From NCBI GenBank assembly GCA_964353025.1, contig CAYGUN010000001.1:1-45168 (forward strand): 45,168 nt of DNA, written 5' to 3'. The translations under genes were made by a program, and so were the position numbers. The notes under the pieces are model-generated. The model worked only from the letters and a program-made list of their open reading frames with translations, was not told the DNA's origin and made no database searches. The stretch is from an uncultured Bacteriovoracaceae bacterium (GTDB lineage Bacteria; Bdellovibrionota; Bacteriovoracia; Bacteriovoracales; Bacteriovoracaceae). Shown one piece after another: positions 1 through 45,168 of the stretch (its first letter is position 1; every line of letters starts with the position of its first letter).

Positions 1-890
1 TATTTGGGTTATTTGAATTTGTAACTCCTGGTGGAAAAGTTATTGGCAATACTCAGATGAAGGAAGGATTTTTCGGAGACTTTATGTCTGGAGTTTTGGC
101 CACCATTCTTTCCACTCCATGTAGTGCTCCTTTTTTGGGATCCGCCCTCACTTTTGCCTTTACGACAAATGGGCTTAATGTTTTTCTTATTTTTACTCTT
201 ATTGGACTTGGCCTAAGTTCACCTTTTATCATTACGGCCATCTTCCCTAAACTAATCTCTTTCCTGCCCAAACCTGGTGCATGGATGGAAAAACTCAAAA
301 ACTTTTTGGGACTCACCCTGCTTATTACCTGTGCTTGGCTTTATGATGTTTTACTCAATTTAGTTGAAGGCCGTATTCTGAATATGCATTTGAATCTTTT
401 GCTTATTTTTATCTTTTTTGGCATTTATTTTTATCAAAAAATGGGAAAAAGTCTTATCACGAAGCTTGCTTTTTTACTGCTTCCTCTTCTTGTTTTTAGC
501 TATGTTGTAATAAATAACAAAATTATTTTACAACCTTCCGACCAGAGTATGGCCTACGCTTCAACCGGAAAATGGGAAACATGGTCTCATGAGAAAATGA
601 AAGAAAATAAAAATGGGCCTGTCTTTGTAGATTTTACCGCCCAGTGGTGCCTCACTTGCAAAGTGAATAAAAAACTTGTTTTAGACACCGGATCATTTTA
701 TAAATTTGCTGAAGAAAATAATTTAAAACTTATGAAAGCTGACTGGACCAAAAGAGATGATAAGATCACCAAGTTTCTCAAAAGCTATGGCGCTGTTGGG
801 GTTCCCGCCTATTTTGTAAAAACAAAGGATGGAGAAATAAAATACCTGGGAGAAACTATCTCCATTGGCAAAATTCAAGACTCGCTTTAA
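1..890 (+). CDS. dsbD: Thiol:disulfide interchange protein DsbD, C-terminal part (5' end lies outside the window)
   Basis: The frame is open from nt 3 to the window edge, so the Met at 57 is internal. It has the membrane-embedded Cys motif STPCSAPFLG of the DsbD/CcdA core, several hydrophobic helices, and a C-terminal thioredoxin-like domain with CxxC (WCLTCK). Confidence 0.8.
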   Translation, partial: FGLFEFVTPGGKVIGNTQMKEGFFGDFMSGVLATILSTPCSAPFLGSALTFAFTTNGLNVFLIFTLIGLGLSSPFIITAIFPKLISFLPKPGAWMEKLKNFLGLTLLITCAWLYDVLLNLVEGRILNMHLNLLLIFIFFGIYFYQKMGKSLITKLAFLLLPLLVFSYVVINNKIILQPSDQSMAYASTGKWETWSHEKMKENKNGPVFVDFTAQWCLTCKVNKKLVLDTGSFYKFAEENNLKLMKADWTKRDDKITKFLKSYGAVGVPAYFVKTKDGEIKYLGETISIGKIQDSL

Positions 891-899
891 TTTTGTTCA

Positions 900-1934
900 T
901 CAATCTTCAAATGTACTTGGAAGCTTCATCAGTCCATTTATAACTTCTTTAGCAGCAAGTTCATTGTAAAGGACTTCGTAGAGGCCGTGGATAATACGAG
1001 TATGTATTTGGAAATTATTGGCCAGATCATAAGCGGCCTGAGTTGTCTTATAGCCTTCTACTGTTTTTCTTTGGGATTGGATAATATCAAGAGGTTTTCT
1101 TCCTTTAGCAAGCTCTAGCCCAAATTGCTTATTACGAGAAAGCCCTCCCGTGGTAGTAAGAATGAGATCACCCATTCCACTTAGGCCATAAAATGTCTCA
1201 GGTCTGGCGTTAAAGACTTTTCCAAACCGAAGCATCTCTACAATTCCACGAGTAATAAGCGCGGCCCGAGTGTTATGATTATAACCCAGGCCTTCAATAA
1301 TCCCTGCAGCAATGGCCAGTGGGTTTTTTAAGGCCCCACCAAGCAGAAGGCCCTTAATGTCGTATGTCGCGAGTACTTTAAAATAATCTGTATGCATCAT
1401 CCCCATAAATTTATTGAGAAAGACAGGATTTCTTCCTGCTACTGAAACGAGAGTTACTTGTTCATCAATAATTTCTTTGGCAAATGAGGGCCCTGATAAA
1501 AAGAGAAAATTATCACGAAATTTTTGAGGAAAAATATCGTAGAAAAGATCATCTGGTAACTCAAGCGTTTCAGTATCAATCCCTTTCGCTAAATTTACCA
1601 AGGGGACATCTCGTTCAAGAAAAGGCATAAAAAAATCTTTATTTTCTCTAAAGTATGAACGTATGGCAGGTGTTGGAAGGCCTGAAATAATCACTTCAAC
1701 TTTCGCATCTTTTAAATATTCATTGAGCTCATCCCATTCAAGGGCCGGAATAAGATTATCAGGAAGAGTTAGGCCCTTTAAGTAAACGGTATTTTCCTTT
1801 TCATTCTTGATGCTTTCATAAACATCATCTGAACGAACTTTAATAAAGACCTTTTCAAAGTTTTTACAAAGAACTGAAGCGATGGAAGTACCAAAAGCTC
1901 CTGCCCCTATAACTATTGCCGCACTATAAGTCAT
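900..1934 (-). CDS. gpsA: NAD(P)H-dependent glycerol-3-phosphate dehydrogenase
   Basis: 344 aa. N-terminal Rossmann motif IGAGAFGTS and the conserved GLSGMGDLILTTTGGLSRN block typical of GpsA. Its start overlaps the upstream ORF stop as ATGA. Confidence 0.9.
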   Translation of the reverse strand: MTYSAAIVIGAGAFGTSIASVLCKNFEKVFIKVRSDDVYESIKNEKENTVYLKGLTLPDNLIPALEWDELNEYLKDAKVEVIISGLPTPAIRSYFRENKDFFMPFLERDVPLVNLAKGIDTETLELPDDLFYDIFPQKFRDNFLFLSGPSFAKEIIDEQVTLVSVAGRNPVFLNKFMGMMHTDYFKVLATYDIKGLLLGGALKNPLAIAAGIIEGLGYNHNTRAALITRGIVEMLRFGKVFNARPETFYGLSGMGDLILTTTGGLSRNKQFGLELAKGRKPLDIIQSQRKTVEGYKTTQAAYDLANNFQIHTRIIHGLYEVLYNELAAKEVINGLMKLPSTFED

Positions 1935-2203
1935 AAGCTTATTATACCCTCAATTTGGGAAGCTGTTTCATAGACAGATAATACCTCGTCAGAAGAGTAA
2001 ACCAAAACCCTGAGTGTTATACTCACATAATTTCCCTTCTTAGAATCCTTCTCTTCCACACTTCCATTGGGTAATTTATCTAATAGATCGTCTTTGTTTT
2101 CTGACTTAACAATAAACTTAAATCGATAATAATCAGGCCAGGCGTATGTATCATCTAGTAGAGCTTTAAATTTATCCAGCTCATCTTTTGATTTTCCGAT
2201 CAT
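1931..2203 (-). CDS. DUF493 / YbeD-like small protein
   Basis: 90 aa. The pattern YRFKFIV...SKKGNYVSITLRV...VLSVYE...IEGIISL parallels E. coli YbeD (FTYKVMG...SSKGNYHSVSITI...LYEEL...VRMVL). It is translationally coupled to gpsA. Confidence 0.65.
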   Translation of the reverse strand: MIGKSKDELDKFKALLDDTYAWPDYYRFKFIVKSENKDDLLDKLPNGSVEEKDSKKGNYVSITLRVLVYSSDEVLSVYETASQIEGIISL

Positions 2204-2343
2204 TTTTGTTCCCTTTAATAATTTGCAAAGGTCAATAATATCATCATGTTATGACCGTCGAATGTAATCAACTTTGGTCCTATGGAATCCGATAAATACC
2301 TTATGGATTTATAGGAAAGCTAGATCAATTTGCCAAGGATGTC

Positions 2344-4413
2344 ATGAAATTATTTATTAGCTTAATCTTCGTTATTTCAACGGCTTCAAGCGCATTTTCA
2401 ACTGAATTTAAGCATTTTAAGCTCAAAGGTCTACTTAAGCAGAAAGACCAAAGTGAGAACTCTCAAACAAAGAGAGTGATGGAGTCATCTGTAAGCTTAG
2501 GTATTGATGATGCGCTTTATGACAAAATTTTTGGAAGAAAAATTATTCAAGAAGGATTTTCAAAATCAACAAAAGAAGAAGCTCCATCTCCATTTGAAAA
2601 CTCACTCTTATTTAAAAAAATCATTGATATGCTTAAAGGAAGTTATGATGATATAGGAAAAACGCAGGCCCAAACACTGCTTAAACATAAACAAGACTTT
2701 GGTGGTGGTGTTGAGAATTTCTCAGGCTTTTCTTGGGAAAAACCAGCTGGCACATTTTCAATTGGTGTAAATAGGCAACTCTCTCCAGATCTTTTTAATT
2801 CAGAAAGATGGATCGTCCATGACACATTTGTGATTTCAATTGATGCGACTACTTTTCTGAATAAACTAAGCCAAGAAAACCTTATTGCAATAGATGCAGG
2901 AGTCATCAGTGCTTTTGCTGGAGTCACTTGGCAAAGAGTTTATAGCACCTATCATTTTTCATCCTCATTTGCCTCTGGTATTATGGCAGATTTCTCGAAG
3001 CTATTTATGCCATTTATTTATTTTAATCCTAATAAAATAGCGGACCTCCCTCAAGATGAAATATTAATGATGGAAGACTACTTCTCCTTCAGAGCAGGAG
3101 GTATTGTAACCACTCCTCCCGTTTATGGTTTTTCTTTTTCTGCAGGGGCCCACATGGCCTTTTCTAAAACAAGTAAGGTCAGCATTCAATCTCTGGGAAT
3201 TGAAGACCCGCGAGATAAAGATGAATTTTTAAGGGTCACAACAGAGAATATAAAATCAAAAGCCGTTGGGGCTGCGGCTTCGGTTCAACTTGATTTTTTT
3301 AATATTTTAAAACTGACACTCTTGAGTGCTGAACTGACCTATGAGTTAGAACAATCTCAAAAAAATCATCTCAAATTTTACTGGGAAGATATTCCTCAAA
3401 TTACGGCGAAGGGAAGCTATTCTAAGGAGTTCAAAAAACTGCTTAAAGGAAAATTTATAGATATTGATTTTTTCACAGATCGTGTCGTAGGTCACGAAGA
3501 AAGGCTCAGTGAAAACCTTACTTCTCGTTACGGAATTCTGACTATCTCAAAAATGAAAAGAACTGATACTGACTATGTTCGTATTGTTAAAGGTGATGAA
3601 AGCAAAACATTCTTCAACCACCATAGTGAAAATATTAAAGTGGTACAAAGTTTTTTCAGTAAACTTTTTAGCGTATTTATAAATCAAAAACTTGATTTTG
3701 ATGTGGCAGTAAGAAATAATTCACTTTCTCTCAAATCCATTGATATTGAATATGAATCAAATAAAAAAGAAAATGATATGATCGTCGATGATGAAGAAAA
3801 ATTCTCTATTCTTATTACTCATCAATATCAAGCGGCAAAAGTTCATAAGAAAAAATTTTTCAATAAAAAAGCTCGCTATTTTCTAGAACGCTATACACCC
3901 TTGGGGAGAGAGTATTCACAACTTATCAAAGATAAGAAATTAGAAAGTCCTGTTTCATTTGAAAGTATGGTGCGTGTTCAAAAGGAAGGGCTTTACTATT
4001 TTCACCATCTCTCTGACTCAAAAGTCTTTTATACCATTGCAAAAAATTGTGGTATGAGTAGTTCTCAAGCTAGAAAATATGCCAGTGAATCATATAGGAG
4101 AAGATATCTTCGTCGCTGGAGGGTAGGGAAAAAGGCCTGCGTAAAAAGTACTGGAAATCTCTTCTATGACTATATAAGTGGTGTTCGAGAAAAAGGCACC
4201 ATGAATTTAAAAAAATTAAAAGCCTTTCTTACTAAATTTTATAAAAAAAATGAAAACTATCGCTATTTCCTGGACCTTTTTGGTGAAGATAAGGTATTTG
4301 TTCATGGAAGCCTAGAGGCGATTACAGACCAAGGTCTCCCCTTTCAAACTTATTTTAAAAATGGTGAGTTTAAAGGTTATGGAGTCATTGATAATTATAG
4401 AAAGAAAAACTAA
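2344..4413 (+). CDS. Hypothetical secreted protein (689 aa), no recognisable domain
   Basis: Long uninterrupted ORF with a Sec-type signal peptide (MKLFISLIFVISTASSAFS). I see no catalytic or family motif. Confidence 0.6.
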   Translation: MKLFISLIFVISTASSAFSTEFKHFKLKGLLKQKDQSENSQTKRVMESSVSLGIDDALYDKIFGRKIIQEGFSKSTKEEAPSPFENSLLFKKIIDMLKGSYDDIGKTQAQTLLKHKQDFGGGVENFSGFSWEKPAGTFSIGVNRQLSPDLFNSERWIVHDTFVISIDATTFLNKLSQENLIAIDAGVISAFAGVTWQRVYSTYHFSSSFASGIMADFSKLFMPFIYFNPNKIADLPQDEILMMEDYFSFRAGGIVTTPPVYGFSFSAGAHMAFSKTSKVSIQSLGIEDPRDKDEFLRVTTENIKSKAVGAAASVQLDFFNILKLTLLSAELTYELEQSQKNHLKFYWEDIPQITAKGSYSKEFKKLLKGKFIDIDFFTDRVVGHEERLSENLTSRYGILTISKMKRTDTDYVRIVKGDESKTFFNHHSENIKVVQSFFSKLFSVFINQKLDFDVAVRNNSLSLKSIDIEYESNKKENDMIVDDEEKFSILITHQYQAAKVHKKKFFNKKARYFLERYTPLGREYSQLIKDKKLESPVSFESMVRVQKEGLYYFHHLSDSKVFYTIAKNCGMSSSQARKYASESYRRRYLRRWRVGKKACVKSTGNLFYDYISGVREKGTMNLKKLKAFLTKFYKKNENYRYFLDLFGEDKVFVHGSLEAITDQGLPFQTYFKNGEFKGYGVIDNYRKKN

Positions 4414-4435
4414 CTCCCCTCTAGCATTTTAATAA

Positions 4436-5317
4436 ATGATGATTGATGCAGAAAAAGCTATTTTACTTTTAAAAGAAGAACAAGTTGTTGCTATACCGAC
4501 TGAGACCGTTTATGGACTCGCCGGTAGAATTGATTCTGAAATTGCACTTCGAAAAATTTTTGAAATCAAACAAAGACCTTTGTTCGATCCTCTCATTGTC
4601 CATGTGGCCAGTATTGAGCAGGCCAAGACTCTTACTTCAAATTGGAATGAACTCGCACAAAAATTAGCAGAAAACTTTTGGCCCGGGCCATTAACAATGG
4701 TGCTACCTAAATCTGATTCAGTGAATCCTTTGATTACTTCTGGACTTAATAGAGTCGGTATTCGATGCCCAAATCACCCTATTGCTCTTGAAATACTAAG
4801 AAAGCTTAATATTCCACTTGCTGCTCCTAGTGCTAATAAGTTTAAGATGACCTCTCCCACTAGACCTGGCCATGTTATTGATGAGTTTGATGCACAAGTT
4901 GAAGTGGTTGATGGAGGAGAAAGTGAAGTAGGAATTGAATCAACAGTCATTGGTATTTTTGAAAATGAAGTTTGTATTTATAGACCAGGAATGATTACCA
5001 AAGAGATGTTACAAGTTTGCCTAGGAGAAAGTGTAAAGGTACACGAACAAACAAGCCCAGTGGCACCAGGACAAATGGAAGATCATTATCAACCGAAAAG
5101 CCCTTTTTATCTGATAGAAGAAGGCCAAGAGGCGCCTACTGGAGCCTTTGAAATAAAACTAGGTGATAAGCCTGAAATTGCAGCGAGACAGTTATATTCA
5201 AAACTAAGAGAAGGATCTGAAAAATCTCCTATTCTCTTTATTTGTTTAACTAAACATTTTTATAATCCAGGCTGGGCGGCCATTCTTGACCGGATAATTA
5301 AGGCAAGCTCAAAATAA
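4436..5317 (+). CDS. tsaC: L-threonylcarbamoyladenylate synthase (Sua5/YwlC/TsaC family, with C-terminal Sua5 domain)
   Basis: YrdC-fold motifs are present: AIPTETVYGLAG, KQRPLFDPLIVHV, GPLTMVLP, VGIRCPNHP, PLAAPSANKF. An extra C-terminal domain of about 90 aa follows. Confidence 0.85.
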   Translation: MMIDAEKAILLLKEEQVVAIPTETVYGLAGRIDSEIALRKIFEIKQRPLFDPLIVHVASIEQAKTLTSNWNELAQKLAENFWPGPLTMVLPKSDSVNPLITSGLNRVGIRCPNHPIALEILRKLNIPLAAPSANKFKMTSPTRPGHVIDEFDAQVEVVDGGESEVGIESTVIGIFENEVCIYRPGMITKEMLQVCLGESVKVHEQTSPVAPGQMEDHYQPKSPFYLIEEGQEAPTGAFEIKLGDKPEIAARQLYSKLREGSEKSPILFICLTKHFYNPGWAAILDRIIKASSK

Positions 5318-7042
5318 ATAACTACAATTTAACTTTATTTCCTTAAGCAGCTCACTCACGGGAATAATTCGCTCAAACCTCTTCCCTTGAAGTTGTTCCG
5401 GCCCCTGAGAATCTACGTATTTCATCACTTGAATAATTCCACCAGAGACGACTTCTTTCCACCCCTTAGGCTTAAGCATCATATTTTTTCTAAAGTCATG
5501 CAGCCTATTTTTGTCGAGCCAAACTTGGTAAGCTTGGTTAAGTGCTTTATGGGCCCGAATTGAAGTTTGAGTATAGTTAACTCTCCCATCATCATGATAG
5601 ATAATATCAAAGAGAAATCCTGTTTCTCCAATAGTGACAGAATCTGAGTGCCCGCCGACATTAGACAGTACCGGTATTGTCCCCACATTCTGGGCCATCA
5701 TTTGAGACTGTCCACTTGGTTCAAAGATTGAGCCTTGAAAATAAATATTTGAATAATAAATAAACTCTTTCTCTAAATTGTCACTAAAAGGAAAATATTT
5801 TACTTAATGGGGAAACCGATCACTTAATTCAATAAGCTTGTTTCTAAAATAAACTCCCTCTGAGCTATCATTGTAAGCATCTCCCGTTATAAGAAACTTA
5901 AAATCAATTTCAGGGTCATGAATGACTCTTTCAATAAATCCATCGGCCCCCCAAAAATACTCAAATCCCTTTTGTTTCGCGATTCGAGATGTGAGAGTAA
6001 TAATTTGCGTATTTTCTCCATAGCTGTCTGGAAAGTATTTGTTTAGTAAGTTCGCTCGCCCCATATCCTTATTTAATTGCTCATCAGCACTAAAAGAAAA
6101 AGGCAAGACGCTTTGGTAATTTTTATCAATTAAGCTTGGGTCCCATTGTTTTGTATCAATACCATTTAAGTTCCCTCCTGTTCTAAACTCTCGTGCCTTG
6201 CGCTGATAAATGGATTCATTACCGGCCCCAAATCGACTATCCATCACTTCCTTCATATAGTTGGAGGATACAAAATGTGTAAAGTCAGAAAGCTCTACTG
6301 CCGATTTTAATGCATTTATACTATCCCCCATCATCATGGCAGAGTGAAACTTAGAATTTATCCCTAACCAACTTAGTAAGTAGTTTGAATAAATTCCTTG
6401 GTATTGAGCATTGTGAACCTGTGAAATAATATGAGGAATTTTACCTTTCAAATTCCCATGCAATATGGACTCTTTTCTCATTTCCAAAAAAGGTGCAAAA
6501 AAGCCAGAATGATGATCTTCTAGAAAAATAAAATCGGGCTGTATTGAATCATTTGTTTGAGATAAAAACTGAACCCATGCTTTTGCAAAAAAACCAAAAG
6601 ACTCTCCGGGGCTTTCATGTATTGTGTAAGTGAATTCCTCTATATTGTTTTCAAAATAGTTTGAGTACCCCTGCGCAGGTCTATGTTCAACCATTTGAAC
6701 TTTAACTCTTTTATCCTGGGGGTGTTCAAACTCAATAACTCTAAAAGAAGCATGAACTTCATTTTGATGGCCTAAATTAACAACAAATGTTTCAGATTTT
6801 TTAATACCGGTGTAATTATCGAGATTATTCAGAACTTTAGTATAAGCAGGCATAATTACTTTGGCCTCATGCCCATTTTCAATAAGCCCTAAGGCCTGCC
6901 CCCAAGTGGCAATCTTAAGCCCACCTGAACCTTGAATTTTGTCTAATTCACTTGATACCAAAAAAACTGTTTTCGAAAAAACAGGATTTACAACTAAAAG
7001 AAAAATAATAAGCAGAGTAAATCTATGCAGACTCATGAACAA
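5309..7042 (-). pseudogene. Glycogen/starch-synthase-like GT5 glycosyltransferase interrupted by a single in-frame TAA (complement of 5804-5806)
   Basis: Track ORFs 5804..7042 and 5309..5701 are in the same frame. Reading through the TAA gives ...LIELSDRFPH*VKYFPFSDNLEKEFIYYSNIYFQGSIFEPSGQSQMMAQNVGTIPV.... The N-terminal part (LVSSEL..GSGGL....VIMPAY) and the C-terminal part (FEPSGQSQMMAQNVGTIPV..VGGHSDSV..ETGFLF) match GlgA-type motifs. There are no frameshifts. Confidence 0.6.
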
Positions 7043-7236
7043 AAACCTTTATTAAATATGCCCGCATTCTATAGAAAAGAGGGCCATGGTCAATGCCTAC
7101 AGAAAAAAGATGAGATAAAGCTCTAAAAATACAGCTCAACTCAATGATTAAATGTAAAAATACCAAGGTTTTATTTTTTATCTCGCATTTCATAACGCAC
7201 AGGGGTATATGAATTAATAATTGCCATTGGAGCTTT

Positions 7237-7830
7237 ATGAAATACTTAGTATTACTAGCAGCCTACCTCTCATTTTCAACAGCTTGTTTGGCACAAGTTG
7301 AAAAAAAATTTGTCATTGGAAATATTAGCGCCTTTGAAGCTAACCAGTACTTAGCGCCAATACTTTATCTAAAAGTTGATAGAAATAACGATATTATTTC
7401 AGAAGTCATTCTTCCTGATGCTAATCCAAGTATCGAAAGTGGAAGTTTTGATAATATTATTCCTTGGAATGGAGTAAGACTTCCTGAAGAATTTCGGTTA
7501 AAAGTTGTAAAAAAACGAAGGGTAATCAAAACAAAAACTTATAAAAATTCAAATCTAATTGAGAACAAGCTTACAAAGATAAAAAAAAAGGTCAGGCAAA
7601 TTATTTATATAACTGAATCAGGAAAAGAAATCCTTTGTGCTGAAGAAGAAGGTCGATTATTTAGATTTTTTGCTTTGAAAAGCAGTTGTTCTCTCCATAT
7701 TGATAAAAATGTTAATGATTACGCGGAAGTTTCAAGAGTAAAAAATAGAGATAAAGCTCAAGAAAGACTTGAAGAAAAAGTATTGAATAAAAATACAACT
7801 CTTACTTATTTTCTTAAGGTTAAAATTTAG
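7237..7830 (+). CDS. Hypothetical secreted protein (197 aa)
   Basis: Signal peptide MKYLVLLAAYLSFSTACLAQ followed by a Lys-rich body. No recognisable motif. Confidence 0.5.
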   Translation: MKYLVLLAAYLSFSTACLAQVEKKFVIGNISAFEANQYLAPILYLKVDRNNDIISEVILPDANPSIESGSFDNIIPWNGVRLPEEFRLKVVKKRRVIKTKTYKNSNLIENKLTKIKKKVRQIIYITESGKEILCAEEEGRLFRFFALKSSCSLHIDKNVNDYAEVSRVKNRDKAQERLEEKVLNKNTTLTYFLKVKI

Positions 7831-8033
7831 AATTCTTCAATATAAGGATTATATTCTTTAGCATAAAGAATGAGGTCAATCACTTCACGGGCCGCACCTA
7901 TTCCACCTTCTTTAAATAAAGCATAATCGGCATATTCTCTTAACTCTATTGGAGCATGAGGAACTGTTCTGTTGCACTAAAGCCAGCTTTCTTCATCAGA
8001 GGGAAATCAAATAGCTCATAATTTTATCATCAC
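7827..8033 (-). pseudogene. Diverged, frameshifted copy of the 3' end of kdsC (about the last 70 codons)
   Basis: The reverse complement translates to ELFDFPLMKKAGFSAT (16/16 identical to intact KdsC). A 5-nt indel follows, then PIELREYADYALFKEGGIGAAREVIDLILYAKEYNPYIEEF* (35/41 identical to the intact C-terminus). Many of the nucleotide differences are synonymous. Homology to 9789-10001 stops near 8033. Confidence 0.8.
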
Positions 8034-8185
8034 GTACGGGAGATTACTCACGTATATCCAAACCAATTCGGTTAGCAGTGGCTTCCATGAAATAAGTATA
8101 AATTACATCCTAGCGCCTTCGCATTGACACAGAGCGGATTTTTCTACTATCTTGTAATTCTAAATAAATTGACTAGGCAGGCCAT

Positions 8186-9685
8186 ATGAAACTCCAACTA
8201 GCTATAATCTTAGCAACAACTTTACAACTTACCCAAGCAGCAGATCTAAGTATTCCTACTATAAAACAAGAGCTTATCAAAAACTTTGCAGTTACTGATT
8301 TTCTAGAGAAGCAGATAAGGTCACATTTTAGAACACAAAATGCGCCCCAAGCATTCAAAGAGCTTGTAGATTTTTCTCACCCCAATATGTCCCCCATTAT
8401 CTCCAAGATAATGAATATATTTACTGATGTACGATCATTTAGCTCTAGTGCCGCTCATTTTGTTATAAATGAAGCATATACTCATAAATTCTCAATTAAA
8501 GTGTTTGAATGTATGGAATCTAATTTCTTAAAAAATCTCTATTTAAATGCTATTGGTGAATCGAAGTTTGCAAATGATGATGCCTTCAAAAAAACAGTTG
8601 TTGTTTATTTTAGTAAAATACTAAAAGAAAGACAATCCTCTTCTCAAATTATGACAATGGAAGCAAGTACGAGAACACCTAAAATTGTTCAAGTTGGAAA
8701 TTCAACTCATCAGTCTGGTTGGACAGGGTTTGACTCAGGTCCAATATTCAAAACAAACATCACGACTCAAAATACTAACGATTTTGGAGTTAAAGAAATT
8801 TATCAATTTTATAATTTCATTATAAATAAAAGAGAAGGGATTGGCTCTCTTATTCTCCTGGAAGCTATATTCCATAAAGAAATTAGTGACCTCTACGTAG
8901 ATGTTGTTCTAGATGGTTATTTAAATAGTTTTCCTTATAAACATCATAATAAACTTCTCACTGATCTCTTTTTTAGTGAGCCTATTGGTTTCACTAAGTT
9001 TGTTCACACCAAAAACAATATTCAACAATTAATACGTGAGTCAGAAAAAAGAGTCGAACTAAGTGAAGCTTTCACAAATGGTTATATCAATGGAGTCAAT
9101 GGCCATGGTCACCGTTATAAATATGCAAGTGTAAAAGCAATGACTCTAAGCGAAGTCATAGAAAAGCACTATGGTCATAATCCCACTGCTGCTATTAAAT
9201 TAATCAAAAAAACAATGAGTTCGGCCACATCAGAAATTAATGTGCAAGTAAGAGAAGTTGTGAAATTCTTGGTAGACAATATCCATGACCCTTACCTGGC
9301 CAATCTCTTTTTAGACCTTATTCTAGAGACAAAATACAAAACTATTGATGTTAATTTCATCTATTCTCTCTTTATTGGTGACATTCATCCTAACCTAGAG
9401 AAAATCTCTTCTTTTTTCGATGATATGGAGAGCAATCATCCAAATTTAAAATATAAAGTGCATAAAGCTAAAGCAAAAACAATTGTGGCCCGAATCTCAG
9501 GAACCCCACAAATGGCAAGATCAGTAAACATTGATTTTTACGGAGAAATTTTTTATGAAAAACTACTGCTTCAAGAATTAAGAGATTTCAAATCTCATTC
9601 AACCAATTGGCTTGATATCGAAAAGGTAAATGCCATTGATACTTGGATATCTAAACTTAGTGAATGTAGTAACAAGTTTCAGTAA
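8186..9685 (+). CDS. Hypothetical secreted protein (499 aa), sole gene of the insert between the two kdsC 3' copies
   Basis: Long ORF with signal peptide MKLQLAIILATTLQLTQAAD. No recognisable domain. Confidence 0.6.
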   Translation: MKLQLAIILATTLQLTQAADLSIPTIKQELIKNFAVTDFLEKQIRSHFRTQNAPQAFKELVDFSHPNMSPIISKIMNIFTDVRSFSSSAAHFVINEAYTHKFSIKVFECMESNFLKNLYLNAIGESKFANDDAFKKTVVVYFSKILKERQSSSQIMTMEASTRTPKIVQVGNSTHQSGWTGFDSGPIFKTNITTQNTNDFGVKEIYQFYNFIINKREGIGSLILLEAIFHKEISDLYVDVVLDGYLNSFPYKHHNKLLTDLFFSEPIGFTKFVHTKNNIQQLIRESEKRVELSEAFTNGYINGVNGHGHRYKYASVKAMTLSEVIEKHYGHNPTAAIKLIKKTMSSATSEINVQVREVVKFLVDNIHDPYLANLFLDLILETKYKTIDVNFIYSLFIGDIHPNLEKISSFFDDMESNHPNLKYKVHKAKAKTIVARISGTPQMARSVNIDFYGEIFYEKLLLQELRDFKSHSTNWLDIEKVNAIDTWISKLSECSNKFQ

Positions 9686-9788
9686 TATGGGTACCGAAAA
9701 ATTTCAAACATATAAAAAAAGGGATCTCAATACAAACTTAAAGCAAGGGAATTAAAAAAGAATGTATTCCTTAGGCATTTACTTAAGT

Positions 9789-10340
9789 TTAAAATTCCTC
9801 AATTTGAGGAGTAAATTCTTTGGCATAAAGAATAAGATCAATGACCTCACGAGCAGCACCCATTCCACCTTCTTTAAATGAAACATAGTCAGCATACTCT
9901 CTTAACTCTATTGGGGCATGGGGTACAGTTGCGCTAAAACCAGCTTTCTTCATCAGAGGGAAATCAAATAGTTCATCTCCCATAAAAAGAATCTCATCAT
10001 CTTGAGCTCCAGAAGCTTGTTTAACTTCATTATAGGCCTCTCGTTTGTCTTCATTGCCCATCTTCATATAATCCAGGCCCAGTAAAGAAAAGCGCTTTAA
10101 AACCCCAACACTATCTCCACCAGTAATAATTCCCACCTTAAGACCTGCTTGCTTAAGAAGCTTTAAGCCAAAACCATCAGAAGCATGAAAAAAACGATTA
10201 AAGCCGACTTCTTCTCCTTGAAAATAAAGCCTACCATCGGTTAAGACTCCATCCACATCAAAAAGGGCCACTTTAATTTTAGAAAGTTTTTCTTTCAATG
10301 GAGGAAGTTGGGTTCTTATATCAAAATCTCTATTATTCAT
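9789..10340 (-). CDS. kdsC: 3-deoxy-D-manno-octulosonate 8-phosphate phosphatase (HAD-IIIA)
   Basis: HAD motif I is FDVDGVLTDG, followed by GIITGG and GDELFDFPLMK. The track start at 10346 is a TTG. The ATG at 10340 overlaps the kdsA stop (ATGAATAA), which suggests translational coupling. Confidence 0.85.
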   Translation of the reverse strand: MNNRDFDIRTQLPPLKEKLSKIKVALFDVDGVLTDGRLYFQGEEVGFNRFFHASDGFGLKLLKQAGLKVGIITGGDSVGVLKRFSLLGLDYMKMGNEDKREAYNEVKQASGAQDDEILFMGDELFDFPLMKKAGFSATVPHAPIELREYADYVSFKEGGMGAAREVIDLILYAKEFTPQIEEF

Positions 10341-11127
10341 TAACAACTCTTTTTATTTCTAATAATTTGGACACTATCTTCTTAACGTCCCCAAGAGGGA
10401 TTTGCGTCGTCGCATCTGATAACGCTTTCTCTGGATTAGGATGGGCCTCCATAAAGATTCCATCTGCACCTGCAGCTACTGCGGCCTTAGCGAGAGTAAA
10501 AATCTGTTCACGTTTACCTCCGGTTGCCTTACCTAGACCCCCTGGTCTTTGAGCGCAATGAGTGGCGTCATGAATGGTTCTCACACCAAAGCTTTTCATA
10601 ATTTGAAAGCTGGCCATATCAACGACTAAATTATTGTAACCAAAGCTTGTTCCTCGTTCAGTTAAGAGAATTTTATTAAGTGGTAAAAAATTTAAGGCCT
10701 TATCCACAATATTTTGAGTTTCCTCAGGAGATAAGAACTGACCTTTTTTGACTTTAAGTTGCCTGCCATATTTCTTACAAGCTTCTGCCCCTGCTAAAAT
10801 CATGTCAGTCTGACGGCAAAGAAAAGCTGGAACTTGTAATGTTCCCACCGCTTGGGCCACAGCTTCAGCTTGCTCGGGATGGTGGAAATCAGTAATAGTT
10901 GGTAAATCAAATTCTTTCGAAACTTTCTCTAATATTCGAAGTCCCTCTTCAAGTCCAGGTCCTCGGTAAGAATCAATAGCACTACGATTGGCCTTATCAA
11001 AACTTCCCTTAAAATGTAGAGTTATATCAGATTTAAATTCTTCTAAGTCTTTCTTAACTCGCTCTGCCACAGTCATAGCAAGCTCTTCACTTTCAAGTAC
11101 ACAGGGCCCTATAAAAAAATCCATCAT
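10333..11127 (-). CDS. kdsA: 2-dehydro-3-deoxyphosphooctonate aldolase (KDO-8-P synthase)
   Basis: 264 aa. The motifs GPCVLES, FKGSFDKANRS, LQVPAFLCRQTD, VKKGQF, LTERG.SFGYNNLVVD and DATH are typical of KdsA. ATGA overlap with pyrG. Confidence 0.92.
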   Translation of the reverse strand: MMDFFIGPCVLESEELAMTVAERVKKDLEEFKSDITLHFKGSFDKANRSAIDSYRGPGLEEGLRILEKVSKEFDLPTITDFHHPEQAEAVAQAVGTLQVPAFLCRQTDMILAGAEACKKYGRQLKVKKGQFLSPEETQNIVDKALNFLPLNKILLTERGTSFGYNNLVVDMASFQIMKSFGVRTIHDATHCAQRPGGLGKATGGKREQIFTLAKAAVAAGADGIFMEAHPNPEKALSDATTQIPLGDVKKIVSKLLEIKRVVNE

Positions 11128-12737
11128 GATTCTCTCACTAAGTCAGAAGCTGCTTCCACAAAAGACTTAAAAAGTGGATGCGGATTAAAAGGACGTGACT
11201 TAAATTCAGGGTGATACTGACAAGCAATAAAATAAGGGTGATCGCTTAATTCGATAACCTCTACTAAATTTAACTTTTCATTTATCCCTGAAAAACTTAG
11301 TCCTTTGTCTTTTAAAATATTAATAAAATCATTATTGACTTCTAAGCGGTGACGATGGCGTTCTGAAATATTCTCATCTCCATAAATTTTATGAGCAAGA
11401 GTTTTTCTTTCAAGTGTACAATCGTAAGCACCAAGCCTCATATTGCCACCTTTAGCACCATCTTTGGTTTGCCCTTCCATGTAGTGGATAACAAATTCAC
11501 CCTTATTAGAAAACTCTTGGGAAGTGGCTTCTTTTATTCCTGCAATATTTCGAGCGTATTCAATAACGGCCATTTGAAGCCCAAGGCAAATTCCAAAGAA
11601 AGGCACTTTATTTTCACGAGCGTATTTGATTGCATCAATCTTACCTTCTGTTCCACGTTCTCCGAAACCGCCTGGAATTAAAATACCATGAACTTTATCT
11701 AATTCTTTGGTTTGCCCTTTTTCGATATCTTCTGAATCAATATAGGTAAGAGCTAGCTTTACTTGGTTTGCAATCGCTCCATGCCTCAACGCCTCATCAA
11801 GTGACTTATAAGACTCTATTAAGTCAGTATATTTTCCAACCACTCCAATATTAACCGTCTTAAGAGGATTATCTTGATTATAAACAACTTTCTCAAGTAC
11901 TTTAATATCAGGCCGAGCACACCAAATACCTAAAATCTCGGTTACTCTTTCATCTAATCCTTGCTTGTGAAATTCTAATGGCACTTTATAAATAGAATCT
12001 AAATCAATTGATTGAAAAACATTTCCTTTGGAAACATTACAGAAAAGAGAGATTTTATCTAACGCTGACTGCTCAATTTCTCTATCAGCACGACATAAAA
12101 TAATCTGCGGAAATAGTCCAAGAGAAGTTAAATCTTTCACCGAGTGTTGAGCTGGTTTTGTTTTTAACTCTCCGGCAGCTGCCAGATAAGGAATAAGGAC
12201 CAAGTGAATAAAACAAACATTCTCGCTGCCCACATCATAGGCAAACTGACGAATTGATTCCATGAAAGGAAGTGATTCAATATCCCCTACCGTTCCACCA
12301 ATTTCAGCAATAAGAAGATCACTATCTTCTGCTGCTACATGAATTCTTCTTTTAATTTCATTTGTAATATGGGGAACAACTTGAACCGTTTTTCCTAAAT
12401 ATTTCCCTTCACGCTCATTATCAATGACCTGCTGATAAACTTGGCCGGTTGTGAAATTATTTTTCTTCGAAAGAGTCAGAGAAGTAAATCTCTCATAATG
12501 CCCTAAATCTAAATCCGTTTCTGCCCCATCATCAGTCACAAAAACTTCCCCATGCTGAGTAGGAGACATGGTGCCCGGATCCACATTTATATAGGGATCC
12601 ATCTTAAGCATGTTGAGTTTAATTCCTCGTCTTTCGAGAAGGGCCGCAAGTGACGCTGCTGCCAGACCTTTTCCTAGTGAGCTTGATACACCACCAGTAA
12701 TAAAAATGTACTTCTTTGTACCTTTAGATCGTTTCAT
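11124..12737 (-). CDS. pyrG: CTP synthase
   Basis: 537 aa. N-terminal motif KYIFITGGVSSSLGKG, and a glutamine amidotransferase domain with GICLGLQ and the HRHR.EVN signature. Confidence 0.97.
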   Translation of the reverse strand: MKRSKGTKKYIFITGGVSSSLGKGLAAASLAALLERRGIKLNMLKMDPYINVDPGTMSPTQHGEVFVTDDGAETDLDLGHYERFTSLTLSKKNNFTTGQVYQQVIDNEREGKYLGKTVQVVPHITNEIKRRIHVAAEDSDLLIAEIGGTVGDIESLPFMESIRQFAYDVGSENVCFIHLVLIPYLAAAGELKTKPAQHSVKDLTSLGLFPQIILCRADREIEQSALDKISLFCNVSKGNVFQSIDLDSIYKVPLEFHKQGLDERVTEILGIWCARPDIKVLEKVVYNQDNPLKTVNIGVVGKYTDLIESYKSLDEALRHGAIANQVKLALTYIDSEDIEKGQTKELDKVHGILIPGGFGERGTEGKIDAIKYARENKVPFFGICLGLQMAVIEYARNIAGIKEATSQEFSNKGEFVIHYMEGQTKDGAKGGNMRLGAYDCTLERKTLAHKIYGDENISERHRHRLEVNNDFINILKDKGLSFSGINEKLNLVEVIELSDHPYFIACQYHPEFKSRPFNPHPLFKSFVEAASDLVRES

Positions 12738-12818
12738 CCTTACCTTCCGCTGCGTATAAAAAAAAATGTGTGTTTTCTTTGACTATACCCTGGCAAATAG
12801 AAGATTAGAAGAAAAAGC

Positions 12819-13523
12819 TTAAGAAAAAAGGGATTGAACTTTATCTAAATCCTCTGGAGTATCAACACCAATCGATTCATAAGTCGTCACCAAGGCCCCG
12901 TAGCGATAACCCTTATCCTGTGCTCTTAACTGTTCTAGTCTTTCTCTTTTTTCATTTTCTGATTGCTCTGAGTCCAAATAGAAATTAAGAACTTCAGGTT
13001 TATAAGAATAGACCCCAATATGTTGAAACCACGTTGGGTTTTCGTCAAAAGACTTTCTGGAAAAAGATTCACAAAATTTTGTTTGAGCATCAAACTTTAC
13101 TTTTACTACGTTTGGATTCTCTTTTTCTGAATCCTCTCTTTTTCTTACCAGCGTTGCGACATCAAAGTTAGAACCTTCATGGAATTTGGCCAAGGCCTTA
13201 ATATCCTCAGGTGGAAGCAAGGGTTCATCACCTTGCACATTTATAATGATATCAAAATCAAGAAAGTTTCTTTTGTAGGCAAGCCCAATTCTTTCTGTTC
13301 CAGAAGGAACATCATCATCAATGCGAATAACATTTGCTCCAAGAGTTTTTAAGTGTTCCTCGATTCTCTTATCATCTGTTACAACAGCACATTCAAATCC
13401 TGTCTGCGCGGCATTCTCATAAACTCTTTGAATCATTGATTTCCCTGCAATCATGGCCAACGGTTTGCCTGGGAAACGGGTTGATGCGTAACGAGCGGGA
13501 ATAAGAATGAGTTTTTTAGTCAT
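12819..13523 (-). CDS. kdsB: 3-deoxy-manno-octulosonate cytidylyltransferase (CMP-KDO synthetase)
   Basis: 234 aa. IPARYASTRFPGKPL and NVQGDEPLL motifs. Head of the kdsB-pyrG-kdsA-kdsC gene string. Confidence 0.9.
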   Translation of the reverse strand: MTKKLILIPARYASTRFPGKPLAMIAGKSMIQRVYENAAQTGFECAVVTDDKRIEEHLKTLGANVIRIDDDVPSGTERIGLAYKRNFLDFDIIINVQGDEPLLPPEDIKALAKFHEGSNFDVATLVRKREDSEKENPNVVKVKFDAQTKFCESFSRKSFDENPTWFQHIGVYSYKPEVLNFYLDSEQSENEKRERLEQLRAQDKGYRYGALVTTYESIGVDTPEDLDKVQSLFS

Positions 13524-13603
13524 TCAATATTCTTTAACGCAATAAGCTTTAAGTCACTACTTAACGCAGCGAAAAAGCGAGGTTTTTATGTTAAAATATT
13601 TCT

Positions 13604-13927
13604 ATGAAGACAGTTTTACTCTTAACTCTCATTTCTTTTTGCGCCCTATCCTCTGATGCTATTTTAGAGGATCCCATGATTAGCATCAGGTGTAAGGATC
13701 TTATTAGAGAAAGAAACTCTAAAGTGACAATCAAGCAGCGTTATAAATCGCTTATTGAAAGAAGTAAGAGATTACTAAAAATAACGCCTGATTACAGAGA
13801 TACAGCGCGCGGCAAACTAGGCTCATCCAAAAAGAAGCTGGAAATGTCCTACAATGAGTCCATTTTAAGAATTAAAGAAATGGAAGAAAATATCGTAAGA
13901 AGTGGTTGCCCCGGCATCAACCTTTAA
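13604..13927 (+). CDS. Hypothetical small secreted protein (107 aa)
   Basis: Signal peptide MKTVLLLTLISFCALSSDA, charged helical body, two Cys residues. No family assignment. Confidence 0.45.
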   Translation: MKTVLLLTLISFCALSSDAILEDPMISIRCKDLIRERNSKVTIKQRYKSLIERSKRLLKITPDYRDTARGKLGSSKKKLEMSYNESILRIKEMEENIVRSGCPGINL

Positions 13928-13974
13928 GAAGTGAATTTCTAGTGGTAAGATTCAAGCACTTTTAAGGAGCTTGT

Positions 13975-15291
13975 ATGATACCTCGCTATGATTGCCCAGA
14001 AATCTCTCATCTTTGGACTGATACTTATAAATTTAAGACTTACCTTAAGGTAGAGCTTGCTCTGCTTCAAACTCTGGAAGAAGAAGGTGTTACCCCTAAA
14101 GGAATCGCTGAGCAAATTAAAGAAGGGGCTGACATTGATGTCGATAGGATCAATGAAATAGAGGCTATTACCCATCACGACCTTATTGCTTTTTGCACTT
14201 CTATTACAGAAAAATTTGACTCCGAAGTTGGTAAATTCTTCCACTACGGAGTCACTTCTTCAGATATTATTGATACCGCTGTTAATCTTCAAATTAAAGA
14301 ATCACTTAAACTCATACTACCAGAATTTGAAGAACTGCTGCGCTCTCTTAAGAAAAAAGCACTTGAGCATAAAGATCTTATCTGCATGGGAAGAAGCCAC
14401 GGAATGTTCGCAGAGCCTCAAAGTTTTGGTCAGAAATTTTTAAATTCTTATGCTGAATTTTCTCGTAGATATGTTGAGTTTAAAGAATTTTATGAGAATG
14501 GTATTACCGGACAATTGTCTGGTGCTGTGGGGAATTATTGTATTCTCACTACAGATATTGAAAGTAAGGCCCTGGCCAAACTTGGACTTAGGGCAGAGCC
14601 CGTTTCAACTCAGGTTATTCCCCGTGATTATATTGCAAAAATGGTCTCTAATAATGCGCTAACAGCTAGTGCGATAGAAAGACTATGTGTTGAAATCCGC
14701 CACTTACATCACTCCGATATTCAAGAAGTTCATGAAGGTTTCTCTAAGGGCCAAAAGGGATCTTCTACTATGCCTCATAAGAAAAACCCCATCTCAGGTG
14801 AGAATCTTTCAGGAATGGCCAGAATGATCCGCTCCCACTTAGATATTGCGCATGAAAATATTCCTTTATGGCACGAAAGAGATATCTCTCACTCTTCAAC
14901 TGAAAGAATGTATCTGCCTGATCATTTAGGGCTTCTCTTTTACTCTATTAGGCGTTTAAGAAAGACCATTGATAATCTCGTGGTTCATAAAGAACATATT
15001 GAAAATAAAGTCACCAATAACTTCACTTACCTTTCAAGCTACTTCCTTCATACCTTATTACGCTCATACAAGGGAACTCGGGAAGAGTTTTATGAAATAG
15101 TTCAAAAAGCAGCTTTCGAATCAAAAAATCCGACTGATTTTTCTGAGAACGTCATACGTTTTTCCAAAGAAAAAGGGATTGATGTGAAAGGTATGCCTAA
15201 GCTAGAACCTAAAGAAATTAAAAAAATCTATTTAAATGAAATCGACAGCGTTTTTGATAGAGTAATGAATACTTACCCTTGCCCTAGTTAA
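13975..15291 (+). CDS. purB: Adenylosuccinate lyase
   Basis: 438 aa. AAGGAG RBS upstream. N-terminus MIPRYDCPEISHLW, fumarate-lyase signature GSSTMPHKKNP, and the HERD.SHS block. Confidence 0.93.
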   Translation: MIPRYDCPEISHLWTDTYKFKTYLKVELALLQTLEEEGVTPKGIAEQIKEGADIDVDRINEIEAITHHDLIAFCTSITEKFDSEVGKFFHYGVTSSDIIDTAVNLQIKESLKLILPEFEELLRSLKKKALEHKDLICMGRSHGMFAEPQSFGQKFLNSYAEFSRRYVEFKEFYENGITGQLSGAVGNYCILTTDIESKALAKLGLRAEPVSTQVIPRDYIAKMVSNNALTASAIERLCVEIRHLHHSDIQEVHEGFSKGQKGSSTMPHKKNPISGENLSGMARMIRSHLDIAHENIPLWHERDISHSSTERMYLPDHLGLLFYSIRRLRKTIDNLVVHKEHIENKVTNNFTYLSSYFLHTLLRSYKGTREEFYEIVQKAAFESKNPTDFSENVIRFSKEKGIDVKGMPKLEPKEIKKIYLNEIDSVFDRVMNTYPCPS

Positions 15292-15294
15292 TAA

Positions 15295-16014
15295 CTACTT
15301 AATATCAGTGATAACGTAGTCTTGGCCCTGGAAAAGTGAGCTTTCTTTTTTAATATAATCTTTAGCAGAAGTCACAGTTTCAAAAATCCCCAGACTTACT
15401 CTATACCAAATCCCTTTACCAGATATTTCAACTTCATTAATAAGGGGGTTATAGCCTCTAATGGTAAAACCATCAGCAAAACTCTTGGCATCCTCTAGAT
15501 TTTGGTAAGATCCCAGTTGAATAGTAAACTTCCCTATCAACGGACTTTCCGCTGGTTTTTGCTCTATCTCTGGCTCTGCAACAACCACTTCTTCTTTTTT
15601 TACGGCCCCTAATACTTCTTCTGGAGACTTTTCAAGCTCTTCAAACTCTTCACTAAGTCGATTTATGGCCTTATCTGTAAGTTGAGCATTCTTTCCACCT
15701 GGAGCTGTTTCAACTTTTTCTTCAATAACATCGTTCTTATTCTGTTCAATGACATCATCTACATATTCTTCTTGCTGTGACTTAAGAATAACCTCTCGCT
15801 CATCACCTTCGGTAATTCCTGCAGTTCTAATGGCATACTTCTTTCCGATACTCACACCAAGAGTGAAGCAAGTCACGGCAAGTACTACCATGAAAAGAAA
15901 AATGACAATAACTTCAATTCTGTCAAATACAAAAACTTTACTTTTGTCTTCCATATAAATAATTTTAATCTGGGCCAAGACTTGTCGCAAGGGCCTGAAT
16001 TTAAATAAATGCAT
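15295..16014 (-). CDS. SPOR-domain membrane protein (peptidoglycan-binding)
   Basis: One TM segment (IEVIVIFLFMVVLAVTCFTLGV), an acidic linker, and a C-terminal SPOR-like domain (FTIQLGSYQNLEDAKSF...GKGIWYRVSLGIF). The true start may be the internal ATG at 15954 (MEDKSK...). Confidence 0.75.
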   Translation of the reverse strand: MHLFKFRPLRQVLAQIKIIYMEDKSKVFVFDRIEVIVIFLFMVVLAVTCFTLGVSIGKKYAIRTAGITEGDEREVILKSQQEEYVDDVIEQNKNDVIEEKVETAPGGKNAQLTDKAINRLSEEFEELEKSPEEVLGAVKKEEVVVAEPEIEQKPAESPLIGKFTIQLGSYQNLEDAKSFADGFTIRGYNPLINEVEISGKGIWYRVSLGIFETVTSAKDYIKKESSLFQGQDYVITDIK

Positions 16015-16122
16015 TTTTCAAAAATGAATTAATTTTATTTCAAAACTCATTAGTTCTGTCCTTCTTTACTCAAGATCAATTATTCATTAAGAGTCTGTCT
16101 AAACCGCATTATAGGAGCTTTT

Positions 16123-16299
16123 ATGCAAAAGAAATTAATAAGCAATCAAAAAGGTCAAGGAATTATGGAATATATTATTCTGGCCACACTCATTGGTATT
16201 TTCTGCCTGGTGACCGTTAGTCAGTTTGGAAAAGTTCTGCAAAAAAGAGTGGAATACATGAAGACAATGATTGTTAAAAACATAAAAATAGATAGTTAG
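16123..16299 (+). CDS. flp: Flp/Fap-family type IVb (Tad) prepilin, 58 aa (not in the supplied ORF track)
   Basis: AGGAG sits 5 nt upstream of the ATG. Translation: MQKKLISNQKGQGIMEYIILATLIGIFCLVTVSQFGKVLQKRVEYMKTMIVKNIKIDS. It contains the Flp processing motif G-x4-E-Y (G QGIM EY) followed by a hydrophobic helix, and it heads a locus with a secretin and a CpaF-like ATPase. Confidence 0.75.
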   Translation: MQKKLISNQKGQGIMEYIILATLIGIFCLVTVSQFGKVLQKRVEYMKTMIVKNIKIDS

Positions 16300-16307
16300 G
16301 CGTAATA

Positions 16308-16589
16308 ATGAGAATTTTGACGGGCCTTTTTGGAACGGCTCTCCTTTTAATGAGCTGTTTTGTATTTTTAAAAATCTATCAATATAGTATTTGTACTTCA
16401 AACTCTCTTACGAAAGTTTCATCAAACTTAAAGTTCTCTCTTTCTCAAAACTCATCCATAAAGAAAAGCCGCATCTGTTATTTCAATGTCTTCAATATCT
16501 CAAATCAAAAAGCTAAAATCATGCTTTCTAAGCAAAATGTTATAAACCTAAGTTTTAATTTAAATGAAAAATTCAATGGTCAAAAATAA
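16308..16589 (+). CDS. Small membrane-anchored protein of the Flp locus (93 aa), function unknown
   Basis: Starts 8 nt after the flp stop. Has a single N-terminal hydrophobic segment (LTGLFGTALLLMSCFVFL). No TadE/TadF motif is recognisable. Confidence 0.4.
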   Translation: MRILTGLFGTALLLMSCFVFLKIYQYSICTSNSLTKVSSNLKFSLSQNSSIKKSRICYFNVFNISNQKAKIMLSKQNVINLSFNLNEKFNGQK

Positions 16590-17148
16590 TAAAGGCAGTC
16601 TTTTCTTTTTTGGCTTCCTTATTTTGTTTTTATTAAGCTTTGCCTGTTTGTCACTGGCCTATTGGCACAAGAAAAAGCTCATTGAAACAAATAAGAATTA
16701 TCACATGTATTTATGCGTGAAGAAATTTGATCACCAAACAAAAAAGCTCATAAAAGAAGTGGAGCACATCAACATATTCTTGGAAACTGGGGAAATCACA
16801 GGCTATCTCTCCTATATTCCAGGCTTTACTGGAGTAAAAGTCGTAACAAAAATTCTTATTAAAATGGCCATCTATTATCAAAATATGTTGCTCATTTCAC
16901 ATATGCAAAAATTTATTAATCAGTTTCGAAAAAAATGTCCAATTCCTATATGCAGTGGAATATTAAGTTCAATCCCCTATGAACATTTTTGGGTGAAATT
17001 TAAACGAAAAAACGAAGGTCCTACAATAAAGAAGCAAAAGAGTTGGAAATGCATTTTCAAAAAAGATACAAATCTCATTATTGGAAAATACTCTTTCAAA
17101 GAAAGAGAAATCCAAAGCTCTTATCAAGCAAAGGAACTGCCATTTTAG
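16564..17148 (+). CDS. Membrane-anchored protein of the Flp locus (194 aa), possibly a minor-pilin/TadG-like component
   Basis: Overlaps the preceding ORF. The N-terminus NNKGSLFFFGFLILFLLSFACLSLAY resembles the Gly plus hydrophobic helix seen in TadE/G-like N-termini. This similarity is weak. Confidence 0.4.
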   Translation: MKNSMVKNNKGSLFFFGFLILFLLSFACLSLAYWHKKKLIETNKNYHMYLCVKKFDHQTKKLIKEVEHINIFLETGEITGYLSYIPGFTGVKVVTKILIKMAIYYQNMLLISHMQKFINQFRKKCPIPICSGILSSIPYEHFWVKFKRKNEGPTIKKQKSWKCIFKKDTNLIIGKYSFKEREIQSSYQAKELPF

Positions 17149-17262
17149 AAGTTTTTTTATGGCTTTTTATTATCAATAGTTTCATTTGTCTTATTTGTTT
17201 CATGCAAATTCATTTCAATAAACAATACAATTTAAGTAGCCAAAAATTTCAAAGGAAGTGGA

Positions 17263-17670
17263 ATGAAATCAAATAATAAAATACTTCCTTTTATTAGAAT
17301 CACAATTCTCATCTTATTTTCTAATTTAATCTTCTACTTTCTTTTTATTCCATCAGCTGACGAAGGAGTATTAATGCCTCGGGAAAATTTCTCAAAAATT
17401 ATGATTAAAGCAAAACTTAAAACACCATTTGTTCCTCAAAAAGAAATTCTCATCCATGACCCTCAATCCAACACATCCGCACAAGGAATATTTATGCTAT
17501 CAATCACAGAAGCACAGCAATCGTTCCAAAGTGATGAAAAAGAGTTTCAAATGATAGTGATTGAAGTTCCTGATAATCTGTTAAGTTTCTTCTTCAAGAA
17601 AAATTATGAATTTGAAGTTTATCCCAAAGAATATTTGTCACAAAGTGGAGTTCAAGATGTTTCGTTTTAG
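17263..17670 (+). CDS. Membrane-anchored protein of the Flp locus (135 aa), function unknown
   Basis: GGAAGTGG lies upstream of the ATG. Single N-terminal TM segment (ILPFIRITILILFSNLIFYFLFI). Confidence 0.45.
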   Translation: MKSNNKILPFIRITILILFSNLIFYFLFIPSADEGVLMPRENFSKIMIKAKLKTPFVPQKEILIHDPQSNTSAQGIFMLSITEAQQSFQSDEKEFQMIVIEVPDNLLSFFFKKNYEFEVYPKEYLSQSGVQDVSF

Positions 17671-17947
17671 TTTAATTATTTTTACTCTATTGCTAGGTTT
17701 ATCTCATGCCCAAGTTATTCAGGTGAGTTACGTAAAGGAGCATGACCTTAAAAACTTGGCCACAGTCTTAGAAGAGAATTACAAAATCCCCAAATCACTT
17801 ATTACCTATAAAAAAACGAACTCATGCAAAGATACAAAGAAAAATGGCATCGCTCATTTCTGTCTAGATGTGAAAGGTGGATTTAGAATTTTATATGTAG
17901 ATCAAAAAAAAATGAGAAGATCGTTTAAGATCTTCTCACAAATATAA
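17657..17947 (+). CDS. Small secreted protein of the Flp locus (about 96 aa)
   Basis: The in-frame ATG at 17657 is preceded by GGAG and yields a signal peptide, MFRFSLIIFTLLLGLSHAQ. The longer track ORF (from 17606) overlaps the previous gene. Confidence 0.4.
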   Translation: MFRFSLIIFTLLLGLSHAQVIQVSYVKEHDLKNLATVLEENYKIPKSLITYKKTNSCKDTKKNGIAHFCLDVKGGFRILYVDQKKMRRSFKIFSQI

Positions 17948-18138
17948 TGGAAAGCTTTATGAATTACTTACTTTCGTGTACCGCAAATTTTGGAGTTGTG
18001 CCTTTATTTTTATTCTCGGCTTTTCTCTTTTTTCCTGCACTTTTTACTTTGTTCTTACGAATAATACGTGTCTTTTTAGTTCTTGAACCCATGTTATTAA
18101 CCTCATCTAGCAAAGATAGACCCATATATTTATCTTTC

Positions 18139-19413
18139 ATGAACAGGTATGTCAAAATTTTATTAATCCTTACTTCAATTTTACTACCTAGCTCGGATTT
18201 AGTGGCCGCTGAGAGTATTTTCCTGGCAAAAGGAGAGCAACAAAGCATTAAGCTATTGAAATTAGGTCAATTCTCTATTGGTAATAAAGATATCCTCTCC
18301 CACAAATATATCGAATCAAAAGGCCAGTTCCTCATAAAAGGTAAGGCGGTAGGCTTTAGTGACCTCATCCTGTGGGAAAAAGGGAAAAAGCAGGTCTACC
18401 ATATCTATGTCTTAGATAAACGCTCCCAATTAAAAAACCAGCAACTTGAAGAAATTCTCAGTTCCCAAAAAATCCCTCATGAGCTTAAGGGAAACCTCTT
18501 TATTACTAAAGGTGAAATTAATGAGCTTGGCCAATATCTACTTTTAAAAAAACTGGAGCAGAAATTTAAAAACTCTTTATTTGTCCAATCTTACTTTTCA
18601 AATAAGTTACGAAATGAACTTATTGCAAAAGCTTACGAACAAATAATGGGTATCGGTTTTTATGATATCTCTTGTGAAGATGAGATGCTTACCATTAATT
18701 GCCTTTTAAATTCTGGTGACAAAAATCTTAAGCCAAAAATTAAATTTCTAACAGATAACTATTTCATCCAATTTATTCACACTGATATCAAGGATAATCA
18801 CCGGAACCTTAAGGTTAAATTAAAGTTTGTGCAATTTGAAAGACTTGACGGCGAAGAGTTCTCATTTGGTGCCCATAAAATTAATGCCAGCCTTGGTGAT
18901 TTATTTGACAAAGGATTACGCGCCCTCATTGAAAATAATATTCTCTCCTTATCTGAGAATAGTATCAATGTTTCAACACTGGCAGAGCCTGAAATAACCA
19001 TGCAATTAGAGCAAGAAGCCACCATTCGAGTCGGTTCTGAAATTCCCTATCAGGGAGTAAACAATTCAAATCAAGTCTCTATTATCTCTCAAACTCTATG
19101 GAAGTTTGCAGGCCTCAGAGTTAAAGTGAAAATGACCAAACTCAAAGAAGGCTATTCACTCACTTATACTAATGAATTAACTTCCCCCGATGCTCAGAAT
19201 ATCCAAGGCTCAAAAGAATCTGCGACTTTACTCGTTCCTTTAAATAAACCCACTACTTTATTTAAAATTGCTTTTAGAAGCCAGGCCGAATCAAAAGCTG
19301 GCATACCTTTTTTGAACGAAATCCCTCTGCTTGGAAGGATTTTTCGCTCTTCCAATAGAACTGACAACTTTAAACATATATATGGATATATAAAAGTAGT
19401 AACTGATGAATAA
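18139..19413 (+). CDS. Tad-type secretin (CpaC/RcpA family)
   Basis: From the ATG at 18139 there is a signal peptide, MNRYVKILLILTSILLPSSDLVAA. A CpaC/RcpA-type pilus N-domain follows (IFLAKGEQQSIKL...FSIGNKDIL...LIKGKAVGFSDLILWEKGKK..YHIYV). The secretin C-terminal motif GIPFLNEIPLLGRIFRS is present. The track start at 17947 would add a 64-aa Phe-rich extension. Confidence 0.8.
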   Translation: MNRYVKILLILTSILLPSSDLVAAESIFLAKGEQQSIKLLKLGQFSIGNKDILSHKYIESKGQFLIKGKAVGFSDLILWEKGKKQVYHIYVLDKRSQLKNQQLEEILSSQKIPHELKGNLFITKGEINELGQYLLLKKLEQKFKNSLFVQSYFSNKLRNELIAKAYEQIMGIGFYDISCEDEMLTINCLLNSGDKNLKPKIKFLTDNYFIQFIHTDIKDNHRNLKVKLKFVQFERLDGEEFSFGAHKINASLGDLFDKGLRALIENNILSLSENSINVSTLAEPEITMQLEQEATIRVGSEIPYQGVNNSNQVSIISQTLWKFAGLRVKVKMTKLKEGYSLTYTNELTSPDAQNIQGSKESATLLVPLNKPTTLFKIAFRSQAESKAGIPFLNEIPLLGRIFRSSNRTDNFKHIYGYIKVVTDE

Positions 19414-20485
19414 TTTAAGACAAAAATGCTATCAAGTTTCAACCCAGGCCCTCTCCCACGGCCATATTATTGACTTAGATGAACTCTTACTTGAGTTTGA
19501 TGAGCTTAACAATACTCAACGTGAGCAAATACATACTTGGTATAAGAATGTATTCGAAGTAGGTTATATTTATTCACTACTCTCTTCTGACATGTTAGAG
19601 ATTCATTTTCATAACTATCAAAATGTCACCATTCACAAAAATAACAAAGAAAATGAAACCCTTCGTATTGATTTGGAACCAGAGGACTTTCAACTCTCCC
19701 TTGAAATCATGACTTTAGTTAATGAGCAAAAATGGAATCAACTTAATCCTTTTGTTAGCTTTACCTTTAACAAAAACAATATGAAATTAAGGGCCACACT
19801 CACTCATGAATGTATTAGTGCGACGAAAAACTCTAAGCTATTTTTAAGAGTGTTACAGAAATCGAATTTCCAATTCCAAGACTATGGAATATCTCCAGTA
19901 CAAAAATCTTTTTTCGAAGAAATAATAAGAAGTAAAAAAAATATCATTATTTCAGGTTCAACCGCATCAGGGAAAACATCTTTTTTAAAACTCTTACTTT
20001 CACTGATTGATGAAAAGAAACATTTATGTATTTTAGAAGATACTCATGAACTTTATACTGAAAGCCCTTACTTCACTCATTTGTTACAAAATGAAAACTC
20101 AACGCTTAAAGATTATTGTGCTTATGCCCTCCGAATGAGTCCAGAAAGAATCATTCTCGGAGAAATCCGCTCTCATGAAATTGTGCCTTTTGTTCTTGCC
20201 ATGAATAGTGGACATCAAGGTATTCTCTCCTCTATCCATGCCAATAATGCGGAAGATACTCTCCACCGTATGGCCTTATTATTTAACTTATTCTCTGAAT
20301 CAAAAGAGATGACTTATGAGTTAGTTCTCGGACTCATTTGTAAGAATGTTGACTATATTGTCCATATGGAAAATAAAAAGGTGAATGAAGTGATTAAAGT
20401 AGTGGGGTCTGAAGGACCCCATATATACTTTGAATCAATTGACAATATTAGGCCCGAGTTAGTCTCTTATACTTCAATCGCTTAG
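19406..20485 (+). CDS. CpaF/TadA/VirB11-class secretion ATPase (short form, 359 aa)
   Basis: Walker A SGSTASGKTS, then LCILEDTHEL, ALRMSPERIILGEIRSHE and the His box NSGHQGILSSIHANNAEDTLHRM. The start overlaps the secretin stop (ATGAATAA). Confidence 0.85.
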   Translation: MNNLRQKCYQVSTQALSHGHIIDLDELLLEFDELNNTQREQIHTWYKNVFEVGYIYSLLSSDMLEIHFHNYQNVTIHKNNKENETLRIDLEPEDFQLSLEIMTLVNEQKWNQLNPFVSFTFNKNNMKLRATLTHECISATKNSKLFLRVLQKSNFQFQDYGISPVQKSFFEEIIRSKKNIIISGSTASGKTSFLKLLLSLIDEKKHLCILEDTHELYTESPYFTHLLQNENSTLKDYCAYALRMSPERIILGEIRSHEIVPFVLAMNSGHQGILSSIHANNAEDTLHRMALLFNLFSESKEMTYELVLGLICKNVDYIVHMENKKVNEVIKVVGSEGPHIYFESIDNIRPELVSYTSIA

Positions 20486-22127
20486 GCGTAAGAGAATCTT
20501 CTCCAAGTCTGCGTTTTTTATCTTCAAGATAATCCTCGAAGTTGCCTTCAAACCATATAACATTTCCTTCGCCTTCAAAGGCCAGGATATGAGTGGCAAG
20601 ACGGTCTAGAAAATACCTATCATGGGAAATAATAACTGCACAACCAGCATAGTCTTCTAATGCCTCCTCTAATGCTCTCAGGGTATTAATATCTAAATCG
20701 TTGGTCGGCTCATCCAGCATAAGAACGTTAAACTCTTCTGTTAACATCTTTGCAAGATGGACTCTATTTCTCTCACCACCAGATAACTCTCCCACTTTTT
20801 TGTGATGGTCATCTCCTGAAAAGTTAAATTTAGAAATATAGGCACGAGAGTTTACTTCCTTACCACCAATATTTAAAACATCTCCATTATTGGCAATTTC
20901 ATCTAAAACAGTTTTGTCTGAATCCATCAAACGCCCTTGATCGACATAGGCAAATTTAACAGTTTCTCCAAATGTAATTTCTCCTGAATCAGGTTTTTCT
21001 TGGCCCGCTATCATTTTAAACATGGTTGTCTTACCAGCACCGTTTGCTCCAATAACTCCAACAATTCCACCAGGAGGTAATTTAAAACTCATGTTTTCAT
21101 AAAGAACCTTATCTCCAAAGGCCTTAGTTACGTTTTCAAAGTTAATGACATTATTTCCAAGTCTTGGTCCAGGTGGAATCCACAAAGCGCGAGTCTCTCC
21201 TGTTTTTTCAATTTTAGAGTTTTCAAGCATCTTTTCATAATTCGCAACCCGGGCCTTACCCTTTGCCTGTCTGGCCTTTTGTGAACTTTTAATAAATTCA
21301 AGCTCACGTGCCATGGCCTTTTGCATTTTAGATTGCTCTTTCTGTTCTTGGGCCATTCTTTTTTGTTTTTGCTCTAGCCAAGAAGAGTAATTGCCTTCCC
21401 AAGGAATTCCTTTACCTCTATCAAGCTCTAGAATCCATCCCGCAACATTATCTAAAAAATACCTATCGTGGGTAATAGCAATAACTGTTCCCTTATAATT
21501 TTGTAGATGTCTTTCTAACCAAAAGACTGTTTCAGCATCAAGGTGGTTTGTAGGTTCATCCAACAGAAGAATTTCCGGTTCTTGTAAAAGCAGACGACAA
21601 AGGGCCACCCTTCTTTTTTCCCCACCAGATAAGACTCCAATTTTTTGTTCACTAGGAGGACATCTTAAAGAGTCCATAGCAAGCTCAAGTCTGCTATCTA
21701 AATCCCAAGCATTGGCCGCATCTAGTTTATCTTGTAATTTACCTTGTTTTTCTAAGAGAGCATTCATTTCATCATCACTCATGGGTTCTGCAAACTTAGC
21801 ATTTAATTCATCAAATTCAGTAAGTAGATCAACAGTCTCTTGAGCACCTTCTTTAACAATATCCATCACTGTTTTATCAGGATCAAGCTGGGGCTCTTGC
21901 TCTAAGTAGCCAACCCTATAACCTTTTGAAATATGTAACTCTCCATTAAAGTCAGTATCAATCCCTGCGATAATTCTAAGTAGTGTCGATTTACCGGCCC
22001 CATTAAGACCCAAGATTCCTATCTTTGCACCATAGTAAAAAGAGATTGAGATATCTTTTAAAACTTGCTTTTTGCCGGGATAAACTTTCCCACAGCGGTT
22101 TAAAGAAAAAATGACTTGCTTGTCCAT
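20448..22127 (-). CDS. ettA: Energy-dependent translational throttle protein EttA (ABC-F ATPase)
   Basis: 559 aa. Two ABC cassettes (GLNGAGKST / LSGGEKRR, GANGAGKTT / LSGGERNR) joined by a charged linker. Length and N-terminus are typical of EttA. Confidence 0.92.
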   Translation of the reverse strand: MDKQVIFSLNRCGKVYPGKKQVLKDISISFYYGAKIGILGLNGAGKSTLLRIIAGIDTDFNGELHISKGYRVGYLEQEPQLDPDKTVMDIVKEGAQETVDLLTEFDELNAKFAEPMSDDEMNALLEKQGKLQDKLDAANAWDLDSRLELAMDSLRCPPSEQKIGVLSGGEKRRVALCRLLLQEPEILLLDEPTNHLDAETVFWLERHLQNYKGTVIAITHDRYFLDNVAGWILELDRGKGIPWEGNYSSWLEQKQKRMAQEQKEQSKMQKAMARELEFIKSSQKARQAKGKARVANYEKMLENSKIEKTGETRALWIPPGPRLGNNVINFENVTKAFGDKVLYENMSFKLPPGGIVGVIGANGAGKTTMFKMIAGQEKPDSGEITFGETVKFAYVDQGRLMDSDKTVLDEIANNGDVLNIGGKEVNSRAYISKFNFSGDDHHKKVGELSGGERNRVHLAKMLTEEFNVLMLDEPTNDLDINTLRALEEALEDYAGCAVIISHDRYFLDRLATHILAFEGEGNVIWFEGNFEDYLEDKKRRLGEDSLTPKRLKYKRLTRA

Positions 22128-22197
22128 AAGACTCCTTTAAGAGTGAAATTTTAAGGCATTTAACCAAAGTTCACTCAAATGCGCAAAGGATAATGCG

Positions 22198-23046
22198 CTA
22201 TAGTATAAAAGAGTCTATCAGTGCGTAGAGATAGATAAAATAAGACGGCAATAAGAGAGTAAAAATAAGACTCAGTTTTAAAACCTGACTTACTTTTTCA
22301 AGCTCTTCCAAGATAAGTGAATACTCATTCCAAAGCTCTTCTTTTAAGTTTTCTAACTCCTCTTGAATTTGCCCTCCTCTGCGTTGGAAGTTTGAAATAA
22401 GACTCTCTAAACGATTGAGATAGATCTTAAATCTTCTTGGGTTCTGCTTAAAACTGCTCTTTAATTTTGATTGCTCATAGGCCTTTTTAAGTGGAAGTGA
22501 GGATTGGGTATTAATCTGAAAAATATAGAGTTTTTTTAAAAATGAACAAATAAAGCTCACCTTTAAATTTTTAAAATAACAAAACACGGGATAATAAAGA
22601 CAGTAAGCACTTGCCTGTAAAAGAAGAATAATAAACTTAAAGCTTGAGTCAATTTTGACTATCTCTAAATACTCGGTCGAAAATATCATGGCCCAAGTCA
22701 TGGAAGTTATAAGAAAAAATTGAATATACCCCTCAAGCACAATCTTTTTGACTCGCTTTTTGAATATCTCCTCTTTCATAAAAGATTTTTTAATTTTCCT
22801 CAAAGCTTCAATTGGTCTTGCTCCCGTTTTACGACCTAAGTCCAAGATATAGCTCACAAGTTCACCAAAAAAAGGATAGTCAGGAACCTTGGTCTGCCCT
22901 ATTTGCGAAGGAGCACTAATAAGAATTTGGCTTAAGAACGTGCCAAAATCGACTTCTGTGTTGACCTGCTTTCTATTGACACCTCTTGCCATTGAATAAA
23001 GGTATGAAAGAATCGTAACAAATATAATGTATAGCAAAAATTTCAT
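22198..23046 (-). CDS. Polytopic inner-membrane protein with two T2SSF (GspF/TadB/TadC)-like repeats; candidate pilus platform protein
   Basis: 282 aa with four hydrophobic segments arranged TM, about 87 aa loop, TM-TM, about 95 aa loop, TM. Both loops end in T2SSF-like strings (GRKTGARPIEALRKIKKSFMKEEIFKKRVKK...; RRGGQIQEELENLKEELWNE....LLLPSYF). The assignment rests on pattern only. Confidence 0.4.
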   Translation of the reverse strand: MKFLLYIIFVTILSYLYSMARGVNRKQVNTEVDFGTFLSQILISAPSQIGQTKVPDYPFFGELVSYILDLGRKTGARPIEALRKIKKSFMKEEIFKKRVKKIVLEGYIQFFLITSMTWAMIFSTEYLEIVKIDSSFKFIILLLQASAYCLYYPVFCYFKNLKVSFICSFLKKLYIFQINTQSSLPLKKAYEQSKLKSSFKQNPRRFKIYLNRLESLISNFQRRGGQIQEELENLKEELWNEYSLILEELEKVSQVLKLSLIFTLLLPSYFIYLYALIDSFIL

Positions 23047-23113
23047 AGCGAAATATTGACTTTAATCGGTAGATAAGTGACATTCAGCAATGAAACCTCC
23101 TAAGGATTAAGTA

Positions 23114-23332
23114 ATGGATCATAACCTTGAACAACTCAAGATTTATAAGGCAAAGCTAGACTTTATTTGCCAAAATTATGACCCTTTTAATAGCAAACCA
23201 TCTGAAGAGGTTGAAGACTTGATTAGCGAACTTGAGCTAAATTCACTACTAGAAGACCCTTTTCAGTTTACTAACCAATTATTACAACTTTTAGATAAAA
23301 CTCAGAACCAAATTCAAGAGCTTTACCAATAG
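23114..23332 (+). CDS. Small acidic hypothetical protein (72 aa)
   Basis: ORF located 10 nt upstream of the methyltransferase gene. Helical, acidic composition. No motif. Confidence 0.35.
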   Translation: MDHNLEQLKIYKAKLDFICQNYDPFNSKPSEEVEDLISELELNSLLEDPFQFTNQLLQLLDKTQNQIQELYQ

Positions 23333-23342
23333 TTTTTCATTT

Positions 23343-24518
23343 ATGAATATCCCCCAATACCCACTACACCCCGCAACTGCTAGAGAAATTTCCAAGGGCC
23401 ATTTTTGGGTAATTAAAGATGAATTCACAGAGAAAATACCAGCAGACACCTTTGAGTTTATTGGGCTGGATAATAAAAAAGCTATTGGTTTCTTTTTGCA
23501 TGACCCAACTCATAATAAGGTTAAGGCCAGACTCTGGACCAAAAAAGCAAATATTCCTTTCAACTTGGAGGAAAGTATTCTTTCCAGATTACAAATTGCA
23601 TGTAAAAAAAGAAAGACTCTCGAAATTGATAAATACAGAAATCACTACTATTTAGTCTTTGGTGAAATAGACGAACTTCCAGGATTAAATATTATAAAAC
23701 TTAATCATAACTATATCATCCAAACCAGTGCTTTTTATTGGACTAAATTTAAAAGTATGATTGTTGAGTTTATCCAAACTCAGTTTTTTCAAGTGGAAAG
23801 TGTCTTTTATCATGAAAGAAGTATTAGCTATTCGAAACAAGAGAAGCCTGAACTATGTTGGGGAGAAGTAAAAGAAAACTTTGTACAAGAATACAATTAT
23901 AAAATGAAAACATTTTTAGGCGAAAGCTATGATTATGGCGTTTACACAGATATGTCATCCATTAGAAATACTCTTAAAAATGAGCTCTTTAAAAGTAAGA
24001 AGGTCTTAAATCTTTTTTGTTATACGGGTGCCTTTTCCCTATTTGCAGAATTCAAAGGGGCCAATGAAATCGTCTCAGTTGATTCATTTAAAAAAGTTTT
24101 AAATACCCTTGAAGAGAATATTTCGCTAAGTTTTTTTAATCGCAGCAAACACACTTTAATTCATCAACCTTGTGAAAAATATTTCCAACAAAATGAAGAG
24201 AGATTTGATCTCATCATCTGTGACCCTCCTAGCTCATACTCAGTTAAAGGGAAAAGGAAAAAGAGTATTGATTTTTATAAACAATATTTGCGCGAAATGG
24301 ACCAACGTCTTAAGCAAAATGGCCATCTGCTTTTATATCTTAATACCCATAGCGTAAAATATAAAAAATTCGAACAAACAGTCATTGAAAGCTTAAAATC
24401 TAGTAAAAATAAGTATAGGATTGTAGAGAACTATGAACTAGGTGAAGACTGTCCTAAATCCGAAGGATTTTCAGAAGGAAATTATCTGAAAGGAATTCTC
24501 GTTCAAAAAGTAAATTAA
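23343..24518 (+). CDS. Class I SAM-dependent rRNA methyltransferase, RlmI/RlmK-like
   Basis: 391 aa. N-terminal PUA-like region, SAM-binding VLNLFCYTGAFSLFA, and the catalytic-site string DLIICDPPS. The architecture is that of 23S rRNA m5C methyltransferase RlmI. Confidence 0.75.
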   Translation: MNIPQYPLHPATAREISKGHFWVIKDEFTEKIPADTFEFIGLDNKKAIGFFLHDPTHNKVKARLWTKKANIPFNLEESILSRLQIACKKRKTLEIDKYRNHYYLVFGEIDELPGLNIIKLNHNYIIQTSAFYWTKFKSMIVEFIQTQFFQVESVFYHERSISYSKQEKPELCWGEVKENFVQEYNYKMKTFLGESYDYGVYTDMSSIRNTLKNELFKSKKVLNLFCYTGAFSLFAEFKGANEIVSVDSFKKVLNTLEENISLSFFNRSKHTLIHQPCEKYFQQNEERFDLIICDPPSSYSVKGKRKKSIDFYKQYLREMDQRLKQNGHLLLYLNTHSVKYKKFEQTVIESLKSSKNKYRIVENYELGEDCPKSEGFSEGNYLKGILVQKVN

Positions 24519-24546
24519 ACCAACTATCGATAATATTGGCCATCCT

Positions 24547-25530
24547 ATGATTGAAGTAAAAAACATTAAAAAAAGTTTTAAAGTATCTGTAAAAGAACCT
24601 GGTCTTAAAGGCTCTCTTAAATCTTTATTTAATAGAGAATATATTACTAAGGATGCCCTCAAAGGAGTCAGCCTTAATGTGAATGAGGGGGAAATATTAG
24701 GACTGATTGGTTCTAATGGTGCAGGAAAAACAACACTAGTAAAAATCCTCTCTGGTATTATCCATGCAACAGAAGGCGAAGCCCGCGTTTTGGGATACAA
24801 TCCTTGGGATAGAAATAATACTCTCCGCTCTCAAGTGGCCCTTATTATGGGACAAAAAGCACAAGTTTGGTGGGACTTGCCAGCATTGGATAGCTTTTTA
24901 CTGCTTAAAGAGATTTATCAAATACCAGAAAGTACTTATAAAAAGAATATTGAATTTCTCGCTGACTCACTAGGAGTTAAAGACCTACTAAGAACTCAGG
25001 TAAGAAAACTCTCTCTTGGCGAAAGAATGAAGATTGAGCTGATGGCAGCCCTTCTTCACAACCCAAGAGTTGTCTATCTCGATGAACCCACAATTGGACT
25101 CGACTTAACGGCCCAAAAGGCCATTAGGCATTTTCTACTCAATTACCAAAAAGAGTTTAAGCCTGCCATGATTCTCACTTCTCACTACATGGAAGATATA
25201 GAAAAACTTTGTAAAAAAGTGGTTATCATCAGAGAAGGCTCAGTCGTTTATAATGGGCTACTGGAAGATATTCGTAGGAACCATGCACCTGAAAAAATTA
25301 TAACGATTAACCTCAAGCAAGATGAATGGGATATGAATGCTGTCACAATTATTGCAAAAGAGCTGGGTAATATTATTAGTTTCCAAGAAGGGATTATCAA
25401 AATTAAAACTCCAAAAGATAATGTAGCTCTTACTTGCGAGAAGGCCTTATCAAAACTTCCAGTCCAAGACCTTAATATTGAGAATGCAGATATTGCGGAT
25501 CTGGTAGAGAAAATTATGGTGAAAGGTTAA
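24547..25530 (+). CDS. ABC transporter ATP-binding protein (ABC-2 type)
   Basis: Walker A GSNGAGKTT, signature LSLGERMK, Walker B VVYLDEPT, and a C-terminal extension. Confidence 0.9.
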   Translation: MIEVKNIKKSFKVSVKEPGLKGSLKSLFNREYITKDALKGVSLNVNEGEILGLIGSNGAGKTTLVKILSGIIHATEGEARVLGYNPWDRNNTLRSQVALIMGQKAQVWWDLPALDSFLLLKEIYQIPESTYKKNIEFLADSLGVKDLLRTQVRKLSLGERMKIELMAALLHNPRVVYLDEPTIGLDLTAQKAIRHFLLNYQKEFKPAMILTSHYMEDIEKLCKKVVIIREGSVVYNGLLEDIRRNHAPEKIITINLKQDEWDMNAVTIIAKELGNIISFQEGIIKIKTPKDNVALTCEKALSKLPVQDLNIENADIADLVEKIMVKG

Positions 25531-25532
25531 TC

Positions 25533-26345
25533 TTGAATAACTTAAAGTTACCTCTGACAATTATTTCTATGGAACTGCGAAAAATCATGGCCTATCGTTC
25601 AGACTTCTGGATCAATCAAGTGGGTCTTATCATCTTTCAAACACTCTTATCATACTCGTTATGGACAGCTATCTTTGAATACAAAGGCATTACTCACATG
25701 GGAGGGTATGATATTAATAGCTTTATTCAGTACTACCTCACTGTTGTTCTGGTTGCTAAATCCATGTTAGGTGAAGATATTGGCTTTCTTTCTCGAGAGA
25801 TTTATGAGGGCAGTTTAAATAAGTTTATTGTCTATCCTATTTCTATTTTCCGATTCAAGTATCTCACTTATATGGTTCACTCCATGTTCCATACTTTTCA
25901 AATATTCTTTATTTTTCTTATCACCTACCTAGTTTTTACACCCACAACCTTTACTGAAATCCCGTGGAGTTCATATTTTTTTGGCTGTATTGCAATGTTT
26001 TTATCCAGCTCTCTTTATTTTATTATGTCCTGTATCTTAGAAAGCGTTTCTTTTTGGGCAGAGTTTATTTGGTCATTAATGGTGCTATTAAGAATGACTA
26101 CTAATTTTTTAGGAGGAACTCTCATCCCTATATCTTTTTACCCTCAGTGGGCCCAAGATGCTCTGGTCTATACCCCCTTTCCTTATATTATTACTTTTCC
26201 ACTTAAAGTTTTTATGAACCAGTATACAATGGAGTTTTTTATTCAAAATACTCTTATTATTTGCTCATGGTCCCTACTCTTTTTTGGAATTTTTCTTATT
26301 ATTTGGAATAGAGGGAAATACCATTATACAGGAGTTGGCATATAA
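25533..26345 (+). CDS. ABC-2 family permease
   Basis: 270 aa with about six hydrophobic helices, immediately after the ATPase gene. The start called in the track is a TTG. Confidence 0.7.
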   Translation: MNNLKLPLTIISMELRKIMAYRSDFWINQVGLIIFQTLLSYSLWTAIFEYKGITHMGGYDINSFIQYYLTVVLVAKSMLGEDIGFLSREIYEGSLNKFIVYPISIFRFKYLTYMVHSMFHTFQIFFIFLITYLVFTPTTFTEIPWSSYFFGCIAMFLSSSLYFIMSCILESVSFWAEFIWSLMVLLRMTTNFLGGTLIPISFYPQWAQDALVYTPFPYIITFPLKVFMNQYTMEFFIQNTLIICSWSLLFFGIFLIIWNRGKYHYTGVGI

Positions 26346-26395
26346 GATACCTAAGGCTCTATCTTTATTTTTTAAGATTTTCTTTCTCTAAGGCC

Positions 26396-27127
26396 ATGCA
26401 ATTTAGAGTCGACTTCTTTTTTCGAATATTCATGGATTTAAATTATTATTTTATAAGTTTTGCCTTCTTTGAAGTTCTCTACCTCCACTCTGATAGTATT
26501 GGAGGCTGGAGTCATGAGCAGGCCATCGTCTTTATTGCAGGTAACTTACTACTGGATTCAATCGTTATGAGTATTTTCGCTAATAATATGTGGTGGTTTC
26601 CAGTCTTTGTAAATAAAGGCGACTTAGATATTTATTTAACCAGGCCCGTATCAACATTATTCTTTGTTTCCTTAAGAGATTTTTCCGCCAATAGCTTTGT
26701 CAATTTTCTTGTTGCTATTGGAGTTTACGCTTGGGCCTTGGCCACCTACCCAGGAGGCTTTAACTGGTGGCAAATAGTACTGTACACTATTCTTATTTTT
26801 AATGGGGCAACTCTCTACTATATGCTTAATATGATCTTCTACTTCCCGGTTTTTTGGACAGGTTCCCCTCGAGGTTTTGGAAACCTTTATTGGATTTTAA
26901 TCCATTCGATTGAAAGGCCAGATAGAATTTATAAAGGAATGCTAAGACTTCTTCTTGTCACGGCCCTTCCTTTTTGCTTAATGATTTCATTCCCTGCAAG
27001 GCTTATTCTCGAAGAATTTGATACTTCAATTTTAATGCATATTTTAGGAGTTTCTGCTCTAGCGTGGCCCGTGTATCTTTTCTTGTGGTCTAGAGGGCTT
27101 AAGGTTTATTCTTCTGCATCATCTTAA
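26396..27127 (+). CDS. ABC-2 family permease (second membrane component)
   Basis: 243 aa polytopic protein. The three-gene layout (ATPase plus two different permeases) matches the uncharacterised ABC-2 systems. Confidence 0.7.
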   Translation: MQFRVDFFFRIFMDLNYYFISFAFFEVLYLHSDSIGGWSHEQAIVFIAGNLLLDSIVMSIFANNMWWFPVFVNKGDLDIYLTRPVSTLFFVSLRDFSANSFVNFLVAIGVYAWALATYPGGFNWWQIVLYTILIFNGATLYYMLNMIFYFPVFWTGSPRGFGNLYWILIHSIERPDRIYKGMLRLLLVTALPFCLMISFPARLILEEFDTSILMHILGVSALAWPVYLFLWSRGLKVYSSASS

Positions 27128-27149
27128 GATGATAAACTTAATCAAAAAA

Positions 27150-27170
27150 AAGGGACTCTATCGGTCCCTT
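27150..27170. terminator. Bidirectional rho-independent terminator between convergent genes
   Basis: Hairpin AAGGGAC-tctatcg-GTCCCTT. It is preceded by an A8 run on the + strand, which is a T-run after the hairpin for the minus-strand fadD. It sits between the permease stop (27127) and the fadD stop (27198). Confidence 0.65.
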
Positions 27171-27197
27171 CTTATATACTACAATTTAAATTAGTCC

Positions 27198-28859
27198 TTA
27201 CTGCCCTCTAAGTTCTCGTCTTAAAATCTTTCCCACATTTGTCTTTGGAAGATCTTCTCTAAACTCGTAAAGTTTTGGGACCTTATAGCCAGTCAAGTTT
27301 TCCTTACAAAAAGATTTTAACTCATCAACAGTTAAAGAAGTATCTTTCTTCACTACGAAAACCTTTACTATTTCACCAGACTTTTCATCTGGAACTCCAA
27401 CTGCCGCCACTTCTAATACTTTAGTATTTGTTGCAATAACATCTTCCACTTCATTAGGATAAACATTAAAGCCCGACACAAGAATCATATCTTTTTTTCT
27501 ATCAACGATTTTGAAATATCCGTCACTATCCATAAATGCGATATCCCCTGTTCTAAAAAAACCATCATCTGTCATAACAGAAGCCGTTTCTTCTGGACGA
27601 TTGTAGTACCCCTTCATAACCTGAGGTCCCTTGATACAAATCTCTCCTGTTTCGCCTTGTTCTAAAGTCTTACCATCATCATCTTTAATAACAACATCTG
27701 TCGATGGAATAGGAAGACCGATTTTCCCGTTATAATCCTTAAGAGTCATTGGATTAATACACGCTGCAGGTGAAGTCTCTGTAAGTCCATAGGCCTCAAT
27801 TAAAGGAACCCCTGTTACTTTCTTCCACTTATCCGCAACGGCACGTTGCACGGCCATACCACCACCAAGAGCAACTTTAAGATGTGAAAAATCTAATGCT
27901 TGAAAATCTGGATTATTTACTAAAGCGTTAAATAAAGTATTAACTCCTGTAAAAGCTGAAAATTTCCATTTAGATAACTCTTTAACAAATCCAGGAATAT
28001 CTCTTGGGTTTGTTATTAAAACATTAAGTGCTCCAACTGAGTTGAAGATTAAGCAATTCGCTGTCAGTGAGAAAATATGATAAAGAGGCAGAGGAGTGAT
28101 AATAATCTCTTGGCCATCTTTAATATTATTTTTAATCCACTCTTTTGCTTGCAATACATTGGCGATTATATTTGCATGAGTTAACTCTGCACCTTTTGAA
28201 ACACCTGTTGTTCCACCAGTATATTGTAAAAAAGCCGTGTCTTCATGAGTAGTCTCTACTGGAGTAAACTTAGACTCATCTCCTAAATTTAATGCCTCCT
28301 TAAAAAAATGAAATTTTTCGATTTTATAAGCAGGAACCATTTTCTTAACGTACTTAAGAACAAAATTGACGATCAGATTTTTTGGAAATTTAAGCATATC
28401 CCCAATTTCAGTAACAATAACATTCTTTACTGGAGTTTTAGCAAGAACAGTTTCAAGACAATGAGCTGAGTTTGCAAAAATGATAATTGTTTCTGCTCCC
28501 GAATCTTTAAGCTGATGCTCAAGCTCTCTGGCCGTATAAAGTGGATTTACATTAACTGCAATTAATCCCGCTCTTTGGATGGCAAAAAGTGCTATTGGAT
28601 ACTGAAGAATATTGGGCATCATCAGAGCAACACGTGCCCCTTTTTTTAGGCCAAGCGTATTTTGTAAGTAACTGGCAAATTTTTGGCTTAAATGATCAAT
28701 GTCACCATAAGAAAGTGTTGTACCCATATTATGAAAGGCAGGTCTGTCTTTAAATTTAACAAACGTTTGCTCCAAGATATCAGCAATACTTTTATATGTG
28801 TTCATATCAATTTCACTACGTACACCTTTGTCGTAATGTTTAATCCAGGGCTTTTCCAT
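27198..28859 (-). CDS. fadD: Long-chain-fatty-acid--CoA ligase
   Basis: AMP-binding signature YTGGTTGVSKGA, plus GYGLTE-like EAYGLTETS and TGDIAFMDSDGYFKIVDRKKD. The start is assigned to the second ATG (MEKPWIKHYD), which is preceded by GAGGAG. Confidence 0.9.
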   Translation of the reverse strand: MEKPWIKHYDKGVRSEIDMNTYKSIADILEQTFVKFKDRPAFHNMGTTLSYGDIDHLSQKFASYLQNTLGLKKGARVALMMPNILQYPIALFAIQRAGLIAVNVNPLYTARELEHQLKDSGAETIIIFANSAHCLETVLAKTPVKNVIVTEIGDMLKFPKNLIVNFVLKYVKKMVPAYKIEKFHFFKEALNLGDESKFTPVETTHEDTAFLQYTGGTTGVSKGAELTHANIIANVLQAKEWIKNNIKDGQEIIITPLPLYHIFSLTANCLIFNSVGALNVLITNPRDIPGFVKELSKWKFSAFTGVNTLFNALVNNPDFQALDFSHLKVALGGGMAVQRAVADKWKKVTGVPLIEAYGLTETSPAACINPMTLKDYNGKIGLPIPSTDVVIKDDDGKTLEQGETGEICIKGPQVMKGYYNRPEETASVMTDDGFFRTGDIAFMDSDGYFKIVDRKKDMILVSGFNVYPNEVEDVIATNTKVLEVAAVGVPDEKSGEIVKVFVVKKDTSLTVDELKSFCKENLTGYKVPKLYEFREDLPKTNVGKILRRELRGQ

Positions 28860-28968
28860 CGTAACTCCTCTCATAGCGTTATATTCAAACTAAATGTAAA
28901 TTATTTTTATAATTCTCTAGGCAAAAGGTACAGAAAAATTCACTTAAAACCAACCTATATCATTATTT

Positions 28969-30357
28969 CTATTTCACTTTGCGTTGCAAAAATAGTGCTG
29001 GGAACAGCAGTTGCAACGTTTTACTCAGCAGCAAAACTACAAATGTGGCAAAAATACCAATATAAAGTTCATCTATATCAACCATGGGATTAAATCGCCA
29101 AAATGTCGTTCCAATCACACCAGCACCAACCATCCAACTAAATTCATTATCTGAAATTTTACCAGGGAAAATATATCCCATCATAACAGGAAATAGTAAG
29201 CAAGAAGCAGAGTAACTCCCGAGCGTTTTCCAAATACTTTTAATATTGCCTTCAAAAATGGTGGCCATGACAAAAGTAATAAATCCAACAAATAAAACTC
29301 CCATGACTTGGTTTGTTTTAATAAATTTCTTAGTTGGGAAAAAATCAAAACTTAAAGTATTACTTGCAATAAAAATATAAGAGTCAATAGTTGAAACAAT
29401 TGTTGCGACAAGGCCTGCTATAAAAAAACCTCTCAGACCATCTGGTAATATAGATAAACTATAAGTTAAGTAAGCTTCAGTGGACTTTGCTTCTGGCATC
29501 GCGGCCCTTGCATACATCCCACCTAAGCTAGTACAAATATCAAAACAGAACCAAATGAGAGTAGAGATGAAAATGCCTTTTTTAGCAACTTGAGGAGACT
29601 TTGCGGCAAAGCATCGTTGATAAAAATTAGGGTCTACTAAAGTCGAAAGTGCAATAAAACCCCAGACACAAACTTCCCAAAAGCTATCTTTACCTAGGAC
29701 TTCAAAGTGGGTTGAAGGAAGATTTTGTTCAAGAAAATTGATTCCCCCAAACTTAGTATAAGAGTAGAAAACAACAAAAAGAACACTTGAGCACATAACA
29801 AAAAATTGGACCACGTCTGATAAAACAACCGCCCGAAAACCTCCAAAAATACAATAAAAGCAAACGATACTTAGGGATAGGAATATTGAGACTTCAAAAG
29901 ACAATCCAAAAAAAGTTTGAACTAATAGCCCCAAACTGATGGCATAAACGACAGGTACTACATTAAAAAAATTAAAAATAGCGGCAATAACCCGGGCCTT
30001 TTGACCAAACATTTTCCCTACCAGGTCAGGCAAAGTTGTCGCATGAAAAGAATGAATTTTATCCACGAGTAATAAGGCAAATATAATATAAGTGACATAC
30101 CAAAAAATACCTTGAGTCACAAAATTGAATATTCCCTTTTCAAAAGCAATTTGAGTGACCCCAAAAATCCCCCCATACCAAGTAGCAACTAAGGTCATTG
30201 TAAAAAAAGGCAATGTAAGCTGCCTTCCCATTAAAAGATAATCAATAAAAGTATCGACTGCTTTTGTTTTCATTCTCATATGTCCATAAATAATGGCCAT
30301 AATCGTGATAATAACGGTTGAAGAAAAAACAATTATATCCAGATTTGATAAAAGCAT
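28969..30357 (-). CDS. Sodium:solute symporter family transporter
   Basis: 462 aa with about 12-13 TM helices. SSF-like N-terminus (YLLMGRQLTLPFFTMTLVATWYGG). AAGGAG RBS. Substrate not assignable. Confidence 0.75.
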   Translation of the reverse strand: MLLSNLDIIVFSSTVIITIMAIIYGHMRMKTKAVDTFIDYLLMGRQLTLPFFTMTLVATWYGGIFGVTQIAFEKGIFNFVTQGIFWYVTYIIFALLLVDKIHSFHATTLPDLVGKMFGQKARVIAAIFNFFNVVPVVYAISLGLLVQTFFGLSFEVSIFLSLSIVCFYCIFGGFRAVVLSDVVQFFVMCSSVLFVVFYSYTKFGGINFLEQNLPSTHFEVLGKDSFWEVCVWGFIALSTLVDPNFYQRCFAAKSPQVAKKGIFISTLIWFCFDICTSLGGMYARAAMPEAKSTEAYLTYSLSILPDGLRGFFIAGLVATIVSTIDSYIFIASNTLSFDFFPTKKFIKTNQVMGVLFVGFITFVMATIFEGNIKSIWKTLGSYSASCLLFPVMMGYIFPGKISDNEFSWMVGAGVIGTTFWRFNPMVDIDELYIGIFATFVVLLLSKTLQLLFPALFLQRKVK

Positions 30358-30435
30358 TAAACACTCCTTACGCTAGTATTAACTAGATCAAGTTACGGGT
30401 GTAATCTCAGCCCTGTGGGCACCCCGGGTATATTT

Positions 30436-31449
30436 TTATTCAGAGACTTGCGAACTTTCTTTTTGTTTACCTTGCTCAATTAACTCTTCTTGGGAAGTAG
30501 ATTCAGGGGTCTTCTCCAATGCCGTCGCATCTTCAAACATCTGATCCAATTCTCCAAGTTCTTTATCTACCAAGTCATCAAAGGCCTCTTCTGGCCATTT
30601 ATCAACTTCTAAGTTTGAGCCAATTTTCTGTGCGGCCCGACAAGCATAAACATTATTTTTGGCGCATACAATGTTAAGAACATTAATGGCTTCCCAAGTC
30701 TTACCGCTAGCTTTTAAAGCTGCAGCAGAAGCAATACAACCATTATTATTTCCAAGTGAGCATGACTTGTTCGCATACTTTTGGGCCATTTCAATATTAA
30801 TTTTTCTCATAAATGAGATACTTAAAAAATAACACGCCTCTGAGTCATTGTTTACCATACAGGTATTAATAAGTTCATCATTCGTCCTATTTTGATAAAA
30901 AACATACTTAACCTTAGTAAGAATATGTTCTTTATCAGCGGCTCCCCAGACTCTAGAATCCACTGAATAATCTCTGTTATCTCCTACTAAAAAATATTTC
31001 CCCGAAGGTAGGATCATTTGTTTAAAACTCTTATTCGTATCAATATTAAAATCATGAAGAATATAGTGTTCAATATTTCCTGTTTTTGTTTTTAGTAATT
31101 TAACCTCAGCTTTTTGAAGTTTCTCACTCAATATGTTCTTAGGATCAAAGTCATTAACAGTATTTTCCTCAAAGACCTCTCCATTTACATATAGTTTCCA
31201 ATCGCGCCCCTCAATAAACTGCCCCATGCCAATGGCCACAATTCTTTTAAGATAAGTCATTTGTTCATTTAATGGATATTTAAAGAAAACAATATCACCA
31301 ACTGAATAATCAATGGAGGGCCCTGTCCAAATAAAATCACCCGCATTAATGGAGGGAGACATTCCTTCACTTGGAACAATTTTGAAATTATTTTCTTCGG
31401 AATAAGAAAACCTAAGCAGTATAAAAAATATTATAAAGATAACTTTCAT
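30436..31449 (-). CDS. S26 signal-peptidase-I-like domain fused to Cys-rich Hcp/Sel1-like repeats and an acidic tail
   Basis: N-terminal anchor. S26 box D (YLKRIVAIG) and box E (GDNRDYSVDSRVWG) are present, but box B reads GMSPSINAGD where SMxPTLxxGD is expected. The C-terminal half has two C-x7-C units (CSLGNNNGC, CAKNNVYAC) like Helicobacter Hcp/Sel1 repeats, followed by a Glu/Asp-rich tail. Confidence 0.7.
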   Translation of the reverse strand: MKVIFIIFFILLRFSYSEENNFKIVPSEGMSPSINAGDFIWTGPSIDYSVGDIVFFKYPLNEQMTYLKRIVAIGMGQFIEGRDWKLYVNGEVFEENTVNDFDPKNILSEKLQKAEVKLLKTKTGNIEHYILHDFNIDTNKSFKQMILPSGKYFLVGDNRDYSVDSRVWGAADKEHILTKVKYVFYQNRTNDELINTCMVNNDSEACYFLSISFMRKINIEMAQKYANKSCSLGNNNGCIASAAALKASGKTWEAINVLNIVCAKNNVYACRAAQKIGSNLEVDKWPEEAFDDLVDKELGELDQMFEDATALEKTPESTSQEELIEQGKQKESSQVSE

Positions 31450-31469
31450 TCACACATAAGAGAATAGTT

Positions 31470-31994
31470 CTATTTTCTGTAGACTGGCTCTTTACCAACA
31501 ATTCTTTGCTTCCACGCCCTCACATCATCTGAGAGATAATCATATTTCATATCTCCAAGCGTATATTGAGCAAATTCATAATCGTTAGAGTGAGTCAAAC
31601 ACTCAGTGGGGCACACAGTGGTACATAGTCCGCAATAGCAACATAGTGCTGTATCAATTACATATTGAGTAAGAACTTGTCTCATGGGAGTTCCATCATC
31701 AGTTTTTGGAACTTCTTGATCTGCTGCTCTCTTGTCCGATGAAATATAAATACAATCAACAGGACAAGCAATGGCACACATATTACATGAAATGCAATTA
31801 TCTACATCATTAAAAAGCCTCATTCTGGCCTTCTCTGGAAGAACTTCTCTTACTTCTGGGTACTCAATAGTAACAACTTTATTTCCCCATACGTAGCGGA
31901 AAGTAATCCACATACCTTTGGCAGTCGAACTAACTCCTTCCCAAATGGCATGAAAATATTCTTTAATAGAAACTGTTTCTACATTAGTGCTCAT
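31470..31994 (-). CDS. nuoI: NADH-quinone oxidoreductase subunit I
   Basis: 174 aa. Two 4Fe-4S ferredoxin motifs (CISCNMCAIACP, CCYCGLCTTVCP). ATGA overlap with nuoD. Confidence 0.9.
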   Translation of the reverse strand: MSTNVETVSIKEYFHAIWEGVSSTAKGMWITFRYVWGNKVVTIEYPEVREVLPEKARMRLFNDVDNCISCNMCAIACPVDCIYISSDKRAADQEVPKTDDGTPMRQVLTQYVIDTALCCYCGLCTTVCPTECLTHSNDYEFAQYTLGDMKYDYLSDDVRAWKQRIVGKEPVYRK

Positions 31995-33166
31995 CGGTCA
32001 ACCTCACCTAAGACGATATCAATACTTCCAATAGTCGCAACAAAGTCAGCAATTAATTGACCTGGGGCCACCTCTGGAAGCATAGACACATGGGTAAAAC
32101 ATGGGGACTTAACTTTTAATCGATAAGGAGTTTTATCTCCTTCTGAAACTAAGTGAATTCCTAACTCTCCTCTTGGGCATTCGGTTTTCATGTAAACCTC
32201 ACCTTTAGGAAGTTTTATAACTTTAGGAACTTTTCCTATAATGGGTCCACTTTCAATCCCATCAAGAACTTGACGGATAATTTTAATCGACTCAGTCATC
32301 TCTTTCATGCGAACGATATAACGAGAATAGCAATCACCAAGCACTGCACCTCTATCCCCATCTCCAACAGGTACATCAAAATCTAGCTCATTATAAATAC
32401 TATATGGGGCAATTTTACGAAGATCCCACTTAACTCCAGCAGCTCTTAGAACCGGACCGGTTGCGCCGTAAGCGTAACACATTTTTTCATCCATAATTCC
32501 AACATGGCGAGTTCTTTCTCTAAAAATTTTATTTTGTGAAACAAGAACATCATATTTTTTGAGCTCTTCTTCCATATTGTTGCAAAAACTTTTCACACGA
32601 TTAAGCTGCTCTGAATTGATATCATTCCAAACACCACCAATCCAAATATAGTTATAAAGGAGTCTTGCTCCTGATAATTCCTCAAAGAGTCTTAAGATTT
32701 TCTCCCTTTCATCAAAAGCATAAAGAAAAGGTGAAAATGCTCCCAAATCCAGCGCATAAGTTCCAAAGGCCATTAAGTGAGAAGCAATTCTTTGAAGTTC
32801 AAGAATAAGCACTCTAATATACTCAGCACGTCTCGGAACTTCCGTTCCTAACATTTTTTCTACGGCCATTGCATAAGTATGCTCTTGGCTCATAGCTGCA
32901 AGGTAATCCATTCTATCAACAAAAGGAATTATTCCTCTATAGTCGAGATGCTCAGAGTGCTTCTCCATACAACGGTGTAGGTAACCCAAATGAGGTATTG
33001 CAGCTGCAACAACCTCTGAATCAGTTTTAATTTCAACACGAAGAACACCGTGAGTGGCGGGATGCTGAGGCCCCATATTAAGAGTGAGAAGCTCTGATTT
33101 AAGTTTCTCAGTATCTTGATTTTTTGTTGGCTCAAATTTTTCGCCGCTACTTTCCCAAGTTTCCAT
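31991..33166 (-). CDS. nuoD: NADH-quinone oxidoreductase subunit D
   Basis: 391 aa. LNMGPQHPATHGVLR near the N-terminus and the terminal IDIVLGEVDR are hallmarks of the NuoD/49-kDa subunit. Confidence 0.95.
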   Translation of the reverse strand: METWESSGEKFEPTKNQDTEKLKSELLTLNMGPQHPATHGVLRVEIKTDSEVVAAAIPHLGYLHRCMEKHSEHLDYRGIIPFVDRMDYLAAMSQEHTYAMAVEKMLGTEVPRRAEYIRVLILELQRIASHLMAFGTYALDLGAFSPFLYAFDEREKILRLFEELSGARLLYNYIWIGGVWNDINSEQLNRVKSFCNNMEEELKKYDVLVSQNKIFRERTRHVGIMDEKMCYAYGATGPVLRAAGVKWDLRKIAPYSIYNELDFDVPVGDGDRGAVLGDCYSRYIVRMKEMTESIKIIRQVLDGIESGPIIGKVPKVIKLPKGEVYMKTECPRGELGIHLVSEGDKTPYRLKVKSPCFTHVSMLPEVAPGQLIADFVATIGSIDIVLGEVDR

Positions 33167-33175
33167 TTTTATCCT

Positions 33176-33754
33176 TTAGTCCTGGCCTGCATTTGTTTGA
33201 GCATCAGAAATTTTACCCTGACGTTTAGCAAACTCTCTATCAGGGAAGTTCATTTTTCCCTCAGGATTCACAATCATACCTCTATAGTACTCTTGAACTT
33301 TATAATCTTTTCTCAAAGGAAAACCTTCCCAGTCATCAGGACAAAGAATTCGTCTATGATCAGGATGGTTGTTAAAAGTCACTCCAACCATATCGTAGCA
33401 TTCTCTTTCTTGATAATTTGCCGCTGGATAAATACTTGTAATCGATTCGACACTGGCATTATTCTTGTCACTTAATCTAACCTTTAGAATAAACTCGCCT
33501 GGCTTATCAATATTAAAGATTCCAAATATATAATTAACTTCGAGATAATCAGGGTAATCAACGCCACTTATAACTTGCAGGACATTAACTCCATTTTGAA
33601 TTAAAGCTTGGCCCACTTCTTTGATCGATGAAGCTTCAACTAGAATAGAACTATCGCCAACACCATCTGCAACAGGTGCTAACACCTTAGCTCCAGCAGA
33701 GGACACTTTTGAATTTATGTAAGAGACAATTTCATTTAAATCAGTACTAGGCAT
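33176..33754 (-). CDS. nuoC: NADH-quinone oxidoreductase subunit C
   Basis: 192 aa. [33 protein letters not shown] is the conserved NuoC/30-kDa block. It overlaps nuoB by 8 nt. Confidence 0.87.
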
Positions 33755-34229
33755 GCTTCACCCACTTATCTCTTAGAAGTCTTTCATTTGCGATTTTCTT
33801 TTGTAGTGTCATGATTCCCTCAATAAGGGCTTCTGGTCTAGGTGGACAACCTGGTACATAAACGTCAACAGGCACAACTTCATCAACACCTTTTAAAACG
33901 TGATAGCCATGTTGCCAGTAAGGGCCACCTTTGTTTGAACATGATCCCATTGAAATAACATATTTGGGATCGGCCATTTGCTCATAAAGCATCTTCACTC
34001 TTGTTGCCATTTTAAAAGTAACAGTACCGGCCACAATCATTAAGTCTGCTCTTCTTGGCGTGGCCATAAAAGCTCCACAACCAAATCTTTCTAAATCGTA
34101 TTTGGATGCACCTGTTGCCATCATTTCGATCGCACAACAAGCCAGACCAAATGTCATTGGCCACAAAGAATTTTTTCTTCCCCAATTGAAGAAATCATCT
34201 AACTTTGCAAGGACAACTCCATCTTGCAT
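33747..34229 (-). CDS. nuoB: NADH-quinone oxidoreductase subunit B
   Basis: 160 aa. The cluster N2 ligand motifs [19 protein letters not shown] and VPGCPPRPE are present. GAGG RBS. Confidence 0.95.
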
Positions 34230-34383
34230 ATAAACCTCATTTTTTTTGGCTAAAAAGTCCTCTCTAACTTATCTAAGGGACTAAATTTAGTCAATAAAAG
34301 TGTCGTGATCTCATTATCTTAACAACATTATCATTGTATTAGACTCGAGGGATTATTGGAAATTTTTTTTAGATAAAATTCGT

Positions 34384-35295
34384 TTAAAAGAGATTCATTG
34401 CAAGAGGAATATCCCTGCAGCGACGGTCATAGTCTTCGAGCATTTCAGAGTATGAATTCCTCTCACTTGCTGGAGAGCGTTCTGAATTTTGAAAATAACT
34501 AATCCTTTTTTTATCATTGTCACAGGCCTTAGATAAAACAGTACGGTATTCAAAATATGCTGCTATAGGATATGGCATGCCATAAGCCGAGGAAATGAAT
34601 ACAGACTGCTCTGAGCGAAGCTTAGGGAAGCTTTTATCCAGCTTTTGCTGCTTGAGGACGTTTGTGAACCTTGAATAGTAATTCCCAACTTGGTAAAATT
34701 TTTTAATGGCAAGGTCCCTTGAAATAGTCCTTGTTTGCGCATCATAAATTTCACCGCACTGATAACGCTTAGCAACTTTGGTTGTAAAAAGCTCAGTTAG
34801 AACTTTACACTCCATCATATACGCATCTACTTCCCCACCAATCCCTTCGATTGTTGATGCCATAAACTCTTGCAGTGAAAAATTACGCTGATAGGGATTA
34901 AAATTTTCTCTATAAGAAAAATGAGTTAACTCATGGGCCAAATCCAAAACCGCATCATAGAGCCTGGAATCTTTAGCAATGTAGACAACTGACTTTTGCT
35001 CATAAACAACAGAAGCTGGCCTCCTGGGAGAAAACCTTCGAACCAATGTCGTATCTGTTAACGAACTATGCCCTGCCTTTATGACATCAAGTAATGTTCG
35101 ACCTGATTCCCCTGCTCTTTCTCTGGCCTTTTTAATAAGTCTTCGACCTGTGGTAGAGCGTTTTAGTATGTTTAAAAGCTCTCTTACGTTTTCTCTTTCA
35201 TCACCTTGATGATGCTTGTGAGTCCATATGTTATTTGAAATGGCCAATGCATTGAAAATAGGAAGTAGAAATAAGAAAAAACAGATCCGTCTCAT
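34384..35295 (-). CDS. Secreted hypothetical protein with HExxH motif (putative zinc metallopeptidase)
   Basis: Signal peptide MRRICFFLFLLPIFNALA and a single HELTH within LDLAHELTHFSY. There is no further family evidence. Confidence 0.45.
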   Translation of the reverse strand: MRRICFFLFLLPIFNALAISNNIWTHKHHQGDERENVRELLNILKRSTTGRRLIKKARERAGESGRTLLDVIKAGHSSLTDTTLVRRFSPRRPASVVYEQKSVVYIAKDSRLYDAVLDLAHELTHFSYRENFNPYQRNFSLQEFMASTIEGIGGEVDAYMMECKVLTELFTTKVAKRYQCGEIYDAQTRTISRDLAIKKFYQVGNYYSRFTNVLKQQKLDKSFPKLRSEQSVFISSAYGMPYPIAAYFEYRTVLSKACDNDKKRISYFQNSERSPASERNSYSEMLEDYDRRCRDIPLAMNLF

Positions 35296-35338
35296 ACGAA
35301 TCTATTCGTCTTGCTAGCCGCTTAAAATTAATTAATTA

Positions 35339-37054
35339 CTATTTTGTAAGTTGATAGGTAAAAATGTTCTTCTGATTAGCATCTACCGTTAAATTTCCGA
35401 GAGTCCTCTCTTCCGAGTTTCCCTGTCTGACTTTTACTACATACACTCCGTCTTTAAGATAGGTATCCAAAAGTCTTATACTTTTAGGCAAAGTTGACCA
35501 AAATCTCACATCGGCTTTTTCAGTGGCAGCAATAGCTCTTTGAGCAGCCAGATAACTTCCCATTGCTGCTAATTTTCCAGCAAAAGATTTGTCCATCTTT
35601 TTGTATATTGCATAGGCCGCAACAATTGCAGCGATGTGCTTTAGTCCAATGCGGATACCTGTCTTGGTATAGGTTGAGAAAACTCTTTCCTCAACAGCTT
35701 GAGCTGCCATATCATCGAGAGGAGCAATTAAGGGGACTATCTCTTCTTTAACTTTAGAAGTTCCTTGATAAAACGACACTATTATATCTTGAGTAACAGG
35801 AATATTTTTTACAACTGGAATCTCAAAATCAATTGAAGCAAACTCTGCACCAACTCTTCCCATAGCATGACCAAAAGCAAACTCTCCTGGATGAGCATAG
35901 GCATTTTTTGGAGTAAGTCCTAAAACTTGGATCATAAAAATAGTCAAAACATCTGAGCCAATCCTATGAACTGCAACTCGGGTACTAGGATCTTTAATAC
36001 CCTCGAGCGCTCCATGCAAACCAAAATTAATTTCCTTGGCACTCTTCCCCGCAATAACACCATCTTGGATAATAATAGAAGTGTTTGGATAGGGAGTTTT
36101 TTTGGCTTTAGTTATAATTGATTGAGATGGGCTTAATAATTTAATTTGATTTTTTAAATCTGACGCTCTCACCTTTTTTGTGAGTGAGAGAATTTTATAA
36201 TGGAGAAAGTCTTTTAAATTTTGGGACTGGCTAGTTAAGACCAAAAGAGAGTCTTTTATTTTCCAGTTAAACTTATTTTTTTCTTCTAAAAATTGTTCCG
36301 TAAAGTCTTTGCTCTTAGAATTGTATGAAACATAAGTAGAACCTAAATACTCGAGAAGGGTATTGGCATCTTTATACAGCTGCAGAGCAATTTGTTCATC
36401 ACTTCTTTTCCCCGTGGCTTCATGAATGAGGCCACCATAAACTTTTACAATAAGGTCATTTTTGTAAATAGTGTCGTATCTCGTACTTCTTTGGATATCT
36501 TGAAAAAAACTATCCCAGGCCAGAACTTGAGCACGGGCCTGAAGAAGAGCTTGTCTTCTTTTTGTTTTCTCAAGCTCATAATTGATCACTTTCTTCTCTT
36601 TAGGCCCTTCTTCAATCCGACTGCCTTGCCCTGTTTGATACATCATCAAGAAATTTAAGGATTGATAAAAATAGCTTAATGATCTTTCGAAAAGTTCACC
36701 ATCATAGATTTTGTAATTATCATTACTAACTAAACTTTTCGCTGATTTAGATAAACTCTTTGTATAATATTTTTGAGATAAATCATGGGCCTGAGAAAAA
36801 TAGAATGATGAGATCTCCCAATTACCTTTACTGTGATGAAGTTTTCCCATTTCCCACAGGTAAAGCAGTTTTGAGTCATTATCTTTTTTGATTTTTCCTT
36901 TCTCAAGTAGCTCTATGGCCTTATCATAATCGCCACTAACATAAAGTGCTTGAAGTTCCCCTCTCTCCTTTCTATTTCCTGATGCACAAGCAAACAAAAG
37001 AAAAAGGAAAAAAAGAGAGGAATATTTTTTTAAAAAGTTTTTTAAAGTGACCAT
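35339..37054 (-). CDS. Large lipoprotein with TPR-like N-terminal region (571 aa), last gene of the four-lipoprotein operon
   Basis: Lipobox LLFAC. Helical repeat-like N-terminal half and an Ala-rich helical C-terminal region. It overlaps the upstream gene by 13 nt. Confidence 0.6.
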   Translation of the reverse strand: MVTLKNFLKKYSSLFFLFLLFACASGNRKERGELQALYVSGDYDKAIELLEKGKIKKDNDSKLLYLWEMGKLHHSKGNWEISSFYFSQAHDLSQKYYTKSLSKSAKSLVSNDNYKIYDGELFERSLSYFYQSLNFLMMYQTGQGSRIEEGPKEKKVINYELEKTKRRQALLQARAQVLAWDSFFQDIQRSTRYDTIYKNDLIVKVYGGLIHEATGKRSDEQIALQLYKDANTLLEYLGSTYVSYNSKSKDFTEQFLEEKNKFNWKIKDSLLVLTSQSQNLKDFLHYKILSLTKKVRASDLKNQIKLLSPSQSIITKAKKTPYPNTSIIIQDGVIAGKSAKEINFGLHGALEGIKDPSTRVAVHRIGSDVLTIFMIQVLGLTPKNAYAHPGEFAFGHAMGRVGAEFASIDFEIPVVKNIPVTQDIIVSFYQGTSKVKEEIVPLIAPLDDMAAQAVEERVFSTYTKTGIRIGLKHIAAIVAAYAIYKKMDKSFAGKLAAMGSYLAAQRAIAATEKADVRFWSTLPKSIRLLDTYLKDGVYVVKVRQGNSEERTLGNLTVDANQKNIFTYQLTK

Positions 37055-37656
37055 GCATCCTGATCTGAGTATTTATAGACTTTTGCACGGGCCCTGAAAA
37101 CTTCGATCCCTTTTTCAATATCAGTCATTCTGATATTAACCCTATACTCTTTAATTGTTTTTCCATTTCTCGTTTCTGGCTTCATATAAACATTTCCAAA
37201 AATGAGTAAATCAGCACCTGCCTGTTTTCCAACAGTTTTTGCTGTTTTAGGGTCAACCATTCCATCATTCTGATAAGTAATTTCACTTAAAATACGATCT
37301 CGAGCTTCAGCATCAACTAAAACAAATTCTCCACTTGCAGAGAGTTCATTGAGGAACTCATCGTTCAAATCACTTATAGGGAAATAAGCTTCTGCTGTTA
37401 AATTCTGAACTTCAGCAACAAAAAGTGAAGGTGTTCCACTTTTGTGTCTTCTTAGCCAATTCTTGTAACCTCTGTGAGTTGCAAGACCTTTTAATACTTC
37501 TTGAATGGCAATTTCTGTATCTTTGGCCACCCAATTATCAGTGATCTCCATGGCCTTTTCATCAGACTCTGCACCACCAACTCTTTTCGCTTTAAAACTT
37601 CCACATGAATTCAAAATGAATGCAAGTGGTAATAACCAAAATACTAATTTCTTCAT
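37042..37656 (-). CDS. LpoB-like (COG3417-type) outer-membrane lipoprotein
   Basis: Lipobox ILNSC. The pattern LFVAEVQNLT...FVLVDAEARD...AKTVGKQAGADLLIFGNVY...YRVNIRMTDIEKG parallels E. coli LpoB (LLVDSVNNRT...KFTLVS...ARNVGAHYVLYSS...LQMQLMLVQTGE). Confidence 0.6.
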   Translation of the reverse strand: MKKLVFWLLPLAFILNSCGSFKAKRVGGAESDEKAMEITDNWVAKDTEIAIQEVLKGLATHRGYKNWLRRHKSGTPSLFVAEVQNLTAEAYFPISDLNDEFLNELSASGEFVLVDAEARDRILSEITYQNDGMVDPKTAKTVGKQAGADLLIFGNVYMKPETRNGKTIKEYRVNIRMTDIEKGIEVFRARAKVYKYSDQDAWSL

Positions 37657-37670
37657 ATTACTTTCCTTAT

Positions 37671-38354
37671 TTAGATTAAACCTTTCTTTGCTTTCAACAT
37701 ATTTTCTTCTGCATTTTTCAAAGCATTTTTCACGTTTTCTTTAGTTGCAGGGTCTTCCACTTTATCCTCAATGATTTTAGAGGCCTTATCAAGTGCTGCC
37801 TGAATTCTTTCTTTTGGCATCCGAATTAAGACTGCACACGTATAACCAGTAAAATCTCTAGCAGCACCAAGTCTTTTTAAATACTTTCTTTTTTCCCAAT
37901 AAGTCTTTCTGATTTGTGCACCAATAATCAAACCTTGAACTTTTTCAGCTAAAGTATTTTCAACAAACTCTCTTAAAGCTTTCACTTCCGGGTTATTCTC
38001 ATCAATACTTGCTTCACCTTCTTGGGAGGTTGCTAAACTTTTGTCAATAAAAGTTGTAATCTCCCCAGCAATATCAGACTTCACGTTGGCCTTAGCCGCA
38101 TCACAAGCAAAGCCTCTATTTACTTTAGGTTCTGTCTCATAAGAAAAGTAACGATACTTAGATATATCTTTTTTATTTTCTTCGGCCCAAACTACTGAAT
38201 CTTGAATCCAAGCGGGTCTAATGGTTGAAGATGCGTCCCTGACTTCATAATCTTTTTTAATTGTTTCAGAGTTATCCACATCTTTTAAAGTTTTACTACT
38301 TGAGCAAGAGTACAAGAATGCTCCGACTAAAGATAATGTTAATAAATGTTTCAT
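37671..38354 (-). CDS. LPP20-family lipoprotein
   Basis: Lipobox FLYSC. RPAWIQDS...ACDAAKANVKSDIAGEITTFI is the LPP20-like pattern (P-x-W followed by A..A...A..i.). The C-terminus is helical. Confidence 0.6.
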   Translation of the reverse strand: MKHLLTLSLVGAFLYSCSSSKTLKDVDNSETIKKDYEVRDASSTIRPAWIQDSVVWAEENKKDISKYRYFSYETEPKVNRGFACDAAKANVKSDIAGEITTFIDKSLATSQEGEASIDENNPEVKALREFVENTLAEKVQGLIIGAQIRKTYWEKRKYLKRLGAARDFTGYTCAVLIRMPKERIQAALDKASKIIEDKVEDPATKENVKNALKNAEENMLKAKKGLI

Positions 38355-38372
38355 ATAAAAACCTCCTAAGTT

Positions 38373-39350
38373 TTAATCTATATTTAATTCATCTATATGT
38401 TCGTCTATATAATCTCTAATTTGAGAATCTACTTTTAAATAAGCATCTTCCTTTGAACGGCCGACTGAAACCTCTTTAAATGAAATTCCACCAACTTTTA
38501 CACCACGTTCATTTTTACTTACAAGGTAGAAAGTAATGGAATATTTTTCAAAACCTTTAACTTTCATAAATTCTTTTTTTTGCTTAATACTCCCAACGAT
38601 TTTTATGTCAAATTTATCATCTTCTTTTACCACTTCATGACCAAACCCTGTAAGCATGGCCTCTAAATGCTCGACCGTTTCTTCTGAAATTTCAGTATCT
38701 ATTCCAATGGCTATTTTTTTAGCTGCGGAGCTTTTACCAAATTGAATTTCTTTAATATCTGCAAGCGACACTATTTGTTTCTTAGGGCTTCCTCTTAGAA
38801 ATGCGTATCTTTCATTAATTCGAGCACGCAACTCATAAAGAGAGTACATCTTCTTTAAAGTACTTCTCTTACCTCTTTTCTTATAATCAGCTAATTTATC
38901 ATCAATATCAGCAATTTCTTTTTCTAGTTTTTTCCAGGCCTTTACTTTATCTAAGATGGCCAATGCGAAATAGACGTTTTCTACTTGATGGCGATGCTTT
39001 ATTTCAACACCTTCAAGTATCAAGTCGATCTTTTCTGTTACTTGGATAGAGAGTTCTTCTTGTACCTTTGGATCTTCTAGCTCAATAGAACCACTGGATG
39101 AAGAGTATGAATTTGACTCTGATGTGATCTGAGTTTCGAAAATGGCAGCAATAGATTTTCTAGCATTTAAATCGGCAAGGTAAAGACTTTCGCCTTCTCC
39201 TGAAGCGCACATCTCAGTCGCATCAGAACAGCTCTCCATTGGAGAATAGACCCAGCTGGGCACGTCTTCATCCGAGCCACTATAGCTCTTCTTGCTTACT
39301 GAGCAAGTAGATATAAAAAAGGTCAATAAAATCAAAAGGATAGCTTGCAT
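38373..39350 (-). CDS. LPP20-family lipoprotein (first gene of operon)
   Basis: Lipobox FISTC. PSWVYSP....GEGESLYLADLNARKSIAAIFETQITSES matches the LPP20 domain pattern. A C-terminal domain of about 130 aa is additional. Confidence 0.65.
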   Translation of the reverse strand: MQAILLILLTFFISTCSVSKKSYSGSDEDVPSWVYSPMESCSDATEMCASGEGESLYLADLNARKSIAAIFETQITSESNSYSSSSGSIELEDPKVQEELSIQVTEKIDLILEGVEIKHRHQVENVYFALAILDKVKAWKKLEKEIADIDDKLADYKKRGKRSTLKKMYSLYELRARINERYAFLRGSPKKQIVSLADIKEIQFGKSSAAKKIAIGIDTEISEETVEHLEAMLTGFGHEVVKEDDKFDIKIVGSIKQKKEFMKVKGFEKYSITFYLVSKNERGVKVGGISFKEVSVGRSKEDAYLKVDSQIRDYIDEHIDELNID

Positions 39351-39522
39351 AAAAAACTCTCGTTTCCACGATATTTTATATAGTGTCCTATTCTAAGTAA
39401 AAGCACAGCAGAGGAAAACTAAAAAGAGCTTGACGCGAAGCGAAAAACGTTCTTTAACCTAATCTTAATAGATACTTAGCTATAAGTTTGATATAAATTT
39501 CAGCAAAAGACTGAGGTAAATT

Positions 39523-40245
39523 ATGGACACGACAGATTTTATTGCTGCAAAGGGTAAGAAACCCAGGGTTATGCTTGTTGAAGACGAGCAGGATATAAGG
39601 GATCTTATTACCATCCAACTTGAAACTCAGGGGCTTAATGTCTACCCCATAGAAAATGGAACAAAGGCCCTAACAGAAATCTCATTAAATAATCACTACG
39701 ATCTTTTTATTATTGATTGGATGCTACCTGGTATCAGTGGAATAGAACTTTGTAAGGCCATTAGAAAAAATAATCTATTAAAAGAAACCCCTGTTCTGAT
39801 GGTAACGGCCCTCACTCAATCAGAAAACATTGTAGCAGGTCTAGACGCCGGTGCGGATGACTATGTGACCAAGCCATTTGATATGAACGTCCTGCAAGCA
39901 AGGGTCAGATCACAACTCAGAAGGAAAAGTACGACCGCTTTATCAAATACATTATTAGAATTTGATTGCTTAAAGCTTGATGTTAATAAATGTCTCATTG
40001 AAGTTGAAGGAGAAAGTATTCACCTTACTTCTACGGAGTTTCGAATCCTGAGTATTTTAGCAACAAAGCCTGGCCATGTTTTTACTAGAGAGCAACTTAT
40101 CAGCCAAATTCAAGGACAGAATGTGCATGTCACTAGCAGAACTGTTGATACCCATGTTGCAGGACTCAGGAAAAAAATGGATAAGGCCTCCCATTTGATT
40201 GAAACCATCAGGGGAATTGGTTACAGATTTAAGGATTATGAGTAA
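39523..40245 (+). CDS. OmpR/PhoB-family response regulator
   Basis: Receiver domain (VMLVEDEQD, phospho-acceptor context LFIIDWMLPG, KPF) plus a winged-helix output domain (LTSTEFRIL, VDTHVAGLRKK, IRGIGYRF). Confidence 0.92.
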   Translation: MDTTDFIAAKGKKPRVMLVEDEQDIRDLITIQLETQGLNVYPIENGTKALTEISLNNHYDLFIIDWMLPGISGIELCKAIRKNNLLKETPVLMVTALTQSENIVAGLDAGADDYVTKPFDMNVLQARVRSQLRRKSTTALSNTLLEFDCLKLDVNKCLIEVEGESIHLTSTEFRILSILATKPGHVFTREQLISQIQGQNVHVTSRTVDTHVAGLRKKMDKASHLIETIRGIGYRFKDYE

Positions 40246-42031
40246 CAAAGGGGGGAATTTCCCTTGGCACTTTTTTTATAGTTCTGCAAAGTTTCACGGG
40301 CTCGTTCTTGCGATTTCTATTATTTCAACTGTCATTGTCTATCGCTACTATTTAAGAAAAGGATTTATTAACCAAATTCAAGATGAGGTTCAGACTTCTC
40401 TAGTCATCCTTCAACAATCTTTCCAAAAAGCTGATATTAATTTTTTAAAATGGTGTCAGAATATACCTGCAGATAAAAATGTTCGTTATAGCATCATTGA
40501 AAAAGATGGAACTATTATCTGTGACAGCATGGTTGATATAAAAAAGCTTAGTGGTAATAATAAGAGACCTGAAATTCAAAGAGCATTAAAAAATGGCAGT
40601 GGAACCAGTTTTCGTTATAGCGAAACACTAAGAAAAGAAATGATATATGGGGCCAGTATCATTTCATGGCTTGATTCGGGTGTAAAAAGAGAAGCTGTTT
40701 TAAGAAAAGCAGTCCCTGTTGAAAAATTACAAAGCAGTATTTCAGCCATTGATAAATCCATCTTACTTGTTGCTCCTACTCTATTTATTGTCATCTATTT
40801 AGTCTTACTCTGGTCTATGCTCAATGTATCAAGACCTATAAATAAAGTCCTTAATCAAATTTCAGAAATGGAGAGAAAACTGCCTTTCCATGTAAAGTTG
40901 AAGCTCATTTACAAACGTGATGAGTGGTCACAAATTTATGAGGCACTCAAACAAGCTGAAGAGAATATCGAATATCAACTCAATCTCATTAATGATGAAA
41001 ATGAGAAGACTGCGACACTTCTGGAATCTATTACCGATGCCATCTTTGCAGTGGACATTCATCAGAGTTCTTTGTTTTTTAACAATAAGTTTGAAACTCA
41101 GTTTATTAAGAAAAAAACAGATGCAATCGTGACAGAGAATATAAAACTATGGAAAGTAATAGAGGGAAAGAAGATTACTAAGGCCTATGAAGATGCTCTT
41201 AAAATGGGAAAATCAACTATATCAAGGGGCCATACTTTCGATAGGAAAGATCAATATTTCGATATTTCAGTTACTCCTCTACAAAACAGGAAAAAAGAAA
41301 TCATTGGAGCTGTTGGTGTTTTTAGAGATGTTACTGAATCAAAACTTACGGAACAAATGCGAGTCGATTTTATTGCTAATGTTTCTCATGAAATTAGAAC
41401 TCCTCTAACATCGGTTAAAGGTTTTGCTCAAGTTCTTGAAAGCCAAAAAGAGAATATTGCAGAAAAATTCCACCCTTATATTGAAAGAATTATTTTAAAC
41501 TCGGAAAGAATGAATAGTTTATTCAATGACTTGCTTAATCTTTCAGTCATTGAGTCACAAAACCAGGTTGAATTCAGTGAAATAAACCTCATCAAACTTA
41601 TATCTGGAATTAAAGATAGTTTAAAACAAGTGTATTCGAAAAAAGAACTAGATATTAAATATGAGCTTGAAGTTGAAAGTATCAATGCAGATAAAAAACT
41701 TTTTGAGCAAGCTCTCATTAACTTGATTGATAATGCTTGCAAATATACCTACGAAAACACTGAAATCAAAGTTTCAAGTTTTAAAGAAGGTAATGACGTT
41801 GTCATCACTGTATCCGATCAAGGACCCGGTATTTCCAAAGAACATATCCAACGAATTTTTGAACGCTTCTATCGCATAGAGGATTCACGTGCAAGAACAA
41901 CTGGAGGAACAGGACTTGGCCTATCTATTGTTAAACATATTATTAACAAGCATGGAGGAAGTGTTTGGGCCAAAAGTGGGCCTGAGAATGGGACTATCTT
42001 TTTTATCAAAATACCTAACAGAGCTGTCTAG
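40238..42031 (+). CDS. PAS-domain sensor histidine kinase (PhoR-like architecture)
   Basis: The ATG at 40238 overlaps the regulator stop (ATGAGTAA). Two TM segments flank a loop of about 140 aa. A PAS-like region, H-box FIANVSHEIRTPLTSVKGF, N box LIDNACKYT and G boxes DQGPGIS / GGTGLGLSIV follow. Confidence 0.9.
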   Translation: MSNKGGNFPWHFFYSSAKFHGLVLAISIISTVIVYRYYLRKGFINQIQDEVQTSLVILQQSFQKADINFLKWCQNIPADKNVRYSIIEKDGTIICDSMVDIKKLSGNNKRPEIQRALKNGSGTSFRYSETLRKEMIYGASIISWLDSGVKREAVLRKAVPVEKLQSSISAIDKSILLVAPTLFIVIYLVLLWSMLNVSRPINKVLNQISEMERKLPFHVKLKLIYKRDEWSQIYEALKQAEENIEYQLNLINDENEKTATLLESITDAIFAVDIHQSSLFFNNKFETQFIKKKTDAIVTENIKLWKVIEGKKITKAYEDALKMGKSTISRGHTFDRKDQYFDISVTPLQNRKKEIIGAVGVFRDVTESKLTEQMRVDFIANVSHEIRTPLTSVKGFAQVLESQKENIAEKFHPYIERIILNSERMNSLFNDLLNLSVIESQNQVEFSEINLIKLISGIKDSLKQVYSKKELDIKYELEVESINADKKLFEQALINLIDNACKYTYENTEIKVSSFKEGNDVVITVSDQGPGISKEHIQRIFERFYRIEDSRARTTGGTGLGLSIVKHIINKHGGSVWAKSGPENGTIFFIKIPNRAV

Positions 42032-43686
42032 AAAAGAAATTCGACACTACTAGTAATTACTGTTTTATTATAAACAAAAGTATCTACGGATGAGTCTGAC
42101 TTGGTATAACTTATGCCTAAATTCCCTCTCATGGTTTTATTAAAAACTCTTGTTAGTTTTAAAGAGGGAGTTAAAGTTGATTCACTACCTACTGCCGTTG
42201 AACTATTTGGGTAGCTCAGTTTTGAATAGGCAATACCAATAGAAGGGGTTGCATAATCAAATAAACGAGGAGTAATTAAATTAAAACTAAAGCTGAATGT
42301 ATTTGTATCATTGGTCATTCCACCTGTTTCAAACTCAAGCATGCCATAACTGGATGATAAAAGAAGTAGGTAGCCTTGTTCAAAATTTAAAACTTGCTCA
42401 AAAGAAAGTGTCTTAGTTGTGTTATCACTATCTGCCTTATTACTATCTAATGATTTATAGCGAAATCTAAAGATAGACTCTCCTCCACTAAAATAATTAA
42501 AACGCTCTCCAAGCATAAAAGTTTGAGAGACTGAGTTATCATCATTTCCGTCAGCATCAGAGTCTCCCTTGAGTTGAGTTTTATTATACTCAAAATCAAA
42601 TAAAAATGATGCTGGTTTCCCCCACATCCAATGCTCTTGAGCAGTTCTTAGTGCTGGAGTATAGGTGTAATTAACAAGATCTTGAATACCTGTGGCAGAA
42701 TTAGTGTAGTGAGTATAATTGGCCCTGAGTTCTGGAGCAAGACTCACTGAATTCCCAGCATAATAAACCCTTCTGATATAACCATCTGTCCGAGTATATA
42801 GAGTTGATCCTTTTGCATCTGCATTCTCTTGTCCTGCAGCGTTTTGACCTGTGACATTTGTATCATGTCCTATTTCTTGAGTAAGCTTAATAAACCTTCT
42901 TGGAAATATAGTGGGGCGCCCATTTCTCATCTTTAGTAAGATGAGACCATACTTATCTTTTACGGTGAGCATTTTTCGTCTTATATCACGAGAGAGAATC
43001 GAATCAGGATCAAAGATAAGAGCGTTTTCAAATTCTGATAAAACTCTCTTTTGTAAAAAAGCCACTTGGTCTTCTTGCTTATCAACTGCGGTTAAGTAGA
43101 TATCCGCCACCTGCATTCGAGAGGCCTGTAAAACAGATTCTTTTTCAGGATCCTTTAATCTTTCTATTCGTCTGTAGACTTTAACTGCAAGTCTAAAATC
43201 TCTTAAAGTCTGAGAAATAAAGGCCACGTAATACAAAGAGACAGCAGGCCTATAATTATTAAGAGCAGAGCGCATAAAGAGATCACGAGATTTCTTTAAT
43301 TCATTCAAAGCATATAAGCTTTGAGCAAATTCATAGTAGATATCCTCTGGTGTGTATTCATATTTAAAGGCCATGGCAAAACTATTTTTAGAACTCTCAA
43401 AGTCTTGCACTCTGTTATAGATGACACCTCTCCAATAAGAGATAAGACCTAATAACTTGTCTTTGTTTTGACCTTGATATTCCTTTTCTAATTTATCTAT
43501 AAGGTTTAAGGCCCCTTCATAGCTTCCGCTCTTATACCTGGTGTAAACTTCAACTAAGGTTTCTCTGGATTTTGCATTGAGTTTAATAGATTCGGCCACA
43601 TTCTTTTGCGAATCTGGGGTCATGCCATAAACAAAAACTGGCAATAAAAAAATTAAAACGAGTGTTACTAATTTATTACTCAACAT
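42028..43686 (-). CDS. Outer-membrane protein: N-terminal TPR-like repeats plus C-terminal beta-barrel-like region
   Basis: Signal peptide MLSNKLVTLVLIFLLPVFVYG and TPR-like helices (YEGALNLIDKL, YYEFAQSLYAL, etc.). The C-terminal half has alternating aromatic/polar strands and ends in ...SSVEFLF, the terminal-Phe OMP signature. Confidence 0.6.
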   Translation of the reverse strand: MLSNKLVTLVLIFLLPVFVYGMTPDSQKNVAESIKLNAKSRETLVEVYTRYKSGSYEGALNLIDKLEKEYQGQNKDKLLGLISYWRGVIYNRVQDFESSKNSFAMAFKYEYTPEDIYYEFAQSLYALNELKKSRDLFMRSALNNYRPAVSLYYVAFISQTLRDFRLAVKVYRRIERLKDPEKESVLQASRMQVADIYLTAVDKQEDQVAFLQKRVLSEFENALIFDPDSILSRDIRRKMLTVKDKYGLILLKMRNGRPTIFPRRFIKLTQEIGHDTNVTGQNAAGQENADAKGSTLYTRTDGYIRRVYYAGNSVSLAPELRANYTHYTNSATGIQDLVNYTYTPALRTAQEHWMWGKPASFLFDFEYNKTQLKGDSDADGNDDNSVSQTFMLGERFNYFSGGESIFRFRYKSLDSNKADSDNTTKTLSFEQVLNFEQGYLLLLSSSYGMLEFETGGMTNDTNTFSFSFNLITPRLFDYATPSIGIAYSKLSYPNSSTAVGSESTLTPSLKLTRVFNKTMRGNLGISYTKSDSSVDTFVYNKTVITSSVEFLF

Positions 43687-43698
43687 ACCTAATATAAA

Positions 43699-43720
43699 AG
43701 GGGAAGGTTAACCTTCCCCT
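43699..43720 (-). terminator. Perfect 11-bp-stem palindrome (terminator/attenuator) between the FecR-like gene and the OMP gene
   Basis: AGGGGAAGGTT/AACCTTCCCCT. On the minus strand it is followed by TTTATATT and then, 12 nt later, the ATG of the OMP gene. Confidence 0.6.
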
Positions 43721-43745
43721 ATTATATCAAGAATTTAAAATACTT

Positions 43746-45095
43746 CTATTGAACTTGAATATTAAATCTAATTACCGTATTGTTTTGGTCGGGTGCAGTT
43801 GGATTGTAGCCCGTATTGTTTTGCTGATTAGAAAAGTCGTTTAACCCATCCTGAACAAAGCCTCCGTTCATAACATCATTACCGTTTGGAGGAGGAGGTC
43901 CATTAGTCCCTAGCAGTGGTTCTCCATTAGCACCAATTGGAGGAGGACCTTCAGCTAATAAGGTCATATTGTCGGCTCCACCTAATACTGGAGAAGGAGC
44001 TTCTTGCACAGTTTGACTTCCATCTTCGGCGGTAATCATAATCTTTCCATCTTCTGTTATCTGTACATCATCACCAGGAGGAGTATAATCTCCATCCACT
44101 GATAAAATAGTTAAATCACCTGAGGAGACATAAGAATTAGTGTTTTTATCCAACTCACTATTTTCCTTTGGAGGGATGATAACCCCTGTCTCAATATGGA
44201 CAATAGAGCCATTGGCAGGCTTCATATTTCCTTCTTTTACGAAACCATTGGCATCTCTTTTTTGATTTTCGCCTGCTTTTATAACCTCATTTTTAGCTAT
44301 TTGCTGAACACCGCTATCAATCCCCTTCGCCTCATTAGCGACGACTGCGCCATTTAAACCAGGCGGAACAACAGAGTTAACTGGTTTTTTCACACTTGCT
44401 GGAGCTCTCGTAACATCCTTCTTGGACTGATCCTTTTTCTCTTTCCCCATATTTCTATTAGATGTCAGAAGCTCTCTTTGCTTAATATTAATAACAGCAG
44501 GGACAGATGGTGCTCTCAATTCAGGTTTTGAAACAGAGAACTCCCCTGGATATAGTGTCACAGAGTTATTAATTACTGAATTTTTGACTTGCTCATAATT
44601 TGCCCCAGGTCCAACTTTAGCAAAGGCCACCTCTCCTTCGAGAAGAACAGCAGTCGTTGTATTGTTTCCTGGATTGAAAGAGTAGATAAAATCAGTTCCT
44701 CTGATACCCATGGCCGCAGATTTAGATTTTACATATAGCTTATCTCTTTCATCTTTTCCTATCTCTAAATAATCCTTTGTAACTTGAGAGCGAATTTCCC
44801 CCTTCACAACAGAGAGAAGACCTGGTTTATTACGGGAAAATTGTTCGATTTTCATCTCTGACTTAGGCCCAACATTGACGACCGAATTATCAATAAATCT
44901 AAGTTGCGCAAAACTTCCAGCTTCAGTGTGAATCACTGTACCTTCAATTATTTTTTCTCCATTTTTCTTAATGGGAGTTTTCTGGCCACCGTCGGTTTGT
45001 TGAAAAACCTGGCCTCGAAACATCTTCACCACAGCAACCATTTTGCTGGCAAAAGTTGAAGTCGAAATAATTGTCAATAATACTAAAGTTTTCAT
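43746..45095 (-). CDS. FecR-domain secreted protein with Pro/Gly/Asn-rich C-terminal region
   Basis: Signal peptide MKTLVLLTIISTSTFA. FecR-like beta-sandwich pattern (VKMFRGQVF....GEKIIEGTVIHTEAGSFAQLRFIDNSVVNVGPKSEMKIE.F). Low-complexity tail (GPPPIGANGEPLLGTNGPPPPNGN). Confidence 0.65.
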   Translation of the reverse strand: MKTLVLLTIISTSTFASKMVAVVKMFRGQVFQQTDGGQKTPIKKNGEKIIEGTVIHTEAGSFAQLRFIDNSVVNVGPKSEMKIEQFSRNKPGLLSVVKGEIRSQVTKDYLEIGKDERDKLYVKSKSAAMGIRGTDFIYSFNPGNNTTTAVLLEGEVAFAKVGPGANYEQVKNSVINNSVTLYPGEFSVSKPELRAPSVPAVINIKQRELLTSNRNMGKEKKDQSKKDVTRAPASVKKPVNSVVPPGLNGAVVANEAKGIDSGVQQIAKNEVIKAGENQKRDANGFVKEGNMKPANGSIVHIETGVIIPPKENSELDKNTNSYVSSGDLTILSVDGDYTPPGDDVQITEDGKIMITAEDGSQTVQEAPSPVLGGADNMTLLAEGPPPIGANGEPLLGTNGPPPPNGNDVMNGGFVQDGLNDFSNQQNNTGYNPTAPDQNNTVIRFNIQVQ

Positions 45096-45168
45096 AATGT
45101 TCTCTTTATATAGTCGGCTCTTGGCCTTCGATTCTTAAATTAACACTTATATTAGAGGTCATTTGGTC

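Follow-up and report, generated by a model that had tools for sequence, protein, structure and literature searches.

Islands and ICEs are known to enter the 3' ends of protein-coding or tRNA genes and to supply a replacement 3' end, as ICESt1 and ICESt3 do in fda and as do the islands that target yicC or tRNA genes. Comparative genomics also recognizes hotspots at which chromosomes gain genes between conserved core genes. Foreign DNA can also come in by homology, without a dedicated recombinase, through Campbell-type single crossover or homology-facilitated illegitimate recombination (HFIR), processes studied in Acinetobacter, S. pneumoniae, P. stutzeri and E. coli (PMC3240628 and references given in PMC5361080). 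In E. coli, a single crossover of a partially homologous circular molecule produced duplications of the homologous locus of 109-950 bp (PMC3240628). Effector loci of the Rhs, CDI and T6SS types undergo C-terminal displacement (Kirchberger et al. 2017, PMC5361080, and Jackson et al. 2009, cited there), and for T6SS and Rhs arrays it has been suggested that gene 3' ends are displaced in an HFIR-like manner (PMC5361080).

Here we focus on a duplicated kdsC end in an uncultured Bacteriovoracaceae bacterium (assembly GCA_964353025.1, from a biofilm metagenome). The window, i.e. the whole stretch of DNA that was analysed, is the 45,168-nt (45-kb) contig CAYGUN010000001.1. The locus represents a known kind of event; we see no new mechanism or system in it.

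Gene context of the kdsC locus

The features of the locus are as follows (coordinates are those of the window).

7237..7830, plus strand: 197-aa ORF with an N-terminal signal peptide; no family, self-hit only
7727..8033, no strand: left copy of the repeat, to which the 197-aa gene contributes its working 3' end (7727-7830) and kdsC a 3' pseudo-fragment
7827..8033, minus strand: kdsC 3' pseudo-fragment, ~65 alignable codons, without a start codon
7983..8014 (= 9940-9971), no strand: 32-nt identical block, the longest perfect match within the repeat and a candidate crossover site
8034..9698, plus strand: unique insert of 1665 nt (152-nt leader, 499-aa ORF and 13 nt downstream)
8124..8153, plus strand: sigma-70-like promoter match TTGACA-18-TATCTT, 33 nt 5' of the 499-aa ORF; consensus match only
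8186..9685, plus strand: ORFan of 499 aa with a signal peptide at the N-terminus (MKLQLAIILATTLQLTQA/AD), all alpha-helical by prediction
9699..10001, no strand: right copy of the repeat, with a degenerate 197-aa-type 3' remnant (9699-9788; frameshifted, with in-frame stops) and the working kdsC 3' end (9789-10001)
9789..10346, minus strand: kdsC (KDO-8-phosphate phosphatase, HAD-IIIA/YrbI family), intact, 185 aa, at the end of a kdsB-pyrG-kdsA-kdsC cluster

The family assignment of kdsC is firm: the protein scores 120.3 bits against the NCBIfam model TIGR01670 (cutoff 106.95), Pfam HAD families match it, 3018 kdsC homologues are listed, and the gene lies in a KDO-pathway context (kdsB-pyrG-kdsA-kdsC) whose order is also kept in relatives. 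The window holds no tRNA or tmRNA gene that could serve as an alternative attachment site, and the search for RNA families in 7000-10400 gave nothing above noise. Exact-protein look-ups returned no record for proteins of the window.

The 197-aa gene that converges on kdsC has only itself as a hit among 5.8 billion proteins (word-indexed search) and no Pfam or NCBIfam family. Its C-terminus is weakly similar (E 0.012) to a 170-aa protein of the relative L022, whose gene is placed and oriented in the same way and likewise runs over the kdsC stop (by 4 nt); the 197-aa gene is probably a fast-evolving positional counterpart of this 170-aa gene.

Extent and divergence of the repeat

The 3' end of kdsC had been described as present twice, once as a functional end (9789-10001) and once as a pseudogene (7827-8033), and alignment and repeat finder agree with this description. 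The duplication is larger than first described, in that it takes in the 3' end of the neighbour gene as well as that of kdsC. The two copies form a direct repeat of ~305 nt (7727-8033 and 9699-10001), which extends across the point where the 197-aa gene and kdsC converge stop to stop. Each copy has one functional half, which belongs to the 197-aa gene in the left copy and to kdsC in the right one. Identity is 84% between 7823-7968 and 9785-9930 and 91% between 7966-8019 and 9923-9976, with a 5-nt indel in between. The repeat continues for ~100 nt beyond the kdsC stop, where 9699-9784 is a degenerate version of 7727-7815 (59 out of 85 positions identical, three indels). The local score of this remnant is 24, whereas 3000 dinucleotide shuffles average 11 (sd 1.7) and do not exceed 19; none of 3000 random 99-mers from the window reaches it. 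The 32-nt identical run lies within a conserved peptide motif, and its length is not clearly above chance.

The pseudo-copy carries two lesions. The 5-nt indel is a tandem duplication (CTGTT CTGTT, 7964-7973), and 13 nt are missing between 8019 and 8020, after which homology returns for 12 nt (8020-8031 versus 9990-10001, 10 out of 12 identical). The original prediction counted 16/16 and 35/41 identical residues on either side of the 5-nt indel; retranslation gives the same first stretch (ELFDFPLMKKAGFSAT, 16/16) and a longer second one past the frameshift (VPHAPIELREYADYALFKEGGIGAAREVIDLILYAKEYNPYIEEF*, 39/45). As it stated, the stop codon of the 197-aa ORF (TAG, 7828-7830) shares bases with that of the pseudo-copy (complement of 7827-7829), but this abutment does not mark the pseudo-copy as the native end: the working kdsC end is also trailed by a ~90-nt remnant of the same neighbour 3' end, so both copies once adjoined a 197-aa-type gene.

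In protein the two kdsC ends are identical at 58 of the 65 aligned codons and share the same HAD fold. Their nucleotide sequences differ at 28 out of 195 sites (14%), 22 of which are third codon positions. By NG86 over the 65 codons there are 20 synonymous and eight non-synonymous differences (dS 0.78, dN 0.054, dN/dS 0.07). Under a null model in which the pseudo-copy arose by local duplication and decayed neutrally, at least 65% of the differences should be non-synonymous; the model is rejected (P ∼5e-5). Thus the claim that the copies diverged under purifying selection in different lineages, and did not arise by recent local duplication, holds: most of the divergence dates from when both still functioned as coding sequence. 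The remnant of the 197-aa gene is more diverged (31%) than the pseudo-fragment, with its 14% and strong third-position bias.

The donor was probably a fairly close lineage, as the two copies are far closer to each other than either is to the nearest relative, L022 (dS 1.5-2.3). With L022 as an outgroup, 26 differences over 61 codons split 13, 9 and 4, and this polarization is uninformative; synonymous sites are saturated at that distance. Five out of six amino-acid differences are derived in the pseudo-copy, which is compatible with decay and gives no direction.

The insert and the kdsC-Sua5 interval in relatives

The insert had been said to carry one orphan secreted protein and no integrase, and the analysis agrees, with a single signal-peptide ORFan and no integrase gene. 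The 499-aa protein finds only itself, both in a word-indexed search of 5.8 billion proteins and in a full HMMER search of 1.84 billion cluster representatives; it has no Pfam, PHROG or NCBIfam family, and no locus was found for its gene in the metagenome or viral contigs scanned. Its single-sequence AlphaFold2 model is all helical, with a pLDDT of 46, a quality too poor for a fold search. Sigma-70-like sites are no more numerous in the region than in shuffled sequences. The insert has no terminal inverted repeats or transposon-like ends and no second copy in the window. No further copy of the 499-aa gene, next to an integrase or otherwise, and no donor lineage turned up in any database searched, so it is solely the linkage to the xenologous repeat that points to a foreign origin of the insert. 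Base composition is uninformative on this point, because GC content in 300-nt windows is low not only in the insert (29-36%; kds genes, 34-43%) but also in the adjacent orphan 197-aa gene (down to ∼27-32%).

We compared the locus among four syntenic genomes (the window and the relatives L022, L023 and L024), which are at family-level distance. The relatives have uninterrupted sites, as expected from the original prediction, all of them in other species: in L022 kdsC meets its convergent 170-aa neighbour directly, in L023 Sua5 directly faces kdsC with nothing between, and in L024 a single unrelated gene separates the two. The gap between kdsC and Sua5 holds zero, one or two unrelated ORFans in the three relatives, mostly with a signal peptide, and across all four genomes the interval contains zero, one, two or four unrelated lineage-specific features and no mobile-element genes. 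On the evidence of gene content the kdsC-Sua5 interval thus appears to be a recurrent gene-gain site for lineage-specific secreted ORFans in Bacteriovoracaceae. By tblastx, positions 5300-9800 share nothing with the relatives' loci except the kdsC pseudo-fragment, and none of the relatives examined has two kdsC copies at the locus. A 514-aa gene of L022 was considered as a relocated homologue of the 499-aa gene and rejected (BLASTP E 1.1).

Origin of the insertion

On either side of the insert lies a copy of one ~305-nt chromosomal segment, in direct orientation; the two copies are homeologous and have a history of purifying selection, as expected if one of them came from a donor. We therefore favour, at about an even chance of its being right, a homology-driven insertion by single crossover or HFIR, with ~2 kb coming from a related lineage. 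A Bacteriovoracaceae lineage, related yet distinct, would have supplied a segment with the 499-aa ORFan gene linked to a ~305-nt copy of the 197-aa/kdsC junction, and this segment would have entered via homologous pairing in the 3' part of kdsC. As to the route, we infer either a single (Campbell-type) crossover between the chromosome and a circular molecule made up of the insert and the junction fragment, or a one-sided HFIR of a linear fragment, anchored in kdsC and with its illegitimate join at 8033/8034; both routes would give the same product, an insert between two homeologous junction copies, and neither would need an element-encoded recombinase. Selection may then have kept one working half per copy (for the 197-aa gene the left 3' end, for kdsC the right one) while the redundant halves decayed, the pseudo-fragment by its 5-nt duplication and 13-nt deletion and the 197-aa remnant by three indels and its 31% divergence. 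This account is weakened by the need of a single crossover for a circular intermediate and by the rarity of HFIR in experiments.

The crossover probably took place in or near the 32-nt identical block, in which case the pseudo-fragment would be the displaced native end and the present kdsC end would be donor-derived. Several strains coexist in the samples, 2-10% divergent from one another, and a 147-nt contig from one of them is the sole independent evidence on this point, leaning weakly towards the pseudo-copy as the native end. The intact kdsC of this co-occurring strain has the pseudo-copy state at five out of seven sites that separate the two copies; over the 79 nt compared there are five changes unique to the working copy, two to the pseudo-copy and three to the other strain, counts that are statistically weak.

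The main alternative, and the model of the original prediction, is a decayed site-specific integrative element, with the kdsC 3' end as attB, a surrogate end in attP, and the integrase and nearly all cargo lost. Several observations agree with it: the frame of the target is restored (kdsC is intact, 185 aa) while the displaced end is kept at the far side (7827-8033), relatives have empty sites, the two copies are xenologous, and the 32-nt perfect block could serve as a core. But a Pfam scan of all 41 ORFs of at least 120 aa found no integrase, transposase, resolvase or other recombinase, nor a recognizable fragment of one, either within the insert or elsewhere on the 45-kb contig; the unique DNA amounts to no more than 1665 nt, almost exactly one ORF and its leader; and a literature search on kdsC as an island attachment site found no island that targets it. 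We saw no short exact att core that stands clearly apart from the surrounding homology; the 32-nt block is embedded in the 305-nt diverged repeat. This homology crosses the kdsC stop into the neighbour remnant and so resembles captured chromosomal DNA and not an attP arm. Since the homeologous repeat covers parts of two genes, a homologous single crossover or a one-sided homology-facilitated insertion fits better than attP x attB, and an element with a surrogate end, as first proposed, is in our judgement unlikely, though it stays ahead of the accounts below.

It is a good deal less probable that a local insertion with a ~305-nt target duplication was followed by homologous replacement of one side (e.g. 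kdsA-kdsC with the right copy) by a diverged lineage, so that the xenology of the repeats would be unrelated to the arrival of the insert. Homologous allele replacement is common in bacteria, and the symmetric structure, each copy consisting of one functional half and one pseudo-half, would fit, as would the uneven divergence between the window and a co-occurring strain along kdsC: 11 differences in 117 nt (9898-10014) versus five in 240 nt (10019-10258). This scenario nevertheless needs two independent events and an unexplained mechanism for the target duplication, and the contrast between 14% in the pseudo-copy and 31% in the 197-aa remnant is easier to accommodate if the right copy came as one donor block. 

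Less probable again, and very doubtful, is an ancient duplication, in which two full-length kdsC paralogues beside 197-aa-type genes were long under selection and one of each later lost its 5' part. Two functional paralogues would also give a low dN/dS, but two separate deletions precisely flanking the ORFan would be required, no relative has a second kdsC at the locus, and the kdsA-linked kdsC of the co-occurring strain resembles the pseudo-copy and not the kdsA-linked copy of the window.

Independent contigs across the junctions

We searched eight runs for Logan contigs matching the locus; runs X5-X8 gave spurious short matches only, and no joints that would mark an empty or excised site were reported from these contigs. 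A contig of run X2 (7825-8032) covers the entire pseudo-copy with an exact match, one of run X1 (7985-8954) spans the junction between pseudo-copy and insert, and the junction between insert and kdsC is spanned by X1 9501-9838 and X2 9735-9929. The X1 contigs 7985-8954, 8937-9501 and 9501-9838 link up without a break, leading from the pseudo-copy across the insert to the kdsC end. Unitigs break exactly 30 nt inside the 32-nt block (starts at 7985 and 9942), which is what a shared k-mer node would produce, and the join of the 197-aa gene and the pseudo-copy (7729-7824) is the sole stretch without an independent contig. The concern that the duplicated ends are an assembly artefact is therefore not borne out by these contigs: a chimera of two strains, or of a chromosome and a circular molecule, threaded through shared repeat k-mers is the least probable account of all, for although 2-10% divergent strains occur together, the graph branches at the 32-nt block and 7729-7824 has no independent contig, the X1 path is unbroken and X2 7825-8032 crosses the shared block with both pseudo-copy lesions, so that the left and right sides cannot be paired the other way.

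The insert is 100% identical in all Logan contigs covering 8034-9698, from four samples, while its flanks show 2-10% variants; this fits a recently spread cassette and equally a single carrier strain. We consider it improbable, somewhat more so than the replacement scenario but not quite so much as ancient paralogues, that the ORFan and the ~305-nt junction copy form a minimal recombinase-free mobile cassette, which would loop out via its flanking repeats and re-enter related lineages by single crossover, with the junction as an address tag. If true, this would be a general route for predatory bacteria to exchange secreted ORFans at conserved hotspots.

Comparison with known systems

Like islands and ICEs in gene 3' ends, the kdsC locus has an incoming 3' end that keeps the target intact, a displaced end that forms a direct repeat at the far boundary, and empty sites in relatives. 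It differs in having a single-ORF insert with no integrase, excisionase or mobility gene, and ~305-nt repeats of ∼85% and 69% identity that reach into the neighbour gene instead of a short exact core. As in gene-gain hotspots, the kdsC-Sua5 interval holds unrelated lineage-specific features without mobile-element genes, a likeness drawn from four family-level genomes only; recurrent gain there may help explain the large stock of orphan secreted proteins in these predators.

The displacement known from Rhs, CDI and T6SS loci is similar in that a module recombines via a conserved upstream part and brings a new 3' end, leaving the old end downstream as an orphan, and in that HFIR has been proposed. 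There, however, the new end is another toxin domain with its immunity gene, and arrays grow by repeated events, whereas here it is the equivalent end (58/65 identical) of an HAD phosphatase with a housekeeping role, and an unrelated convergent gene without a toxin or immunity signature in Pfam, PHROG or NCBIfam makes up the cargo.

The closest likeness is to Campbell-type crossover and HFIR: foreign DNA enters by one stretch of homology without a dedicated recombinase, and the insert is flanked by a direct duplication, here of ~305 nt and homeologous, compared with 109-950 bp in E. coli (PMC3240628). The kdsC locus would be a natural event, read from sequence in an uncultured Bacteriovoracaceae with an inferred donor, and the substitution pattern of its scar indicates that DNA from a different lineage took part. 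It suggests that a lineage-specific, probably secreted gene can join the end of a housekeeping operon without mobile-element machinery and with both flanking genes intact. The homology segment here differs from those systems in straddling two convergent gene ends, and it is for this reason that both genes survive.

Organization of the locus

The window, a 45,168-bp contig, derives from an uncultured Bacteriovoracaceae bacterium. The closest relatives of the kdsC product in protein searches belong to Bacteriovorax, Bacteriovoracaceae and Oligoflexia MAGs, and sequence near-identical to the window was found only in biofilm metagenome runs, all of one 2019 study. The gene order around the insert is as follows.

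4436-5317, + strand: Sua5
5309-7042, - strand: split glgA-like gene
7237-7830, + strand: 197-aa ORF
7827-8033, - strand: kdsC pseudo-fragment
8186-9685, + strand: 499-aa ORF
9789-10346, - strand: kdsC, with kdsA, pyrG and kdsB beyond it

Alignment and a repeat search both find the kdsC 3' end twice (7823-8019 and 9785-9976, 84-91% identity, with a 5-nt indel): once as the end of the intact gene (the working copy) and once as a broken pseudo-copy. The translation of the pseudo-copy is identical to that of the working copy at 16 out of 16 residues before the frameshift, as first reported, but at 39 out of 45 residues after it rather than 35 out of 41. The indel is a tandem duplication in the pseudo-copy (CTGTT CTGTT, 7964-7973); a second lesion in this copy is a 13-nt deletion between 8019 and 8020, and the 12 nt that follow align again (10/12 identical). 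The stop codon of the pseudo-copy does overlap that of the 197-aa ORF.

The repeat extends beyond kdsC. Between the 499-aa ORF and kdsC, the 103 nt from stop codon to stop codon contain a segment (9699-9784) that aligns with 7727-7815, in the terminal ∼100 nt of the gene for the 197-aa protein (59/85 identical, three indels). This alignment scores 24; 3000 dinucleotide-preserving shuffles average 11 (sd 1.7) and score at most 19, and none of 3000 random segments of the window equalled it. The duplicated unit is therefore ∼305 nt long (7727-8033 and 9699-10001), larger than the original prediction had it, and lies across the point where the 197-aa gene and kdsC converge, stop to stop. In the left copy the 3' end of the 197-aa gene is working and the kdsC end is broken; in the right copy the kdsC end is working and a remnant of the 197-aa gene is broken.

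Divergence of the two copies

Over 65 aligned codons the two kdsC ends differ by 20 synonymous and 8 non-synonymous changes (dS 0.78, dN 0.054, dN/dS 0.07), and 22 of the 28 differences fall in third codon positions. Local origin of the repeat, with neutral drift of the pseudo-copy ever since, predicts a non-synonymous share of at least ∼65%; with 8 out of 28 seen, this model is rejected (P about 5e-5). Most of the divergence therefore predates the decay and accrued in different lineages, while both copies were working kdsC ends. The duplication first noticed in the sequence is thus real and was well described, and its core inference, that the copies are xenologous and not a local duplication, is correct. 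The distance between the copies is far below that of either to the nearest relative, genome L022 (dS 1.5-2.3), which points to a fairly close relative as the second lineage. No trace of this second lineage was found in any database searched.

Assembly support and strain variation

The assembly was checked against Logan contigs of the biofilm runs. A contig from run X2 (7825-8032) is an exact match to the pseudo-copy over its full length, with both lesions and with a 32-nt block that is identical in the two copies (7983-8014 and 9940-9971). Overlapping contigs from run X1 (7985-8954, 8937-9501 and 9501-9838) lead from the pseudo-copy through the entire insert to the kdsC end, with another X2 contig (9735-9929) adding to them. 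Unitigs start at 7985 and 9942, that is, exactly k-1 inside the 32-nt block, as a real repeat predicts. The X2 contig crosses this block and so rules out the other way of joining left and right sides; the stretch 7729-7824 is covered by no independent contig.

Contigs of the insert are 100% identical in four samples, and variant alleles of the flanks diverge by 2-10%. Either one strain alone carries the insert or strains share it unchanged, two readings that look the same here because Logan contigs drop rare variants. At least one co-occurring strain is seen (7000-7700 and 9898-10540; runs X1, X2, X4 and X8), in which kdsC and kdsA diverge by 2-3% and the 197-aa gene with its upstream spacer by 7-10%. 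A variant contig found in X4 and X8 departs wholly from the window sequence upstream of 7227 (loose end ...GATTGAGAATAACCT), so the DNA that precedes the 197-aa gene, where the glgA-like gene sits, differs between strains.

Which copy is native

The original prediction took the pseudo-copy as native because it abuts the neighbouring 197-aa gene. This argument is not decisive, since the 3' end sequence of that gene stands in both copies. Compared with homologues, five out of six amino-acid differences between the copies are derived in the pseudo-copy, which fits decay and gives no direction. The one piece of independent evidence is a 147-nt X1 contig of the co-occurring strain (9898-10044), in which an uninterrupted kdsC runs on into the 5' part of the gene, without the 5-nt duplication and with the 13 nt present. 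It agrees with the pseudo-copy at five out of seven sites separating the two copies, and on a three-taxon tree over 79 nt the branch to the working copy has a length of 5, that to the pseudo-copy 2 and that to the co-occurring strain 3. On these few sites we lean, short of proof, towards the pseudo-copy as the displaced native end.

The insert and its ORF

The unique DNA (8034-9698, 1665 nt) consists of a 152-nt leader with one promoter-like match, the 499-aa ORF and 13 nt. An open frame of this length is far beyond chance in DNA of ∼33% GC, and the protein starts with what, by eye, is a typical Sec signal peptide. Searches of 5.8 billion clustered proteins and 1.84 billion representatives (the latter by HMMER) returned only the protein itself; it matches no Pfam, PHROG or NCBIfam family, and no such locus was found among metagenome or viral contigs. 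The 197-aa protein is likewise an orphan in protein searches. A single-sequence AlphaFold2 model of the 499-aa protein is all helical and unreliable (pLDDT 46). From its signal peptide and the character of the neighbouring accessory genes, the 499-aa product may be an accessory protein that this predatory bacterium secretes or keeps in its periplasm.

The insert was described as a single gene without integrase, and Pfam finds no integrase, transposase or other recombinase among all 41 ORFs of at least 120 aa in the window. The window has no tRNA genes, and within it the insert has neither terminal inverted repeats nor a second copy.

The kdsC-Sua5 interval in related genomes

L022 and the window are collinear from DsbD to a SPOR-domain gene (kdsA and pyrG proteins 89% identical, kdsC 73%). 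Uninterrupted sites are present in related genomes of other species, and the number of lineage-specific features in the interval between the two convergent genes ranges from four in the window to two, one and none in genomes L022, L024 and L023.

Contents of the kdsC-Sua5 interval in four syntenic genomes
Window (5309-9788): glgA-like gene, 197-aa gene, kdsC pseudo-fragment, 499-aa gene
L022 (10534-12755): convergent 170-aa gene with a 4-nt overlap with the kdsC stop; unrelated 514-aa gene
L024 (6555-7136): one unrelated 193-aa gene
L023 (6552-6555): empty; kdsC directly faces Sua5

Because its contents vary in this way, the interval is a site of recurrent gene gain. The accessory proteins in all four genomes have signal-peptide-like starts throughout and do not resemble one another, and the interval looks like a hotspot for secreted ORFans; the 170-aa protein of L022 and the 197-aa protein share weak similarity at the C terminus (E 0.012). 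In the more distant L001, Sua5 is not at this position and kdsC is followed by a convergent 239-aa ORF whose start is not signal-peptide-like.

The divergent glgA-like gene (GT5 starch or glycogen synthase), which is not in the syntenic interval of L022, L023 or L024, is split into a 412-aa ORF with a signal-peptide-like start (model positions 3-312) and a 130-aa ORF (386-465). With ∼70 model positions absent across the 100-nt gap between them, the gene has probably decayed to a pseudogene or else diverged badly. On the other side of Sua5, a 689-aa protein (2344-4413, + strand) has a signal peptide and no Pfam domain; its L022 counterpart is 57% identical, and L022, L023 and L024 all have a gene for 683-700 aa at the matching position beside Sua5. 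This looks like a protein conserved among Bacteriovoracaceae, with no function assigned. A cluster at 17947-23046 (secretin, T2SSE-type ATPase and T2SSF-like protein, with an ABC-F type ATPase gene among them) fits Tad or type IV pilus-like machinery and looks ordinary for this group.

Possible route of integration

The structure seen would follow if a circular molecule carrying the insert and a junction fragment had recombined with the chromosome in one homologous crossover. One-sided homology-facilitated illegitimate recombination (HFIR) of a linear piece of donor DNA, with kdsC as its anchor, would give the same product. Both routes can do without a recombinase encoded by the element, in keeping with the absence of recombinase genes among the ORFs scanned. 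The 32-nt block is the longest identical stretch of the repeat in the present sequences, and presumably the only one long enough for efficient RecA pairing; had the crossover taken place within it, the native copy would be the left one and the right one would come from the donor, in line with the weak strain evidence.

Foremost among the rivals is a site-specific island whose integrase has since been lost. Such an island accounts for two features, the reading frame made whole again and the old end left behind, but not for the length of the repeat (305 nt), its divergence throughout and its reach into the neighbouring gene, nor for a cargo that amounts to one gene almost exactly. The remaining rivals, namely duplication in place with later allele replacement, ancient paralogues and a chimeric assembly, are less parsimonious or contradicted in part.

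Recombination through homology, as in the crossover and HFIR routes, has precedents: in Escherichia coli, single crossover of circles duplicated 109-950 bp of the homologous locus (PMC3240628), and at T6SS and Rhs loci gene 3' ends are proposed to be displaced in an HFIR-like manner (PMC5361080). The event at kdsC is of a known kind, an insertion that duplicates its target homology at a hotspot, and not a new system.
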